A DNA stretch of 64,000 nt from a virus. Made by a program: the position numbers and the translations under genes. Positions 1 through 64,000 of the stretch are shown piece after piece. Position 1 is the first letter of the stretch, and the number at the start of each line of letters is the position of its first letter. The notes beneath the pieces are model-generated. The model was not told the origin of the DNA. It made no database searches and was given only the letters and a program-made list of their open reading frames with translations. The stretch is taken from IMG/VR virus record IMGVR_UViG_3300010397_000042, positions 1-64,000 of that record; one strand, 5' to 3'.

Positions 1-212
1 ATGCGGGGACCTCGTTCATTGTGGACGTCTTTCCAATCGACTTCTATCGGACCATCCAGATCGATGCTGGTGCGATCGTCACCTTCTTTGCCGACGCCAC
101 GGATGGCAACGAGATCGACCACACCTATAACTTCCCGGGCGTCACTGACCCACCGCAGCCATACGGCGGTCAGTGGGCCAACGCGACCGTAGTGAACGTT
201 GTGAAGAGATAA
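1..212 (+). CDS. 3' end of a virion/tail protein (partial)
   Basis: Open frame ending TAA at 210-212, abutting the fibre ATG at 213; function inferred from position only. Confidence 0.5.
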   Translation, partial: AGTSFIVDVFPIDFYRTIQIDAGAIVTFFADATDGNEIDHTYNFPGVTDPPQPYGGQWANATVVNVVKR

Positions 213-3200
213 ATGAGCACGAAAATTCTTACCGATCTGGAGGTCGACGCACCGCTCCAGATGAACGCGAATTACCGTTTCAGTCCACTCGACCGGCGAT
301 ACATTGATGAACAGATCATTGGGATCGAGACGCTTCTCGTGCGTGCCCTCATTCGGGGCAACATGGGGACATACTACACCCTCGATCCAGATTCGACCGC
401 CGTTCCCCCTGGATACGCGGTGTGTCTTGGAAGCGCGGCAACGGGTACGGTTACCCTTGCCGACGCTGCTGCTCTTTCTTTAGCTAAGGCTCCTGTCGGC
501 GTCGCCCTTCTTGGTGCATCCCCCGGCGGACGTATCTTCGTTGTTCACGCAGGTATCATTCCCCCGTCAGTCACTGGATTCGAAGGCGGTGCCCCTGGGT
601 TCGCCCGAGTAAACGTGTCGACCGGAGCTCTCGAACGTGTCGCATCGCTCGACAGCACGGACTACGCGATCGGAACGATCGACAATGCCGGCTGGCTTCA
701 GATTGGAAACCACTCGGCAGCGGCATCCGGCGGTGGTGCGTACTCGGAGGTTACTGCACCGCTAACGAACAACGGAACCGGTCAGCTCGATAACGTGTCG
801 ACGTTGAACAGTGGTCTTGCGGTAAGCGCGATTCGATTTACTGGTGTAGCCCCCGACGTAACGGGTCTTGCAAACGGAACGGCAGGACGCCGCGTTCATG
901 TGATCGCGGTCGGCGGTCCTCTTGTTCTCGAAGAGAACAGCATCTCGAGCTCGGCTGGGAATAAGATCAAGACTGGCGCCGGAAACATCGAGATACCGCA
1001 AGGCTCTGCCGGCTGGCTTGTCTACGATGCGAGCTCGAGTCCGGGATACTGGGTCCTTTCTCAAACCGGCCCGATGGGCGGGCAGGGTGCAACCGGCGCG
1101 ATCGGCCCGACAGGACCTCAGGGTAATACCGGTGCCGTAGGACCCCAGGGCCCGACAGGACCCCAGGGCCCGACAGGACCTCAAGGTAATACTGGAGCCA
1201 CGGGGCCCCAGGGTACCACCGGAGCGACTGGACCTCAGGGTTCAACGGGACCCGCAGCGGTCTCCGGTGAAATCCCATCAGCCTATGTACACGACGCGAC
1301 GTCGCAGAACACGAATAGCAACTCGTTCTCGGATGTCACCAATGCGACAACTACGATCACTGTCGCATCCACCGTTCCGATCGTGGCGATGGCATCGATC
1401 TCTTGGAACGCTGGTGCCACCAACACGGACGCTGCCTTCCGACTTGTGATCGATGCTCAGAACGGATCCGAGCATCATGAGATCGTCGATACATCAGGTG
1501 ATGCGAGTACACTCGGCTTGATGTTTGAGTCGACCGCCCTAGCTGCTGGTACGTACACCGTCAAACTGCAGTACCGCGCCATCGCAGGCACGGTGAACTA
1601 CGAGTCGTCATCCATCACCGTTGTCGCCATGCAGGCTTGCGTGGGACCCTCTGGCGCAACCGGCATCCAAGGTGCAACGGGACCCCAGGGTGCGACTGGA
1701 GCAGTGGGCGCAACCGGAGCTGCCGGAGCGGCCGGTGCCGCTGGCGCAACCGGAGCTGTAGGGGCGACTGGCGCCGTTGGCGCAACCGGAGCTGTAGGTG
1801 CCACCGGTGCAGTGGGTAGCACCGGAGCTACGGGAGCTACCGGCATCGGGTTCGGATGGACGACGGTTCTCGACCTCGACTTCACTGCCGAGTCTTCCCA
1901 GACACTATCGACCGACACGACGTATGTGATCGGTGGGATCAACTGGACGAAGCAGAACTCGACGAACGACTCCACTGCGATGGCCCTGACCAATGGGACC
2001 GGCCTCGTCATCGTCCCGAAGTCCACGAGCGACTTCTACCAGGGTACGACGACGATGCCCCTCATCAAGACGGCCCTCAGCAACATCAGCTCGAAGCTGA
2101 TCTTGGGAAAGAAGATCCGGATCTGGTACTACTGGAGCGCCCAGAACTCCAACGCGGACTTCGACGGTGAGGTCGCCGGCATCTCCGACGGCACCTCCTC
2201 CAACTGGTACGGGTACTACCGCGGCAAGGCGGGCGCGACGAACCTCATCTCCCGCATCCAGGGGGCGAACGTCGACAAGTCGCTAGCCATCGCGTACACG
2301 GTCGGCACGGCGAACAACGTGACGATGCTGGAGATCCCCGAGCTGGGGGCTCCGTCGGTGCAGACGTTCTACGGGCAGTATTCGTCGGGATTCCCCGCGG
2401 AGTCCGCGCTGACGGCCAACCGGTACGTCAACGACCAGGCGACCAACATCGTCGGCCTCACCAACTCGAACGCGGTGCTCTTTATCGGGGCTATGCGCGC
2501 GGGCTCGGGCACCGCGTACTCGACCACGCTCGCGAGGATCAAGATCGAGGTCCTCGACGTCGACACCATGAACAGCTCCCAGGGGGCGACGGGTGCCACG
2601 GGTGCCTCCAACGTGACGGTTGCAGCGTTTTCCAGCCGCCCGTCTAACGCGGCAAACAAGGTCTTTTATCCCACGGACGGGGGCTTCAACCAGGTCGCGG
2701 ACGGCACCAACTGGTACAACGTCGTCGCGGGGGTTCCCCTGCGGGAACCGGCGGATCCGTCGGGCTACACGCAGACGAACTTCGGAACGAGTACCGTGTC
2801 GCTCACCCACGGGTGCGTGCACTTTGCCCCGCAGGTGAATGCCGGGCCCATCCTCCGGATGGCGGGCAAAACGATCAACACGCTCGCGGGGTCGTCGATC
2901 ACGTGCTGCGCCCAGATGTCGAACGTCGCCCAGTTCAACGGGCCGGGCGTCTACATGCGGGAGACGAGCACCAGCAAGGTCATGTCGCTGACCCTCCAGA
3001 CCCAGACCGCGGCATCGAAGGACCCTTGGACCCTAGGGAAAGAGATCTGGACTAGCAACGGAGCAACTCGTAGCGCTTCTGGTTTTTACTACGCGTCTGC
3101 CTTCGTCGCGAATCCCGGACCCATCCTCTGGCGTCTGGAGATCTCGGGCTCCAACGTCCTTATCCGCGTGTCGACAGACGGTGGGCAGAACTGGTTTACC

Positions 3201-3332
3201 ATCGAGACCGTTGCGCTCACGACCCCGTTCACGACCCAACCGAACGAGTTCGGAATCTGTATGCACGTCGAGAACAATACCACTCCCGCCCCAGTGGGAC
3301 AGTTCCAGTACGTGGCATTCGTGGGAGATTGA
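213..3332 (+). CDS. Tail fibre / receptor-binding protein with collagen-like repeats
   Basis: 1039 aa; two long G-X-Y tracts (GPQGPT, GATGAV) and a short third one; Ser/Thr/Gly-rich beta-type domains; lies between tail and lysis genes. Confidence 0.85.
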   Translation: MSTKILTDLEVDAPLQMNANYRFSPLDRRYIDEQIIGIETLLVRALIRGNMGTYYTLDPDSTAVPPGYAVCLGSAATGTVTLADAAALSLAKAPVGVALLGASPGGRIFVVHAGIIPPSVTGFEGGAPGFARVNVSTGALERVASLDSTDYAIGTIDNAGWLQIGNHSAAASGGGAYSEVTAPLTNNGTGQLDNVSTLNSGLAVSAIRFTGVAPDVTGLANGTAGRRVHVIAVGGPLVLEENSISSSAGNKIKTGAGNIEIPQGSAGWLVYDASSSPGYWVLSQTGPMGGQGATGAIGPTGPQGNTGAVGPQGPTGPQGPTGPQGNTGATGPQGTTGATGPQGSTGPAAVSGEIPSAYVHDATSQNTNSNSFSDVTNATTTITVASTVPIVAMASISWNAGATNTDAAFRLVIDAQNGSEHHEIVDTSGDASTLGLMFESTALAAGTYTVKLQYRAIAGTVNYESSSITVVAMQACVGPSGATGIQGATGPQGATGAVGATGAAGAAGAAGATGAVGATGAVGATGAVGATGAVGSTGATGATGIGFGWTTVLDLDFTAESSQTLSTDTTYVIGGINWTKQNSTNDSTAMALTNGTGLVIVPKSTSDFYQGTTTMPLIKTALSNISSKLILGKKIRIWYYWSAQNSNADFDGEVAGISDGTSSNWYGYYRGKAGATNLISRIQGANVDKSLAIAYTVGTANNVTMLEIPELGAPSVQTFYGQYSSGFPAESALTANRYVNDQATNIVGLTNSNAVLFIGAMRAGSGTAYSTTLARIKIEVLDVDTMNSSQGATGATGASNVTVAAFSSRPSNAANKVFYPTDGGFNQVADGTNWYNVVAGVPLREPADPSGYTQTNFGTSTVSLTHGCVHFAPQVNAGPILRMAGKTINTLAGSSITCCAQMSNVAQFNGPGVYMRETSTSKVMSLTLQTQTAASKDPWTLGKEIWTSNGATRSASGFYYASAFVANPGPILWRLEISGSNVLIRVSTDGGQNWFTIETVALTTPFTTQPNEFGICMHVENNTTPAPVGQFQYVAFVGD
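1072..1260 (+). repeat. Collagen-like G-X-Y repeat tract 1 (9/18-bp units such as ggaccccagggcccgaca)
   Basis: Direct tandem repeats inside the fibre CDS. Confidence 0.9.
1645..1845 (+). repeat. Collagen-like G-A-X repeat tract 2
   Basis: GATGAVGATGAA repeats in the fibre CDS. Confidence 0.9.
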
Positions 3333-3479
3333 CATAGTCTTAGAATCGTGGGTTTTGCCTCCACCGACATGACCGCGATCACCACCGCCAACCTGAGGTT
3401 CGTCATCGGAGCCATCAGGGCGAACTCGGGTACATCCCTGTCCGTTGCCGTGGCGAGGCTGAAGATCGAGTACAGATAA
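3333..3479 (+). pseudogene. In-frame paralogous fibre C-terminal fragment (remnant or readthrough extension, 48 codons)
   Basis: Translates HSLRIVGFASTDMTAITTANLRFVIGAIRANSGTSLSVAVARLKIEYR*, which aligns with fibre segment LTNSNAVLFIGAMRAGSGTAYSTTLARIKIEV (about nt 2457-2552). Confidence 0.75.
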
Positions 3480-3501
3480 TCTTGTCACCGGTTGATACAC
3501 T

Positions 3502-4083
3502 ATGAGACTGATTCACATACTGGCACTTATCCTTCTTCTTCTCTCTTGCGCGCTAAATCCCGAATCTTCCTCTCCGGAATGTCAGGCTCATATCAGCAGA
3601 GTTGAGTTTCATGTCAGCTCTTCGTTCACTGGGGATGAGCAGGTCAAGCTGCTTGAGGCTGCTCAGGACTGGGGCTTCTTCTCACAAGATCGTATCCGGT
3701 TCAAGTTGATATATGACGGATATACCCCTCCGGGAACACCGTCTATCATTCGGGTTCATTCGCAAGACGCGATTGTCCGGAGCTACGACGAGATCCAGCA
3801 GGCGATACGTGGCACCGACTATCAGGCTAATGGCTGGTACGAGCCCGTAGTGAATCGCCTCTATCTGGTTGTGGATCGACTGGATGGAGAGAAGTTCCGA
3901 CTCGTTGCCACTCATGAGATGGGGCACGCTGCAGGATTGCGGTGGCCCGATTGCGATGAAGATCTGAAGCAGACATGCGAGCACGCTCGTGACCCCAGCG
4001 CTCTGATGGCGCAAAGGTATTCGAATAACCCATTGGGTCCTGGAGACCTTGAGTTCTGTAGAGCCTCTTGTCTTTGTCCATGA
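3502..4083 (+). CDS. Matrixin-like (metzincin) zinc metallopeptidase, predicted lipoprotein
   Basis: HEMGHAAGL zinc motif, downstream His and ALM Met-turn; signal peptide ending LLLSC. Confidence 0.75.
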   Translation: MRLIHILALILLLLSCALNPESSSPECQAHISRVEFHVSSSFTGDEQVKLLEAAQDWGFFSQDRIRFKLIYDGYTPPGTPSIIRVHSQDAIVRSYDEIQQAIRGTDYQANGWYEPVVNRLYLVVDRLDGEKFRLVATHEMGHAAGLRWPDCDEDLKQTCEHARDPSALMAQRYSNNPLGPGDLEFCRASCLCP

Positions 4084-4301
4084 CAGCAATAATCGTAGCC
4101 ATAGTCGGTCTGGGACTGACCATCATCGGTCTCATTGTCAAGCTAACCACATTCAACACTGAGATTCGCATCTGGGTAGAGGAGATGCGAAAGGAAATGC
4201 ACATTCTCAAGCGCGTTCCGATGCTGGAGTATCGCGTTGGGGTGCTCGAGAAGCACGCAGGAATCTTCCTGTTTCAAGAAGAGAAGAACGATGAAAATTA
4301 G
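4080..4301 (+). CDS. Single-TM membrane protein (holin- or i-spanin-like)
   Basis: N-terminal hydrophobic helix followed by a coiled-coil-like segment; lysis-region position. Confidence 0.5.
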   Translation: MTAIIVAIVGLGLTIIGLIVKLTTFNTEIRIWVEEMRKEMHILKRVPMLEYRVGVLEKHAGIFLFQEEKNDEN

Positions 4302-4488
4302 ACTACTCTTAGCGCTGACTTTCCTAGGGGCTTGCTTTCAACTGACTCCTGGCGATCGAGCGCAGCTCGCGGACGATGCCAACAAGATCGAGCAGTGCCA
4401 GGAGCAGGGACGTGCCTGTAAGGCAGACGGCGGGACGCACTGCAAGGATACCTACAACGACTGTATGAAAGATGCCGGGCTTCACTAA
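4291..4488 (+). CDS. Small Cys-rich lipoprotein (o-spanin-like candidate)
   Basis: MKIRLLLALTFLGAC lipobox; four further Cys; overlaps the upstream membrane gene. Confidence 0.55.
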   Translation: MKIRLLLALTFLGACFQLTPGDRAQLADDANKIEQCQEQGRACKADGGTHCKDTYNDCMKDAGLH

Positions 4489-4664
4489 TGGATGAACTAG
4501 CAGTACTTGCCAAGTGGACCGAGTTTCTCTTGGCTCACATGGACTTGATCATGATGATCAAGAATGCAATCGATGGTGGTGCGTCCAAGTCTGAGATCGT
4601 GAAGGCGATTGAAGCGGGAATGGTTGCAGCGAGTGACGCTGAGATGGATCGCGAGCTCGGATGA
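4488..4664 (+). CDS. Hypothetical protein (58 aa)
   Basis: MDELAVLAKW...DRELG; TAATG and ATGA overlaps with neighbouring genes. Confidence 0.6.
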   Translation: MDELAVLAKWTEFLLAHMDLIMMIKNAIDGGASKSEIVKAIEAGMVAASDAEMDRELG

Positions 4665-5335
4665 AACACTCTAGGCTTCCTGAGATTGTTGTTCCAGGTA
4701 AACGTCTCGGTCGACACATCTTGCACGATCCCCGATCCTTCGGGTTCGCTTCACCGCATACGACTCTGAAGTCGGCGAGCTGGAAACGCCACTGTCTTCC
4801 GTTCGATCAGGGAGATGTCGGTTCCTGCACTGGCAACGCGATGGCGGGCGCTCTCATGACCGAGCCGTTCTTCAAGTCAGGTCGAATCCTGACGGAGAAG
4901 GATGCAGTCGATCTGTATTCAACCGCGACTCATTACGACGGTGTGGTTGGAGTTTATCCACCTGATGATACTGGTTCGAGTGGGCTAGCCGTAGGGAAAG
5001 CTGCCAAGAAGCACGGTTGGATCAAGAGCTATCACCATGCATTCGGTCTGAACCAGACGCTTGCGGCTCTCGTCGCGTCACCGGTGATTATCGGTATTGC
5101 TTGGTACGAGGGCTTCGATAAGCCTCAGGGTCATGACGCCGAGCTCGTTATCGGCGGGGCCCCTCGTGGAGGCCACGAAATCGAACTTCTAGCGGTGGAC
5201 CTGGGTAAGAAGCAGGTTCGCATGTGCAACAGCTGGGGAACCGGTTGGGGCGACCATGGATACGCGGTTTTGTCGTTCGCTACTCTCGAGCGGCTTCTCA
5301 ACGAGGACGGAGACGTCGTCGTTCCGGTGCAGTAA
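4661..5335 (+). CDS. Papain-like (C1 family) cysteine peptidase
   Basis: DQGDVGSCTGNA (Gln/Cys), GGHEI (His), NSWGTGWGDHGY (Asn) motifs. Confidence 0.85.
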   Translation: MKHSRLPEIVVPGKRLGRHILHDPRSFGFASPHTTLKSASWKRHCLPFDQGDVGSCTGNAMAGALMTEPFFKSGRILTEKDAVDLYSTATHYDGVVGVYPPDDTGSSGLAVGKAAKKHGWIKSYHHAFGLNQTLAALVASPVIIGIAWYEGFDKPQGHDAELVIGGAPRGGHEIELLAVDLGKKQVRMCNSWGTGWGDHGYAVLSFATLERLLNEDGDVVVPVQ

Positions 5336-5565
5336 TGGAATACACAGTACGTCAGGGAAAGAGCTATCGGGCTAAGATCGAGTTACCATGGACCAAAAGG
5401 GCTTTTGCCACCGAGAGGATTGTCGCTGACCGTCTTCTCGACGCTGGGTTCATCAACGTCACGGTCAAAGCTGAAGGCGGTGGAGTCTATTGGGCCTGGG
5501 GCGAATGGCCAGGTTTCGATGCGACCTCCGAGGTCGATTACGTTACTAGGTTGGATGAATTATGA
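5335..5565 (+). CDS. Hypothetical protein
   Basis: MEYTVRQG... coupled by a TAATG overlap. Confidence 0.6.
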   Translation: MEYTVRQGKSYRAKIELPWTKRAFATERIVADRLLDAGFINVTVKAEGGGVYWAWGEWPGFDATSEVDYVTRLDEL

Positions 5566-5729
5566 TGAAGTTTACATCTTGGCAATTGGTGGTGCTCGTA
5601 GCAGTGATGTTCACTGCGATCATCGCATCACAGGTATTTGCTCCAGGTGTCGCGTCTACCGTGGTTGCCATGGCGACGGCACTCTTTGGAACGCTGTTTG
5701 TTCAGCGTGAGACCTCTGAGAAACAGTGA
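5562..5729 (+). CDS. Putative holin (55 aa, two TM helices)
   Basis: MMKFTSWQLVVLVAVMFTAIIASQVFAPGVASTVVAMATALFGTLFVQRETSEKQ; charged C-terminus; just upstream of the lysozyme. Confidence 0.55.
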   Translation: MMKFTSWQLVVLVAVMFTAIIASQVFAPGVASTVVAMATALFGTLFVQRETSEKQ

Positions 5730-5895
5730 CTTGGTACACGATCGAATACCTCGGTAAGAACCGATATCGATTGGTTGTGAAGTGGTGGGATCCGCGCTTT
5801 TGGCGGGAAGGCTACCGCACCCTCCGAGAGTCTGGAACAGGGCGACTGGAGAGTCTCTATCTCACGCTCGTACTGATTTGGACGGTGATGTGTAA

Positions 5896-6627
5896 ATGAT
5901 TCGCGGGTTCGATGCTTCGTCCTGTCAGGGTGTCCTGCCATTCAAGCAACTAAACTCCGAGTATAACTTCGTCATTCTGAAGGCCCAGCAGGGCAATGAC
6001 GGATTCGATCCTGACTTCGAAAGGAACATGCTCGATGGCTTTGCGTCCGGTCTCGAAGTTTTTGCGTACTGTTTCGGATATCCTTTACCTCCTAAGGATG
6101 GGCATCCTGGAAGAGATCCTCGAGTTCAAGCGAAGCTGTTCGTGGACCGGGTTTACCGGTTCCCCCAGATGCGAGGACGTCCGATCTTCCTCGACTTCGA
6201 ATGGCCCGAACCACAAGACTGGGTGAAGTGGGGAGTCACCGCTGCGTTTATCTCGCAGTGGTGTCGCGATTGTGCCAACGAGGTCTGGAGACTTACTGGT
6301 GTAAAGCCGATTATCTATACCTACCCGGACTGGTGGCATCATGTCTCTACAGCCGACGTCTCTTGGGCGAGTACGTTCAGGTTGTGGCTGGCTGCCTATG
6401 TGAAGGCATGGCCGACGGATGGGAGCTCTCCACATGTGCCGAAGCCGTGGGAAGATTGGCTCTTCTGGCAGTGGGACGGGAATGGTGGTTTCCGATTGCC
6501 CAATGGTGTGGACGCAGACTTTTGTGTTTTCAATGGCGATAGAGCTGCTCTCACAGCTTTAGCGAACCCCCGACCGGTTGACGGTATCGAGGGTGATGCA
6601 GCCATCCTAACGGTGGAGCGCGTATGA
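5896..6627 (+). CDS. Endolysin, GH25 lysozyme
   Basis: GFDASSCQG, FVILKA, LDFE, IIYT, LWLAAY, WLFWQW, VDAD motifs typical of GH25. Confidence 0.9.
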   Translation: MIRGFDASSCQGVLPFKQLNSEYNFVILKAQQGNDGFDPDFERNMLDGFASGLEVFAYCFGYPLPPKDGHPGRDPRVQAKLFVDRVYRFPQMRGRPIFLDFEWPEPQDWVKWGVTAAFISQWCRDCANEVWRLTGVKPIIYTYPDWWHHVSTADVSWASTFRLWLAAYVKAWPTDGSSPHVPKPWEDWLFWQWDGNGGFRLPNGVDADFCVFNGDRAALTALANPRPVDGIEGDAAILTVERV

Positions 6628-6986
6628 TTCGAGATGGCGAGAAGTTACTGCTGAGTTTCGATATCGGGAGTGTTCCATGGAAGTACGTCGAGTCTGACGA
6701 CAGCATCGAAGACGAGATGACAGAAGCGCAAGGCATCATGCGCGCAGATCGTCAGGTCGTCTATGTGAACCGCAGTGAAACACCGCCTGAGGGTTATGAA
6801 TACGTGTTCTTCCATGAAGCAGGACACGCGGTGTTCTTTACTACTGGTGTCAAAGAAGCACTGAAACAGATCACTGGATTCGAGGGGGACAAGTGCACCC
6901 AACTCGAAGAATTCCTGATGTCCAACTTGATGCATGCCATGTACGACACGCTCAAGCGTAACGGCTGGCTGAAGATTCCCTTATGA
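6624..6986 (+). CDS. Small HExxH metallopeptidase-like phage protein
   Basis: FFHEAGHA plus downstream EE. Confidence 0.6.
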   Translation: MIRDGEKLLLSFDIGSVPWKYVESDDSIEDEMTEAQGIMRADRQVVYVNRSETPPEGYEYVFFHEAGHAVFFTTGVKEALKQITGFEGDKCTQLEEFLMSNLMHAMYDTLKRNGWLKIPL

Positions 6987-7118
6987 GCGACACAACCCTG
7001 GTTCTTGTGGTCCCAACGGCCACCCTTACACAAACCCAATCGTCGGCGACCCTCGAACTTGAAACGGACGTCGATGCAACCATGACTCAATCGGTACTTT
7101 CGGCGGAGCTTATTGAAA

Positions 7119-7475
7119 ATGAGTGACTTTACGATCAACCGCGGTGACACAACGGAGTGGAAGCTCACCGCTCGCAAAGACGGCGTAGCCATCGATCTGA
7201 CTGGTGGTCAGGTCTTCATGGCGGTTCGACGCAACTACGCGTCACCATTGCTATTTCAACGGACGAGTGCTGAGGACGGCGGCATCACGATCGACGATGG
7301 TACCGGTGGTACCGCGACGATCGAGCTCAAACCCGAGGACACCCTCAACCTAGCTAATGACGTTCTTTCGGTGGTCTATTCCATCCACGTCGTCACGGCT
7401 GCTGGCAAGCAGTACACCGTCAAACGGGGCACCCTCGAAATCGATCCGATTGCGTGGGATGGTGAAACACTCTGA
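7119..7475 (+). CDS. BppU N-terminal-like virion adaptor protein
   Basis: RGDT...IDLTG...ITI...G.ATIEL.PEDT...Y.I pattern. Confidence 0.6.
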   Translation: MSDFTINRGDTTEWKLTARKDGVAIDLTGGQVFMAVRRNYASPLLFQRTSAEDGGITIDDGTGGTATIELKPEDTLNLANDVLSVVYSIHVVTAAGKQYTVKRGTLEIDPIAWDGETL

Positions 7476-7491
7476 GTTTTTGTGCTATAGT
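7462..7491 (+). promoter_or_regulatory. Phage promoter motif copy
   Basis: GTGAAA-CACTCTGAG...GC-TATAGT. Confidence 0.6.
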
Positions 7492-7511
7492 TCAAGGATA
7501 GTGGAGGATCC

Positions 7512-8333
7512 TTGGACAAAGGCAAAATACATGTGGTCATCGGCGACACCCAAGTCAAAGAGGGCGTACCGACCAACCATCTTTCTTGGATAGGGCAGTA
7601 CATCGTCGACCACTTTGCGGAGTGGCAACCTGACCTCAGTATCATACATACCGGCGACCATGCCGACATGCCGTCACTCAGTTCTTACGACAAGGGTAAG
7701 AAGGAGATGGAGGGCAGGCGTTACAAGGCAGATGTCCGAGCGTCCAACAACGGCTGGGACCTACTGAACGAACCGCTCTACGACTACAACAAGAAGCGCC
7801 GTAAGCCATGGGAGCCCAAGCGATTCATCACTCTTGGGAATCACGAGTATCGAATCAACAAGGCCTGCGAAGACACCGCTCAGTTGGACGGTGTCATCTC
7901 CACGGACGACTTGAACTACAAGGAGTGGGGATGGGAAGTGATTCCATTTCTCGAGATCCTCGACTTGGACGGTATCTGGTACAGCCACTACTTCTATAAC
8001 CCGCAAACCGGCAAACCGTACGGCGGTGCAAACCTTTACACGCGTCTCCAGACCATCGGGCATTCGTTCACGATGGGTCATCAACAAGGATTGAAGGTTG
8101 CGAGTCGCGAGGTCGGTAAGACCCGGCATTGCGGTCTCGTTCTAGGATCCACGTATCTTCACGATGAGAAGTACTTGGGCCCTCAGGGAAATGCGTATTG
8201 GCGAGGAATCGTTGTCTGCCATCAGGTCGAAAACGGTGCCTACGACAGGATGGAAGTCAGTCTCGATTTCTTATGCAGACGTTATGAGGGGAAGACCCTC
8301 TCGGAGTTTATGCGAGGAGTAGTAGCAGCATGA
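7512..8333 (+). CDS. Calcineurin-like metallophosphoesterase
   Basis: IGDTQ, GDHAD, LGNHE, SH, GHQQ motifs. Confidence 0.85.
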   Translation: MDKGKIHVVIGDTQVKEGVPTNHLSWIGQYIVDHFAEWQPDLSIIHTGDHADMPSLSSYDKGKKEMEGRRYKADVRASNNGWDLLNEPLYDYNKKRRKPWEPKRFITLGNHEYRINKACEDTAQLDGVISTDDLNYKEWGWEVIPFLEILDLDGIWYSHYFYNPQTGKPYGGANLYTRLQTIGHSFTMGHQQGLKVASREVGKTRHCGLVLGSTYLHDEKYLGPQGNAYWRGIVVCHQVENGAYDRMEVSLDFLCRRYEGKTLSEFMRGVVAA

Positions 8334-9040
8334 AGTTAGGTCTTATCTTTGCGTTCGTTCTTTCTTTGGCAGCATGTGTCACGCCATTAGACGTGGTTCC
8401 ACCGTCCGTTTCAAAGGCTCCTGTCTCGAAGGAGCAATCGGCTTTCAGTCTCAGATCAAAGACGGTAGCTCTGGTCCGGGGCACCGATGATGGTCCGGCA
8501 CCTTTTTGCACCGGGGTCTGGGTTACGCCGAGCACATTCCTGACCGCGCAGCACTGCGTCGACGAAGATAAGATGGGAGGGGTGTTCGTTTACACCTCCG
8601 AGAGTGACGTCTTCGGAAAGGGCGATCCTCATCCGAAGGCCAACATTCAAGTGCGACTAGCTTCACTAAAGAAGGTCGATGCGATTCACGACCTGGCGCT
8701 GCTGCATGCTCCCGATCCTCCCGAACAACACGGCATCGTCGAGACGGTGGCTAGCCGAGTTACCGCCGGTCAATTCGTTCAGACCATGGGGCACTCGATC
8801 GGACTCTGGTACAGCTACTCAAGCGGTGACGTAAGCGCGGTCCGATGGATCGATGCTGGTGACGGCAGCATGATGTACGTCCAGACCACCGTTCCAACCA
8901 GTCCGGGTAACAGCGGTGGTGGACTCTTCAACGAGAACCTCGAGCTCGTCGGGCTCTGTCACGGCACGGTGAAGCACGGTCAGAACATCAGCTTCTACGT
9001 TCACGCGCAGCACATCGCCGAGTTCTTGAAGGATAAATGA
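8330..9040 (+). CDS. Trypsin-like (S1) serine protease, predicted lipoprotein
   Basis: LTAQHC, DLALL, PGNSGG catalytic triad; SLAAC lipobox. Confidence 0.9.
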   Translation: MKLGLIFAFVLSLAACVTPLDVVPPSVSKAPVSKEQSAFSLRSKTVALVRGTDDGPAPFCTGVWVTPSTFLTAQHCVDEDKMGGVFVYTSESDVFGKGDPHPKANIQVRLASLKKVDAIHDLALLHAPDPPEQHGIVETVASRVTAGQFVQTMGHSIGLWYSYSSGDVSAVRWIDAGDGSMMYVQTTVPTSPGNSGGGLFNENLELVGLCHGTVKHGQNISFYVHAQHIAEFLKDK

Positions 9041-9216
9041 CGCCCGAGCAGTTCTGCTACTGGCTCCAAGGCTTCTTCGAGATGACCGGCGACAAGGCCA
9101 AGCTGTCGCCCGAGCAGGTCAAGATGGTCCGAGATCACCTTGCCATCGTCTTCAAAAAGGTGACGCCACCGCTCAAAACTGTCCGTCCATCAAGGTGGGA
9201 CGGGAAGCTCTGTTGA
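9037..9216 (+). CDS. Small conserved phage protein (MTPEQFCYWLQG type)
   Basis: 59 aa; ATGA overlap with the protease gene. Confidence 0.65.
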   Translation: MTPEQFCYWLQGFFEMTGDKAKLSPEQVKMVRDHLAIVFKKVTPPLKTVRPSRWDGKLC

Positions 9217-9219
9217 TTC

Positions 9220-9257
9220 GAACTCCGCGAGGTTTCCTCCTCCCTCGTGTTGAGTTC
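9220..9257 (+). ncRNA. Hairpin with anti-SD C-rich loop (CCUCCUCCC), possible sRNA
   Basis: GAACTC-CGCGAGG / CCTCGTG-TT-GAGTTC stem with loop TTTCCTCCTC. Confidence 0.4.
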
Positions 9258-9261
9258 CTGG

Positions 9262-9299
9262 GACCCCGGGGCCGAAAGGCTACCGGGGTTTCGGTCTTT
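9262..9299 (+). terminator. Rho-independent terminator-like hairpin
   Basis: ACCCCGG-GGCC-GAAA-GGCT-A-CCGGGGT followed by TTCGGTCTTT. Confidence 0.6.
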
Positions 9300-9316
9300 G
9301 GAGGCGAAAGAAAACT

Positions 9317-9580
9317 ATGAGTACGTACGTCTATCCGTGTCATGTATGCGGCGAGGATCTGAGTCCCGGGTACTTCCACTACAAGATCGAAGTGAAAGGA
9401 AAGGTCGAGATGATCCACATCCCCTGTCTATCGAAGCTGGATCAAAATTCGATCACGTTGGTCCGCTACCGTGAGGGAGAAAACTCAACCCCGGACTCAA
9501 CCCCTGCTCAACCTCACGGGACGAAAACAGCGGGAACAGCGAAGGCAGTGAAGAGCCTTCGGAGCGACGAAACCCCCTAA
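9317..9580 (+). CDS. Hypothetical protein with CxxC
   Basis: GGAGG upstream of ATG; 87 aa. Confidence 0.5.
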   Translation: MSTYVYPCHVCGEDLSPGYFHYKIEVKGKVEMIHIPCLSKLDQNSITLVRYREGENSTPDSTPAQPHGTKTAGTAKAVKSLRSDETP

Positions 9581-9710
9581 ATTCGGTGCCCAGAGACGGA
9601 ATCGAACCGCCGACACGGGGATTTTCAATCCTAAATTCAGTGCACCGATTCCAGCTAAAATGGCCGGAAAATGGCCACATTCAGTCTGGACTCACCCCCG
9701 GCTCTACCTC
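9483..9710. mobile_element. attP region: tRNA-Phe(GAA) 3'-half core with flanking arm-type repeats
   Basis: Core at 9585-9631; repeats (A/G)CTC(A/T)(A/C)CC(C/T)C at 9483, 9495, 9506, 9690, 9701; AAAATGGCC twice at 9657 and 9668; convergent gene blocks on both sides. Confidence 0.8.
9585..9631 (-). tRNA. Partial tRNA-Phe(GAA): anticodon arm to 3' end only (att core)
   Basis: Minus strand GGATTGAAAATCCCCGTGTCGGCGGTTCGATTCCGTCTCTGGGCACC; no 5' acceptor strand or D-arm upstream. Confidence 0.85.
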
Positions 9711-9982
9711 GACTTCCGAAGCGCATCTGCGATGCTGACGGCTTTTCCACCCCAGTTGAGCGCCAGGTTTTCCGCATGCACTCGACTGAACACTTCGGGT
9801 TCATCCGTATGCGTCCAGTGATAGCCGAGGCGCCCGCTTGTAAGACGCATCCCGTTACAGCGGTGCACGATGATCCAGGAGCCGTACTGATTCTTTCTCA
9901 CGGCTCTACCTCCAGATGCACCAAAACGCCGTACCAGGCCAGTCGTGCATTTCCACGCGGAGCTCGCTATAAGGATCGCCAC
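9704..9982 (-). CDS. Hypothetical protein
   Basis: ORF in the tightly packed leftward block; start uncertain. Confidence 0.45.
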   Translation of the reverse strand: MAILIASSAWKCTTGLVRRFGASGGRAVRKNQYGSWIIVHRCNGMRLTSGRLGYHWTHTDEPEVFSRVHAENLALNWGGKAVSIADALRKSR

Positions 9983-10203
9983 GAAACGTCATATGCCATC
10001 GAAAATGGTGAACGCAGGTCATTCGAGCTCCTCGAGTTCGTCGATCGGGAGCCACTGCCAGCCGCAGGGTGTACCGAAGAAGGCCATCGGTTCGTCGTCG
10101 ATGATCTCCAGCTTGGTGACGGTGCCTTCCATGTCCTCCAGGGCGGCGATGAAACAGTAGCGTTTGTGGCTCTCCGCGGTGGGACGTACGCGACTACCGA
10201 TCT

Positions 10204-10389
10204 TCATTCCGAGTCCCCTCTCTGAACGAGGCGAAACATGCCTGCGGGTGCATAGTGGCGATCGCCAGCGTTGATGATCCCATCGGCGGAGATCTCTTTG
10301 ACGATCGTGATCTCGTCTGTCCAAGCTCGGCGATGTCGACGGACTACTAGATCGCCCAGCTTCGGTTCTTCACCTGTAGAGTACTTCAC
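10204..10389 (-). CDS. Hypothetical protein (MKYSTGEEPKLGD...)
   Basis: 61 aa in the leftward block. Confidence 0.55.
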   Translation of the reverse strand: MKYSTGEEPKLGDLVVRRHRRAWTDEITIVKEISADGIINAGDRHYAPAGMFRLVQRGDSE

Positions 10390-10522
10390 GTAAACTCCGC
10401 GTCCCCTCTCTGGCTGGGAGTCACCGCCTGCCAGCGCATGGTTCTATGGAACTGCGAACGGCGGCACCTTCCGGTCCGCCGCCCATCATCGTCGAGCTCG
10501 TACTCGATAGCTGGCTTCTTCA

Positions 10523-10777
10523 TCAGTGGCCTCGCCGGTCGCAACTGGGGCACATGGGGTCTCTGCAGATGGGCCGTACCCGCCCGCCCAGCCTAACGAC
10601 TCGAGCATGTCGACCGTCAACTTCGCGAATCACACGAGCTAGTAAATGGACCAATCCTCGGTCGCTCCAACAAAGAGCTTCCGAACGACGCCGGGTGGTT
10701 GTGATATCGCCACCTGCGTACGAGTTCACGTAGGGTCCAGTACCGCGGCGCTTGCCAATCCGGATGTAGAACTTCAT
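10523..10777 (-). CDS. Hypothetical protein
   Basis: 84 aa; ATGA overlap. Confidence 0.55.
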   Translation of the reverse strand: MKFYIRIGKRRGTGPYVNSYAGGDITTTRRRSEALCWSDRGLVHLLARVIREVDGRHARVVRLGGRVRPICRDPMCPSCDRRGH

Positions 10778-11169
10778 AAAGCGGTGTCTCCCGGGACGTG
10801 AAGCCAGACGTGACCGTTCACCAGGTCCCAGACCTTGCGTTCGTAATCGGAGTACTGAACTCGCTCCACGACGGACGGAAACATTTTGAGGAGCTCCGGA
10901 GTGATCTGGACGGGTTCGTAGGGCATGAGCGTTACGATTTCATTCCCGGTCCAGTAGAACATGATGTTGTTCAGTCCCTGCCAGGCGGGATGATTTCGGT
11001 CCTTCAGGTATTCGAAGGCTTCCGCCATCGATCGCACCTCAACCGGTGCCTTGATGTCTTCGTGATAGAGGAACCATCGGTTGTATGTGACGCGGATGGA
11101 GTCAAACCCAGTGGCTTCCAGGGAGTACTCCCAGCGGAACTTCTTCGGCTCCCAAGTTACGATCTTCAT
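10774..11169 (-). CDS. Hypothetical protein
   Basis: 131 aa, aromatic-rich, coupled to neighbours. Confidence 0.65.
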   Translation of the reverse strand: MKIVTWEPKKFRWEYSLEATGFDSIRVTYNRWFLYHEDIKAPVEVRSMAEAFEYLKDRNHPAWQGLNNIMFYWTGNEIVTLMPYEPVQITPELLKMFPSVVERVQYSDYERKVWDLVNGHVWLHVPGDTAL

Positions 11170-11306
11170 TTCTTAGCCTTCGCTAGTTCGAGGGTATCGG
11201 CTACCAAATCGTTCCATCGTGTCTGAAGGTCGCTTGGGAGGTGCTCCCAAGGAGGGAGTTGTTCGCCGGATCGAAAGTACTCGTATAGATCTCGTCCGCT
11301 CATTTC

Positions 11307-12161
11307 TTAGCCTCCGCTTGCATGCCCATGGACGGGACACGCTTCATCGGGTATGCGCCGGTCGCTCGGCACGAACCCGCCGGCGCAGTCTTGTTCGTAC
11401 GTGCAGGTACAAAGCGCGTTAGCCAGCTCGGCGAGCACCGCGACGAAACCGTGCTTGAATGCAACCAACCCGTAGCGCTCGGCTTCGTTCACCACCTCAC
11501 GCGCCGCCTCGGCGACCTTCCGGAGCGCCAGCACCTCGTGGACGTAGTCTCGGAGCTCGTTCAGGGCGTACCCGCACTCTCCGCACGGCTCGTTCCCCAG
11601 ATCTTCGAAGTGCGACACCAGCTCCGACATCGACCGGATAGGTTTCGGCGTTGCCCTCTCTCGGCGTCGATCGGCAGCAACCTTGCGAGCAAGCCGACGC
11701 ACTTCCGTACCGGCGTAGTGCTCCGCCGTATCGAGCAGCTCTTTGAGCAAAAGGGCGTCGACCGAGACGCGATCCGGCGTTGACTCGTTGGAGGCTCGCT
11801 CGCGGCGAACCCTTTCCTCCCTCGACTTGGTGACCTCGTCAGCTAGAGCACGCACTTCATTGACAACGCAGCCCATGCTGTAGCCCTTCTGGCCCAGCGC
11901 AGTCATGATGATGTCCCGAACGAGACGCCAAGGATTCTCGTCGTGGACCTCACCGCAAGCCCCGTGAGGCTTCGCTTCGGCGGAGCGTGGCGCATCGGCG
12001 AAGTAGGCTGCACATGCTCCGTCTTCGCTGTTCGTGACGGCATTCCCCGGATGTTTCAGCATTCTGTCGGGCATCCGCCACTCGTCCGCACCGAACTTTC
12101 GGACTGAGCATCGCTTCGAGTGTCCCTCAGCCATGCCGCAGTAGGCACACACGTCGCTCAT
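11307..12161 (-). CDS. Mosaic modular protein A (shares linkers with 51621-52442)
   Basis: Start MSDVCAYCG; SAE, SNE, RRRERATP and ALRKVAE linkers. Confidence 0.7.
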   Translation of the reverse strand: MSDVCAYCGMAEGHSKRCSVRKFGADEWRMPDRMLKHPGNAVTNSEDGACAAYFADAPRSAEAKPHGACGEVHDENPWRLVRDIIMTALGQKGYSMGCVVNEVRALADEVTKSREERVRRERASNESTPDRVSVDALLLKELLDTAEHYAGTEVRRLARKVAADRRRERATPKPIRSMSELVSHFEDLGNEPCGECGYALNELRDYVHEVLALRKVAEAAREVVNEAERYGLVAFKHGFVAVLAELANALCTCTYEQDCAGGFVPSDRRIPDEACPVHGHASGG

Positions 12162-12285
12162 TCTTCGGCCTCGAGCTCGACGATTCGATTCTGTAGTTGT
12201 TGACACCAGTGGCGCAGATCATCCATCTCTCGCCGGACACGCTGCAACTCATCGTACAGACGCCAGTAGTCGTCATCCCTCGTGC

Positions 12286-12474
12286 TCATCGGCGGTACAG
12301 CCCTTCGCCATGGCCACCAACGTTGGCGAGCATGGGCAGGATCGCGGCGAGCGTCTGATGCCACCATGGATGACCCGGGGCCATCCAACTAAGTGCCACA
12401 TATATTCCGGTATACACCGAGGTCTCGCCGACGAACTTCCAGAACAAGCGAGACGTGAAGATCTTCTCAATCAT
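12286..12474 (-). CDS. Small membrane protein
   Basis: MIEKIFTSRLFWKF... with two hydrophobic segments. Confidence 0.5.
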   Translation of the reverse strand: MIEKIFTSRLFWKFVGETSVYTGIYVALSWMAPGHPWWHQTLAAILPMLANVGGHGEGLYRR

Positions 12475-12728
12475 CGGGCGAACACTCGATTCTGGGCTGC
12501 CACATAGTCTGGGTTGGTCACCTCTCGAAACTCGCCCTTCTCGAGCATGCGATCGACGCAAGCGAGCATCAGCCAACTGTCTCCGGTCGTGCCGCAGATG
12601 GCCGAACCCATGGTGAATGCACCCGCCTTCCGCAGGAGATCCTTCACCCGATCTCGAATCTCGATGTACATGTTGAGCCCCTCCTCAGTGAAGAGTCGCT
12701 CCTTCTCGTTTGGATACTTGTAGCTCAT
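12471..12728 (-). CDS. Conserved hypothetical phage protein (MSYKYPNEK...GDSW...CVD)
   Basis: Coupled ORF. Confidence 0.6.
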   Translation of the reverse strand: MSYKYPNEKERLFTEEGLNMYIEIRDRVKDLLRKAGAFTMGSAICGTTGDSWLMLACVDRMLEKGEFREVTNPDYVAAQNRVFAR

Positions 12729-12916
12729 CGGGGGATGATCCTCCCTTTGGTGATGTTCATCTTCTCGTCGAGCTCGAACTCGAGCGATGCGTACTCTCCG
12801 TACTCGAACCACTTCTCATCTTCTTCCTCGGACATGCCGAAGTGGTCGATAACCTCGTTCCACATGTCCGGGTCTTTGATGTCCTCGAGTACAACCTTGA
12901 TCGTCTTCTTCTTCAT
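12725..12916 (-). CDS. Small acidic protein
   Basis: 63 aa, D/E-rich. Confidence 0.6.
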   Translation of the reverse strand: MKKKTIKVVLEDIKDPDMWNEVIDHFGMSEEEDEKWFEYGEYASLEFELDEKMNITKGRIIPR

Positions 12917-14154
12917 ACAGCCCTCAAGTGCCTCGGCTTAGGTACCTTCTCGAGCACCGCTTCAATCAACGGGGAGACGTCCGAGGCCTTCCTCTTCCCG
13001 TAGACCTGTTTCAACATTCGATCGTCTGAGTGTCCCATCAGCGGGTACGCAAGCTCGTAGGGGACGCCTGCCTGCATCAGCCATTGGGCAAATGTGCGGC
13101 GTAGGTCGGTTGGGCAGAAAGGCTCGAACACCGGAACCTTCTTGCACTCGGGACACTTCGGATCCCGACATGGCGTTCCCATGGTCTGAGAGGTGCCCCG
13201 AACCAAGCTGTTACCGCTCCTCCACCAGAGATTCTTGCTCTGCTCGCAGTCCTTGCACATCGACAGGTAAGCGCAGGCGATCAGGATGTCGCGTCTTACG
13301 TTGCCCCACGCGGCGAAGAGTGAGTCGTTCTTCCCGTCGGCGTTCCGCATGGCCCGCTCAAACAGGTGACGGCGATCGCTGGGGACGATGAACGTTCGAT
13401 CTCGGAGCTCGCGCTTCGTACCTCGGATGTGAACCTCGAACGTCTCCATGTTCATCTCAGATCGCTTGGAGTGCGCCACCTCGCTCGGGTAGGTCGATCC
13501 GGTCGAGACGATGAAGTCCAAGACACCGCCCTTCGCTGCCGATCGGTTCGCGTACCACCATCGCATAAACCGGTCGTACTCCTCTCGAGTCAGCCACCGT
13601 TCTCTAGGTACATAGAGAGCCTGGAAGTCTTCCGGCTTCATCTCGGTGACGGAGCCGCAACTCACTCCGTCCCGCTTCGCCATCTTCATCGCCATACTCA
13701 GGGCGGTGAGCTCCTTCCCGATGGTGTTGCCTTTGGTTCCCTCGTCGGTTCGCTGCTGAATGTACTGTCGTATCGTTTCTGGAGTGATCCCAGATAGGAG
13801 TAGATTCGGTCCCAATACACGGACAAGGACACCGCTCTTTTTCTCGTAGAACTTGATCGTGTCTTCCGCGAGCTTCTTTCGGGAGGGGTCATTGTTCTTA
13901 CGATTGCTCTTCAACCATTCGATCCGGTTGAGGAGAGCGGTGTTGAGGGTGCGCTCCTTTTTCTCGGAGCCGTCCACAGGATTCTTTCGGACCCGCTCGA
14001 GGTAGACGCGGTGGGCGGCGACATCGTCGCGCTGTCCGGTGCTCTCTCGGATGTGCCGTCCCCCCTTCGGATTCGGGAGCTGCATCCACCAGATCGTCGA
14101 GCCCGGGTACTTGAAGAGCTCTGGGTAGCGCTGATGCCGGATGTAGCCTGACAT
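12913..14154 (-). CDS. int: Tyrosine recombinase/integrase (atypical active site, Cys-rich insertion)
   Basis: Core-binding region, IRGTK, DLRRTFA, LMGHS...VY motifs. Confidence 0.85.
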   Translation of the reverse strand: MSGYIRHQRYPELFKYPGSTIWWMQLPNPKGGRHIRESTGQRDDVAAHRVYLERVRKNPVDGSEKKERTLNTALLNRIEWLKSNRKNNDPSRKKLAEDTIKFYEKKSGVLVRVLGPNLLLSGITPETIRQYIQQRTDEGTKGNTIGKELTALSMAMKMAKRDGVSCGSVTEMKPEDFQALYVPRERWLTREEYDRFMRWWYANRSAAKGGVLDFIVSTGSTYPSEVAHSKRSEMNMETFEVHIRGTKRELRDRTFIVPSDRRHLFERAMRNADGKNDSLFAAWGNVRRDILIACAYLSMCKDCEQSKNLWWRSGNSLVRGTSQTMGTPCRDPKCPECKKVPVFEPFCPTDLRRTFAQWLMQAGVPYELAYPLMGHSDDRMLKQVYGKRKASDVSPLIEAVLEKVPKPRHLRAV

Positions 14155-14306
14155 GTTCGAGACTCCTTCCACTGTTCGAAGGCCTCACGTGAAACGCGAA
14201 TGGACCTCCCCGACACGAGGCGTGTGCACTCGCGAGCGATCTCATACGCGCGCGTCAAGCTAACGCAAAGCTCTTTCGAGATATCCTTTGCAGTCAAGTA
14301 CTGCAT
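13911..14306 (-). CDS. Excisionase-like helix-turn-helix protein
   Basis: MQYLTAKDISKELCVSLTRAYEI...GRSIRVSREAFEQW; tail overlaps the int 5' end. Confidence 0.75.
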   Translation of the reverse strand: MQYLTAKDISKELCVSLTRAYEIARECTRLVSGRSIRVSREAFEQWKESRTCQATSGISATQSSSSTRARRSGGCSSRIRRGDGTSERAPDSATMSPPTASTSSGSERILWTAPRKRSAPSTPLSSTGSNG

Positions 14307-14395
14307 TTGAACGCGTATACGATTACAGAAAGTCCTACAATCACCCAAAGAGTCGCGCAAACATATACGATTGATGTAAACATTATTTACTCCTA

Positions 14396-14490
14396 GGTGA
14401 TTCGGCAGGACTCGAACCTGCACCTGGTGTTGCGTCTGCCAATTGCGCGCGGATCTCGTTAGCAAGACGAGTCCGTCACCCACGAATCAC
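14396..14490 (-). ncRNA. Aberrant tRNA-like RNA A (95 nt)
   Basis: GTGATTCG/CGAATCAC acceptor stem, perfect T-arm GCAGG-TTCGAGT-CCTGC, D-arm-like GCGCAATTGGCAGACGC; no anticodon arm at the normal position. Confidence 0.65.
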
Positions 14491-14491
14491 T

Positions 14492-14564
14492 CAGTATCGA
14501 ATCCGATCCAGTGAGCACCAGTGCCTCGATACCTCTGGACGTCGCTGCTCAATCGCTAAGTCCA
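14492..14564 (-). ncRNA. Two-hairpin kissing-loop RNA candidate
   Basis: TGGAC/GTCCA and GGTATCGAG/TTCGATACT stems; loops carry TGAGCA and TGCTCA. Confidence 0.4.
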
Positions 14565-14566
14565 TA

Positions 14567-14639
14567 GGACAGATCGCGGACTCGAACCGCTGCCGAAGGA
14601 GGGCGACTCCCCGTTCAGAACCCCTCTGATCAATCTGTC
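14567..14639 (-). ncRNA. Aberrant tRNA-like RNA B (73 nt)
   Basis: GACAGAT/ATCTGTC acceptor, TCAG-AGGGGTT-CTGA D-arm, GCGG-TTCGAGT-CCGC T-arm, non-canonical anticodon loop. Confidence 0.6.
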
Positions 14640-14667
14640 AAAAAGGGGCGACCTCTCCGTCACCCTC
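14640..14667 (-). terminator. Terminator-like hairpin downstream of tmRNA
   Basis: GGGTGAC-GGAGAG-GTCGCCC then CTTTTT on the minus strand. Confidence 0.45.
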
Positions 14668-14701
14668 CACCACGCCAATCAAGTACCATTACCCAATTAG
14701 C

Positions 14702-15044
14702 GGTGGACAAGTCGGGAATCGAACCCGAGTCCGAAAAACATCCTCATTCCCTTCATTCACGTGCGTAGCCTCTGTTGTAGCCAGAGGCAGCATTCATGAC
14801 GGTCTACGTCGGTGTCATGCAGACGACCCTGAAACAACCACGACTCGGGTCATCCGTGGCGATTGCCCTATAGGTTTACCCTGGAGCGATACTAGGGCGA
14901 TATGTGCTCCAGAGTCCTCACTCAGGCCGCAGCCTGGAGCTCGGGGATTGCGTTATCGTTCGCAGTTACGTTTCCCGATTGAAGAGGTCGGGGCTCTTGC
15001 ACGCAGAGTCTGATTCCATTCTCCGTCGAAACCATTGCTTGCCC
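14702..15044 (-). ncRNA. ssrA: tmRNA
   Basis: 5' GGGCAAGCAATGGTTTCGACG; 3' TCGGGTTCGATTCCCGACTTGTCCACC; G3:U70 pair; tag ANDNAIPELQAAA* at 14963-14922. Confidence 0.93.
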
Positions 15045-15047
15045 TAA

Positions 15048-15140
15048 TGCAGCCGCCGTTGGGACCGGCGCAGCTCTTTCGAGCAACGTTCCCGTTTCGG
15101 TCATTCAAGCTACCCCGACCGGCCGCATGGGTAGCACTGC
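15048..15140 (-). ncRNA. Pseudoknot-rich RNA candidate upstream of tmRNA
   Basis: GCTACCC/GGGTAGC, loop CGGTC/GACCG, GCTC-GAAA-GAGC, CGCCG/CGGCG, GGGA/TCCC. Confidence 0.4.
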
Positions 15141-15150
15141 TAACTTCTAA

Positions 15151-15612
15151 TCAAAATGGAATGTCGTCGTCGCTCACATCACTCGTGAAATCATCATCTA
15201 CAGACTCAGGTTCCGGATTTGTATTTCGTCGCGGTGCAGCAGCCTTCTTAGACTCCTTAGCCTCGCTCTCTCCTCCACCTCGCTTTCCGCCACACAAGAG
15301 AACTTGGTTGGCATTGATCTCTGTTCGGTACCTCTTCTCGCCATCCTTCTCGTAACTCGAGGTACGTAGGCCTCCTTTTACGAAAATGCGATCCCCCTTA
15401 TTGAGGATCTTGGACAGCCCTTCCGCTCGCTTTCCCCAAAGCGTTACAGAGTGCCATTCAGTGCGCTCTTGACGCGTGTTCTCCCTGTCCAGATACGACT
15501 CGGTCGTCGCGAGTCGCAGCTTCAGAATCGCCTGACCGCCACTCGTCACCCGCAACTCAGGGTCTGCTCCGAGGTTCCCCAACAGATTTACTTCGTTTAG
15601 CCCTTCTGCCAT
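15151..15612 (-). CDS. ssb: Single-stranded DNA-binding protein
   Basis: LGNLGADPELR, TEWH, C-terminal DDDIPF. Confidence 0.97.
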   Translation of the reverse strand: MAEGLNEVNLLGNLGADPELRVTSGGQAILKLRLATTESYLDRENTRQERTEWHSVTLWGKRAEGLSKILNKGDRIFVKGGLRTSSYEKDGEKRYRTEINANQVLLCGGKRGGGESEAKESKKAAAPRRNTNPEPESVDDDFTSDVSDDDIPF

Positions 15613-15633
15613 TGCTGTTTCCTTTCAAGTCTT

Positions 15634-15662
15634 AGTATAGCACCGTGTTCAGAGTGTGTCAA
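15634..15662 (-). promoter_or_regulatory. Phage promoter motif copy (drives ssb and the ncRNA cluster)
   Basis: TTGACA-CACTCTGAAC...GC-TATACT, 17-bp spacer. Confidence 0.8.
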
Positions 15663-16783
15663 GACGCCATCGGCAAGCGCTTTTGCTTCCGGAACTCAGG
15701 GTAGACAGTTTTTCCCTTGAAGGACGCAAGCTTCTTCTCGATGTCTTCATCAGACATACCGAGCTTTGCGAGAGCCTTGACGAGCTCGCCTCGCATTGCA
15801 TCGGTGTCTTCGTATGATCGGCTCCTTTCGACGGGCCTGACTTCGTACTTATCACCGATCGGGATAGGCTTTTCCGCGGCGATTTTCTTCAAGCCTTTGA
15901 GTACGGGCTCAAGGAGTTTCTCCGCCTGTTTTGCCAGCTCCCAGACCTGACCCATCTCCTCCGGTGTGAGAGCGGTGAGATGAGGTCCTTGGGTAATCTC
16001 GGTGAGTTTCCCCAGCATCGCTTTCGCGGTGTTCATCCAGTACGGACAGTACGTCATCGCAGGGCAGTATGCACATGCTTCGTCACTAGGACTGACGGGC
16101 GGCATGATCCCAGACGCCAGCAAGCTCTTGGCTGCTAGTACGTTGTCAATCGCGCTTTTCAGCTGATCGCAGTACTCCTCCGCATCGAACAGGGTGAACT
16201 CGTGGCCATCGTGCTTGATTTCACCGCTGTCCCAGATGTACGCAACACGGCTAATAGCCGTAGAAGCGTCGTAATAGAGCATCAGTCCGGTAGCGCAAAC
16301 TCGTCGCTGCCAGTGCTCTGCTGGATCCCCGATGCTCTGGCCGCTCTTGTAATCCAACTCCACTGGCGTTGTTTCGAAGAATGCCTCGACGTCGATCGTG
16401 AAAGGAATTTCATACGTAGATAGCGGTGCTTGTCCCGTTCGCTCCAGTTCTCCATTGTAGTCTCTCCCAATGTTGGTGCCGACGTATCGGGTGGTTCGGG
16501 TTTGGACATTCAGCGCGTAGGCCTTCTCGCATCCAGTTACGCGAAGACCATCGAGAGCCGAGTTCAGATTCATGCCAGCAGCGGTGTGGCGATACTCTTC
16601 GCTTACAGCCGCGAGAGCGGCATCGCGAGAGCTCGGACTTATGGTTACTACTCGAGCGAACGCGTGAAGCTCGTTCCCGCGCTCAGCTCGCTCAGTGCTC
16701 GTTCTGACTTGGGGAAGCGCAAGGCGCGTGGGGCAAAGAATCGTTGCCCCAGCACCCGACGCCGACATGCCAGACCAGCTCAT
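15659..16783 (-). CDS. PD-(D/E)XK exonuclease (RecB/Cas4-like phage type)
   Basis: AERGNELH, TIDV, LDYKSG, Q, CAYCPAMTYCP. Confidence 0.8.
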   Translation of the reverse strand: MSWSGMSASGAGATILCPTRLALPQVRTSTERAERGNELHAFARVVTISPSSRDAALAAVSEEYRHTAAGMNLNSALDGLRVTGCEKAYALNVQTRTTRYVGTNIGRDYNGELERTGQAPLSTYEIPFTIDVEAFFETTPVELDYKSGQSIGDPAEHWQRRVCATGLMLYYDASTAISRVAYIWDSGEIKHDGHEFTLFDAEEYCDQLKSAIDNVLAAKSLLASGIMPPVSPSDEACAYCPAMTYCPYWMNTAKAMLGKLTEITQGPHLTALTPEEMGQVWELAKQAEKLLEPVLKGLKKIAAEKPIPIGDKYEVRPVERSRSYEDTDAMRGELVKALAKLGMSDEDIEKKLASFKGKTVYPEFRKQKRLPMAS

Positions 16784-17763
16784 GCCGCTGCGCTCCGCAG
16801 TTCAGCGGTTCGAACCTTGAAGGCCTCAGCAAGCTTCTTGTACTCCTCCGGAGAGATTTGCTTGTCATTCCAGACTTGTCGGATCTCGACTCCGATGGCC
16901 TTCAGAGCGACCTCGTCGGGGGCGGTTTGGATGGACACGAGGAGCGTCTCGAACGAGCTACTCGGAACAGAAGGAGAGCTACTCGGAGCTGATGGTGCTG
17001 CCTCCGGTACTGCCATGATCCGAGGATTCGACTCGACGTCGTAATCGGACAGCCACTCCATGATCGGCTTGGCGATGTTGGCACCAGGCATGGAGTACAG
17101 CTGACCATCGAGGGAACGACATCGCGTCTTGTCGATCGTCATGTTGTGATCCATGTCCATGTTGGCCTGGATATCGAATTCGTACTCGAATCCGTCGCGC
17201 ATCTGCGCGCCCATGCCGACCTTGACCTTCTTCTTCTTCCCGTTGACCTCCTCGTCGGCGTACTCGGTCTTCGCCCGAAGATTGCCGATAAAGTGGCAGG
17301 GAAGGTTCAGGATCGTCGTGATGAGCTCGTTGTATTGCTTGGTAACGACCTTCCAAGCTGCGAAGCTGTCGTACTTACCTGACTTGACCTGAATTCGCTT
17401 GGCAACGATTTCGACCTGATCGAGAGCACCGCCGTTTGCGAACCAGAAGTGACTGAGGGAGTCCACAACAATCCCGTCATACTGGCCGCCGAGCTCGCGA
17501 AGAGCCTCGGTAAGCGACTCGAGATTGTAATTGCCCTTCCAGCAATCGTTGTCGATGACCTTGAACTTGCGAGGGAACTCCTTACGATACTTCGCCGCAG
17601 AACCCTGCTCGGTATCGAGGACGAGAATGTTCTGACATCCCATCTCCATCAGAATGTTGATGGCTGAGAACGTCTTACCGCTACCCGAGGGACCCGTAAT
17701 CGCCATACGGAGATGGCCTTGGACCTTCGCTGCTTCCTTCACGAAACCGGAGAATTTACCCAT
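16780..17763 (-). CDS. Sak4-like AAA ATPase / single-strand annealing protein
   Basis: GPSGSGKT, LDTE, VVDSLSHFW, RDGFEYEFD, KTR; sits with the nuclease and ssb. Confidence 0.85.
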   Translation of the reverse strand: MGKFSGFVKEAAKVQGHLRMAITGPSGSGKTFSAINILMEMGCQNILVLDTEQGSAAKYRKEFPRKFKVIDNDCWKGNYNLESLTEALRELGGQYDGIVVDSLSHFWFANGGALDQVEIVAKRIQVKSGKYDSFAAWKVVTKQYNELITTILNLPCHFIGNLRAKTEYADEEVNGKKKKVKVGMGAQMRDGFEYEFDIQANMDMDHNMTIDKTRCRSLDGQLYSMPGANIAKPIMEWLSDYDVESNPRIMAVPEAAPSAPSSSPSVPSSSFETLLVSIQTAPDEVALKAIGVEIRQVWNDKQISPEEYKKLAEAFKVRTAELRSAAA

Positions 17764-17787
17764 TTGAGCTACCGCCTTTCTCCTCGT

Positions 17788-17816
17788 ATTATAGTCCGAA
17801 CCTCAGAGTGTGTCAA
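17788..17816 (-). promoter_or_regulatory. Phage promoter motif copy
   Basis: TTGACA-CACTCTGAG...TATAAT. Confidence 0.8.
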
Positions 17817-18022
17817 GTAGAGTTGCAAAGAAACTGAGAGTGTGCTAGATTTCAAGTGTGCTTTACGAGACAGAGTGGAGAGGGAAGGTCTATCAGTACC
17901 GGACGCACGGCAGCTCAGCGTGTCTCTCTATAGATGGACAAAACATCTGGTGGGGCAAGACCGGTCAGCCGTTGCCGTGTCGGATAGCACCGCTGATTGT
18001 GATACTGACTTTGTCCCTCGCA

Positions 18023-18051
18023 TTGACACACTCTTAGGTGTGCGCTATACT
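18023..18051 (+). promoter_or_regulatory. Phage promoter motif copy (replication operon)
   Basis: TTGACA-CACTCTTAG...GC-TATACT. Confidence 0.8.
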
Positions 18052-18072
18052 ATGGGCATATGAGGTGATTCC

Positions 18073-18399
18073 TTGGCATCTAGCAATTATTTCAAGACTA
18101 TCGACGGTTCCTTTTTCTTCTTCAATGAACACTTCCCTATCTCGGTTTCGCAGGCGTTTCGAGCTGCTCTGGGGGGTCCTGACGACCCGCTCCCTGCCAT
18201 CTACTCTCCTGTTTGGATTGCCGGTCCGTGGGATCAGTGTCCGATCGTTGGTCATCGACCACGTAAGAAGGTCTTGAAGGACCTGGCTCGAACCGATGAA
18301 CCGGGAACGATCGAGCAGCTCCACAAGGAGCTCAGCGCCATCGAGAATCGATTTGAAGCGGTGGGCCGACGAGTTCCTCTTGAGACGGTGGCGGCGTGA
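18073..18399 (+). CDS. Hypothetical protein
   Basis: GAGGTG RBS with TTG start. Confidence 0.55.
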   Translation: MASSNYFKTIDGSFFFFNEHFPISVSQAFRAALGGPDDPLPAIYSPVWIAGPWDQCPIVGHRPRKKVLKDLARTDEPGTIEQLHKELSAIENRFEAVGRRVPLETVAA

Positions 18400-18848
18400 G
18401 CGATGCCGAACGCTTCTGGAGCAGGGTTCAGAAGGGTCCTAACAATCACTGCTGGATATGGATTGCAGGAAAGCAACATGGATATGGAATACTGAGAGTT
18501 GGCGGTAGATGCGTACGCGCACACCGCTATAGCTTCATGTTGAATTCCGGAGAGCCAATTCCAGAAGGAATGAACGTCCTGCATAAGTGTGACAACCCAG
18601 CTTGTGTGCGACCAGATCACCTGTTCTTGGGTACGCAAGAAGACAATAATCACGATCGATCGAGAAAGAATCGAAATGCTAAAGGGGAAACGAGAAAGAA
18701 CGCCAAGCTGACAACTGAAGATGTCGTCCGTATTCGCGAATTGGCGGCAGCTGGTATACCTCGGAGAACCCTTATGCATATGTTCGGCATATCCGGCACC
18801 ACCGTAAACAACATCAAACGTCGCGTAGATTGGAAACACGTGGAGTGA
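18396..18848 (+). CDS. HNH endonuclease with C-terminal HTH
   Basis: CWIW, RAHR, VLHKCDNPACVRPDHLFLGT..DN, NAKLT. Confidence 0.9.
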   Translation: MSDAERFWSRVQKGPNNHCWIWIAGKQHGYGILRVGGRCVRAHRYSFMLNSGEPIPEGMNVLHKCDNPACVRPDHLFLGTQEDNNHDRSRKNRNAKGETRKNAKLTTEDVVRIRELAAAGIPRRTLMHMFGISGTTVNNIKRRVDWKHVE

Positions 18849-19017
18849 GTAATGAAATTGAAGTATATAATCGCTTATGCTGGTGTGGCTGTCATCACGC
18901 TACGCACTGGCGAGATCACCACGGAGAAGGTCCATGCCTCGGTCTCCGTTGCGACGGGTGCCCATTCTTCCGCGATCGCTGGGAACCGGATCCCCTACTG
19001 GTGAGAGGTAAGAAGAA

Positions 19018-19404
19018 ATGAGAGAGGAATTAGACCAAGCCCTCTGTAGGGATTTTCCGATTCTCTATCGAGATCGGAACGGATCGCTACGAGAGACTTG
19101 TATGGCATACGGTTTCTGTTGCGGCGACGGTTGGTACCACATTATCAGGTGGTTATCTGAGAAACTGGAACCTGCAATCGCAGCACTCCCTGAAGAGGAG
19201 CGACCGTGCGCGTTCCAAGTGAAGGAGAAATTTGGAACTCTCCGGTACTACATGTCGTCCGAAACCGACGAGATGACGAAGTGGATCGCAATGGCTGAGC
19301 ATCTGAGCGCTGACACCTGCGAGGAATGCGGCGCCGAAGGCAAGCTCAGACCAGGTGGATGGATTCAAACCCTTTGTGACGGGTGCCATGAAAAGCGCAG
19401 CTGA
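19018..19404 (+). CDS. Conserved phage protein (GDGW...QVKEKFGTLRYY, CxxC)
   Basis: Recurrent phage motif set. Confidence 0.7.
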   Translation: MREELDQALCRDFPILYRDRNGSLRETCMAYGFCCGDGWYHIIRWLSEKLEPAIAALPEEERPCAFQVKEKFGTLRYYMSSETDEMTKWIAMAEHLSADTCEECGAEGKLRPGGWIQTLCDGCHEKRS

Positions 19405-19591
19405 GCGAACGATCGCAATGTTTCCCGATGAACCTATTCGCCCTAAGAAGCGACTAGGTCCGTGTAGCAAAACCTTGAAGACCAGGTTGTGGAAGACCGC
19501 AATCGCCTGGGTTCAGGGAAAAGAGCTGGCCGCGAACGTAGCTGCCTACGCCGAACAGCTGGCTAGGGTCCTGGAGACGGAGGGGAAGTAG

Positions 19592-20008
19592 ATGAGCTTG
19601 ATTAGTGATTCATACAAGTTGCACCAGAATGGCACTCACATAAGGTGGGTGGTTGTACCCGAAGTGGATGATGTCAGTTCATGTGTTGCGGCAATGAATG
19701 AACTTGCAGAGATGCTCGATCTACATGAGGGGCAGCCCAAAACGCACGTCTATGAGAAGGGCAAGGCAATCAGGTTCCGTAGGCTCGGTACGACCGAATG
19801 GGGTGCAATCGAACGTTTCTTGGATGAGCAAGAGTCTCGATTTCGCGGTCACGTAAAAGATCGAAGCATCCACAACCCCAACGCGAAAGACGATGGGGAT
19901 TATCGCGATATCGAACGACGCGGCATGCCACCCAAGGATTGGGTTCGAAGAATACATGCACTGCGGCGAGGAATCGAACACCACGCATCTTCGCACTACA
20001 ACCGATGA
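19592..20008 (+). CDS. Hypothetical protein
   Basis: 138 aa, coupled to the polymerase gene. Confidence 0.6.
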   Translation: MSLISDSYKLHQNGTHIRWVVVPEVDDVSSCVAAMNELAEMLDLHEGQPKTHVYEKGKAIRFRRLGTTEWGAIERFLDEQESRFRGHVKDRSIHNPNAKDDGDYRDIERRGMPPKDWVRRIHALRRGIEHHASSHYNR

Positions 20009-22263
20009 TCTCCGCATGGACGTCACACGGTAGAATCCTCTCCTCATACCGCAAGAACGGTGTGCTCGACATTCGCGACATCGGCGGCGCCGAGTATGTC
20101 GGCTTCATCAAGAAGGGTACACCGCATAATCTACTTGATGATCCCGGAGTCCTCTCGATCCGAGATGACTTCCCGGGTTGGCAGAAGGTCGCGTTCGTAG
20201 ATTACGACTCGCGTAAGGCATGTCTCGAGAACAACCCCCGTCTCCTATTCGAGGCTGACGTACCGCCAGTTCGTCGATTCTTGACGGACAATTTTTGCAA
20301 GATCGACCCCCCACGCCGTGTGTTTCTCGACATCGAAACGGATTCGCGGGTGCCTTTTTCGCAGGCTTTGGTTACCGGCACGCGGCTTCTGTCGTTCGCA
20401 CTAGTCGACGAGGAAAACAACAAACACGTCCTCGGGCTCGAGGATGACGACGATCAGGCGGAAGCCGAGCTCTGGGGCGAGCTCTGGCGTCTGATGGGAG
20501 AGTACGACCAGGTCTGCGCATGGAGCGGTGATCGCTTTGACTTTCAGGTCATGAAAATCCAGTGTGAGAAGTACGCACGGAGGTTCAAGCGGATCCTAGA
20601 TCCATACTGGGATCATCGACGGCGGATTCAGCAGGTCGATCAGATGTTGTGCTTCAAGCGCCATCACATGGCAGCTGAAAGCGGCGACGAGAAAACCTCC
20701 CTGCGCCTGAACGACGTCTGCGAGGCCCTCTTCGGCGAGGGTAAGAACGATTTTGATAGCAGTAAGACTTGGGAGGCATGGTCTGCAGGCGGTGCAGCTC
20801 GACAGGAGCTCCTCGACTACAACTTGCAGGACACCGCTCTCCTGAATCGTCTGGAGCAGGAGACGGGCTACCTCGCTCTACAACAGACGATCGCTGAGGT
20901 CACCCTTACGTTCGTAAACACGCACACGCTGAAGCCGATGCCGTGGATTGATGCCTATCTCCTCAAGATGGCACACAAGCTCAAGACTCATCTTCCGAGT
21001 AAGCACCCAGGTGAGAACGGCGCTGATGTCGAAGGTGCGATCGTCATTCCACCCAGAAAGCTCGGCGTTCACGAGAACGTGCACGTGTGCGACTTCAAGA
21101 GTCTCTATCCAACGGTGATCAGGACCTGGAATCTAGGAAGCGAAACCATTCTCGACGGGCCCGCCGAAGGTGCTTGCAAGGCAGCGAACGGTCACTACTT
21201 CCGAACGGATCAACAGAGCATGCTCTCCATGTTCTGCGAAGAGATGATGAACGGTCGCGATAAATACAAGAAGGAGATGAAGAAGCACCCTCCAGGAACT
21301 CCCGCATGGAAGGATGTCGAACGTAAATCGAAAGCCTTCAAGATCGCGAACAACTCAGGGTTCGGAGTCACGGGTAACCCGTTCTTCCGGCTCTACGATC
21401 CGCGTATCACCGACGCTATCATCAGCGGGGCTCGAGTGTGCCTCCTGACTGTCGAAGAGGCTGCAGTGGCCGCGAATAAAGATGCTCTTTATGGGGACAC
21501 GGACAGCTTGTTCGTTTGTGGTGGTACCGTTGCTGAATTCGACGATTTTGTCAAGAGATGCAATTCTGATCATCTTCCCAAGATGCTTGACACCTATGGT
21601 TGCCGTCAAGATTTCCGTGTGATCGAGCTCGCCTACGAAAAGCAGTTCGCAAGACTTGTGTTTCCCCTTGGCAAAGACGGAACGGCTAGCGCCAAGCGAT
21701 ATGCTGGTCTTTACGCGCATTACGGTGGTAAAGCAGCCACCGCCGATTCGAAGCCTGAGATTCGTGGGCTCGAGTGGATGCGAACAGACTCCACTCGCGG
21801 AGCTCGTCACATGCAGCGTGACGCCATCGAGATGATTCTGCGAGGTCGCGTGACCTCGGAGGAGGCGGAGGAATGGGTCAAGCGACGTCGGCAGCTGTTC
21901 TTCGAAGGAGAGGTTCCGCTCGAGGACATCGTTCTTAGTAAGGGCATCTCAAGACCCCTTGACGCATACAAGACGGTTGGTCCACACGTTCGTATCGCCT
22001 CAGCGCTTGCTGAGGCAGGCGAGGACATCGGAGAGGGAACTCGCATCTCGTATGTGGTTACCGATGGTTCGGTGAGCCCGGCGACCGTGATCCCAGCAAG
22101 CGAATACAAAGGGCAGTTCGACCGCTATCACTATTGGAATAAAGCTTACTATTCCGCAACATTACGAGTTCTCGCAGGTGCGTTTCCAGACCGTAACTGG
22201 CTTCGCTGGGTCGCAAGGCGTCCGCGAAAAGTCCCTGTAAAACAGCTTAGTCTTATCACTTGA
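20005..22263 (+). CDS. Family B DNA polymerase with 3'-5' exonuclease
   Basis: DIETD, FD, YNLQD exonuclease motifs; DFKSLYP, KIANNSGFG, YGDTDS, KRY. Confidence 0.95.
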   Translation: MISAWTSHGRILSSYRKNGVLDIRDIGGAEYVGFIKKGTPHNLLDDPGVLSIRDDFPGWQKVAFVDYDSRKACLENNPRLLFEADVPPVRRFLTDNFCKIDPPRRVFLDIETDSRVPFSQALVTGTRLLSFALVDEENNKHVLGLEDDDDQAEAELWGELWRLMGEYDQVCAWSGDRFDFQVMKIQCEKYARRFKRILDPYWDHRRRIQQVDQMLCFKRHHMAAESGDEKTSLRLNDVCEALFGEGKNDFDSSKTWEAWSAGGAARQELLDYNLQDTALLNRLEQETGYLALQQTIAEVTLTFVNTHTLKPMPWIDAYLLKMAHKLKTHLPSKHPGENGADVEGAIVIPPRKLGVHENVHVCDFKSLYPTVIRTWNLGSETILDGPAEGACKAANGHYFRTDQQSMLSMFCEEMMNGRDKYKKEMKKHPPGTPAWKDVERKSKAFKIANNSGFGVTGNPFFRLYDPRITDAIISGARVCLLTVEEAAVAANKDALYGDTDSLFVCGGTVAEFDDFVKRCNSDHLPKMLDTYGCRQDFRVIELAYEKQFARLVFPLGKDGTASAKRYAGLYAHYGGKAATADSKPEIRGLEWMRTDSTRGARHMQRDAIEMILRGRVTSEEAEEWVKRRRQLFFEGEVPLEDIVLSKGISRPLDAYKTVGPHVRIASALAEAGEDIGEGTRISYVVTDGSVSPATVIPASEYKGQFDRYHYWNKAYYSATLRVLAGAFPDRNWLRWVARRPRKVPVKQLSLIT

Positions 22264-22288
22264 CACACTCTTGGTTTCGCGCTATAAT
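22260..22288 (+). promoter_or_regulatory. Phage promoter motif copy
   Basis: TTGACA-CACTCTTGG...GC-TATAAT. Confidence 0.8.
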
Positions 22289-22511
22289 AGGAGGTAATAT
22301 GGCTGAACTTTTTGACTTCATGTATCTCATTTTTCTTCAGGCGTTGAGTCTCGGGATGTCTTCTTGTGGGAGCATCATCACCGCGTGCGCCAACATGGTG
22401 CATGTCTACTTCATCCGTCGTGCGATCAAGCATGACGAGAAGTATGTGAAGAGCTCCAAGTCTGACCTAGAGTCTACACCGCTTGTGTATCTCGATAAGT
22501 CGGTGAACTGA

Positions 22512-23429
22512 TTGGATCAGATCATCGTGTGTGGGGACTGCTCAGACGCAGATCCCAAGCAGTTCGACGTCATGATTGTGGATCCGCCCTACTCGGCGCA
22601 CGTCCACAAGAATGCCACTAGCCAGAGTCCGCGTCGTGGTACTCGCCATCGAGATCTCGGATTCGAGCATCTGAGTGATGAACTTCGTGAGACGATAGCC
22701 GGCTTTGCATCGCAGGTAAGACGCTGGAGTCTGATCTACTCGGACGTGGAAGGTCTTCATGCGTGGCGAAAGTCCTGCATTGAGCATGGAGCAAGCTACA
22801 TCCGCCCAATGGCATGGGTTCGCTGGAGTATGCCCCAGTTGAGCGGTGACCGGCCTACGACGGGGTTCGAGCTCGTCACATGTTACTGGGGCTCGCAGGG
22901 TGGTCGCAAATCCTGGAACGGTCCTGGAAACCTGACACATCTCGATCACAAGTGCTTACGCGGTGAGGGTAAGCACAAGGCTGAAAAGCCACTCGATCAG
23001 ATGTTGGATCTGGTTACGTGGTTTTCTAATCCAGGTGACAAGATCCTCGATCCGTGCGCCGGAGCAGGAACGGTGGGTCTTGCCTGTAAGATCCTGGGTC
23101 GAGAGTACGTCGGGTTCGAGATTGACCCGGTATGGGCGGAGAAGGCGGCTGCTCGGTTGGCTGCACCACTCTCAGAACGAGATCAAGAGCGCTATCAGCG
23201 TTGGCTTGATTCGCAAGTGAAATACTCTGAGAAAAAAGCTATACGCGACGCCAACACGGCGAAGGTGAGGAGGAAGAATGCTCGATCTAAAGACAACAAT
23301 TCAAATGGAGTTGGAGATTCGCAGACTGCAAGTGGGGCAAGCCCGGAAGCGGCTTCGGATGGAGGAGCAGGAAGCGGATCGGGAGAGACGCAGCATCCCC
23401 CACAAGACGCGAGACCGGCTGCTGAGTGA
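22512..23429 (+). CDS. Orphan DNA N6-A/N4-C methyltransferase (beta class)
   Basis: DPPY before HKAEKP and LDPCAGAGT...GFEID. Confidence 0.9.
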   Translation: MDQIIVCGDCSDADPKQFDVMIVDPPYSAHVHKNATSQSPRRGTRHRDLGFEHLSDELRETIAGFASQVRRWSLIYSDVEGLHAWRKSCIEHGASYIRPMAWVRWSMPQLSGDRPTTGFELVTCYWGSQGGRKSWNGPGNLTHLDHKCLRGEGKHKAEKPLDQMLDLVTWFSNPGDKILDPCAGAGTVGLACKILGREYVGFEIDPVWAEKAAARLAAPLSERDQERYQRWLDSQVKYSEKKAIRDANTAKVRRKNARSKDNNSNGVGDSQTASGASPEAASDGGAGSGSGETQHPPQDARPAAE

Positions 23430-23656
23430 CATTCGGGATGCGCAGTTGAACGTGGATGCATGTCTGGCTTCGCTCGCAGGAGTCAGTAAGTACCCGCCAC
23501 TTACTAGGAGGATCTGATGAGTAACTTGAATCCTAATGCTTTGGCTCTTTGGTTGTTTCTTGTTCTGCTCGGCTTCCTGATCGGCGGTTGGCATTACGCC
23601 CTTATTGGTCTGACGGTAGGCGTCGGTATTTCCCTTGCTGTCTCATTGATTGGCGA

Positions 23657-24412
23657 ATGACGAAATACCTCAACGACAAGTTCAGCGTATCGGTCGGAGG
23701 GCCCGAGTACGCCGAGGGGTGGGAACGCATCTTCGGTAAGAAGGAAATCGATCCTTCGGATCCCGCGGAGGTTGTGAAGCTCGCGGACAAAGTAAGGGAC
23801 CGTTGGAACGAGACGTTCTTCGGAACGATGGAGGAAACAGTGCAAGAAGTACAACAGCATCTCGAAACAGTCGAAACAGATCTCGCGTTTGACACGTTCG
23901 CAATGGGGCTTCAGAAAGCCTTGGACGAGTATTGGAGGACCGGCCACCGCTCGGATATTCGCGTTCAGGTTGAAGAGTTCCATCGGGCCTACGGGCAACC
24001 GGTACTCGATACACCACAGGTGCCCTCTGAGGAGCGCGTTCGCTTTCGGATGAAGCTTATCGGAGAGGAGTACCTCGAGTTGGTCTCCTCTGTATTCGGA
24101 GTAGATCCGGAGTCTCACAAAGCCTCTGTTGAAATTCTCAACCAGGTTTACGACTTGGCTCCAATCAAGGTTGATCTTCCAAAGGCTATCGATGCACTCC
24201 ACGATATCGATTACGTGGTTGAGGGAATGCGCCTCGAGCTCGGGGTGAATGGATCTCCGATCGCGTGTGAGGTTCATCGAGCCAATATGAGCAAGTTTGG
24301 TGAGGATGGCAAGCCCGTGCTCAACGAATTTGGAAAAGTCATCAAAGGACCAAACTTCAGTCCCCCGGACATCGAAGGTGAGCTGATCAAGCAAGGGTGG
24401 GTGAAGCCATGA
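23657..24412 (+). CDS. MazG-like (PRA-PH type) NTP pyrophosphohydrolase
   Basis: VEEFH, LIGEEYLEL, DALHDIDYV, EVHRANMSK, GKVIKG. Confidence 0.85.
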   Translation: MTKYLNDKFSVSVGGPEYAEGWERIFGKKEIDPSDPAEVVKLADKVRDRWNETFFGTMEETVQEVQQHLETVETDLAFDTFAMGLQKALDEYWRTGHRSDIRVQVEEFHRAYGQPVLDTPQVPSEERVRFRMKLIGEEYLELVSSVFGVDPESHKASVEILNQVYDLAPIKVDLPKAIDALHDIDYVVEGMRLELGVNGSPIACEVHRANMSKFGEDGKPVLNEFGKVIKGPNFSPPDIEGELIKQGWVKP

Positions 24413-24572
24413 ACAAGCGGGTATTCGACGCTGCTCTCAAACGCCTCGAGCGTAGTGGTCAGGTGACTGTAAGTCACGATGAAGAGGGTAGGAAGGTTTA
24501 CAAACTCAATGGGGATTATCGAGATCATGATTCTAGGCTGGATGCTGGGCCTGGCGTGGTGGTGCACTACTG

Positions 24573-25262
24573 ATGCAGATACTTGATCACGGCTACATCC
24601 GTCTCGTCGAGACATGGGGTCACGGTGACTTCGGTGTCGCCGAGGCAGGAATCATTGAAGCGGCTCGACAGAGCACCCAAGGCAGCTTTCGCGGCTGGGA
24701 TCGCGACGAGAAGCTGCTTCGATTCCTCTACGAGCACAAGCACTCCACTCCGTTCGAATTCGCGGGAGCAGTAATTGAGGTTCAGGCTCCCATCTTCGTA
24801 TTCCGGGAGTGGCACCGCCATCGAACGCAGAGCTACAACGAGATGAGTGCTCGCTACGAGCCGCTCCCAGACCTCTACTACGTTCCGTCCATCGAGCGCC
24901 TCATGATGAATGCAGGTGGCTCGAACAAGCAGGCCGGCACGGTCTCCGGCTCTGTTGGCCTCACGACCCAATACGCAGAGGCATTTCGAGCACGCCGAAT
25001 CCAGCGGTGCGCTGAGTGGCAGGCTGAGTACGAGGCCGACCTAGCCAACGGTATCCCAAAGGAGCTGGCTCGAGGAGGAATGCCTGTCGAGCATTACACT
25101 CGCATGCGGGCCAGTGCCAACCTCCGCAATTGGCTTTCATTTCTCACGCTACGACAGGATCCGGCAGCGCAATGGGAAATCAGACAATACGCCAATGCGC
25201 TAAACGAAGACATCCTCTCCACTTCCTTCCCTCGTACCTTATCCCTCTTCAACAAGGTGTAA
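24573..25262 (+). CDS. thyX: Flavin-dependent thymidylate synthase
   Basis: HSTPFE, RHRTQSYNEMSARY, AQWEIR. Confidence 0.95.
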   Translation: MQILDHGYIRLVETWGHGDFGVAEAGIIEAARQSTQGSFRGWDRDEKLLRFLYEHKHSTPFEFAGAVIEVQAPIFVFREWHRHRTQSYNEMSARYEPLPDLYYVPSIERLMMNAGGSNKQAGTVSGSVGLTTQYAEAFRARRIQRCAEWQAEYEADLANGIPKELARGGMPVEHYTRMRASANLRNWLSFLTLRQDPAAQWEIRQYANALNEDILSTSFPRTLSLFNKV

Positions 25263-27167
25263 ATGCTTAGTCGTGACTTCCTCGCTCCATACTACAAAGC
25301 TGGCGACCCGTTTCCCGATCTCCTTGCCCGATCAACCTACAAGGGAAAATACCAACGACCGGAAGACACATGTTGGACTGACACTATTAGAAGGGTCGTC
25401 CTTGGGAACGTGGCACTCGATCCTGAAGTCACAACTCGCGAAGCCGAGTTCCTTTTCGATCTATTTTGGAGGGGGTACGCTCTTCCACCAGGTCGAGGGC
25501 TTTGGACTGGTGGAGTTCCAGGTATCCCTGTAGACGCTCGCTACAACTGCCACTACGGCACGCTTCGCAGCATCGACGACTGGTGCTGGGCGGCCAACAT
25601 GCTGATGTGCGGTGGCGGTGTTGGCATCGGCTTGCAGCACATCGACGAGCTTCCTCGAGTCCAGTATGCGCGAAATGCGCGTCTCTATATCTTGTGCTCG
25701 AAGTCTCATCCGAACGAGGGTGAGGTTGTGCCCGATGAACTCATCTACGACCGCGATAATGTGGAGTGGGTTGTCGTTGAAGATTCGCGCTTGGGTTGGG
25801 TAGAAGCGCTGAGGTCGGTGCTTACTGCTGCCTTTGAAGGTCGAAGCATCGTCGTCAACGTCAGCTCCATCCGTCAGCGAGGAGCGCTGATCAAGACGTT
25901 CGGTGGGATTGCTTGCGGTCCGGCACCGCTTGCGACGCTACTCCGAGAAGTCTGGACCATCGTTCGAAGTGCTGTAGGTCACAAGCTAACTAGCGTTGAC
26001 TGTCTGGACATCACGAATCACATCGGAGTGTGTATCAAGAGCGGCAACGTTAGGCGTTCCGCGCTGATCGTCCTCGGTAACGCCGACGATTGGGAATTCC
26101 GTCAGGCTAAGCAGGACTGGAAGGCGGTGACAACACACCGCCATTCCAGCAACAACTCGATCGTATTCGAGCACGAATGGCAGATCGATAACTTCAATTG
26201 GACCGACCTCATTGAGGATAACGCGGTATTTGGTGAACCAGGGATCTTGAACCTCTGGAAGATCCGCAAGACGGACCCGGGCGTCGAAGGCGTCAATCCA
26301 TGCGGTGAAATCCCGCTTTACGATCGCGAGGCGTGCTGCCTCTCTGAGATCTATCCAGCGAAGTTCTTGAATCGCGGTAACGATATCGCGAGGATATTCA
26401 AAGCTGTAACTCGGTACACGATGCGACAGCGGCTCGAGCCGATGAGTGACCGTCGTGCGAACCTGGTTCGCGTAGCCAACATGCGGATCGGTGTCGGACT
26501 AGGCGGCATCTGCGATTTCGACTGGTGTGCGGACGATCTCACCTACTTCCGAAAGATCGTACAGAACGAGAGTATCGCCTACGCGAACGAGCTCGGGTGC
26601 ATGTACCCCATCGCAACTACGACGGTGAAGCCGAGCGGTACGATCAGTCTGCTGAACGGGAGCTCGCCAGGCATTCACGCTCCATTTGCACCGTATTACC
26701 TCCGGCGCACCAGGATTAGCGTCAACGAGCCGATGGCTCAGGCTTTGGTTCAGGCGGGCGTTCCCTACGAGCAATGCATCTACGACAGCACCGGTAACAC
26801 GCTGGTGTTCTCGTTTCCGATGAAGTCGGAAGCGTACGTCACTCAGCAAGATCAGACCATCTTGGACCAGATCGGACGTCAAGTCGTCGTCCAGAAGAAT
26901 TGGGCCGATAACTCCGTTAGCTCAACAGTGTCATTCCATGAGGACGAGAAAACGGAGCTGGCTAGGATGCTCGCGTTCTACGCGAAGGACTTGAAGTCAA
27001 TCAGCTGCCTACCGGTCAAACACGGATACGAGCAACCACCGTACCAGGCCATCGAAGAGAGCGAATACGATTTCATGATGTCTGGAATCGATGGCAACCA
27101 TCCTCTCACGCTGGGTGGGGAACTTGACACGATGGAATGTGAGAACGGCGTTTGTCCTATCAAATAG
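25263..27167 (+). CDS. nrdJ: Class II (B12-dependent) ribonucleotide reductase
   Basis: PPGRGLW, NC, RRSA, NPCGE, TTVKPSGT, C-terminal CENGVCP; no beta-subunit gene in the window. Confidence 0.9.
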   Translation: MLSRDFLAPYYKAGDPFPDLLARSTYKGKYQRPEDTCWTDTIRRVVLGNVALDPEVTTREAEFLFDLFWRGYALPPGRGLWTGGVPGIPVDARYNCHYGTLRSIDDWCWAANMLMCGGGVGIGLQHIDELPRVQYARNARLYILCSKSHPNEGEVVPDELIYDRDNVEWVVVEDSRLGWVEALRSVLTAAFEGRSIVVNVSSIRQRGALIKTFGGIACGPAPLATLLREVWTIVRSAVGHKLTSVDCLDITNHIGVCIKSGNVRRSALIVLGNADDWEFRQAKQDWKAVTTHRHSSNNSIVFEHEWQIDNFNWTDLIEDNAVFGEPGILNLWKIRKTDPGVEGVNPCGEIPLYDREACCLSEIYPAKFLNRGNDIARIFKAVTRYTMRQRLEPMSDRRANLVRVANMRIGVGLGGICDFDWCADDLTYFRKIVQNESIAYANELGCMYPIATTTVKPSGTISLLNGSSPGIHAPFAPYYLRRTRISVNEPMAQALVQAGVPYEQCIYDSTGNTLVFSFPMKSEAYVTQQDQTILDQIGRQVVVQKNWADNSVSSTVSFHEDEKTELARMLAFYAKDLKSISCLPVKHGYEQPPYQAIEESEYDFMMSGIDGNHPLTLGGELDTMECENGVCPIK

Positions 27168-27185
27168 TGCTATACTCTGAGTGAG

Positions 27186-28265
27186 GTGACAATGTCAGAA
27201 TTCAAGATTCAAGTCGTGCGTCTGGGCAAGATCGGGAAGCATCCAAATGCAGATACTCTGAGTATTACTCAGGTATTGGGAAACTACCCGGTCGTCCTGA
27301 AGTCAGGGACGTTCCAACCAGGCGATCTCGCGGTTCACATTCCACCGGATTCGCTCGTACCGGTGGACCATCCGGCTTTCAGCTTCTTAGCTAATAAGGC
27401 GACTAATGGGTTCTGTCGGATTCGCTTCAGTAAGATCCGCAACGTACCGAGTTACGGATTCCTGGTTCCGCTGTCGGATGTGACTTTTCCCGAGCAGAGC
27501 GGACGAGATCTATACGGGCAGGAAATCTACGAAGGCATGGATGTTCAGGAGCTTCTGGGCGTTCAGAAGTACGAACCTGGCCCCTGCTACCAGCTGGGCG
27601 GCGAGATCGCTGGTGAGCACATCAGCCTTCCGCAAGGCGGTGTTGTTCCTCACTACGACATCTTTGGACTCCGCAAGTACGAGCGGCTCTTCGAGGATGG
27701 CGAGCGAGTTATCGTCACCGAGAAGATTCATGGTTCGAACGGTCGGTGGATCTTCCTGAATGACGAGCTCTACTGCGGGTCTCGTACCCGGTTCCGTCGC
27801 GACTCGGTTTGGAATCGCATGGCGGAGAAGTACGACCTCAAGGCGACCCTGGAGATGGTCCCGGGGATTGTTCTTTACGGTGAAGTCTATGGTAGCAAGA
27901 TCCAAGATCTGACCTACGGCATCGACGATCAGCGCGTTGTGTTCTTCGACATCTACGACACGCGCACCGGTACTTGGTGGGACTCCGATCGGTTCCGCAT
28001 CTTCTGTCGCGCGTTCAATCTGCCAGCGGTACCGGTTCTGTACGACGGTCCATTCGAGCTCGACAGGATGTACGAGTACGCCGAAGGCGGCTCGATTCTT
28101 CACATGGACAATTACGCAGCGCGAAAGCCCGGCTGCGCAGGCAACTTCCACGTGCGAGAGGGCATTGTCGTCAGGCCTGCCGAGGAGCGGTGGGATCAGC
28201 GATTGGGACGCGTGTTCTTGAAGCTTCCCGGGGAAGGTTACCTCCTCCGAAAGCAAGCAGCGTGA
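27186..28265 (+). CDS. RNA ligase (DRB0094/Rnl2-like) with N-terminal tRNA-binding-like domain
   Basis: HPNADTL, TEKIHGSN (motif I), YGE, FFDI, REGIVV, FLK. Confidence 0.85.
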   Translation: MTMSEFKIQVVRLGKIGKHPNADTLSITQVLGNYPVVLKSGTFQPGDLAVHIPPDSLVPVDHPAFSFLANKATNGFCRIRFSKIRNVPSYGFLVPLSDVTFPEQSGRDLYGQEIYEGMDVQELLGVQKYEPGPCYQLGGEIAGEHISLPQGGVVPHYDIFGLRKYERLFEDGERVIVTEKIHGSNGRWIFLNDELYCGSRTRFRRDSVWNRMAEKYDLKATLEMVPGIVLYGEVYGSKIQDLTYGIDDQRVVFFDIYDTRTGTWWDSDRFRIFCRAFNLPAVPVLYDGPFELDRMYEYAEGGSILHMDNYAARKPGCAGNFHVREGIVVRPAEERWDQRLGRVFLKLPGEGYLLRKQAA

Positions 28266-28789
28266 ATCGCGATTACTTCTTTCTTGCTTGCGCCAAGGCA
28301 CTCGGAATCGCCGGAATGGGCTGCGCCTACGTCGGTTGGATGCAGCTTGGCGCTTTTCTTCTCTTTCTCGATGCGGTGTGTCTTGCGGTCCTCGTGAGCT
28401 CCTGCGTCCGGAGGTTGTTGCTTGAGTACAAGGAGTCACAAGAGACGCAAAGCTCGCGAGTGGATGACAAAGGAGCAAGAGCGACACGAGCAGATCCAGA
28501 AAGCTCAGCTCGAGAGTCATCGCCAGCAGGCTGAACGTATCCGACGCGAAGAGCGCGAGAAGTACATCAACGTCGTCTCGCCGGATGACGACAATGTCTG
28601 CTGTCCGCTCGGTAAGCCGGACTCGCTTTACTACAAGGTCGCTGTCAAGCCGGGAATCCCAACCCGGTTTATGAACCGGCACGACTACCGCTTCTATGAT
28701 GTGAAAGAGCATCTCTTTCGAGTCAGGCAGTACGCCCACCGTCTACCAGATGGAACTACAGTCATTTGGTACGGGTTGGAGCACTGCGG

Positions 28790-30118
28790 TTGAGACTCTG
28801 GCCACATCAGGAAAAAGCCATTTCTATGACCGCAGCTCAATTCCGTCAGGGTAGACGGGCTGTATGCCTAGTGATGCCGACAGGGGCCGGCAAAACCACA
28901 ACTGCGAGCGCAATCATCAAGCAGCACCTAAAGAAGAAGCCGGATGGATGTGTTCTATTCTGCGCCCATCGGGAAGAGCTCGTAGCGCAAGCTTACGATG
29001 ACCTTCTGAGCTGGGGACTTCTCCCCAGCGTCATCCAGGCCAACCCCGATCCGCTACGCGTTCACAACCCCCATCGTAGGGTTCAGGTGGCATCTACGCA
29101 GACCATTCTCAGTCGAGAGATCTTTCCGAAGATTTCACTGCTGGTACTGGACGAATTTCACCACTACGCGAGCGACAAGTGGGAGGTGTTGGGATCCAAG
29201 TACAAGCAGATGGGCGTTCCGATCATAGGTCTCACCGCTACTCCGATCCGTGGAGACGGACGTGGGTTCGAAGGATTGGTAGACGAGCTCATATGCCCGA
29301 TCTCCATGCGCGAACTCATCGAGCAGGGCTTTCTCGTTCCGTACGAGTTGGTGGTACCGGACAAAACGCTACGTAGTGACCAGATCGTACAGTCACCGGT
29401 CGACGCCTACCTCGAACATGCGAAAGGTCGCAAAGCGATCGTTTTTGCGGGAAACGTCAAAGCCGCTTACGAGTTTGCTAGTCAATTCGAGAATGCGGGG
29501 ATACGTTCATCTGTTGTTCATGGAGCCATGGACGCCGGGGAACGGCGTCGGGTTCTTGAAGACTATAAATCGGGGAAAATTCGCGTACTTGCGAATGTCG
29601 GCGTTCTCACGGAAGGATTTGATGACCCTTCGACATCTTGCGTCATCCTTGCACGCGCCATTGGAACGCTGGCCCTCTACCTGCAGATCTGTGGCCGAGC
29701 ACTTCGTGTAGCCCCAGGTAAGACCGATGCCATCATCATCGACCTACATGGTAGTTCCAGGGTGCACGGCGAACCTGCCGAGGACCGAGAGTGGACCCTC
29801 GAGGGTCGGGGGATCGTCAAGAAGAACCTGGAGCAACCTACAGAGCGGTTCTGTCCGGTCTGCGGTGTGTACCTCGAATCGGGTGCCGGGAACATCTGTG
29901 AACTTTGCGGCATCGCCAGGCCCGAAGCGGGCGCCCCAGAGGTGGTTGGAGGTAGGTTGGTCAGGTACGCGCGGAAGCTCCGCGAGTCGCCAGAGATACG
30001 TCGTGTTTACTTTGAAAAGCTCAAAGGAATCGCAAGGGTCAAGGGATACAACAAGTGGCAACCGCATGCGAAGTACAAGGCCATTTATGGGGAGAAACCC
30101 CCCCGAGAGTGGTGGTGA
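28790..30118 (+). CDS. Superfamily 2 (DExH) helicase with zinc ribbon
   Basis: PTGAGKT, DEFHH, TATP, TEGFD, QICGRALR, CPVC...CELC. Confidence 0.92.
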   Translation: MRLWPHQEKAISMTAAQFRQGRRAVCLVMPTGAGKTTTASAIIKQHLKKKPDGCVLFCAHREELVAQAYDDLLSWGLLPSVIQANPDPLRVHNPHRRVQVASTQTILSREIFPKISLLVLDEFHHYASDKWEVLGSKYKQMGVPIIGLTATPIRGDGRGFEGLVDELICPISMRELIEQGFLVPYELVVPDKTLRSDQIVQSPVDAYLEHAKGRKAIVFAGNVKAAYEFASQFENAGIRSSVVHGAMDAGERRRVLEDYKSGKIRVLANVGVLTEGFDDPSTSCVILARAIGTLALYLQICGRALRVAPGKTDAIIIDLHGSSRVHGEPAEDREWTLEGRGIVKKNLEQPTERFCPVCGVYLESGAGNICELCGIARPEAGAPEVVGGRLVRYARKLRESPEIRRVYFEKLKGIARVKGYNKWQPHAKYKAIYGEKPPREWW

Positions 30119-30148
30119 CTTTTGCCTCATGAAATAGTCTGGGACAGT

Positions 30149-30177
30149 TTGACACACGCTGTCTCCCATGGTATACT
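30149..30177 (+). promoter_or_regulatory. Phage promoter motif copy (variant)
   Basis: TTGACA-CACGCT...TG-G-TATACT. Confidence 0.7.
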
Positions 30178-30204
30178 TTCTCTATATTCTTCGAATTCCA
30201 CGGA

Positions 30205-30549
30205 TTGATCTTGAGAGAAACGATTTTACAAGCAAAAATTCGGGCGGTTCTCTGCCATAGAGACAGCCCATGTAGGTTGTTCAGAAACAATGTCGGAGCA
30301 CTGCCTGGAGCGGACGGGAAACCTATCCGTTTCGGTCTAGGAAAGGGGAGTGCTGACTTGATCGGCCTCATCATTCCAACTGGGCAGTTCCTCGCAGTCG
30401 AAGTGAAAACGCCCGTAGGCCGTTTGAGCAAGGAGCAAAAAGCGTGGTTGAGAACGATCAACAAAATGGGCGGAAGAGCATTGGTGATCAGGTCGGTCGA
30501 AGAGGCTCGACAACTTGTCGAGTCCCTAAAGGTGAAAAAAGCAGCATGA
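30205..30549 (+). CDS. VRR-NUC nuclease (Holliday junction resolvase-like)
   Basis: E..Q, GSADLIG, AVEVKTPVGRLSKEQ. Confidence 0.9.
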   Translation: MILRETILQAKIRAVLCHRDSPCRLFRNNVGALPGADGKPIRFGLGKGSADLIGLIIPTGQFLAVEVKTPVGRLSKEQKAWLRTINKMGGRALVIRSVEEARQLVESLKVKKAA

Positions 30550-31035
30550 ATAACATGGCGATCGCTGATCTGATCGATGATCTCGGGGGTAAGTACTACG
30601 ACCGAGGTTGCCAGTGGCTCGTGAAGCTGGACGAGAAAGGCGAGGGAGGCGTCTTTTTGCGAAAGCTAGCGATCAGGATTCTCAATGGCGAAAAGGAGGA
30701 ACGCGCACTATTCGAAATGCTGAAGGAATTGAATGACTGAAGACGAGAAAATTGACTTACTTATCGAGCTCTTCGGATGGGACAACTCGGAGCTCTCCCG
30801 ATACTCGGCTCTGAGATTGCTTAGACTGGCACGAAAGGAACCAGTTCCTGCTTATGATGACTTCCTCGTACACCGGTATTGAACAAGCGGAGAGGGCGTT
30901 CGGTTGCAAACTTAGCTACCGAAAAGAACCGGGTGGCGCGGACCGACTAGACGATCTCGCCCAAGCTTGGATCGATGGCGACCGCAAACGAGTGCGAGAA
31001 TATGTGCTACACTATGAGAAGGAGAAAAGGAGAGG

Positions 31036-31377
31036 ATGGAATACAGGTTCGCGGAACAGCAAGAAGCGCTTAGAGGCGCGACGGACCCGGAGGGTCCTCC
31101 GGTTACGGTCTGGGGGTCTTACAACCCGCCAAATAGCAAAACGGTTGAAGGTGAGTCAAAGGACAGTGTTTCGGATCCTGTCGACCATCCGCGACACTAC
31201 AACGTGCACCCCAGCGGTGTTGAGTGCATCACCGTTACCAAGCACATGAATTTCTGTTTGGGGAACGCGATGAAGTACATTTGGAGGGCTGGCGAGAAGG
31301 GTGACGCGATCGAAGACTTGAAGAAGGCAATTTGGTATTGTCAGTGTGAGATTGATAGACTACAAGGAATAAAATAA
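31036..31377 (+). CDS. DUF3310-like protein
   Basis: DPVDHPRHY, GVECI, GNAMKYIWRAGEK, EDLKKAIWY. Confidence 0.85.
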   Translation: MEYRFAEQQEALRGATDPEGPPVTVWGSYNPPNSKTVEGESKDSVSDPVDHPRHYNVHPSGVECITVTKHMNFCLGNAMKYIWRAGEKGDAIEDLKKAIWYCQCEIDRLQGIK

Positions 31378-31580
31378 TGGCAAAAGCAAAGCGAACGGGT
31401 GGTGTGACGTTGACTCTTACGGGCACTGAGGCTAGCCAGTTGGCTGCGCTCCTCATGCAGCGTTCGGATTGGTTTGAGGAGGGTGAGGAGTTGTTTGAAG
31501 ACATCTACAACGCTCTTCAAGATGGTGCGGAGGTCGAGGAGGGCCACCTTGCGAAGCACTGGTCTGCCGACGACGACTGA
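31377..31580 (+). CDS. Small acidic hypothetical protein
   Basis: 67 aa, coupled ORF. Confidence 0.55.
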   Translation: MAKAKRTGGVTLTLTGTEASQLAALLMQRSDWFEEGEELFEDIYNALQDGAEVEEGHLAKHWSADDD

Positions 31581-31870
31581 TGATACACTCTAAGGAAACA
31601 GACATGCAGCGCGTGGCTACGGCGTTCGGAGTTCTTGGGAAGATCCTCAAGGTCAATGGACGCCGCAAGGTGCGCGCTGAGTGCGAGATCAGGATGCGTC
31701 TGATTCGGGACGATCAGGGTGCAGCTCGATTCGCTCCGATGGAGGATCGCAAGACGCGTCGCGCCATCGCAAGAAGGCTGAACATACCGTTCAGGCCTGT
31801 TTACTTCTACAAAGGATCAGGAGCTCCCGGAGCTCCAAAAACCATCCGGCATGGTATGGCAGGAGGCTAG
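31580..31870 (+). CDS. Small basic hypothetical protein
   Basis: 96 aa, coupled ORF. Confidence 0.5.
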   Translation: MIHSKETDMQRVATAFGVLGKILKVNGRRKVRAECEIRMRLIRDDQGAARFAPMEDRKTRRAIARRLNIPFRPVYFYKGSGAPGAPKTIRHGMAGG

Positions 31871-32233
31871 CGTGTATTACGTTATCACCTACGGGAATCA
31901 ATATCTTAGCAAGTTCGGAACGGGTTGGACCTTTTGGTCGCAAGACGAAAAGGAGGCTCGCGTGTTCTCTTCCCTAACGATGGCAGAGGATATTGCGATT
32001 CTCGTAGGTGGTAACATCGAACTACGTTGTGCAGAGGAATAAATGGAACGATCTTATGTAATCGTAGACGCAAACAGTAATCTGTACTGCGGAATGGATC
32101 AATGGGAGCCCGATCTTTCGTTTGCGGCCCGATGGTCAACACTTCGAGGTGCCTGCCAAGCTCTGGACAGGCTTATCTCCGGTTCTGAGAACGACGCAAG
32201 ACCTTTTCAAATCACTAAGTACGTGCCCAAAGG

Positions 32234-34543
32234 ATGACAGCTACGGCAAACACCGCTCAAAATACATTCGAAATTCTACAACAATGTGTCCAATACCTCG
32301 GAGTGGCCATCCTTCCGCTTTGGGGTCTGGACAAGGAAGGCAACTGCCTCTGTCCAAAGGGGAAGCAGTGTAAGGAATCGCGTAACGCAGGGAAACATCC
32401 GTACTCCAAGCTCTGTCCGAACGGCGTAAAGAACGCCACTCGCGATCTGTCGATCATCCGTCAATGGGTTCGACAAGCGCCCAACTGCAACTGGGGCATT
32501 CGCTGCGGCGAGCCCATTCCCGATGGGGGCTTTCTAGGTGTGTTCGACTGGGATCCTCGTAATGGGTCTGAGGCGAGTCTTGCTGAGATCCGATCGCGCG
32601 GCGACATTCTTCCCGAGACAGTCACTCAGGTCAGTGGCGGTGGCGGCGGCCACCGCTTGTATCGGTTCCCGAAGTCCCCAGCGAGTCGATCCATCGCTCC
32701 TGGGTTGGACTTCCAGGGTGCGGGTAAGTACATCGTTATCAGCCCAAGTAAGCACTATACAGGCGGTGTTTATCTCTGGGAGCTCGGACAAGGTCCTGGT
32801 GAGATCAAGGTAGCCGATGCTCCCGAGTGGCTGATTACTGGCACTGAAGAGGCTCAGGCGCGTCCAGCAGGCGATGGTGGTACCGCTCGAGAGACGGTTT
32901 TAGGCGAGGCGTTCGCGCTCGCCGGTAGGGCAGGCGCCATCATGCCGACGGGCGAGATGTTCGTCGACTGCCCTCATAGCCATTTGCATTCCGATAGCCG
33001 AGGCCGAGGTCAGGACGCGTCGTGTGTGATTCTACCCCCAGCGGGCGGGTCCCGCTTCGGTGGCTTCAAGTGTCAGCATGGCCATTGCGCGAACCTGAAA
33101 TGGCAAGACGTCATCAATAGCTTCACAAAGGAGATCCGTGAAGAGGCGTTCAAGAAGTATCCAAGGCTAGGTGCAGTTCCACCCCCTCCCGAAGGTGCAC
33201 CGGATCAACCCGAAGAGGAGCTACCCGAAGACGAGCTCCGCGAGATCAAAGAGCGACTCGCCTTCAAGAACACAACCAAGGGATCGAAGATCATCCAGGA
33301 CATCATCAACCTGGTGGTGATCCTGAAGTACGATCCCCGGTGGAAGGATGTTCTCAGGTTCGATGAGTTCTCGCAGGTTCTGAGGTTCACCAAAGAGCCC
33401 CCATGGCATCCCGACGACAAGAGCAAAGACCAGACGGACATCTGGACTGATGCCGACGTTACGCGTCTGGATCTCTGGCTTCGTCGAAACTGGGCCCTCG
33501 AGCTCCCGAACCAGAAGATCCACGAGTGCGTCTACATCGTGGGCCGCGGAAACAGCATCAATCCTCTGAAGGACTACCTCAACGGTTTGGTCTGGGATGG
33601 CCAGCCCAGGATCGATCGATGGCTCCCCACATACGCAGGCACCAAAGACACCGCCTACACCCAGAGTGCAGGGCGGAAATGGCTCATTTCGGCAGTGGCT
33701 CGAGCCTTGGATCCCGGCTGTAAGGTCGACCAGCTGATCATTCTCGAGGGTCCCCAAGGGAAAGGAAAGAGTACTTTACTAAGGACTATTACAACCGGCT
33801 CTCCAACGACGGGAGATGGGCCACATGCCGAGTGGTTCAGCGATACGCCCATCCCGATCGGGGAGAAGGATTCTTATGTTGCTCTAAAGGGTAAGTGGAT
33901 TATCGAGCTACCCGAGCTCGCGAGCTTGAAGAAGGCTGACCTCGATCGCGCCAAGGCATTCTTCTCGGCACCGGTGGACTCGTACCGACCTCCCTACGGT
34001 CGGGAGAACGTGTCGGTCCCTCGTACCGCGGTGTTTGCAGGCACGGTCAACCTAGGTGAGTACCTGAATGACGTCACGGGAGCTAGGCGCTTCGTTCCCG
34101 TCTTGTGCGGTGCAATCGACATCGAAACTCTGGCTGCAGACCGAGATCAGATCTGGGCTGAGGCGGTGCACGTCTATAAGGACTGGGTAGCGCAGGGTCG
34201 AAAACAGAGTAGGTGCCTCTGGTGGCCATCGATGGAAGAGATCCCCATGTATGAGGAAGAGCAGCTACGCCGACAGGTGGCAGGCACTCAGCATCCTTGG
34301 ACAGAAGCGATCGCGCTCTGGTTGATGACCGAGAAGGCCCAGACGATGCTCGAGAAGAACGGTTACCTCACGCTTAGGGAGATCGGCATGCATGCGATCA
34401 ATCTCAGCGACAAGGAATGCGATCACAACACGCTGACAGGAATCGGCGGAGTCATGTCAAGGGAGATGAAATGGACGAAGTTGCAAGTACCGAAGGGCGG
34501 AGCGAAAGCGTGGGGCTACAAACCCCCCACCGCAGGCTCCTAG
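32234..34543 (+). CDS. Bifunctional primase-polymerase fused to VirE-family helicase
   Basis: GKHP, NWGI, FDWDPRNG, GGGHRLY N-terminal domain; WDG..R, GPQGKGKST, YRPPYGR, TGARRF. Confidence 0.92.
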   Translation: MTATANTAQNTFEILQQCVQYLGVAILPLWGLDKEGNCLCPKGKQCKESRNAGKHPYSKLCPNGVKNATRDLSIIRQWVRQAPNCNWGIRCGEPIPDGGFLGVFDWDPRNGSEASLAEIRSRGDILPETVTQVSGGGGGHRLYRFPKSPASRSIAPGLDFQGAGKYIVISPSKHYTGGVYLWELGQGPGEIKVADAPEWLITGTEEAQARPAGDGGTARETVLGEAFALAGRAGAIMPTGEMFVDCPHSHLHSDSRGRGQDASCVILPPAGGSRFGGFKCQHGHCANLKWQDVINSFTKEIREEAFKKYPRLGAVPPPPEGAPDQPEEELPEDELREIKERLAFKNTTKGSKIIQDIINLVVILKYDPRWKDVLRFDEFSQVLRFTKEPPWHPDDKSKDQTDIWTDADVTRLDLWLRRNWALELPNQKIHECVYIVGRGNSINPLKDYLNGLVWDGQPRIDRWLPTYAGTKDTAYTQSAGRKWLISAVARALDPGCKVDQLIILEGPQGKGKSTLLRTITTGSPTTGDGPHAEWFSDTPIPIGEKDSYVALKGKWIIELPELASLKKADLDRAKAFFSAPVDSYRPPYGRENVSVPRTAVFAGTVNLGEYLNDVTGARRFVPVLCGAIDIETLAADRDQIWAEAVHVYKDWVAQGRKQSRCLWWPSMEEIPMYEEEQLRRQVAGTQHPWTEAIALWLMTEKAQTMLEKNGYLTLREIGMHAINLSDKECDHNTLTGIGGVMSREMKWTKLQVPKGGAKAWGYKPPTAGS

Positions 34544-34963
34544 ACCTGCTAGCCGGCTGGGAACAGTATGTTGATTTTATTGGTAGCCCCAACGAAGCGA
34601 ACGCCATCGCGGAGCTCTATCAGCAGGCAGGTCGAAAGGAGAACATGACGAGGACGGAGATCTACTTGATGCTCACTGGTCCGATCGTCGACATCCTTTG
34701 GACAGGTAAGACTAATGGGGGCATCTAAAGGTAGCAAACGAGAACGCCGAAACGAACTCGAAAAGAAAAAGGAAACGTGCTCCCGATGCCCTCCTCACGA
34801 CAACGAAAACCGCGGAAGAAGACCCCGTACCGATCGCCACAAGAACCACCGATCCTAACACCAGAGGAATGCGAGCGTCTCTTGCAGGAGGGTCTAGAGC
34901 TACGCAAAGCGCTGGAAGAGCGTCTAAACCGTATGACTCGACTCACTGCTGAGGACTGGCATT

Positions 34964-35185
34964 TCAGGTGTAAGTGATCGGTTCCTTACAGAGAGCGCAA
35001 TGATCGTCGCGGTTCTGTTCGCATGGGACCGCTTCCTTGTCGGTCTCGCATGCTCGGTTCCAAAGTGACTCTGGTATGTGCTCGTCTTGCCAGCAGAAGG
35101 CTAATAAGCGCATACAATCGAGGCACCCAACGCCAAGCGTCTGGTCGCATACTTCAGTGATCAGACGTTCGTGTTTACAGCTCAT
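34964..35185 (-). CDS. Cys-rich hypothetical protein
   Basis: 73 aa; last gene of the leftward block. Confidence 0.5.
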   Translation of the reverse strand: MSCKHERLITEVCDQTLGVGCLDCMRLLAFCWQDEHIPESLWNRACETDKEAVPCEQNRDDHCALCKEPITYT

Positions 35186-35469
35186 GGTGGAAACTCAACT
35201 CCTACGCAAAAAGCGCAAGCATCCTCGGTGGGGCAGTACCAGAAATCGCCTAGTTTGCGATTGCAGAGCCTGCACGTGAACTTCAGCTCGCAATAAGGGG
35301 CGATGCTAGCGGATGCCTCAAGGGCATCTAACGCGTCTACTTCTTCCTGGTCTGTTTCCGAGTCGATCTGTTCCTCTGCGATAGCTTCCCCCTCACGTTT
35401 CACGAGAGCACGGGCGCTCTTGATTCGCGGTTCCGTGTCAAAACTTCGTTTGCTGCCGTAAGGTCTCAC
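35182..35469 (-). CDS. Hypothetical protein with CxxC pairs
   Basis: Coupled ORF. Confidence 0.5.
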   Translation of the reverse strand: MRPYGSKRSFDTEPRIKSARALVKREGEAIAEEQIDSETDQEEVDALDALEASASIAPYCELKFTCRLCNRKLGDFWYCPTEDACAFCVGVEFPP

Positions 35470-35482
35470 GAGAGCTACGCCT

Positions 35483-35692
35483 TTATTCTCCGTGGGTCGA
35501 ATCGAGCGGCCGTTGCCACCAACTCGCTTCGCAGTTCCGACACGTGCGGGCCATCAGGTCGAGATCTGATCGGTAGATGTACCTCACGCTATCTCCACCG
35601 CACTTCGGACAGGTGCACTCCTTTACGAAGGGTGGGTACTTGGGAGGAGGTTGGTCTGCTGGCTTTGCGTTCTGTCTAAAAGGATTCCACAT
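35483..35692 (-). CDS. Zinc-ribbon protein
   Basis: CPKC...CRNC. Confidence 0.55.
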   Translation of the reverse strand: MWNPFRQNAKPADQPPPKYPPFVKECTCPKCGGDSVRYIYRSDLDLMARTCRNCEASWWQRPLDSTHGE

Positions 35693-37323
35693 AGCTGCGC
35701 CCTTATCCTCCGTCGCTCAGTGCTCTGATGGCACACTCGACATCGCAGACGGATCGGATCAACTCACGAGTCGCCAAGTCGAGATCGATGTCCTCGTATG
35801 TTCGCTGAGATTCAGCGTGCACGAGCGAGTGCGCACCGCGGAGCAGTGTGCAAGCCTGCTTTGCCAGTTCAACGGCCGCATCGATATTCGTCTTCGCGTT
35901 CTTCTCGATACTGTTCAACATAGCTGCGCCTCCTAACTCCGTCGCTCCTGGTAACCCAACCGCCCGTCTTCCACACCAGCCTCGTAAGCCTCGCGAAGCT
36001 TGGCCTCGACGTGCTGGCGGTACTTCTCGATACGGGAGGGCCACTGACACCCGCTCGGTACTCCGGGGTGACATCCGACGAGCCATCTTGATTCTAATCT
36101 GAAGTCCATGATCTTCCTTCTCTCAGCTACGCTCCTAACATCCGTGACTTTTCACCCAACGAACGATCGCGGCATTCGAGACGGTCCACCATCGCCGCTT
36201 CTTTTCCGGATCGAAGAATTCGGTCACAAGACGAACCACTCCCGTCTTGGTTGAGCAGCAGTACAGAGGCGCTCCCAAGGTCTTGGGGTAATGCTTTTGC
36301 TCGCACTTCTTACACTGGACTTCCAACATCCTGACTTCCCTCATCGCACCTACGGAGTGGCGCTCCGTGGGTTATCGACAACCCTGACAACCCCGCGGTG
36401 TTGTGCACTCGGATGACGGATGTGTAAAATCGAGTGGTTTTGGTGTGACTGCGTCTCTACGGCGATCCAGTGCTTCATGAAATGCGGCGTTCTTCGCTGC
36501 CTCGATCAGAAGCGCTAGCGCTGATTCGCAAGCCGTTTTCAGGTAGACCTGAGAACATCGTTCGGCTTGTCCTGCCATTTTAGAGATGGTGTCGGACAGT
36601 TCGAGAATCTCGTCGGTTGTTATTTTTTGTTGTTTCATGTTCAAATCCAGATCGCAAACCACTTACAGCTGATTACTAGGTAGACTCGAGATAGCTCGCC
36701 CCATTCAACGTAACCCCAGCTGATAGGACCCAGGCTTCCGCAGGAGCCTCGAAGGACGCAGCAATCTACCGGTACGTAAACGAACGGCTTTCCCTTCTCG
36801 TAGTCGAGATCGGTGTGGACCTGCCGGTAGGGAGGTCCCGCGATCGATGTTCCGCGACTACCGCTCATGACCGCGTGCTCCGAGCAGATATCGAATTTCC
36901 TCGGATCGGGCTTTCTTGCCAGCCTCGTAGGCTCGCGCGAGCATGCGGAGGATGGTTTCATGCTCGAAAAGCCGGGTAGGGTGAAGGTGAACTCCGGGAG
37001 AACAACCGTGATATCCAAGTCCGGGACCCCGAAATTCGTACTCTGTACCGATCGCGGTTTCATGTTCTTTTGCTGAATACGTCATAGATAGCTCTTGAGC
37101 CAACCCACGGTGTTTTTCCAACGATACATCTCAGTCATGTCTTCGTGATTGTCGTCTTCCTCAAACAACTTCTTCGAATCGCGATAATACTTAGAAGCAT
37201 CCGCGATTAGTAATTTGAGAAACGCCTGCTCTGCAGGTATCGCCTTGTAGCGAATTGCGCGTCGGGACTCATTTTTCATGCTGCTTCACCCATGGGACTA
37301 GATGTCGTGTTTTTGGAGCATGG

Positions 37324-37698
37324 TCATCCGCGCCACCCAGGTCTAATCGTGATCGAAACGTGGTTTGGTGCATAATTGTTGAGCAGTTTGAACATGTCGT
37401 TTCGGCCAACCGGATTCATCGTGTGAAGGATGATCTCCTCTGGCCACACATCGTTTTCGACCATCCAAAGCGCGACGTCGTAACCGGTAGGCTCTTTCAG
37501 CATCGGTCGAATGTCTTCGTATCCGTAGAGGTCAACATGGTCGAATAGGGCTTGATCGTAATGCTCCTCGGCTAGGTCGTGATCGAGTGAGATCGCTTCC
37601 ACGTCGCCGATTCTGAGTTGCTCGATCGCGCCAGCAGCGGTGTAAACACGCTCCCAACCGAACGGAGCCGGTCGGACATCATCCAAGTAGACTTTCAT
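37324..37698 (-). CDS. Cyclic-phosphate-processing receiver-like domain protein
   Basis: KVYLDDVRPAP.GW, ISLDHDL, TGYDV..W, HTMNPVG. Confidence 0.8.
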   Translation of the reverse strand: MKVYLDDVRPAPFGWERVYTAAGAIEQLRIGDVEAISLDHDLAEEHYDQALFDHVDLYGYEDIRPMLKEPTGYDVALWMVENDVWPEEIILHTMNPVGRNDMFKLLNNYAPNHVSITIRPGWRG

Positions 37699-37900
37699 GA
37701 TTCGAGGGGCACCAAGCGAGAATAGGCGCCGAGAATTATTGGGTCGTGCTCACCGCCATTTTTGGCGTCGTACTTCAGGTGATCGTCACCCTCGCAGTGT
37801 ACAAATCCTTTGGACACCTTGGCGATCGTGACGATCGAAGCCGTCTCGATGCCGGCGATCGAGAACAACTTCACAACCTTCTGACCCTTCTTGAACTTCT

Positions 37901-38998
37901 TCATGCTGCCCAACCTTCTCCCCATAGGGTTTCAATCTGACCAAACCACTCCGCGTACATCGGTCTAACCGCATCTAGGCTGAAGTTCCGATTTGCGTAA
38001 TCGGCAATTCGTTGCCTATCCAAGCCCATCGCCTCAATCACGGCTTGGCATCCTTGTTGTAGGGTCCGGAAGCGACGTCCAACCTGATGATTGATCGTTT
38101 CCGTAAACGCACCCCAATCGCTGGCGACCACGGGGCAACCCGCCATCATCGCTTCGATGGCGACACCGCCGAATGGCTCGACATACAAGGTCGGCATGAG
38201 AACGCACGCGGCATTGCGTAGGAGCTGAGCTCGCTCGTGCTTGCTCGTAATCTCCCCCAGGTAGCGCACGTTGCCCTCAATGGTGCAACCGTCGCCCTGG
38301 ATCGGTCCAAGGGCCTTCTGAGAGCCCCCAGGCCCGGCAATGAGTAGTTTCATTCCCAAGCGGGCAGCGATCTGACCTGCGATGTGAGGTCCCTTCCGAA
38401 CGGTTACCCTGCCCAGGTAGAGTAGGTAGGAGTCAGGGTTATCGTTGACCGGTAGGAAATCTGCAGGGTCGAAGTAGTTGGGAATCACCTGATCGTAGGC
38501 ACGACCGTTTCGCCACTTGTTCAGACCGTAGACGTGGTGCATCCACGAATAGCTCTCAAAGGCGCATGCGTTGGTGTAGATCCCCTCGTAACCGACACCC
38601 CACTCGACGGGATAGAGCAACGGAACGGCATCCGAGATCGGTTTCTGCGCGTTACCCCCAATAATAAGGAGGAGATCACGAGTCTGAGCTCGTGCTTGCA
38701 ACGCCGGGATCGCGCGAGACGCGAACAGCTGCCAGTAAGACATGTTCGAATCCCATACGAGCGGTGTCGAAACGGTGTTGAATCCGGGACCGAAGTGGAA
38801 GGTTCGTTCGCCTTCCGAGATGCACTCCACATGCTCCGCGTAACCCGAGGTACCGGAAACGTCAGCGCCCGCATAAAGGATAATGGGATAGGAGTTACCC
38901 ATCATCTTGCAGAATTTCGCCACTTTCTGGGTGTATGCGCAGCTTAGGAAGCTTTCTGCAACCTGGGTATGCGGGAGAGCCAATAAGTGAAGTTTCAT
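37901..38998 (-). CDS. Glycosyltransferase (GT-B, GT4-like)
   Basis: VIPNY, YLGRV..RKG, EPFGGVAIEAMMAGCPVV. Confidence 0.9.
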   Translation of the reverse strand: MKLHLLALPHTQVAESFLSCAYTQKVAKFCKMMGNSYPIILYAGADVSGTSGYAEHVECISEGERTFHFGPGFNTVSTPLVWDSNMSYWQLFASRAIPALQARAQTRDLLLIIGGNAQKPISDAVPLLYPVEWGVGYEGIYTNACAFESYSWMHHVYGLNKWRNGRAYDQVIPNYFDPADFLPVNDNPDSYLLYLGRVTVRKGPHIAGQIAARLGMKLLIAGPGGSQKALGPIQGDGCTIEGNVRYLGEITSKHERAQLLRNAACVLMPTLYVEPFGGVAIEAMMAGCPVVASDWGAFTETINHQVGRRFRTLQQGCQAVIEAMGLDRQRIADYANRNFSLDAVRPMYAEWFGQIETLWGEGWAA

Positions 38999-39003
38999 GA
39001 CGT

Positions 39004-39032
39004 ACTATAGCACGTTATTCAGAGTGTGTCAA
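39004..39032 (-). promoter_or_regulatory. Phage promoter motif copy (leaderless GT gene)
   Basis: TTGACA-CACTCTGAA...GC-TATAGT, ATG 5 nt later. Confidence 0.8.
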
Positions 39033-39201
39033 GCCGCGGCACGAAGTTTTGAGATTTCGTTCAGTTGCTTGTGGGCTAGGTCGCGGTAACGGCGCGATGC
39101 CGTTCCGTTGTTCTTGCCTTGATGGTAGGAGTGTTTTGATCCGCTGTACCAAAGGTGCAGTCGGATCGCTTCGCGGTATTGTTCGATGTAGTATGTTTCG
39201 G

Positions 39202-39663
39202 TCATTGTTCTAATAGGTACTGTAATGCGAGTCTTATCGGTTCGGGCATGTCTGGAAACTGTTCGCTGTTTACGAGCTGTAAGATCTGACGGTCCGGGAT
39301 GGTTTGCTTGATGCGTTTCAGGGTAGATGCGTTTGCTTTCGCGGCGTGCTCAGGCTTGCCGCCGTCTCTGAGCTCGCGTTGTATGGCCTCCCCTAGGATG
39401 AGTAGGGGGCGCACGTTCTTAGCGAGCGGTCTAGGCACGTCTGGGTTGTCCAGAGGGTTGTCTAGACCTTCAGTGTTACAGAATATTTCGAGTTTTTCGA
39501 GAGCATCATCGGGAAAGGATGCATGTCCGCGAATGGCCTTGGTGAATCCGGAAGTAGGAACGTTCGTCTCAGTCATCATGTCTAGGATCTCAGCTAATCC
39601 CTTAGCGGATCCAGCTGCACGGATAACCGGTAACCACGCGGGATGAACCCCAAGCTTTCTCAT
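39202..39663 (-). CDS. Possible Cro/XRE-like regulator
   Basis: N-terminal AAGSAKGLAEIL resembles an HTH start; weak similarity. Confidence 0.35.
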   Translation of the reverse strand: MRKLGVHPAWLPVIRAAGSAKGLAEILDMMTETNVPTSGFTKAIRGHASFPDDALEKLEIFCNTEGLDNPLDNPDVPRPLAKNVRPLLILGEAIQRELRDGGKPEHAAKANASTLKRIKQTIPDRQILQLVNSEQFPDMPEPIRLALQYLLEQ

Positions 39664-40190
39664 TTGGATCGGAGTATAGCAATCGCGATGCCGATCAGCA
39701 AAGCGAGGGTCATAGCAGCGTCTCCTTTGGTTGTTTCCGTCCCCCTCCGTACACCCAAGTGAACGACCAGAAACGGGTTGGGGTTTCGATGGCGATCGAG
39801 CGTGTATCGAGCAATCCTGCTTCGCCTGGCCAGTAGGATAGGAACGTACTACCTAGGCCGATCCAATAGTATGGTGATCCATGTTTCTCTCCTCGTCCCC
39901 AGTTCATGCGATGGGCCTCCCTTCATCGTCGAACAACTCAGGGATCGGGAGCATGTCGACTAACTCACCTAATACCGTTTCGATTATTTCTCGGGCGCCT
40001 AAGGGCGGGTTATGGTGCCACTGGATCGACTCGACCAGACGTCGCCTAGCCTGTTCCGGGTTGAGTCCGTCGAGTAGCGTTCCCTTCCCGTCAACCGAGG
40101 CGAGAGTGTAGTAACAACCCCCTAGTTGATCGTTGGCTTCTACCTCAGCGGTGCCCCACGCGTTGATGGTAACTCGGATACTAAATGCCA

Positions 40191-40496
40191 TTATTGTCCC
40201 CTATGTCGTTTGAACCATTCACAATAGTCGTTTAGTGACATCGAACTGTAATAACTCGGTATGTGCAGCTCGACCGCGATCACGCAATCGTGATAATTCC
40301 AGTTGACGGCGCACATTTCGAGCTCATAGGTGAACGAGCGTTCGAATCCGAGAGGTCCGTCCGGTTTCTCGAATCGGAATACGATCCGGTCCCCTTCGCG
40401 TGGCACGTGATCGACCAAATAATCACGTACCTTGTAGTTGAGATCCCGGACGTCGAGTTTCGCCTCGTCTAGGTTGGTGTGGAATGTGAGCTTCAT
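40191..40496 (-). CDS. Hypothetical protein
   Basis: 101 aa, coupled ORF. Confidence 0.55.
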   Translation of the reverse strand: MKLTFHTNLDEAKLDVRDLNYKVRDYLVDHVPREGDRIVFRFEKPDGPLGFERSFTYELEMCAVNWNYHDCVIAVELHIPSYYSSMSLNDYCEWFKRHRGQ

Positions 40497-40979
40497 TACT
40501 TGCGCATCTCCTTACTCCAGCTACAGGAATCGAGCGCATAGCTCGCGGCCATGCGTGCACGTTGGCAGGCAGCACGGTGCATTGGTCCGCCGTGGAAGAT
40601 GGCTAGATCGTCTGCCGATACGCTTACGCATATGCAAACTTCGGTAGAGGTGCTAATCATTTCCACGTAGGCCGCAGGCACTGCAATTAGAACCGCATCA
40701 CGGATCTCTTGTGCGGATCTCTCGGCTAGGGCGCGATCGGCGACCGTACACAATCCGTAGATCCGAACTAAACAACCGTAACGATCACGCGTCCAGGAAC
40801 AGCCTTTCATTCTGCACCTACGATGTGGAAACCTTCGGCAGCAAGTTCGTTTAGGAGTGTGTCACGGTCGCGACGTCATCGGAGCGAATCGCCTGTTTCC
40901 GCGTGATAGGCCTCCCAAACGTGATTTGGAATGGCGCTTGGGGTTCGAAGCTTCTTGACGATAACGGAAGGTTTAGAGC

Positions 40980-41234
40980 TCATTCGGGTAGGTCCGGCGG
41001 GAATTCGCATCTCAGGATGTAATGACGTTTGATGATGAGATCGTGTTCAGTTTGGGCTTCGCTCTGCGATTGGTCGTTCTGTAGACACCCGATGTAGATG
41101 CGTTCGGCGTAGTTGTGGAGTGCTTTATAAGCATCCGAGTAATATGTGTATGGTCCGGCTTTGATCCCACCGTGATGGCCATCGGAGATCACCCAACGGC
41201 CAACCCATTCGAGGATGATGAATCGATCTCTCAC
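40980..41234 (-). CDS. Hypothetical protein (paralog of 41479-41739)
   Basis: W.G.WV..D..HGGI..GPY shared. Confidence 0.65.
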   Translation of the reverse strand: MRDRFIILEWVGRWVISDGHHGGIKAGPYTYYSDAYKALHNYAERIYIGCLQNDQSQSEAQTEHDLIIKRHYILRCEFPPDLPE

Positions 41235-41478
41235 GACTGAGCCTCGACGATGCTGTTCTCGAGAGCATCCGAAACGCGGTGGAGTTGCGTCATACCCTTT
41301 TCCAGGATCTGGGTTAGCTTGGGGTTGAGGGCTGGCTTGACCTCAGTGAGGAGGGTCAAGGCGCGTTCAATGTTGCGGTGGGCTTCTTCCTCAACGTCAA
41401 GGTAATCCTTATCGTCGGTCGTATCGTTGTCGTCGTATTCGTAGTACGACGGGACTTCCAGCTTGTAATGATCGTAAC

Positions 41479-41739
41479 TCATGGTTCCTCTTCTGGAGTG
41501 TAGGTGGGCCAATCGAGTCGAATGATGGTGTGGTAGGCTAGGAAGATCCGTTTCTCGCGTGCTGCGAATTCGGGGGTATGTCCGTCTCGGATCCAACCTT
41601 CCTCGATCGCACGTGCGACGGCTTGTAGGTGATCGTTAGCGGTTCCCCAATGCTGGTATGGTCCTGGATCGATTCCGCCATGGTCGTGATCGGGAAGCAC
41701 CCAATCACCATTCCAGGCCACTATGAGCCAACGAGTCAT
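41479..41739 (-). CDS. Hypothetical protein (paralog of 40980-41234)
   Basis: W.G.WV..D..HGGI..GPY shared. Confidence 0.65.
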   Translation of the reverse strand: MTRWLIVAWNGDWVLPDHDHGGIDPGPYQHWGTANDHLQAVARAIEEGWIRDGHTPEFAAREKRIFLAYHTIIRLDWPTYTPEEEP

Positions 41740-41808
41740 CGGATGAGGCCCAAGGTGAGTGCTAGTTGCAGACCGACCGAGACGAGCCAGCTGAGGTAGG
41801 CGAGCACG

Positions 41809-42270
41809 TTACGCATTGCTGTCCTCCTCATTCGCGAGATGTACGTACCATGCGTTCAAAATGACCCCGGCAACTTGCTCGATCGCACATACCTGAATTA
41901 TTTGAATGTGATCCGTAATGTGCGAGCCCGTAGGTGTTTTGGATGGCTCGTAATATCCACTAGCGTTGTCTTCCGCATCGGTAAATAGCGGTGTACGGTG
42001 CATGTCGAGGCCCCACTGCCAGAGATCGTGGGAGTCAATGTCCTTCCGCGTTTCGGCGTAGCCTTGTAGATCGTCGATCACTTCTAGATCCCCTTCGTCA
42101 ATTGCCTCGCATGCGGCCTGGCATTCCGAGTAGATCCAATTTTGGGGTAGCGCACCATCATGGGCGTCTAGAACGGCTTTCATGAGCCAATCGGGACGAT
42201 TGACCGTCAAGCCCCAGTAGAATTCCCCGTTACCCTTCGAGTGCTTCATCCAGAAATTTGCGAGCTTCAT
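41809..42270 (-). CDS. Acidic Ocr-like anti-restriction candidate
   Basis: PDWL..AV.DAH...LP.NWIY...DID..DL.QW; D/E-rich; early region. Confidence 0.45.
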   Translation of the reverse strand: MKLANFWMKHSKGNGEFYWGLTVNRPDWLMKAVLDAHDGALPQNWIYSECQAACEAIDEGDLEVIDDLQGYAETRKDIDSHDLWQWGLDMHRTPLFTDAEDNASGYYEPSKTPTGSHITDHIQIIQVCAIEQVAGVILNAWYVHLANEEDSNA

Positions 42271-42271
42271 G

Positions 42272-42314
42272 ATCACCTAAAGCCCGCATCCCACGTGGGA
42301 GCGAGCTAGGTGAT
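42272..42314 (-). promoter_or_regulatory. Conserved start-proximal RNA hairpin, copy 1
   Basis: ATCACCTAGCTCGCTCCCACGTGGGATGCGGGCTTTAGGTGAT-CATG. Confidence 0.65.
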
Positions 42315-42316
42315 AC

Positions 42317-42547
42317 TTAGCGCCAGCTTGATTCTTGCGCGCCTTCAATACGACTGAGGTTTACGCAAACCTCCCAATCGTCACTAGGTTCGCGTGCCAA
42401 CAACAGATCACCGATCCCGTATCGGTTCGGTAACTCACGCACTACGAACCACTCTCCTTCGAATCCGTCCGGACCGAAGCGACCCGATCCGTTGTAGCGA
42501 GACAGGACAGTGACCTTCAAGCCCTTTTCGTATCGTTCCGTCTTCAT
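42317..42547 (-). CDS. Hypothetical protein (leaderless)
   Basis: ATG 6 nt after the -10 of the promoter at 42554-42582. Confidence 0.6.
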   Translation of the reverse strand: MKTERYEKGLKVTVLSRYNGSGRFGPDGFEGEWFVVRELPNRYGIGDLLLAREPSDDWEVCVNLSRIEGAQESSWR

Positions 42548-42578
42548 ACCTAGACTATAGCTCGGACCTCAGAGTCTG

Positions 42579-43049
42579 TCAACCGAGACACGAACGAAAT
42601 TTCATTTTTTCTGCAGTGACCACCAAGTGGTCAAGCATCGGGAGGCCCACGAGGTTAGCTGCAATGCCGATCGCGGCGGTGGTTTCGAGATCCTGGCGTG
42701 ATGGTGTGGGATCGTTGTTGGGGTGGTTGTGGATGAGAACGAACGCATCCGCGTGACCGATGAGAACAGCACGCAAGATATCCGGCACTTTCAGACTCGC
42801 CGAATGCGCTCCACCTTGGGAGAGCGTTGTAATGTTCGTGATGTCACCTCCCGAGTTGATGAGGATCGCGATCATGTATTCGATCGGCATGTGGCCAATG
42901 AGCTTGTGTCCGATGAGTGCAGCCTGAGCCGGATCGGAACACCTATCGATAGGGAGCGAAATGGTCTTCTCTTTGACCATTCGCAGGCCGACTTGCTTGA
43001 TCTTGTACGATTTCGTGCCAGCCAAAGATCCAACGTATTGGGAGTTCAT
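42579..43049 (-). CDS. RadC-like JAB domain protein
   Basis: E, HNHP...PTPSRQD, LDHLVV. Confidence 0.9.
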   Translation of the reverse strand: MNSQYVGSLAGTKSYKIKQVGLRMVKEKTISLPIDRCSDPAQAALIGHKLIGHMPIEYMIAILINSGGDITNITTLSQGGAHSASLKVPDILRAVLIGHADAFVLIHNHPNNDPTPSRQDLETTAAIGIAANLVGLPMLDHLVVTAEKMKFRSCLG

Positions 43050-43147
43050 GTGTGTCTGATACCTCGTGGAAAACGCCAGCGTGTGGCCATTGTTCGATTA
43101 GAACGAATCGTGATTGCGGTGGGAAATTGTAGTGGTCGTGATTGAGC

Positions 43148-43456
43148 CTAAAGTGTGAGTGTGACATGTTGGGTGGAAACTACCTTCCCAGATCTAGAGT
43201 ATTCGCGCACGATGGCTGATATCTGAGTGTCGCCACGTTCGCGGGCAACGGTTAGACGATGTCTGCCGTCGGTCAAGATCGGCGCTTTGCCGGGCCACAC
43301 TTCGACTACGATCGGGCGCATGGCTTTCCCGGATGCTCGTTCCCCTCGCACGATATCCAGGCTTTCTGGACGCATTCCCGAGTAGTCGATAGTTACCTCA
43401 CGAATAGATGTCACCCGTGATTGTGGTGTGCTCGCGCTCGATCCTCTGCCGCCCAT
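43148..43456 (-). CDS. ParB/Srx-like nuclease domain protein
   Basis: MGGRG start; PIVV...LTDGRHRL..A...G. Confidence 0.75.
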   Translation of the reverse strand: MGGRGSSASTPQSRVTSIREVTIDYSGMRPESLDIVRGERASGKAMRPIVVEVWPGKAPILTDGRHRLTVARERGDTQISAIVREYSRSGKVVSTQHVTLTL

Positions 43457-44081
43457 GATGTAACCTCTCAACGTGTAGTGATGGGTAATACGTAACGTGT
43501 GGTGCTAGCCATTCGGGTAGCTTGCCCCCAATGCATACGATGCGTGTGGGGTGGAGTGCTGCGCGCATTGCCTCGAAACCCTCGCGATACTCGACAGGGT
43601 TGCGGCTCGCGCCATAGGCGGAAATCGCGATCGTGGAGTCTTGTGGGAGCCCTAGAAAGCAGTATTTCCAGCTTTCAGGATCCGCCCACGAGACCGAAGG
43701 GATAACGTGGGCTCCACGTACCTGTAATGCACGCGCGAGCCAACGTGAGCGGAATACCTGCCATTGCTTCGCAGCTAGAGGCCATTCCGGATAGATCGAA
43801 AAATCTGGACTGCAGATAATACGATCGTTGATCTTATATCGATCGGGAGAGCGCCAAAGTGGCTCGAATCGATAATCATCTGTAAAACAGTGGATGCCCT
43901 CGAGAGGAGTAGCGCGCTTTCGGTCGGGCCAAGCATGCCAACGATTTGGGAGTGTATCATCGTACCTCAAAACGTAGGGGATACCTAATAGATTGTCGCT
44001 CGCGTAGTATTCGCGTAGGTTTAGCGGATCGAAGCGCGCGGTACGTTGGTCAGTATTGATTCTGCGAAGCGGATTAGTCAT
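43398..44081 (-). CDS. DUF4417-like protein
   Basis: IHCFTDDYRFE.LW..P, SPDFSIY, RSRW, VIPSVSW, CF.GLP. Confidence 0.8.
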   Translation of the reverse strand: MTNPLRRINTDQRTARFDPLNLREYYASDNLLGIPYVLRYDDTLPNRWHAWPDRKRATPLEGIHCFTDDYRFEPLWRSPDRYKINDRIICSPDFSIYPEWPLAAKQWQVFRSRWLARALQVRGAHVIPSVSWADPESWKYCFLGLPQDSTIAISAYGASRNPVEYREGFEAMRAALHPTRIVCIGGKLPEWLAPHVTYYPSLHVERLHHGRQRIEREHTTITGDIYS

Positions 44082-44575
44082 CGGGTTGCCCCGTTCGGTA
44101 GCAGCCATCGAGTGTGCAACCCTCGTGACGTGCTTCCAACGCGTGCTCTTCGCAGGCGTACCATTCGGGGTAGTGACGTTGGGAGATCTCAGCTACGGCA
44201 GGCTTACCGCACGGCACGTAGGTGACGTGGGAACCGCAGTCTTCGTAGGGATCGGTTAGGTTGCGTTGACATGTGTTCATGATTCCTCTATCAAATCAGC
44301 CCAATCGATTCCTTCGTGGATCAGTTGGGCCGTTTGGGGTTCAAGAATAGTGATCGCATCGAGTAGCAGACCGATAGGACCGCGCGAGTCGACCTTGTGA
44401 CCACTATATAACCATACGATCTTGAGAAGAGTTTGCACCGCGTCATACCGAATCGATGCATTAGTTATTAGTTCGGTCTCGGTCGCCTTCACACGCGCTG
44501 CTAACTCGCGTACCGCTTTCCTACGATCCACGTCACTAAAGGCGTGGACCATGCATAAAACTTCGTCCGATAGAC

Positions 44576-45373
44576 TCATGATGCCGCCTTTACTTGGTTG
44601 ATACGTTCGGCGATCCAGCGCGTTGGTTCCTTTACGATCGTGTCCGTGAGGTAGACCTCAGGGACGAGCACGTCGGTTGGGAGCATTTCGGTAACCTTGC
44701 GTAGGTAGTTGCGATATTGCTCGGTACCCATCGCGTGATATGAACGAGGCCATGCGCCATAGAAGCCGTATTTCTCAGCGTGGCCGTAGCAGACGTTGCG
44801 GGAGAATGACGGATGTGCGAGCGCGAATGCGGCCGACGAGATGTCCAAGGGTTTGGACTCGACGCGGATAACCTGAAACAGATCCCCGTCATCTCCGCCA
44901 TTGGTGCAGCACATGAGGAACAGATCAACGCCTACTTGGTTGCGCTGGAGCTGTTCCAGGAATCCGAGGATCGTGATCCCGCGCTTCAGCATGACGGATG
45001 CGTCGATGCCAGCTGAGCACGTCATGTCCACGTAGACCGAGACGTGACGTGTGACTTGCTCGGTTCGCTTGCGCTGGCGCATGCACATGGGATTACCCGC
45101 GAGGTATGCAGGCACGCATACGCGCGAGCCGGCGACCGAGGGCATGAACGCGAGCTTCAGAGTCTCGTCACATTCGATGTCCAAGTTTTCGAGGGCTTTC
45201 ATTGCTTTCGAGGCGATTTCGATGTCACCCGAAAGGGCGCGCTTACGTGCCTCAGGACCTCGCACATTGAGATCCCACTGAGTGCTAGAACAGCCCTCGA
45301 TTTGGTCCCACGTGCTGCTTTTCTTGCTGGCTTCGAGAAATTCGGCGACGGAATCGAAACGGAGGATCGTCAT
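44576..45373 (-). CDS. vWA/CobT-like partner of the AAA ATPase
   Basis: VAG...VPAYLAG.P.CM, DMTCSAG MIDAS-like motif, AHPSFSR. Confidence 0.65.
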   Translation of the reverse strand: MTILRFDSVAEFLEASKKSSTWDQIEGCSSTQWDLNVRGPEARKRALSGDIEIASKAMKALENLDIECDETLKLAFMPSVAGSRVCVPAYLAGNPMCMRQRKRTEQVTRHVSVYVDMTCSAGIDASVMLKRGITILGFLEQLQRNQVGVDLFLMCCTNGGDDGDLFQVIRVESKPLDISSAAFALAHPSFSRNVCYGHAEKYGFYGAWPRSYHAMGTEQYRNYLRKVTEMLPTDVLVPEVYLTDTIVKEPTRWIAERINQVKAAS

Positions 45374-45614
45374 GGTTTAGGTGTAGCTCGATTCTGAGAG
45401 TATGTCAAACGGTTTTTTGAGAGCGCGCGCCATATCTCGCGCTTCCCACCGTGTGCCGTAGTACCAGAACGATGGGGCCTCCATTTGCGACGATTGCCAC
45501 TGCACGCACCATGCATGCTTGCCGCGTTCGATGTAGCTGCGGTGCGTACGGCTATCCGTGAGAAGGATCCCCCAATGGGATCGTGGATTGATCTTGCGAA
45601 CAATAGCTTTCATG

Positions 45615-45658
45615 ATCGCCGAAAGCCCGCGATCCGTTAGGATGCAAGCTAGGGCGAT
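45615..45658 (-). promoter_or_regulatory. Conserved start-proximal RNA hairpin, copy 2
   Basis: ATCGCCCTAGCTTGCATCCTAACGGATCGCGGGCTTTCGGCGAT-CATG. Confidence 0.65.
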
Positions 45659-45675
45659 AATATCCGAGTGTGTCG

Positions 45676-46737
45676 TTATGCTGCGCTCTTCACGCTATCC
45701 CATTGTTCGGGAGTCATGGCGCTGGCCATGGTCATCTCCTCAACCGTGCTTTGATCCAGACCTTGGGACAGCAGGTCCGCGCCATCGAACGATGCACGTG
45801 GTGTAACGAGCACGCGCAACCCCTTGGACATAACAGCCTTGCGGATCGCCTGCACACGCTTAGTCCACGTCATGTTGGGCGCAACAGCCAATTCCAGATC
45901 CAGATCGTACGGCCACGCGACGCGAACGAACCGATCCAGAAACGCGCCGTCCAGCTTGTTTCGGCCCACGTACTCATGGGTAGCGCCATGCCCCCATGTG
46001 TTGGCCGCAGCGATGATCACGCAATCGGGGTGACGCGTAACCATACCATCGGGGAAGGCTGCTACGCCGTTTGCCAAGAGGGCATTGAACGCAACGAGCG
46101 CGGTGGGATCGGATCCGTCGACCTCATCCCACAAGAACACCCCACCATGTTCGTATGCCTCACGCAACATGGTGCGCTTATAGTTCCCGTTCGCGTCAAT
46201 GAAGCCTAGGAGAGCGTAGGGATCCGAGACTGCACCCGTGTAGTAGAATTTCAAGCCGAGGGCTTTCGCCACGTTCTCAGCAGCGGTGGTCTTGCCCGAT
46301 CCTGCAGGACCTGCAACCCATGCGTTACGCTTGCGCGTGTTGCAAGCGGCGAGCAAGCGGGGAAAATGCTTGTGCTGTAGGCCTACGTCGATCGTGCTCA
46401 GATCCGGCCGAACCACGTTGATCGTGACGGCCTTGATCGAGCTCATGGCTTGCTGGATTGACTCCAGATCAAGCCGTTCCTCGATCATGGGGTAGAGTAC
46501 TTCTGCGAGGCTTTCGAGCGCGTTGGAGTGAGCCTTGGGCGTTTCGGTAGATGAGGTATTGACCTGCATGTTCTCGGACGTTTCACCGCCCCATTTCCCC
46601 CTGCGGGTCCACGAAATCATATCGCCCGCGTGAATGCGATCCGAGCACAAGTCGCACGGACCATCAAACTTTGCAGGAAACGCGCGCTTGACTGATTTGC
46701 CGTTCTTTTCTTCCCAGCACTTGGCATGAAATGGCAT
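45676..46737 (-). CDS. MoxR/CobS-like AAA+ ATPase
   Basis: GPAGSGKT, LWDEVD, AAANT.G.G, GRNKLDGAFLDRF, TPR. Confidence 0.88.
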   Translation of the reverse strand: MPFHAKCWEEKNGKSVKRAFPAKFDGPCDLCSDRIHAGDMISWTRRGKWGGETSENMQVNTSSTETPKAHSNALESLAEVLYPMIEERLDLESIQQAMSSIKAVTINVVRPDLSTIDVGLQHKHFPRLLAACNTRKRNAWVAGPAGSGKTTAAENVAKALGLKFYYTGAVSDPYALLGFIDANGNYKRTMLREAYEHGGVFLWDEVDGSDPTALVAFNALLANGVAAFPDGMVTRHPDCVIIAAANTWGHGATHEYVGRNKLDGAFLDRFVRVAWPYDLDLELAVAPNMTWTKRVQAIRKAVMSKGLRVLVTPRASFDGADLLSQGLDQSTVEEMTMASAMTPEQWDSVKSAA

Positions 46738-47227
46738 GGTCTCTCTCCTGTTTTACGTCTGTTCCGACGCTCGTGATTATGTGTAGCGCGAATCTAAGAG
46801 TCTGTCAATCAATTATCTATCGATCGAGGTTACACGTGGGTGCGCGTGTTTCCCTACATTTATTTCACTTGAATCGAACAACACCAACCTGGTTGCCAGC
46901 GCCAGTGTGTCCCGCATACTGGACACGTCCAATTCGGTCCTTTGCGCTTGGTCGTGCAGACATCACACCAACAATCAATCCCGTGTTTGGTTTTACTCAT
47001 CATGTGCGTTCCTTTCGGATCACTAGCGAGCCATCGAGTGTCGCGTAGGCGACTCCACGGCAGATCCCGGTCACGTATGGCACGTCACATTTGGCGCCTT
47101 GCCAATACACGTTGCCGTCGATTTGACCTCGAACGTCATCCGTTGAGATCATGCGAATCGCTTGGATCGCTAGATCCATATTGGATAGTTCCGCAAACGA
47201 CCAAATCAGCGTGCCTTTACTCATGAC

Positions 47228-47267
47228 GCCCTAAGCCTCGATCCAACGTGGGACCGAGGCTTAGGGC
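47228..47267 (-). promoter_or_regulatory. Conserved start-proximal RNA hairpin, copy 3
   Basis: GCCCTAAGCCTCGGTCCCACGTTGGATCGAGGCTTAGGGC-GTCATG. Confidence 0.6.
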
Positions 47268-47689
47268 ATGAATCTCTGAGTCTATCACTCTAGGATGTAG
47301 CGAGCTCGACGTGTGAGCGGTGGACGAGCGATCATGCCGCGGCTCAGCTCAGCGCGAGCACGTGCGATGATGTTGTAAACGGTCGTGAGATCAACGAGGA
47401 TTTGCTTACTTGGGTGCATGTGGGCCTCCTTCAGATGAAATGGTGTAGGACGATCGCTGCGAAACCAACGTAGGCGAGTAGGGTTCTCATCGGGGTGTTG
47501 GGAGTATGGTGCTGTTCTCAGAGTCTGTCAATCTGTTTTTATCCGCCAGCGCGACGATCGCGATTGGGTTGTGCATGCGAGCGCGATACCAGCGGATGAA
47601 ATGCTCATGACACCGCCTGCATTGGAGCACGGTCGGTGTCACCTGATGACCCGTTGCCGGATGCGCAGGTCCGCCGCAGAAAAAACAGC

Positions 47690-47899
47690 TCATGATACCT
47701 CCACATTGAACCATGCCGCATCGGTGCTCATGACGCGCGAGATGATGCGGGCGTACTGACTGCGATCCATCTCACGGCCGATCGTGAGTGAGAACATCTC
47801 GCACACACGACGGGCCGTTGCGATACGAGACTTCGTGGTCTCGATCGTAAACTTGTGTGCACCTTGTGTCGTGAGGATCGTGACGTTCCGGGTAGCCAT
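47690..47899 (-). CDS. Hypothetical protein (leaderless)
   Basis: Promoter at 47906-47934, ATG 6 nt after the -10. Confidence 0.6.
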   Translation of the reverse strand: MATRNVTILTTQGAHKFTIETTKSRIATARRVCEMFSLTIGREMDRSQYARIISRVMSTDAAWFNVEVS

Positions 47900-48276
47900 G
47901 ACCAGAGTATGGCCGCTACCTCAGAGTCTGTCAAGACTTCACTTGAGAATAGTTCGTACCTGGCGGTACGTATGCCCAAAAATACGTGCCATCCCGGCGT
48001 TTGATCTGGATCTTGTGCCATCCCAATTGTATTAGTTCGCGTGGTGTTATCTTGATTTTCCTAGGGTTAGATTGTTGCGATTCGTTTCAATTTGAAGCGC
48101 GCCCAATTTCGTGAGTCGTAAGACCACGTGGCCTTGATTCGACGCAACCGAGATCCACCGCTGTTTGATTGCTTCCCAATAGAGAGCGAGCTGGTCAGGC
48201 GAGTCAATTCGAAGCTCAGTGATCACACGTTCGAGCACTGCTATCTGTTGCCGTAGATCGGCTATCGTCTGGCGAC

Positions 48277-48582
48277 TCATAGCTCGTCCACCAAAGAGCG
48301 GAGATCTTCCTTGCTCATTTGCTCCAGGATGCGCCGTAGCGTCCGTTTGACACCTGCAACGTACGTAGACCTCCCGTTGTGCATCGATGCCGTGCGGCGC
48401 CACGTGCGATCGTTCGTCTGGTCGGGATCGCGCTCGAGACGAGCTTCCGGGTAGTCCCGGTACCAGCGTTTGAGGTACGGGCCGTATAGACTCTCGTGGT
48501 AGTCGAATGCTGGATGAGTCGTGACCATACGTCCGATGATTTGGAAACCATGCTTGACGAGAAAGTATGTAATGTCTGACAT
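48277..48582 (-). CDS. Hypothetical protein (leaderless)
   Basis: Promoter at 48590-48618. Confidence 0.6.
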   Translation of the reverse strand: MSDITYFLVKHGFQIIGRMVTTHPAFDYHESLYGPYLKRWYRDYPEARLERDPDQTNDRTWRRTASMHNGRSTYVAGVKRTLRRILEQMSKEDLRSLVDEL

Positions 48583-48619
48583 GACCTATAGTGTAGCAGA
48601 AAGCTTGTAGTATGTCAAG

Positions 48620-48900
48620 AGACGGTAGGATACGGGGGTAGTCGAGAGGGGTATCCTCGGGAACTTCAATGATTCCAATGACTCTATACCCTAGAAACCC
48701 TAAAACACCCTAGATTTGAAAAGTCAAAAGATTATTTACGTCACCTAATAGGTTTTGCTATAGACCTATATGCGGAGAGGGTATAGACGGTATCTACAGA
48801 TTCGTGAATGATTTCATAGGCAATTTGACCAAAATCGGAAAACCATAGGGTGTCGAAGGCTTACCGCGCTTTTTTGAGTGATTTCGAGGGCTACCAGAAA
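48620..48900. other. Candidate replication origin
   Basis: Non-coding, AT-rich; ACCCTA three times at 48688, 48697, 48707 and inverted TAGGGT at 48846; lies between divergent promoters. Confidence 0.4.
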
Positions 48901-48960
48901 TCGACACAACTATCCCAATCGGTATTGGACACACTCTAAGATCCGATCCATACTATCAGC

Positions 48961-49107
48961 ATGTACACGCTCAACAATCAAAACACGTTCGGCAGCTTCT
49001 CTGATGCAATCGAGGCCTCGCGCGACTTGCGCGACGCTGGTTATCGCGGGGTCATTGTGATCCACGACGAGAATGGCGAAGTCTGTTACTACCACGCCGC
49101 GCTGTAA
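48961..49107 (+). CDS. Small leaderless protein (MYTLNNQ...)
   Basis: Promoter at 48926-48954, ATG 6 nt later. Confidence 0.55.
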   Translation: MYTLNNQNTFGSFSDAIEASRDLRDAGYRGVIVIHDENGEVCYYHAAL

Positions 49108-49300
49108 GGCTCGACGACATAACCCGCAGGGGATAACCGCTAACGCGGTGTCTCTTGCGGGGGCAGGGGGAGCCGCTAAGCACTGCGGGGCGATGAATGC
49201 GTAGTGTGTTAGCTAATAACACCTACATCTCTCACTTATTATCAATCATTAGCGCTATTAGACATCGACACACTCTAAGAAATCGAGTCATGCTCTAGTT

Positions 49301-49498
49301 ATGTACACGGTCATCATCATCCACGCACCGATCCTCGGTAACTACAGCGCTAGCAACGTGCTCTGCTACGTCCGTTCGCGCAAGGCAGCGGACAAGATGG
49401 TGCGCGAGCTTAGCGCTAAGAACGCGGGCAACGGTTACGTCGCAGGCTACATGTTTTGCGAGGGAAAGCTCGCAAGTACGATTTCTCAGATTTCTTGA
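49301..49498 (+). CDS. Small leaderless protein
   Basis: Promoter at 49265-49294, ATG 6 nt later. Confidence 0.55.
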   Translation: MYTVIIIHAPILGNYSASNVLCYVRSRKAADKMVRELSAKNAGNGYVAGYMFCEGKLASTISQIS

Positions 49499-49533
49499 TT
49501 GACATACTCTGAGGCCCACGCTATAGTCTACTC

Positions 49534-49692
49534 ATGTTCGACGCCGCAAAAAAGCACGATGCCCGACGCGCCGAAGTCTACGCGCGTTTGCTCGCCGCTA
49601 CGGCCGCTCTTGAGGCCTCGATCGCAACGTCCGTCAAGTACGTCAGCACCACGGCCGACACCACGGCCGCCACTGTTCGCCCCTCGCGCTGA
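49534..49692 (+). CDS. Small leaderless protein (MFDAAKKHDARR...)
   Basis: Promoter TTGACATACTCTGAG...TATAGT at 49499-49527. Confidence 0.55.
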   Translation: MFDAAKKHDARRAEVYARLLAATAALEASIATSVKYVSTTADTTAATVRPSR

Positions 49693-49718
49693 TACACTCT
49701 AAGAAAGGCGATAATCCC

Positions 49719-50054
49719 ATGGTCACCCTATCGTTCATTGTACTCGCGCTGTTCCCCATCGTGCTCCCGTCGGTACTTGCCCTCGTTGGGCTCGTCCTGC
49801 TCGTGTGCGTCCCCACGCGCTCGTTTGAGCGTGAGGAGACTGCTCTGTACGTTGCCGAACAAGCGGCACTCTGGTCGGCCGTACGGGACGCGTACAATGC
49901 GGATGCGTTAGAGCTTGGGCTCGCTGTCGTGGAAGCGCAGCACACACCTGTACCTACAGAGCCTACCATGGCGGATGCGCTCTTCGCTGGGATGGCGGTT
50001 TACAGTAGGATTAGAACTTCTAATGTCACTGTAATCGATGAGTCGAGGGCCTGA
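49719..50054 (+). CDS. Membrane protein
   Basis: About 30-aa hydrophobic N-terminus. Confidence 0.55.
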   Translation: MVTLSFIVLALFPIVLPSVLALVGLVLLVCVPTRSFEREETALYVAEQAALWSAVRDAYNADALELGLAVVEAQHTPVPTEPTMADALFAGMAVYSRIRTSNVTVIDESRA

Positions 50055-50432
50055 GTATCCCGTTCGGGATGTAGTACACTCGATAGGGATAGCATTAGCG
50101 CGATAATCGCTATCCCAACTCGGATATTACGCGATGCGTTATCCGCGCGATATTACTCATGATTTCGCACTGGGGGCCGATACCCCCTCCCCACCCCCCT
50201 CGTAGGAACGCAGGACTGGTCCCCCTACAACAAGAAACGATACTAGCATTAGGTGTAGACTACACCTTATTCCTACGATAATGGCACCCGTCGTGGTCTT
50301 TGCACTTCCATGTGCCCTCGCCGAAGATCTGTCTCGGGTATGAGTTATTGTCACATAACTCACACGGCCTCAGGTATCCACGCATCCACAAGCAACCCCC
50401 ACCGAATCCAATCAAAGCAAAGATAATAGCTA

Positions 50433-50942
50433 CTAGAAGCACTTATTTTCCCCATTCTGACCTGCGTTATCGCAGTGTTCTTTGATCCATCGTTTGTAAT
50501 ACCAAACGCTTCGATCGAGCTGCAGATACTTCCCGGTGATCGGCACATCAACGAGCTGTCCATCGCAGATCCATGCGCTCTCCGTGCGTCCAACCAGGAC
50601 CTCGTTCCCACGTAGATCATGCCCTACGTGATGCTTGAGGGTCCCAGTACAGTGAGATTTCGCCCACTCGTTCATGCGAACCTCTTCGGCATCGAGCTCG
50701 CGTTTTTTATCGGCTAGCTTCGCCTCGTAGTCGTCGCACTGAGGACACCTCACACGTTTGGCAATGTCGGTCCGAGGTGGCGGATCTGGCTGCGCAGGCG
50801 GTGGTCTGTTCGCAACTTCGATTTGCCGTGCCTGATCAGCCTGCTCAGCAGGAGTTGGAGGTCTCCACGATTTGTCCTCCGCATGACTCGCAGCACATCC
50901 CGTCGCTATCAGTACCAGCCCAAAAAAATAAAATTTTCTCAT
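50433..50942 (-). CDS. Predicted lipoprotein
   Basis: Signal peptide ending IATGC. Confidence 0.65.
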   Translation of the reverse strand: MRKFYFFGLVLIATGCAASHAEDKSWRPPTPAEQADQARQIEVANRPPPAQPDPPPRTDIAKRVRCPQCDDYEAKLADKKRELDAEEVRMNEWAKSHCTGTLKHHVGHDLRGNEVLVGRTESAWICDGQLVDVPITGKYLQLDRSVWYYKRWIKEHCDNAGQNGENKCF

Positions 50943-51620
50943 TTCGGAATGGTAATAATCGAAGAGTGTGTCGTCAAGAGCTCATGTTCGAGGTCCCTGC
51001 AGGCTCTCAAGTGCAACGCGTAGATCCACCTCGCGATCCCTAATGAAGGCAGCTACATACTTGCTCTGAGCAGGATCGTTTCGTTGTGGGTCAGTACACC
51101 AATTGATGAGGCCTCTGGCCGCCACGATGACTCGCCACATCCCATCGATCTTTTTCTGCGCTGCCTGAGGTCCCTTGACACCCAAATCCCGCTCTACGTC
51201 TTCCCAACTCATTTGTTTATCCTCTGACCATCGGTGTTCGCCATCCGAGTGGTAGTCGAGAAGGTGATTCTTCCCAAAGACGCACTCGTATCCGTTGTAA
51301 GTCGCTCCACATTGTAAGTCCGGTCGTTCGATCGTGAATGGCGACTTGAATCCCATCTCGCGAGCAATCTCCTCGAGTCGCTCATCGCTGGCATCGATCG
51401 CAGGTCCGTGGATCTGCTGATACGCGAGCAATCGCTTCGCCGGATTAGGCGATATACACCATCCCAACCGGATGCCGCCAACATCTCCCCACCAGATCAG
51501 AGCCGAGTCCTGCTTCATCGAGTCTCCTTTGCGCCGCAGCGCGAGCAGCGGTAGTAGTCGAACGGCCCCAGGAGGAATCCAGCCGCCACAGGTGGCCAAA
51601 CATCATGCACATCCAAGCGA

Positions 51621-52442
51621 TCATGTGCCCTCCTGCGTTGCCTTGGCCGAGGCTCGCCACGCCTCGAGCGCGTTTGAGAGGACCACGTAGGTCCCGAACC
51701 CTACCTGCGTCTCCCGGATGTCATTCTTCCCGAGGGTCTCGCGGACTCTTTCTGCAACCTCGGCGACCTTCCGGAGCGCGGCGAGCTCGATGTGCAACGC
51801 TTCGAGCTTCGATGCGTCGCCAGAATTGAGCACCCGGATATCGCCGACCCGGGGGGCCGTGCGATCGAATTCAGCGCAAGGACCATCGCACGGCGTTGCC
51901 CTCTCTCGGCGTCGCAGCGCACGGAAAGTCTCGACGAGATGGTGCTCGATATGGCCGTTGCTCACGTCGCGCTCGACGATGGCCACGCATGCCTCAATGG
52001 CGTTGTCCCACGTCGCGTCCAGCGATGCAGTCCAGCTCGGCTGCGCCTCGTTGGAGCAATACCCTGGCACATCGCGCCGAAGATTCTCGGGCATGCGACG
52101 CCACACGAAGGGGTCAATCCCTGACCCTACGGGCGGGTCATCGGCGGAGTCCCGCTCATCTACCTGCTCCCAAAACCCGCACTCCTCGGGATGACCTGAG
52201 GGGCGATGACAACGCCTCAGAAACGGGATATCGGACTGAACGGCGAACGTACCCGTGCACCTCGGTTCGGCGGAGCAAAGCGGGATCCGCTCCCCATCCT
52301 CGCTTACATACGTGTCTGCAGGTCCTGGTACGATGGCGATAGTTGTCTCGCTCTCTCCTCGTCCTTGAGCAGTATTCACCAGACGGCTTTTCGGCTTTGC
52401 CGTGCCATCCTCATCTAAACGAGCAAACTCATCATTCGACAT
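51621..52442 (-). CDS. Mosaic modular protein B (shares linkers with 11307-12161)
   Basis: SAE, SNE, RRRERATP and ALRKVAE linkers. Confidence 0.7.
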   Translation of the reverse strand: MSNDEFARLDEDGTAKPKSRLVNTAQGRGESETTIAIVPGPADTYVSEDGERIPLCSAEPRCTGTFAVQSDIPFLRRCHRPSGHPEECGFWEQVDERDSADDPPVGSGIDPFVWRRMPENLRRDVPGYCSNEAQPSWTASLDATWDNAIEACVAIVERDVSNGHIEHHLVETFRALRRRERATPCDGPCAEFDRTAPRVGDIRVLNSGDASKLEALHIELAALRKVAEVAERVRETLGKNDIRETQVGFGTYVVLSNALEAWRASAKATQEGT

Positions 52443-52452
52443 AGCTAACTCC

Positions 52453-52908
52453 TTATGCCCATTCGACGTAGTCTGCTTCGAGTTGCGCTAGCGTGCGTGT
52501 TTCATCGTTGATCCGACGTGTCAGACTAGCGATCGTGCTCTGGATCGATTCACGTCGCTTCTCGAGCACGCTGGGTACCGGCTTACCGAGGTACCGACGG
52601 AAGAAATCGGTAGCCGTGAAGCGCCGTCCATCCATGGTTTCCAGTCCCTCAATACTCTCATTCCGGCCTGAGAAGGATCGAAGTACCCAGCACTGCTTTC
52701 CGACCATGTCATCGAGCTTGTTCACTCGAAACAGAGCGCAGATCTCTCTGGTCCACTGCTCTCGGAATTCGTTCAGTACATAGCCACCGAAGGCTTGAAA
52801 GCACCCTTCGGTGAGTCTGATTCCGATAAACATGGTATCGAACCGTCCATCGCAGTCGTCATCTTTGATGTAATCGATGGTTCCGTGCTCACGATGTTGC
52901 TTTTTCAT
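52453..52908 (-). CDS. Conserved hypothetical phage protein
   Basis: QAFGGYVL...VGK motif pattern. Confidence 0.65.
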   Translation of the reverse strand: MKKQHREHGTIDYIKDDDCDGRFDTMFIGIRLTEGCFQAFGGYVLNEFREQWTREICALFRVNKLDDMVGKQCWVLRSFSGRNESIEGLETMDGRRFTATDFFRRYLGKPVPSVLEKRRESIQSTIASLTRRINDETRTLAQLEADYVEWA

Positions 52909-53300
52909 GATCCGAACTCCACAAGTCGAACGGGAATGCCCTTCTCTCGAGCCTTCTTGACGGTGTCCATGGTGCCTCCTGTCTTTCCATCCCAGAACGC
53001 GAGCACGTAATCGACCCCCGAGTTCACCATCTGAGTGTTCCTCATCGGGCCGGCTTTCTTCCCGTAGGTGTTCCAGTCGGCAAGAAAGACCTCCGTTGAG
53101 AACCCCATTTCCTTAGCCACACCGTCGGCAAACATGTCCGCACCGCTCTCCAGTACCTGCTTTCTTCGAACCATCTTGTACTTTCCCTGTCCTCCATGGA
53201 CGATCGTGACGCCCTCTTCAGGAAGCGTTTCGAACTCACGCCTCATGACGGGTAGATGCTTCTCGCGGAACGTTCGGGACCCGCAAACAAGTACTCTCAT
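52905..53300 (-). CDS. SLOG family (YspA/DUF2493-like) protein
   Basis: RVLVCGSR, IVHGG, GAD, ADW..YGKKAGPMRN..M, LAFWDG.TGGT. Confidence 0.88.
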   Translation of the reverse strand: MRVLVCGSRTFREKHLPVMRREFETLPEEGVTIVHGGQGKYKMVRRKQVLESGADMFADGVAKEMGFSTEVFLADWNTYGKKAGPMRNTQMVNSGVDYVLAFWDGKTGGTMDTVKKAREKGIPVRLVEFGS

Positions 53301-53526
53301 GCTCGAGCCAGCCGATCGAAGTGAATTTGAGCCTCATCCAGAGCGAATTTGGCCTTCTTCAACAACTCAACTCGAAGTCGCGCCACTGCTTCCTCAGGCG
53401 AATCGGCCACGACGACCTTGTGAACTGCCCCAGGAAGCACCGTTCCAGCACTCCACTTGCCCCCGTTGATGCAAAAAGTGACCGTACTCGCCGGAAAAGC
53501 ATTCAAAATAGCCCTAATATCGTCGT

Positions 53527-53736
53527 TCATGCTTGGTACTCGGGGCACATCGACATTGCCTTCTTCGCGTAGAAGCAGGCTTCTTCCATCTTCGTTCGAC
53601 AGAGACTCAGCTCCCTCGACTCCACGGTAAGAGCTCGTAGAAGTCCTTCCAGCATCAGATCGAACCCTTGTGCGATTTGCTTGGCTCGTTCTTGCCCTTG
53701 CTCATTCAACATGTGTACTTCAAATTCCTTATTCAT
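53527..53736 (-). CDS. Small protein with SRELSL..TKMEEACF.A motif (Acb2/Tad1-like hairpin candidate)
   Basis: Motif resembles phage cyclic-nucleotide sponge hairpin proteins; not verified. Confidence 0.5.
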   Translation of the reverse strand: MNKEFEVHMLNEQGQERAKQIAQGFDLMLEGLLRALTVESRELSLCRTKMEEACFYAKKAMSMCPEYQA

Positions 53737-53924
53737 TTAGCAGGCACCTCTCCGTTCCCATCACACCAATCGCAGTCAATCCATCCGAAACCCTGACACT
53801 CCTCGCACTCCCCAACCTCTTCGTCGTCAGGATGCGTGTCCGCGTCACCCGAGCCCCCGCAGTTCCAGCAGATGATGGTCCCATCGCCATCGCACTCTGG
53901 GCATTCATCGTAAATCTCGTCCAT
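53733..53924 (-). CDS. DnaJ-type zinc-finger protein
   Basis: Four CxxCxGxG repeats. Confidence 0.75.
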   Translation of the reverse strand: MDEIYDECPECDGDGTIICWNCGGSGDADTHPDDEEVGECEECQGFGWIDCDWCDGNGEVPAK

Positions 53925-54110
53925 TTCTCATAAGCTCCATAATGTCTTGTTCAAGCTCCCCGATCTTGCGATCTAAAACACGAATAATCCGAGCCAAATC
54001 TCGAGATTTGGGTGGAATCTTGTCGTTCCAAGCAGACTCGATCTCCAATTCCCGTGCTCGCTTGACGATGTCTTCCCAATCCCAGTCATCAACCGGATCC
54101 CAACGCTCGG

Positions 54111-54509
54111 TCATTCGAAGAACACCGAGGGGGTCGGATTGCCGTTTTGGATCCGAATCCAGCTCAAAAGCTCCCGCTTCCGGTCGCTCCCCAGCGCCGC
54201 CTGAAGCAGAATCCGCTCCTCATGGGAGCGCACCGGTCGATTGAGATACACAATGACGTGTCGATGTGGGAGTCCGCTTTTGGAAGGAATGGCGCCGTAT
54301 CCAAACACGTATCCAGCTTGGCTCAGTACCGTGTAGTGTCTCAAAAACACCCCGAAGTCCTCTTCCGTATCGATATCGATGAAGAGTTCGTGCTCTGCTG
54401 GTTCCACAACCTGCTGTCCGGCTCCGGCAGCACACACCTTTTGAAAATCCTGACTGAAGTAGTCATCCAACGACGGTGCCTTGCGCACTTCCATGCAGAG
54501 TTTAGTCAT
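54111..54509 (-). CDS. Conserved phage protein (DID...SKSG..H...LQAALGSD)
   Basis: Motif pattern reminiscent of AEP-like small proteins. Confidence 0.55.
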   Translation of the reverse strand: MTKLCMEVRKAPSLDDYFSQDFQKVCAAGAGQQVVEPAEHELFIDIDTEEDFGVFLRHYTVLSQAGYVFGYGAIPSKSGLPHRHVIVYLNRPVRSHEERILLQAALGSDRKRELLSWIRIQNGNPTPSVFFE

Positions 54510-56255
54510 AATGTCCTCTTAGCTTTGAGCTTGGTAAGCCGGCATTCCAGATCTGCAATCTGCTTTTCGATCTCACCGCATTTGAAACAAGTCCAGACAC
54601 CATCTACCTCGATTTCCGATTTCGTAGCGTCATCTAGACCCTCCTCGTAAGAACCAATCGCCTTATGTCCACACGAGAGCACGGGAAACCACTGACGTGG
54701 CGGCTGATAATCGGCCCAGTCTATGATCTTGACCTTCATAGAAAACGCTCCACTCGACGCTGTTCTGGCGTCACTAGATCCCCATACCAAATCTCAACCT
54801 CATCGAGTGCCACCCAGTGCTCGATTCCGTGAACTGGCACTCGTAATCCAGGCACCTGACTGTGAACATCGTAGGAATGCCCATGGTCGTAGACCCTACG
54901 GGTCTCAGTTCGGATGGAGATCAGTTCGAAGGTTGCGACTCCATTCGGCCATTGCACCATAACGACATCCCCATCCTCGAAGATGAGTCCGTATCGAACG
55001 TTGGCCGTCTTGTCCGGACCCAGCCCGAATCCTGGAAGGGAGAAGTAGATGTTTCCCCAGTCATCATGCCGCTCAAGTTTGATGTATTGATGGCTCATCG
55101 ACCATCCCATCGGAAGCGTTCCATGACCGTCCTAGCCTTTGAAATGGAACCCCATACGATCAGGTTGTAGACGTCGCTAATGAGTTCCTGCGCTCGCCAA
55201 CGCATTAGCGCCAGCTCATCGCGTTCTTTCCGCAGCTCCTCATTCTCAGCCCTCAGAACCTCGAGCTCCTGCTCGTAGGAGGCCTTGATTGACGAAACAG
55301 CAGCTCCGGCCACCGCTCCAACAGCCTCATTGAGATCCTTCCACGGATCCTGCTGGGGCTGCCTCCAGTTTGAAATCCAATCTCTAATACTCACGACTGA
55401 GATCTCCAGGACTGAAGGGCGTCTCGCATGGCCACCAAGTAGGCCTCAACGGCTACGACCTCGGCCTCGAACATCGTCTCACACGGAACCCAGTTTCTCG
55501 CCGTCTGTACCAAGACTCGAGCCTGAGCGAGCTCCTCCGGTGAGGTTCGCCAGAACCTGAACGTGAGCGATAACTCACCCGGTTGCTCGGCGTCATCATC
55601 ATGCCAATCGATCCGAATCATCGTCCGTATTCTGCCTCCTCGGCAGCTTGTTGGAGTTGCTCACCAAGCATTCGAGCGATGTCGCACGTGAGAGTTTGAC
55701 CGGTTCCTCCGATGCTCAGGTGAACCTGTTTTCCCTCCTCATTCCACGTGAGCTTGATATCTTCGAACATCCAAACAGCGCTTCTTTCCATTGCAGGCAC
55801 CCTCTCTATTTCTCCCGGCGTTCGATATGCACTCATAGCTTCAGAACCTCCTCAGCTTCCTCCGCGATGTCGGAGAGCTCGAGGATGATTTCTGCGGCAT
55901 CATCGCCATGCCAACTCAGATGGACCAACCTCTCCAGAATCTCTTCCATCGCTTCGTATTTCTCTCGGTTCATTTCGTAGTCCTTATAAAACGGGTCCCC
56001 GGAGCCGTAGCTCCGGGAAATCCCTAATCTGAAGAAGAGAAGAACCCATAAGGCCAAAAGAGAGACATTGAGAACCTTGTCCACGCTTGCATGACCTCGG
56101 GACTGGACTTCAGCCCCTTGAACTGCTCGAGGACTTCAGCTCCCACAAGATTCCAGACATCCTCCCAGGAATCCCATCGTCCCATCATCCAAAGAGGACA
56201 GAACCATGTGAGTACCGACAGTCCGGAATAGAAGAAGATAAGCGAAGCGATAAAG

Positions 56256-56678
56256 CTAACCATTGATAAGCTCCAACAGGTCACCCATCGCCACGTCACG
56301 ATCCAAACAACGAAACTCGATCTTCAGGCCGTATTCCATCGCCGTTCGAAACGCATACCTCATCCCACCACTCACGCCTCGATCGAGATAGAACGCCACC
56401 ACGTCGGCAAACTCACGCCACGCGAATCCAGCCTGGATGCCCTGCTGTCGCTCATCAAACACCGCGTCATTGAGAATACCCTGTTGCGTGTACAGTAGAT
56501 GACTCGCAAACGGTGCTTCCTTGCGGTTGAGGCAATCCTTCATACACTTTCGAGCGTATGCGACGTTTGCCGTAACCTCGCCCTCATACGGAGATTCGAT
56601 AACTACCAGCCGCACTTCTCGGACTCCTCGATCTCCATGTCCATGAGCTTGCGACAGAACTTGAGATCCGTTGTGCAT
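56256..56678 (-). CDS. Conserved phage protein (IESPY.G...EAPFASHLLYTQ); start uncertain
   Basis: Nucleoside deoxyribosyltransferase-like motif pattern. Confidence 0.65.
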   Translation of the reverse strand: MHNGSQVLSQAHGHGDRGVREVRLVVIESPYEGEVTANVAYARKCMKDCLNRKEAPFASHLLYTQQGILNDAVFDERQQGIQAGFAWREFADVVAFYLDRGVSGGMRYAFRTAMEYGLKIEFRCLDRDVAMGDLLELING

Positions 56679-56987
56679 CTGAAGTCGGTAAACTGACGAC
56701 GAGCCTCGAACTCGGCGACCGGTCCGTCGTCGTAGTGACTCAGGATGACGGCCTGGTTTGCGTTCGCCGTGACGTCGTCGGTAAGCAAGACCTTGCGGAT
56801 GTCCTCGGCGAGCTTGAGTACCTGCTCGAGACGAGCCATCTTCTCATCCTCGTTCCAGAGTTCGGAAGTCGCCCAGAGCAACATGTGTCCAAGCTGCTTC
56901 TTGAGGATTCGTGATCTCAAGTCGTGAACTTGCTGATCCTCTTCCAGCTTCAGCAACGCACCCGACCAACCCTCTACGTACTTCGGC

Positions 56988-57380
56988 TCAGACATTCTGC
57001 TCCTCCACGAACTTCCTAATGTGAGCCGCGACCTCACGAGCGGTCGCATCCTCACCGAGTCGGCCGTCGGCGTAGTTGTTTGGAATGAAGAGCCGCAAGT
57101 ACTCACTTATTGAGAGTCCAAAGATCCTCTCTGCGACCTCTACAGCTCCGGAATTCTCGTTGTCTGCCATCCTGGGCATGACTCCTCTGAACTCGTCTGG
57201 AACCAGAGTGGCACCCAGCTTCTGGAACTCTGGCATCGAGCAAGCCCAACCCAGTGCACAAGCGGTGGTCCCGCAACCACCCTCGAACCAGTCATCGGAC
57301 GCCCAACTCGCGTAATTGAACCTCTCTGGTGGAAGATCATCCAGAAAGTCAGCCAATCTAAGCAATCGTTCTTTATTCAT
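56988..57380 (-). CDS. Conserved phage protein (CGTTACALGWA)
   Basis: Recurrent phage motif. Confidence 0.7.
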   Translation of the reverse strand: MNKERLLRLADFLDDLPPERFNYASWASDDWFEGGCGTTACALGWACSMPEFQKLGATLVPDEFRGVMPRMADNENSGAVEVAERIFGLSISEYLRLFIPNNYADGRLGEDATAREVAAHIRKFVEEQNV

Positions 57381-57922
57381 TCCCAGCTCCTACACGGTCC
57401 ACATCGGAACCCCTCTTTGACCTCGGCAAATTCGTTGTAGTCTCCACATTTGCTGCAAACAGCTCCGTAGACTGGAGGTGCAGCTTTGAACGTTTGAATC
57501 GTGGGCACCCCGAAGCGCCGCCACTTGTAGGCACCCCGCTGGTGATAGGTGATGTAGAAGTCCAACCCATCAAGATTCAACTTGACGTAACTTCCACTTA
57601 TTTGGGTGACAGTCCCTTCACCAAGAGGGATACCGCTGTAATCGACCTCAATGATATCGCCTACTATGAGATCCTCAGGACAGTCCCAATCAGTCATCAT
57701 CATCTTCCTCAGGTACACTTGGTAATCCTCGATTAGCTCGCAGGCGTCGGAGAGCTCCATGGGTATTTCGAAATGCGTGGTCTCGACCTGGCCATTCACC
57801 AAGATCTCGAATTCCACCCTGGAAGTAGACGGCGTTTCGCCAGAACTCACCCTCCAGCCACACAAGTGCATAGTAATCTCCGTCCTCGAATTCATAGTTG
57901 CCTTCTCCGAGACGCTTCCAGC

Positions 57923-58162
57923 TCACTTCTCAACGAGTTCTCCACTCGGCGTCACCTTGAAGTTCGCTCGAATCTTGGCTTCGGGGATAATCGTGTATCC
58001 CATCTCGTCTTCCTCGGTCACATGGTCGATGAGCCCATCGACGTCACCAGGGACCCACTCCGGGTTCTCCTCGAGAAAGTGGTAAACGTCGTCCTCTTCC
58101 TCAGCATCGACGAAGAAGGTCACTAAGCGCTCCATCACCATATCGACTCGGTAAGTGTTCAT
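57923..58162 (-). CDS. Highly acidic small protein (leaderless)
   Basis: Promoter at 58170-58198; D/E-rich. Confidence 0.6.
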   Translation of the reverse strand: MNTYRVDMVMERLVTFFVDAEEEDDVYHFLEENPEWVPGDVDGLIDHVTEEDEMGYTIIPEAKIRANFKVTPSGELVEK

Positions 58163-58239
58163 AGTCTGTATTCTAGCACTAAACTCAGAGTGTGTCAAAC
58201 GGTTTCAAAAGAAAAGGCGCCACTACCGACGCCTGTTCT

Positions 58240-58695
58240 TCAGAGGACGAAGTACCGTCCCTCGATCTTGGTGATCACGCCACGAGACTTGAGCTCATCG
58301 AGGGCCGAATACAACCGATCGCGGTGTTGCTGGTCGTCGAGCCCGTAGAGCTTACGAACGAGCACACCGTTGTCGATGTGGCCATTGCCCTCTTTGATGG
58401 CTTGGATGATGAGTTTCTGGACACGACTCGAGCCGCGAGGCTTGTTCCTAGGGGGTCCAGCATTACGGATAAGCCCAAGGTTTTCGAGATCGTCCCAAAG
58501 ATTCAAGGACTTGATCTCTCGGTTGATGGTGCTGAGGCTAACCTCGAGGGCTTCCGCAGCCTCTTCGCGGTTTCCATCATGCTTCTTCATCGTATCAAGG
58601 ATGAGCTTTCGGCGCTCTTCCTCTGTGAATCTGCGTCGCATTCCACTTCCTGCGGGTTCAGATTGGAATTTCTTAGCTCCCGCCCTGTTCTTCAT
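58240..58695 (-). CDS. Transcriptional regulator (Fis-like HTH plus winged-helix-like domain)
   Basis: HDGNREEAAEALEVSLSTINREI; C-terminal LYSALDELKSRGVI. Confidence 0.75.
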   Translation of the reverse strand: MKNRAGAKKFQSEPAGSGMRRRFTEEERRKLILDTMKKHDGNREEAAEALEVSLSTINREIKSLNLWDDLENLGLIRNAGPPRNKPRGSSRVQKLIIQAIKEGNGHIDNGVLVRKLYGLDDQQHRDRLYSALDELKSRGVITKIEGRYFVL

Positions 58696-58745
58696 GAGCT
58701 CTATTTTAGGACAATTTGAGAGTATGTCAATGTCATAGGTGAAAA

Positions 58746-59012
58746 ATGTCTAATCGTGCGAAAGAAGCTCAGAAAAAAGTCATCGAAGAGAAGCTGAAGG
58801 AGATGCTGATTTACTACGCCAGCATCAGCGGTGGGAAGTTCCCAGAGAATATCTGTGAGGATGAGAAGACCTACAAAGGTTTGGTGCTGCGATGGATGGA
58901 ACCCATCATCCCGGGCGTCGACAACGTCATTCTGATCGAGGAGTGCTTGGGCGACAATTGGTCACTCCGGTTCGACAGGATTCGGGAGCAGATCAAAATT
59001 TTCACTCCGTAA
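58746..59012 (+). CDS. Hypothetical protein
   Basis: AGGTGA RBS; divergent from the regulator. Confidence 0.6.
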   Translation: MSNRAKEAQKKVIEEKLKEMLIYYASISGGKFPENICEDEKTYKGLVLRWMEPIIPGVDNVILIEECLGDNWSLRFDRIREQIKIFTP

Positions 59013-59042
59013 TGTGCTATACTCTTAGAAAAAGGAAATATT

Positions 59043-59714
59043 GTGGTTCAGGTTAGTGACGTCTTAGATTTTTTTGTAACCAGGTACGCGAACGCCCCCT
59101 CTGCGATGGGGGCATCGATGGAAATAGCCGAGAGTAACTTCGGAAAACGTAAAGAAGAAAGGCAGCACCGAAACTCCGATCAGATGGAGGAGGATCCTCC
59201 GAAGACGGGTCCGAACGAAGAGATAGTAGGACAATACATGCGGGTAGGTAACGATTTCGCCCGCGTCGACACGAATCAGGAAGTCCGGATGATGCGGCAA
59301 GCAAGAATCTTGCGCTGCATCCAAGAGTTCCAGAGTACAGCTGAGTTCAAAGACCGGTATGTGGACGGTGCGGCTGTCCTTCGCAAGGAAGCGCGGTTCA
59401 AGACGCTGTCCAAACTGAGGAAGTCAACCGCCTACCCCGAGGGGCTAATAGCGGTGGGCATTCTTCGGGCTTACCAAGAATGGGGGACGCAGAGCGTCGA
59501 GCGTGGACTCTTGGAAGTCTACAATTACCTGAAGAATATTGCACCTGAAAAGGTGCCTCATACCTCGAAGACGCATGCGGATCTGTTGCAGGCCTTCCGC
59601 GAGGGCGCCGAAAAACGAGCTCGGAATGCAGCGTGCGAAGCGTACGCGGATGCGCTCCTGGCCCTTCGAGATCACGTAATCGAGTTCAATCGCGAAGAAG
59701 CAAAACGGAAATGA
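59043..59714 (+). CDS. Hypothetical protein
   Basis: 223 aa, AAGGA RBS. Confidence 0.65.
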   Translation: MVQVSDVLDFFVTRYANAPSAMGASMEIAESNFGKRKEERQHRNSDQMEEDPPKTGPNEEIVGQYMRVGNDFARVDTNQEVRMMRQARILRCIQEFQSTAEFKDRYVDGAAVLRKEARFKTLSKLRKSTAYPEGLIAVGILRAYQEWGTQSVERGLLEVYNYLKNIAPEKVPHTSKTHADLLQAFREGAEKRARNAACEAYADALLALRDHVIEFNREEAKRK

Positions 59715-60676
59715 ATCATCACTTAGCCGACCATCGACATCATCACGAGCTCCAAACCGACAGCACGTTGCATGTCGTCGGAGTCTTGAGCAATCCAGTT
59801 CGCTGGCACACGCGCTACCGCCTGGCGAGACAGTGGCTTTCTGAGATGGAGAAGCACCCGAACGTGCGGGCCTACATGGTGGAGGCCGCTTTCGGCGATC
59901 GCCATCATGAGGTGACGATGATGGACGATCACTGTCACCTACAATTGAGGACGAACACCGAGATCTGGATCAAAGAAAACATGATCAATCTCGGCGTCCG
60001 CTATCTGCTTCCTCGAGACTGGAAGTACATGGCGTGGGTCGATGCCGACATCACTTTCCGGAATCCGAACTGGGCGCTCGAGACCATCCATCAGTTGCAG
60101 CACTGGCCCGTCGTCCAGCCGTGGCAGCAGTGCTCGGACCTGGGCCCTCACGGAAACGTGATGCAGCTCCATCAGAGCTTCGGCTGGATGCACCAGCAGG
60201 AGAAGCCCAAAAAGAAGCATCCGGACGACTACTACGGATTCGCTCACCCCGGTTACGCGTGGGCGTGTACTCGGAAGTTTTGGGAACAGGCCAATGGTTT
60301 GATGGACTTCTGTATCCTCGGCTCTGCCGACCGTCATATGGCATGGGCGATGATTGGTGACAGTGAGTGGTCGGTGAATTCCGAACTGCGCCCCGGCTAC
60401 CACCGCCGAGTGAAGGAGTGGCAAGATCGAGCCGTTCGAATCACCCACAAGCAGGTGGGATTCACCCACGGTCGCATCGAACACAACTTCCATGGCAGTA
60501 AAAGCGATCGTAATTACCAGTCCCGATGGCAGATCCTCATTGACCACAAGTACGATCCGGACACGGACCTGATGTACGACGAGCAGGGCCTCATCTACCT
60601 CGCCGGCAAGCCGGACTTCGAGCAAGCCATCCGTCAGTACAACCGAGCTCGCAATGAGGATAGCGGCGATGAGTGA
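59711..60676 (+). CDS. GT-A fold glycosyltransferase-like protein
   Basis: WIKENMINLG, AWVDADI (DxD), HPGYAWA, GSAD, H.FHG. Confidence 0.7.
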   Translation: MNHHLADHRHHHELQTDSTLHVVGVLSNPVRWHTRYRLARQWLSEMEKHPNVRAYMVEAAFGDRHHEVTMMDDHCHLQLRTNTEIWIKENMINLGVRYLLPRDWKYMAWVDADITFRNPNWALETIHQLQHWPVVQPWQQCSDLGPHGNVMQLHQSFGWMHQQEKPKKKHPDDYYGFAHPGYAWACTRKFWEQANGLMDFCILGSADRHMAWAMIGDSEWSVNSELRPGYHRRVKEWQDRAVRITHKQVGFTHGRIEHNFHGSKSDRNYQSRWQILIDHKYDPDTDLMYDEQGLIYLAGKPDFEQAIRQYNRARNEDSGDE

Positions 60677-60865
60677 TGCTGTCGTTCCTAGTTACTGTCC
60701 TTGTGAGTTTTGTCGGATACACGGGAGTTTCAATGCCTGCTCTGTACGCGAGATGATCCTCCGGATAACGCAACTCGAGCTCGCCATCAAAGACGCCCTC
60801 AAGGCGAACTCAGTTGCCGAGTGTGCAGCGGCGTTACACATCTTCCGAATCCTGATGGAGGCACC

Positions 60866-61234
60866 CTGAAACCCATCAAAGCAGCATGGCTTGCAAAACA
60901 TCTTGGGATCCCAGAACGCGCAGTTCGACGGTGGGCCTCACGAGTCGGTAAACAGTTGGACGGTGCCTGGTACGTCTCGATCGACGAGCTCGCGAAGTGT
61001 GACGGCATCGGCGGACTAACTGGAGCCTTACTCCTAATGAACGGTCCGCCCCGGAAGTGGCAGGAGGCGGTGCCGCTGGTGACAGGAGCACTCGGAGTTT
61101 CCTCGAGAACCGTCGAGGAGTGGTGTCAGAATCGACAAGGATTCGCCAAGCGTCTTGGGGACGTTTGGTACATCGATCTGGAAGAGATGAAGGAAAATTG
61201 GACCAACGAGGAAGACTGTGAAACTGCTGGATAA
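60866..61234 (+). CDS. Tandem excisionase/MerR-like HTH protein (probable CTG start)
   Basis: Two repeats LG(I/V)..R.V..W.....K.L...WY(V/I); GGAGG then CTG overlapping the upstream TGA. Confidence 0.6.
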   Translation: MKPIKAAWLAKHLGIPERAVRRWASRVGKQLDGAWYVSIDELAKCDGIGGLTGALLLMNGPPRKWQEAVPLVTGALGVSSRTVEEWCQNRQGFAKRLGDVWYIDLEEMKENWTNEEDCETAG

Positions 61235-61524
61235 TATGAGAAGTACCGGTCACTACCGCAACGAAATGTTGCTTATATTATGAGAGGGTAAGAGATGAAT
61301 ATCATTGATCAGCCCCTCTTCCCGTGGCCACCCGCGACGCCGGTGATTCCGGACTATTCTTGGGTGCTCGGTAAAGCACTCGAACCACAGTCTACCTCGC
61401 AGCTTGTGGCTCAGCTGAAGGCTCGTCGAGACCACATCAAGCGCGAACTAGAGTCACACTCGATGCTACTCAAAGAGCTCGAGTACCTGGAATATCTTCT
61501 TGAAAAAGAAGAACAATTTCACAA

Positions 61525-62130
61525 GTGAAACCTAGTGAATCCCTCAAGGAACAGCGCCCTGCGCTGGTCCATAATGAGGACTTGATGCATGGGTACGACG
61601 ATCGTACCCCTCTCGGCCCGCCACCCGCGAAGTACACGGCAGCGGTTCACGAGAAGATTTGTGACGAACTGAAGAAGGGTCAGAGCAAGCGGGCAGCCGC
61701 AGCTCGCGCCGGCATTACCGAGGCCACTCTACATGACTGGCTCAAGCGGGGCCGGGACGGCGATCCTCACCTCTGGCAGTTTGCCGAGGATGTCGAGATT
61801 GCCCAGCATCTGTTCGAGGCAGGAGCGGTGGAAACCATCACCGCAAGTGCTCTGAGTCAGGAACCTGACAAGCAGAGTTCCGAAGATGCGAAGTGGATGC
61901 TCGAACGCACACGATCTGATGCGTTCTCGAAGCAGGTGAAAACCACCGTTGAAAACCAAATCAGAGACTTCATGATTAGGCTCGAGGCTGCACTCGACGA
62001 GCGCACCTTCGCCAAGGTCCTAGCTGTCTACCTGGGCCAGGCACTGCCGGCCGAGTTGGAAGTAGTAGGGATTCTGCCCGAAAATGGCAGCACGGAAGAG
62101 ACAGACGAAAACGCCGAAGAACTCGGCTGA
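61525..62130 (+). CDS. Terminase small subunit
   Basis: KYT.....IC..L..G....AAA..GI...TL.DW HTH, A.WMLER; directly upstream of TerL. Confidence 0.8.
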   Translation: MKPSESLKEQRPALVHNEDLMHGYDDRTPLGPPPAKYTAAVHEKICDELKKGQSKRAAAARAGITEATLHDWLKRGRDGDPHLWQFAEDVEIAQHLFEAGAVETITASALSQEPDKQSSEDAKWMLERTRSDAFSKQVKTTVENQIRDFMIRLEAALDERTFAKVLAVYLGQALPAELEVVGILPENGSTEETDENAEELG

Positions 62131-63487
62131 GAGCGCTCTCGCTCGCTACGCAAAAGAAAGATACGCAGCATTACAGGATAAGACGAGAGGGAATCTAGCA
62201 GACCTCCCGCTCTTCGACTTCCTGACGACGACCTCGCCACATCTTTGTCGTCCGGAGCATCTGGTCTCAGTCGTTCCGTACATGGAGGCACTCGACGAGT
62301 CGCCTCAGGCCTTCGCGCTGTCGGCGCCACCGCGGCACGGTAAGAGCGTTCTGGTCAATCATCTCTGCGCTCGGCAGATGATTCGACATCCGGGACTCAA
62401 GGTCGCTTACGGGTGCTACTCTCTCGACCTCGCAGGCTTCAACAGCCTCGAAGTCAAAGACATCCTTATCGCGAACAACGTCGAGCTCGACCGGAACCAG
62501 AATTCCAAGGAAGAGTGGCGACTCGAGAACGGAAGCGTCTTCAAGTGCGTCGCCCCCGGATCAGGCTTCACGGGTCGCGGAGCAGACCTCATCATCATCG
62601 ATGACCCTTACAAGGGTCGAACCGAAGCCGAGTCAGGACGCATCCGAGATGCCACGTGGTCCTGGTTCACCGCCGTCGCTATTACGCGACGTAGTCCTAA
62701 CGCTTCCGTCATAGTCACTCACACTCGATGGACGGTTGACGATCTCATCGGAAAGGTCACCAAAGAACACGGGTGGCCCTACGTGAATCTGCAGGCCATC
62801 AATGATCAGAGCGATGCGCTCTGGCCCAACGAATGGCCGCTCGATAAGCTTCTCGAGATCAAGTCCCTCATCGGTCCTTACGAGTGGCACTCGCTCTACA
62901 TGGGCGAACCCAGACCTCGTGGCGGAGCGGTGTTCGGGGATCCCAGTCCTTGCTCAAAGGAAGACTGGCCGACGGCGTTCGACAAGATCGTCATCGGAAT
63001 CGACTGCGCGTACACGAAGAAGACCCACTCAGACTGGTCAGTCGCCGTTGTACTCGGAGTCAAAGACGGTATTCACTACATCCTCGAAGTTGTTCGCAAG
63101 CAGTGCGAGGCTCCCGAGTTCGAGAGCATTCTTCGAGGTCTTCGATTCAAGTACGGCAACCCGCCGATCTACTGGTACGTGGGTGGTCAAGAAAAAGTCA
63201 TCGCTGACTTCTTCATCAACCGCGGTGTTCCGGTCAAGGCGATTCCCGCCAAGGACGACAAGTTCGTTCGTGCACAAGCGGTGGCTGCAGCATGGAATGC
63301 ACACCGTGTAATGGTTCCTGCGGAAGACCAGCGATGGAGCCGCGACTTTCTTTCTGAGGTCTTATTGTTCACGGGTCTCGATGACCCTCACGACGACCAG
63401 GTTGACGCTCTCGCTTCGGCCTTCATTCCTTCGGCTTCTAAGCGCGTTGTTCGCGGCAACCTGACGACTCAGCTTCTTTCGTACTGA
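62084..63487 (+). CDS. Terminase large subunit
   Basis: PPRHGKS, TGRGADLIIIDDP, TRW..DDL, GID, HDDQVDA. Confidence 0.95.
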   Translation: MAARKRQTKTPKNSAESALARYAKERYAALQDKTRGNLADLPLFDFLTTTSPHLCRPEHLVSVVPYMEALDESPQAFALSAPPRHGKSVLVNHLCARQMIRHPGLKVAYGCYSLDLAGFNSLEVKDILIANNVELDRNQNSKEEWRLENGSVFKCVAPGSGFTGRGADLIIIDDPYKGRTEAESGRIRDATWSWFTAVAITRRSPNASVIVTHTRWTVDDLIGKVTKEHGWPYVNLQAINDQSDALWPNEWPLDKLLEIKSLIGPYEWHSLYMGEPRPRGGAVFGDPSPCSKEDWPTAFDKIVIGIDCAYTKKTHSDWSVAVVLGVKDGIHYILEVVRKQCEAPEFESILRGLRFKYGNPPIYWYVGGQEKVIADFFINRGVPVKAIPAKDDKFVRAQAVAAAWNAHRVMVPAEDQRWSRDFLSEVLLFTGLDDPHDDQVDALASAFIPSASKRVVRGNLTTQLLSY

Positions 63488-63495
63488 TAGACTCT

Positions 63496-64000
63496 ATGAA
63501 ACTTGGAACATTAGATCAGAAGCATAGCTCCTATGATGCTGATCGCTGGTGCCAAGTAGAGGCTCTTGCGAAGGGTGGCAAGAAGTTCCGAGAACATATC
63601 GGCTGCTTTCTTCCGCAGAACCCTGTCGAGCCGGAAGAGATCTACTTCCAACGACGATCGCAGGCTCACTACCGATCGTACATGGGAAGTATTATCAACC
63701 TGTATGTAGGTTGGCTCTTTGCTTCCTCGTTTAGCGTCAAGCCCTACGAGCGTGGAACCGAGACTCCCGTCGCGGAAGTCGACAAGTTCTACGGCTTCTT
63801 TCAAGAAGACGTGGGTAACGAGACTCAGCTCAATGCGTTCATGCAGGAGCGCTTTCGAGGCGCCCTGACGAATCACAAATCGTACTGGCTGATCGAGTTG
63901 CCCAGCAACGATGGTCAAGAAGCTGAGGATGCTGCGGACTACGAGCTTCGTGGTCTTGGTCGAGCAACTCTCAAGGCGATTGAACGCCATGAGATGTACG
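63496..64000 (+). CDS. Portal protein (partial, runs off the window)
   Basis: MKLGTLDQKH...FLPQNPVE...Y..R...A.Y; follows TerL. Confidence 0.75.
   Translation, partial: MKLGTLDQKHSSYDADRWCQVEALAKGGKKFREHIGCFLPQNPVEPEEIYFQRRSQAHYRSYMGSIINLYVGWLFASSFSVKPYERGTETPVAEVDKFYGFFQEDVGNETQLNAFMQERFRGALTNHKSYWLIELPSNDGQEAEDAADYELRGLGRATLKAIERHEMY

What the first reader, a model, noticed from the sequence alone, without database searches (positions are those of the whole stretch)
14396..14490. tRNA-like RNA A with its arms in the wrong order
Minus strand: GTGATTCG TG GGTG AC [GGA-CTCGT-CTTGCTA-ACGAG-A-TCC] GC [GCG-CAATTGGCAGA-CGC] AA CACC AGGT [GCAGG-TTCGAGT-CCTGC] CGAATCAC CTA. An anticodon-like hairpin (5 bp, 7-nt loop centred on UGC) lies 5' of a Leu/Ser-type D-arm, both enclosed by a GGTG/CACC helix, and nothing occupies the normal anticodon position. 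The acceptor can be read as 8 bp or as 7 bp plus a His-like G-1:C73 pair. The near-perfect helices argue for selection rather than decay.
Basis: seen in the sequence. Interest (0 to 1): 0.75.

Follow-up and report, generated by a model that had tools for sequence, protein, structure and literature searches.

The report
Orphan non-cloverleaf phage tRNA look-alike
A soil phage carries, just downstream of its own tmRNA gene, a 95-base gene for an RNA with the upper half of a tRNA but an oddly wired lower half; it most likely mimics a tRNA rather than reads codons, and is one more of the irregular tRNA look-alikes already reported from soil bacteria and their phages.

Summary
At 14396-14490 (minus strand) there are an 8-bp acceptor helix, a 5-bp T arm with a consensus T-loop, an 8-bp hairpin with a 7-nt loop, a 3-bp/11-nt class-II-type D hairpin, and a 4-bp GGUG/CACC helix enclosing both hairpins. 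A strict descriptor of this layout hit 3 times in 2.84 Mb of phage DNA and 0 times in a reversed control.

The window is an 89-kb temperate soil phage. The element is third in a row: phage tmRNA, tRNA-like B, then A. It lies upstream of a 29-aa ORF, xis and int. It is not the attP, which is a tRNA-Phe fragment near 9600.

The enclosing helix and the D hairpin are not proven. RNAfold prefers a rival pairing, and I found no orthologue, so there is no covariation. One analogue in a jumbo phage keeps the enclosing helix.

A fails ARAGORN, Rfam and tRNA-Sec. It also fails my models of two "rewired" phage tRNA families, one of which I confirmed independently (39 sequences, strong covariation).

Best reading: a non-decoding tRNA-shaped RNA that is processed like a tRNA and is possibly histidine-chargeable through G-1:C73. 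This matches the irregular G-1/extra-loop soil tRNAs of Mukai et al. 2017. This scan has noted similar mimics on other phage DNA.

The parts
14396..14490 (-). tRNA-like RNA A, whole element (95 nt, numbered 1-95 from 14490 down)
   Evidence: Sequence. Weak full-length tRNA-Sec match of 19.9 bits, E 0.79. Sole window hit of my topology descriptor.
14483..14490 (-). Acceptor 5' strand GUGAUUCG (8 nt; or G-1 plus 7)
   Evidence: Pairs perfectly with 14397-14404. Pair probability 0.99.
14477..14480 (-). P2 5' strand GGUG
   Evidence: Complementary to CACC at 14426-14429. Not predicted by RNAfold, probability 0.003. An analogous helix GGGC/GCCC sits at the same place in L015.
14451..14474 (-). Hairpin X: 8 bp with one bulged A and 7-nt loop CUUGCUA (loop 14460-14466)
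   Evidence: Present in every fold computed. Loop position 2 is U, but the position corresponding to 37 is U, not a purine (sequence).
14432..14448 (-). D-like hairpin GCG-CAAUUGGCAGA-CGC (class-II/Leu type)
   Evidence: The same 3-bp/11-nt unit occurs in shortened tRNA-shaped phage RNAs such as L010 and L011. 37 of 52 positions from here to the 3' end are identical to L011, ungapped. The stem is not predicted by RNAfold.
14426..14429 (-). P2 3' strand CACC, followed by AGGU (14422-14425) as the only linker to the T stem
   Evidence: The string CC-AGGU-G is identical in L015.
14405..14421 (-). T arm GCAGG-UUCGAGU-CCUGC
   Evidence: Consensus T-loop motif. The best-aligned part in all model searches.
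14396..14404 (-). Acceptor 3' strand CGAAUCAC plus C. No CCA is encoded; the next bases are UA
14701..15044 (-). Phage-encoded tmRNA, tag ANDNAIPELQAAA (context)
   Evidence: ARAGORN. Rfam RF00023, 103.5 bits.
14646..14665 (-). Terminator-like hairpin plus U-run after the tmRNA (context)
14567..14639 (-). tRNA-like RNA B (context; 73 nt, near-cloverleaf)
   Evidence: T-loop motif. Sequence. Not called by ARAGORN or Rfam.
14293..14383 (-). 29-aa hydrophobic ORF with AGGAG 6 nt upstream, starting 13 nt after A (context)
   Evidence: No Pfam family.
12913..14306 (-). xis-like HTH ORF (from 14306) and tyrosine integrase (12913-14172) (context)
9577..9650 (-). 3' part of a tRNA-Phe(GAA) gene with no 5' half: the probable attP of this integrase (context; shows A is not the attP)
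   Evidence: Sequence. 35 of 112 loci encoding integrase relatives have a tRNA-Phe gene called; the coordinates place it next to the integrase gene in most of them.

Best explanation
A is a real, phage-encoded, tRNA-derived small RNA that keeps the upper half of a tRNA and has lost the codon-reading geometry. The upper half is the acceptor/T-arm stack, a consensus T-loop and a GG-bearing class-II D hairpin able to form the elbow. I call it a non-decoding tRNA-shaped RNA. Shown: the sequence elements; its place in a same-strand row tmRNA - B - A inside a temperate soil phage; and that it is not the attP. Inferred: it is cut out of a longer transcript by the host's tRNA-processing enzymes (RNase P at the 5' side, 3' trimming and CCA addition, since no CCA is encoded). 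Also inferred: its 13-bp acceptor/T helix with a G:C pair at the -1:73 position makes it a plausible substrate for bacterial HisRS, which charges minihelices carrying that pair. [quoted passage not shown] Hairpin X is too long (8-9 bp on top of a 4-bp helix) and has a pyrimidine where position 37 should be, so it probably does not present an anticodon. What the phage gains from it is unknown. Candidates are a decoy for tRNA-targeting host factors, tuning of ribosome rescue together with its tmRNA, or a processing site that frees the downstream orf29-xis-int message.
For: The structural elements are present and rare by chance. The D-like hairpin, 10-nt linker and T arm match the layout of shortened tRNA-shaped phage RNAs: 29 of 93 distinct pattern matches have that layout, and A shares 37/52 identities with L011. 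A jumbo-phage element (L015:7144-7245) has the same order: acceptor, 2 nt, 4-bp helix, hairpin, CAAUUGGCAGA, helix 3' strand, AGGU, T arm. Its enclosing helix has different letters (GGGC/GCCC) and its hairpin has no anticodon-like loop. A is not a canonical tRNA. Its neighbours are a phage tmRNA and a second non-decoding tRNA-like RNA. Literature: bacterial His identity is G-1 and C73, and HisRS charges 13-bp minihelices bearing that pair (PMC9976931, passages). Irregular soil tRNAs in polycistrons, some with G-1 and some with an extra loop, were charged by E. coli HisRS yet did not decode (PMC5389517, section 16 read in full).
Against: No orthologue was found, so no helix of A has covariation support. 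RNAfold gives P2 and the D-like stem almost no probability and prefers pairing GCGC (42-46) with GGGUG. No RNA data exist: the only public run holding this DNA is the source soil metagenome. The His idea rests on a single base pair; the element has no GUG anticodon, and processing that keeps G-1 is assumed. The L015 analogue is one sequence, found through a pattern that forced part of the similarity. The 435-kb phage with a related tmRNA has no such element after it, so the tmRNA-mimic row is not a conserved module.
Confidence: 0.5

Rival explanations
1. Evolutionary relic: a former phage tRNA or tRNA-shaped gene scrambled by insertion or recombination, transcribed or not, with no function of its own.
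For: It is an orphan. It scores below ordinary tRNAs on every model (19.9 bits on tRNA-Sec; 17.8 bits on R3). Its neighbour B is also degenerate. With the 34 nt after U9-G10 left out, the remainder has the layout of shortened tRNA-shaped RNAs, as an insertion would give.
Against: All 28 proposed pairs are standard, with no mismatch. The T-loop and D-loop motifs are intact. A decaying gene would be expected to show broken stems first.
Confidence: 0.22
2. Cis-acting element of the orf29-xis-int transcript: a tRNA-like 'punctuation' site, possibly a two-state switch, whose processing or folding sets the 5' end, stability or translation of the downstream message.
For: A ends 13 nt before the start codon, and the AGGAG follows its 3' end directly. 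Two mutually exclusive folds lie within about 5 kcal/mol. The only sigma-70-like promoter match found between 13800 and 15700 lies upstream of ssb, and a terminator follows the tmRNA, so A may depend on read-through.
Against: The close integrase relatives (L054, L055, L056) have no such element upstream of int. Nothing shows co-transcription.
Confidence: 0.12
3. A working non-cloverleaf decoding tRNA. Hairpin X presents UGC to read GCN codons, and the RNA is charged according to its acceptor.
For: Rewired phage tRNAs do exist. In 39 of them a 3-bp helix enclosing the anticodon arm covaries strongly (39/39, 39/39 and 32/39 cells paired; covariation score 0.864 against 0.205 in shuffles, 0 of 500 shuffles as high). 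The X loop has 7 nt with U at position 2.
Against: A scores 17.8 bits on the model of that family. Members score 50.9-75.5, and ordinary tRNAs (several matching ARAGORN calls in L015) score about 18-36. A is not found by the L275/L292 model at E 0.05. The X stem is 8-9 bp with a bulge, and position 37 is U. There is no G3:U70 for AlaRS, and His-charging would misread Ala codons.
Confidence: 0.1
4. Attachment-site or recombination remnant: a copy of a host tRNA 3' end left by integration.
For: It lies about 220 nt from xis/int, next to a tmRNA gene, and tmRNA genes are common integration targets (PMC11915505 abstract).
Against: The integrase family targets tRNA-Phe, and a tRNA-Phe 3' fragment lies at about 9577-9650. 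A has both acceptor strands, which an att remnant does not need. Its T arm differs from that of the tmRNA. No long direct repeat of it exists in 8000-16000.
Confidence: 0.03

Closest known systems
Irregular tRNAs in polycistrons from forest/peat soil (G-1 'tRNA1' and extra-loop species) and inactive allo-tRNA-like genes of Acidobacteria (Mukai et al. 2017, PMC5389517; reviewed in PMC7609411)
   Same: Soil origin and tandem arrangement of several aberrant tRNA-like genes. A G at -1 pairs with position 73. There is an extra loop between acceptor stem and D stem (wording of PMC7609411). The reported behaviour was 'charged by HisRS but not used for translation', with a proposed non-translational role.
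   Different: Those are described as 8/4 or 7/5 cloverleaves with an anticodon arm in the normal place; A is 8/5 and has none there. Their sequences are in figures and supplements that I could not see, so homology is untested. Here the genes sit in a phage next to a tmRNA.
Shortened, anticodon-arm-less or mini-armed tRNA-shaped RNAs of phages found here (e.g. L010, L011, L261, L307)
   Same: Class-II D hairpin with AAUUGGYAGA, a short linker, then a standard T arm and acceptor. A shares the 17-nt D arm, 10-nt linker and 17-nt T arm layout and 37/52 identities with L011.
   Different: In those, the D arm follows the acceptor after 2 nt and the discriminator is mostly A (17 of 29). A has 34 extra nt (GGUGAC, hairpin X, GC) before the D hairpin, C at the discriminator position and an 8-bp acceptor.
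Rewired phage tRNA-Arg(UCU) family, with the anticodon arm enclosed by the D stem and the GG motif after it
   Same: The order is acceptor, short helix strand, anticodon-type hairpin, then the GG motif, then the T arm. The rival fold of A (12-14 pairing with 42-44) reproduces this wiring. The R3 alignment puts CAAUUGGCA on the family's UAAUUGGA motif.
   Different: A scores far below members (17.8 against 50.9-75.5 bits).
Bacterial tRNA-His / minihelix-His
   Same: An encoded 8th acceptor pair G:C at -1:73, giving 13 stacked pairs with the T stem (PMC9976931).
   Different: No GUG anticodon, no cloverleaf, and U1:A72 instead of the usual first pair.
tmRNA tRNA-like domain and the CDS-less mini-tmRNA of mycobacteriophage DS6A (Mao et al. 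2009, known to me only through PMC11915505)
   Same: A phage-encoded tRNA-like RNA without an anticodon, linked to trans-translation; here physically next to a phage tmRNA.
   Different: A lacks the G3:U70 alanine mark and the tmRNA-type D-loop analogue. It does not match tmRNA models.

Membership tests
Canonical tRNA (ARAGORN; Rfam clan CL00001) | Cloverleaf order acceptor - D arm - anticodon arm - variable region - T arm, recognised by tRNA finders | tested here: not met
   ARAGORN finds only the tmRNA in the window and in the whole 89,011-bp record. Rfam at gathering thresholds gives only the tmRNA. At E up to 10 the best clan hit is tRNA-Sec at 19.9 bits.
tRNA-Sec (RF01852) | Score at or above the 47-bit gathering threshold | tested here: not met
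   19.9 bits, E 0.79; only the acceptor and T arm align.
tRNA-Sec (RF01852) | 13-bp acceptor/T stack (8/5 in bacteria) | tested here: met
   8 + 5 pairs, read from the sequence. The long variable arm and the UCA anticodon are both absent (sequence).
Bacterial tRNA-His | G-1 paired with C73 | tested here: met
   G at 14490 pairs with C at 14397. Identity rule taken from PMC9976931. Whether processing keeps G-1 is not testable here.
Bacterial tRNA-His | GUG anticodon in a standard anticodon arm | tested here: not met
   The only 7-nt loop reads CUUGCUA.
tmRNA tRNA-like domain / mini-tmRNA | G3:U70 alanine identity pair and a match to tmRNA models | tested here: not met
   The third acceptor pair is G:C (8-bp reading) or A:U (G-1 reading). 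No tmRNA-model match covers 14396-14490.
allo-tRNA (Mukai 2017) | 12-bp acceptor branch as 8/4 or 9/3, with a long variable arm | tested here: not met
   A is 8/5 (13 bp) with a 4-nt variable region. Definition from PMC5389517 and PMC7609411.
Irregular polycistronic soil tRNAs (Mukai 2017) | Sequence or structure relationship to the published tRNA0/1/2 groups | not testable with these tools
   The sequences are only in Figure 4 and Supplementary Figures S5-S7. Figures are not held and supplements are closed. Shared descriptive traits (G-1, extra loop before the D stem, tandem genes, soil) come from the text.
Rewired phage tRNA-Arg(UCU) family (alignment A5, model R3) | Score comparable to members on the family covariance model | tested here: not met
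   A scores 17.8 bits. Members outside the seed score 75.5 and 50.9 bits, and ordinary tRNAs about 18-36 bits (cross-checked).
L275/L292-type rewired CAU tRNA-like genes (model R2) | Match to the model at E 0.05 or better | tested here: not met
   6 matches in the window plus 99 loci; none is A.
Shortened tRNA-shaped phage RNAs with a class-II D arm | D arm starting 2 nt after the acceptor, then 15-26 nt to the T-loop | tested here: not met
   In A, 34 nt separate U9-G10 from the D hairpin. The 3' 52 nt do fit this layout.
YrlA-type Y RNA with Ro60 | Rfam match and a Ro60 (TROVE) gene nearby | tested here: not met
   No Rfam hit. No TROVE match in the 89-kb record, while the control genomes rang.

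The most novel reading that the evidence does not exclude
A is a functional non-cloverleaf tRNA-shaped RNA. A class-II D hairpin and an anticodon-like hairpin are nested inside a 4-bp helix so that the elbow and the 13-bp acceptor/T helix are preserved. It is excised by RNase P, given CCA and charged with histidine through G-1:C73. Together with the phage's own tmRNA and mimic B, it forms a small RNA toolkit that interferes with or reprograms host translation, ribosome rescue or tRNA-directed defence. It may toggle between two folds (P2 plus D hairpin versus the 'rewired-tRNA' pairing).
Probability: 0.15. Interest if true: 0.75.

Novelty: new variant of a known kind. Interest (0 to 1): 0.42.

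Why it matters
If the RNA is made and charged, it would add a new wiring diagram to the small set of natural tRNA-shaped molecules that cells accept. It would also tie phage-encoded tmRNA to tRNA mimics, giving a testable handle on how temperate soil phages tamper with translation or tRNA-targeting immunity. As it stands, it mainly shows that irregular tRNA look-alikes, known from soil metatranscriptomes, also sit in phage genomes beside the lysogeny module, and that gene finders miss them.

Tried and rejected
Homologue searches that found nothing:
- blastn of 14290-15060 against 50,697 GenBank phages.
- An exact D-loop-to-T-arm pattern in IMG/VR.
- blastn of the same region against 112 loci encoding integrase relatives.
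- A T-arm/acceptor scan of the 9 loci L054-L062, which gave only ordinary tRNAs and one spurious hit.
- Model R1 on 100 phage loci, where ordinary tRNAs scored 13-29 bits and only L015 aligned over the D-loop and P2.
- R1 on 151 Myxococcota genomes. 22 genomes had a match at E 0.01 or better, all 22 matches were 61-116 nt, and ARAGORN calls a canonical tRNA in each of the ten fetched loci.
- R1 on four whole virus records, which found only the known L015 site and a tRNA.
- blastn of the L015 and L292 elements against GenBank phages.
- Look-alike lookups in this scan's own notes.

Host: the phage tmRNA-to-A region (14396-15044) has no BLAST match in the two myxobacterial MAGs that hold distant integrase relatives. 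The host stays unknown, and I could not search Acidobacteriota genomes.

tmRNA-linked module: a tmRNA pattern gave 2 IMG/VR loci. The 435-kb phage with a related tmRNA (tag ANDNADLTAAAA) has no T-loop-bearing element in the 700 nt after it.

Expression: no RNA holder is listed. The only run is the source soil metagenome, and laying its contigs showed one identical contig with no variants.

No Ro60, SmpB or CCA-adding/poly(A) polymerase family gene is in the record.

Kissing-loop idea: the X loop can pair with UAGCGA at 14553-14558. The degenerate partner motif occurs 222 times on the minus strand of the window, about 0.26 expected in the 75-nt spacer, so I do not count it.

The MAFFT alignment of A, L015, L275 and L292 misplaces the 5' end of L015, so I did not run pair counts on it.

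Literature searches and the papers read did not show this exact layout in print. The library is partial.

Full report
WHAT IS THERE.
The window is the first 64 kb of an 89,011-bp IMG/VR virus record, linear and about 60% complete by CheckV. PHROGs and Pfam hits identify a tail fibre, endolysin, integrase, SSB, PD-(D/E)XK nuclease, Sak4-like protein, DNA polymerase, ribonucleotide reductase and helicase, so this is a temperate phage. The only public run that holds the DNA is a soil metagenome, probably its source.

The order on the minus strand is as follows:
- ssb (15151-15612).
- A full-length tmRNA (14701-15044; Rfam 103.5 bits; tag ANDNAIPELQAAA).
- A terminator-like hairpin (14646-14665).
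- tRNA-like B (14567-14639).
- A 76-nt spacer.
- The element in question, A (14396-14490).
- Thirteen nt later, a Shine-Dalgarno-preceded 29-aa hydrophobic ORF that overlaps the start of an HTH (xis-like) ORF.
- A tyrosine integrase.

ARAGORN finds no canonical tRNA anywhere in the 89 kb.

The quoted sequence and every proposed pair are correct. They are an 8-bp acceptor, GGUG/CACC (P2), an 8-bp hairpin X with loop CUUGCUA, a 3-bp/11-nt GG-bearing hairpin, and a 5-bp T arm with loop UUCGAGU. Only AGGU lies between P2 and the T stem.

This is not chance. The T-loop motif occurs 4 times in the window against 0.43 expected. A strict descriptor of the whole topology hit 3 times in 2.84 Mb of phage loci and never in the reversed control.

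What is not established is the inner wiring:
- RNAfold keeps the acceptor and X but gives P2 and the D-like stem probabilities of 0.004 or less.
- A fold that keeps acceptor and T arm but pairs G12-U13-G14 with C42-G43-C44 is -35.5 kcal/mol.
- The MFE is -36.2 kcal/mol.

WHAT IT IS NOT.
It is not the attP. Relatives of the integrase (253 at E 0.001 or better, the best non-self 73% identical) sit near a tRNA-Phe(GAA) gene: ARAGORN calls one in 35 of 112 fetched loci, beside the integrase gene in most of them. The window has the 3' part of a tRNA-Phe gene, without its 5' half, at about 9577-9650.

It is not a canonical tRNA, a tRNA-Sec, a tmRNA domain or a Y RNA.

It is not linked to the integrase module. 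The three closest metagenomic relatives (72%, 62% and 46% identity) have no similar DNA and no such element upstream of int.

THE SEARCH FOR RELATIVES.
No orthologue turned up in any of the following:
- GenBank phages.
- IMG/VR by exact or degenerate patterns.
- 151 Myxococcota genomes.
- The source sample.
- This scan's own index.

Pattern scans did reveal context.

(i) Many phages carry shortened tRNA-shaped genes. These have an acceptor, a class-II D arm with AAUUGGYAGA, 15-26 nt, and then a T arm. From its D-like hairpin to its 3' end, A has exactly this layout: a 17-nt D arm, a 10-nt linker and a 17-nt T arm, with 37/52 ungapped identities to L011. So A can be described as such a molecule with 34 extra nt (GGUGAC, hairpin X, GC) placed between U9-G10 and the D arm. 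The GGUG of the insert is complementary to CACC in the linker.

(ii) One element inside the tRNA array of a 170-kb phage (L015:7144-7245) has the same order. It runs acceptor, 2 nt, GGGC, an 11-bp hairpin with a 12-nt loop, CAAUUGGCAGA, GCCC, AGGU, T arm. It keeps the enclosing helix with two changed pairs and cannot form the rival pairing. Its hairpin has no anticodon-like loop.

(iii) L275 and L292 are 78-nt genes with a CAU hairpin inside a helix and the GG motif after it. They show compensatory differences between the two copies.

(iv) Following a lead from earlier notes of this scan, I checked independently that a large 'rewired' tRNA-Arg(UCU) family exists. In 39 aligned members a 3-bp helix enclosing the anticodon arm is paired in 39/39, 39/39 and 32/39 cells, with several pair types. 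The covariation score is 0.864 against 0.205 in shuffles, and 0 of 500 shuffles reach it.

MEMBERSHIP.
A does not belong to these families by score. On the Arg-family model R3 it reaches 17.8 bits. Members outside the seed reach 75.5 and 50.9 bits. Ordinary tRNAs reach about 18-36 bits, and several of those coincide with ARAGORN calls in L015. The L275/L292 model does not find A at E 0.05.

The R3 alignment is still instructive. It lays A's CAAUUGGCA on the family's UAAUUGGA motif and X on the anticodon arm. A's rival fold is exactly the family's wiring. A therefore sits between two designs and may adopt either.

HOW IT MOST LIKELY WORKS.
The parts needed by tRNA-handling enzymes are intact. 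These are a 13-bp acceptor/T helix, a consensus T-loop, and a GG loop that can close the elbow in either fold.

The part needed for decoding is not intact. The X stem is 8-9 bp with a bulge, mounted on a further helix. The loop has U where position 37 should be a purine. There is no G3:U70 to match its UGC triplet.

The top acceptor pair is G:C at the -1:73 position. According to PMC9976931 (passages), G-1 and C73 are the main bacterial histidine identity marks, and HisRS charges 13-bp minihelices that carry them.

Mukai et al. 2017 (PMC5389517, section 16 read in full; review PMC7609411, passages) described irregular tRNAs in polycistrons from forest and peat soil, probably acidobacterial. 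Some carried G-1 and some an extra loop between acceptor and D stem. The G-1 species were charged by E. coli HisRS better than tRNA-His but did not decode, and a non-translational role was proposed.

A fits that behaviour. I therefore read it as a non-decoding, tRNA-shaped RNA that is processed like a tRNA and possibly histidylated (confidence 0.5). The steps of processing, charging and biological role are all inferred.

Rivals are a functionless relic (0.22), a cis-acting processing or switch element for orf29-xis-int (0.12), a true non-cloverleaf decoder (0.10) and an att remnant (0.03).

NOVELTY AND SCORE.
Irregular tRNA look-alikes in soil organisms and phages are in print. This scan has already noted several His-type and rewired mimics on other phage DNA. 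Those notes were leads, and I tested only the rewired-Arg one.

A's particular wiring, with an anticodon-like hairpin and a complete class-II D hairpin nested in one helix, was not found in the papers I could search. Mukai's figures and supplements were not visible to me.

With no orthologue and no RNA data, it is a well-formed orphan. I class it as a new variant of a known kind, with interest 0.42.

Noticed in passing
window 14701-15044 (-): The phage encodes a complete one-piece tmRNA (tag ANDNAIPELQAAA) with its own terminator. No SmpB gene is in the 89-kb record. A 435-kb IMG/VR phage has a related tmRNA (tag ANDNADLTAAAA, L486).
   Followed up: partly
window 14567-14639 (-): tRNA-like B is 73 nt and near-cloverleaf, with a 9/4 (or 7/5 with an A-G mismatch) acceptor/T stack and an anticodon-like loop GUCGCCC. 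ARAGORN and Rfam miss it. Both A and B show U-N-G-C at loop positions 2-5.
   Followed up: partly
window 9577-9650 (-): The 3' part of a tRNA-Phe(GAA) gene, flanked by a 19-nt imperfect direct repeat (D16), is the probable attP. It lies 3.3 kb beyond the end of int, with ORFs of unknown function in between.
   Followed up: partly
window 14293-14383 (-): A 29-aa very hydrophobic ORF with a good Shine-Dalgarno lies directly after A and overlaps the xis-like start. It could be a small membrane peptide or toxin-like product. Mukai et al. noted toxin-antitoxin genes near irregular tRNAs.
   Followed up: no
window 13911-14306 (-): The xis-like HTH frame stays open for 131 codons and overlaps the integrase start in another frame. 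Only residues 3-50 match HTH_17, and weakly (E 0.0046).
   Followed up: no
L015 about 6900-7130 (-): Just downstream of the A-like element, the 170-kb phage has GAGGAAAGUCCGGAC. From memory this resembles the conserved core motif of RNase P RNA, so it may be a phage-encoded RNase P RNA. Not checked with Rfam.
   Followed up: no
L015 7385-7490 (-): A second odd tRNA-like element in the same array: acceptor, a tetraloop hairpin, a 5-bp helix enclosing another hairpin, then a T arm. ARAGORN does not call it.
   Followed up: no
IMG/VR loci L362-L481: A large family of tRNA-Arg(UCU) genes has no D hairpin before the anticodon arm. A 3-bp covarying helix encloses the arm and UAAYUGGA follows it. A second subfamily has a 5-6-bp enclosing helix and a 4-bp T stem (e.g. 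L394, L407).
   Followed up: partly
IMG/VR loci L164, L176, L158, L142: tRNA-shaped genes with normal acceptor, D and T arms but a mini anticodon arm (4-5-bp stem, 3-5-nt loop) that cannot present an anticodon.
   Followed up: no
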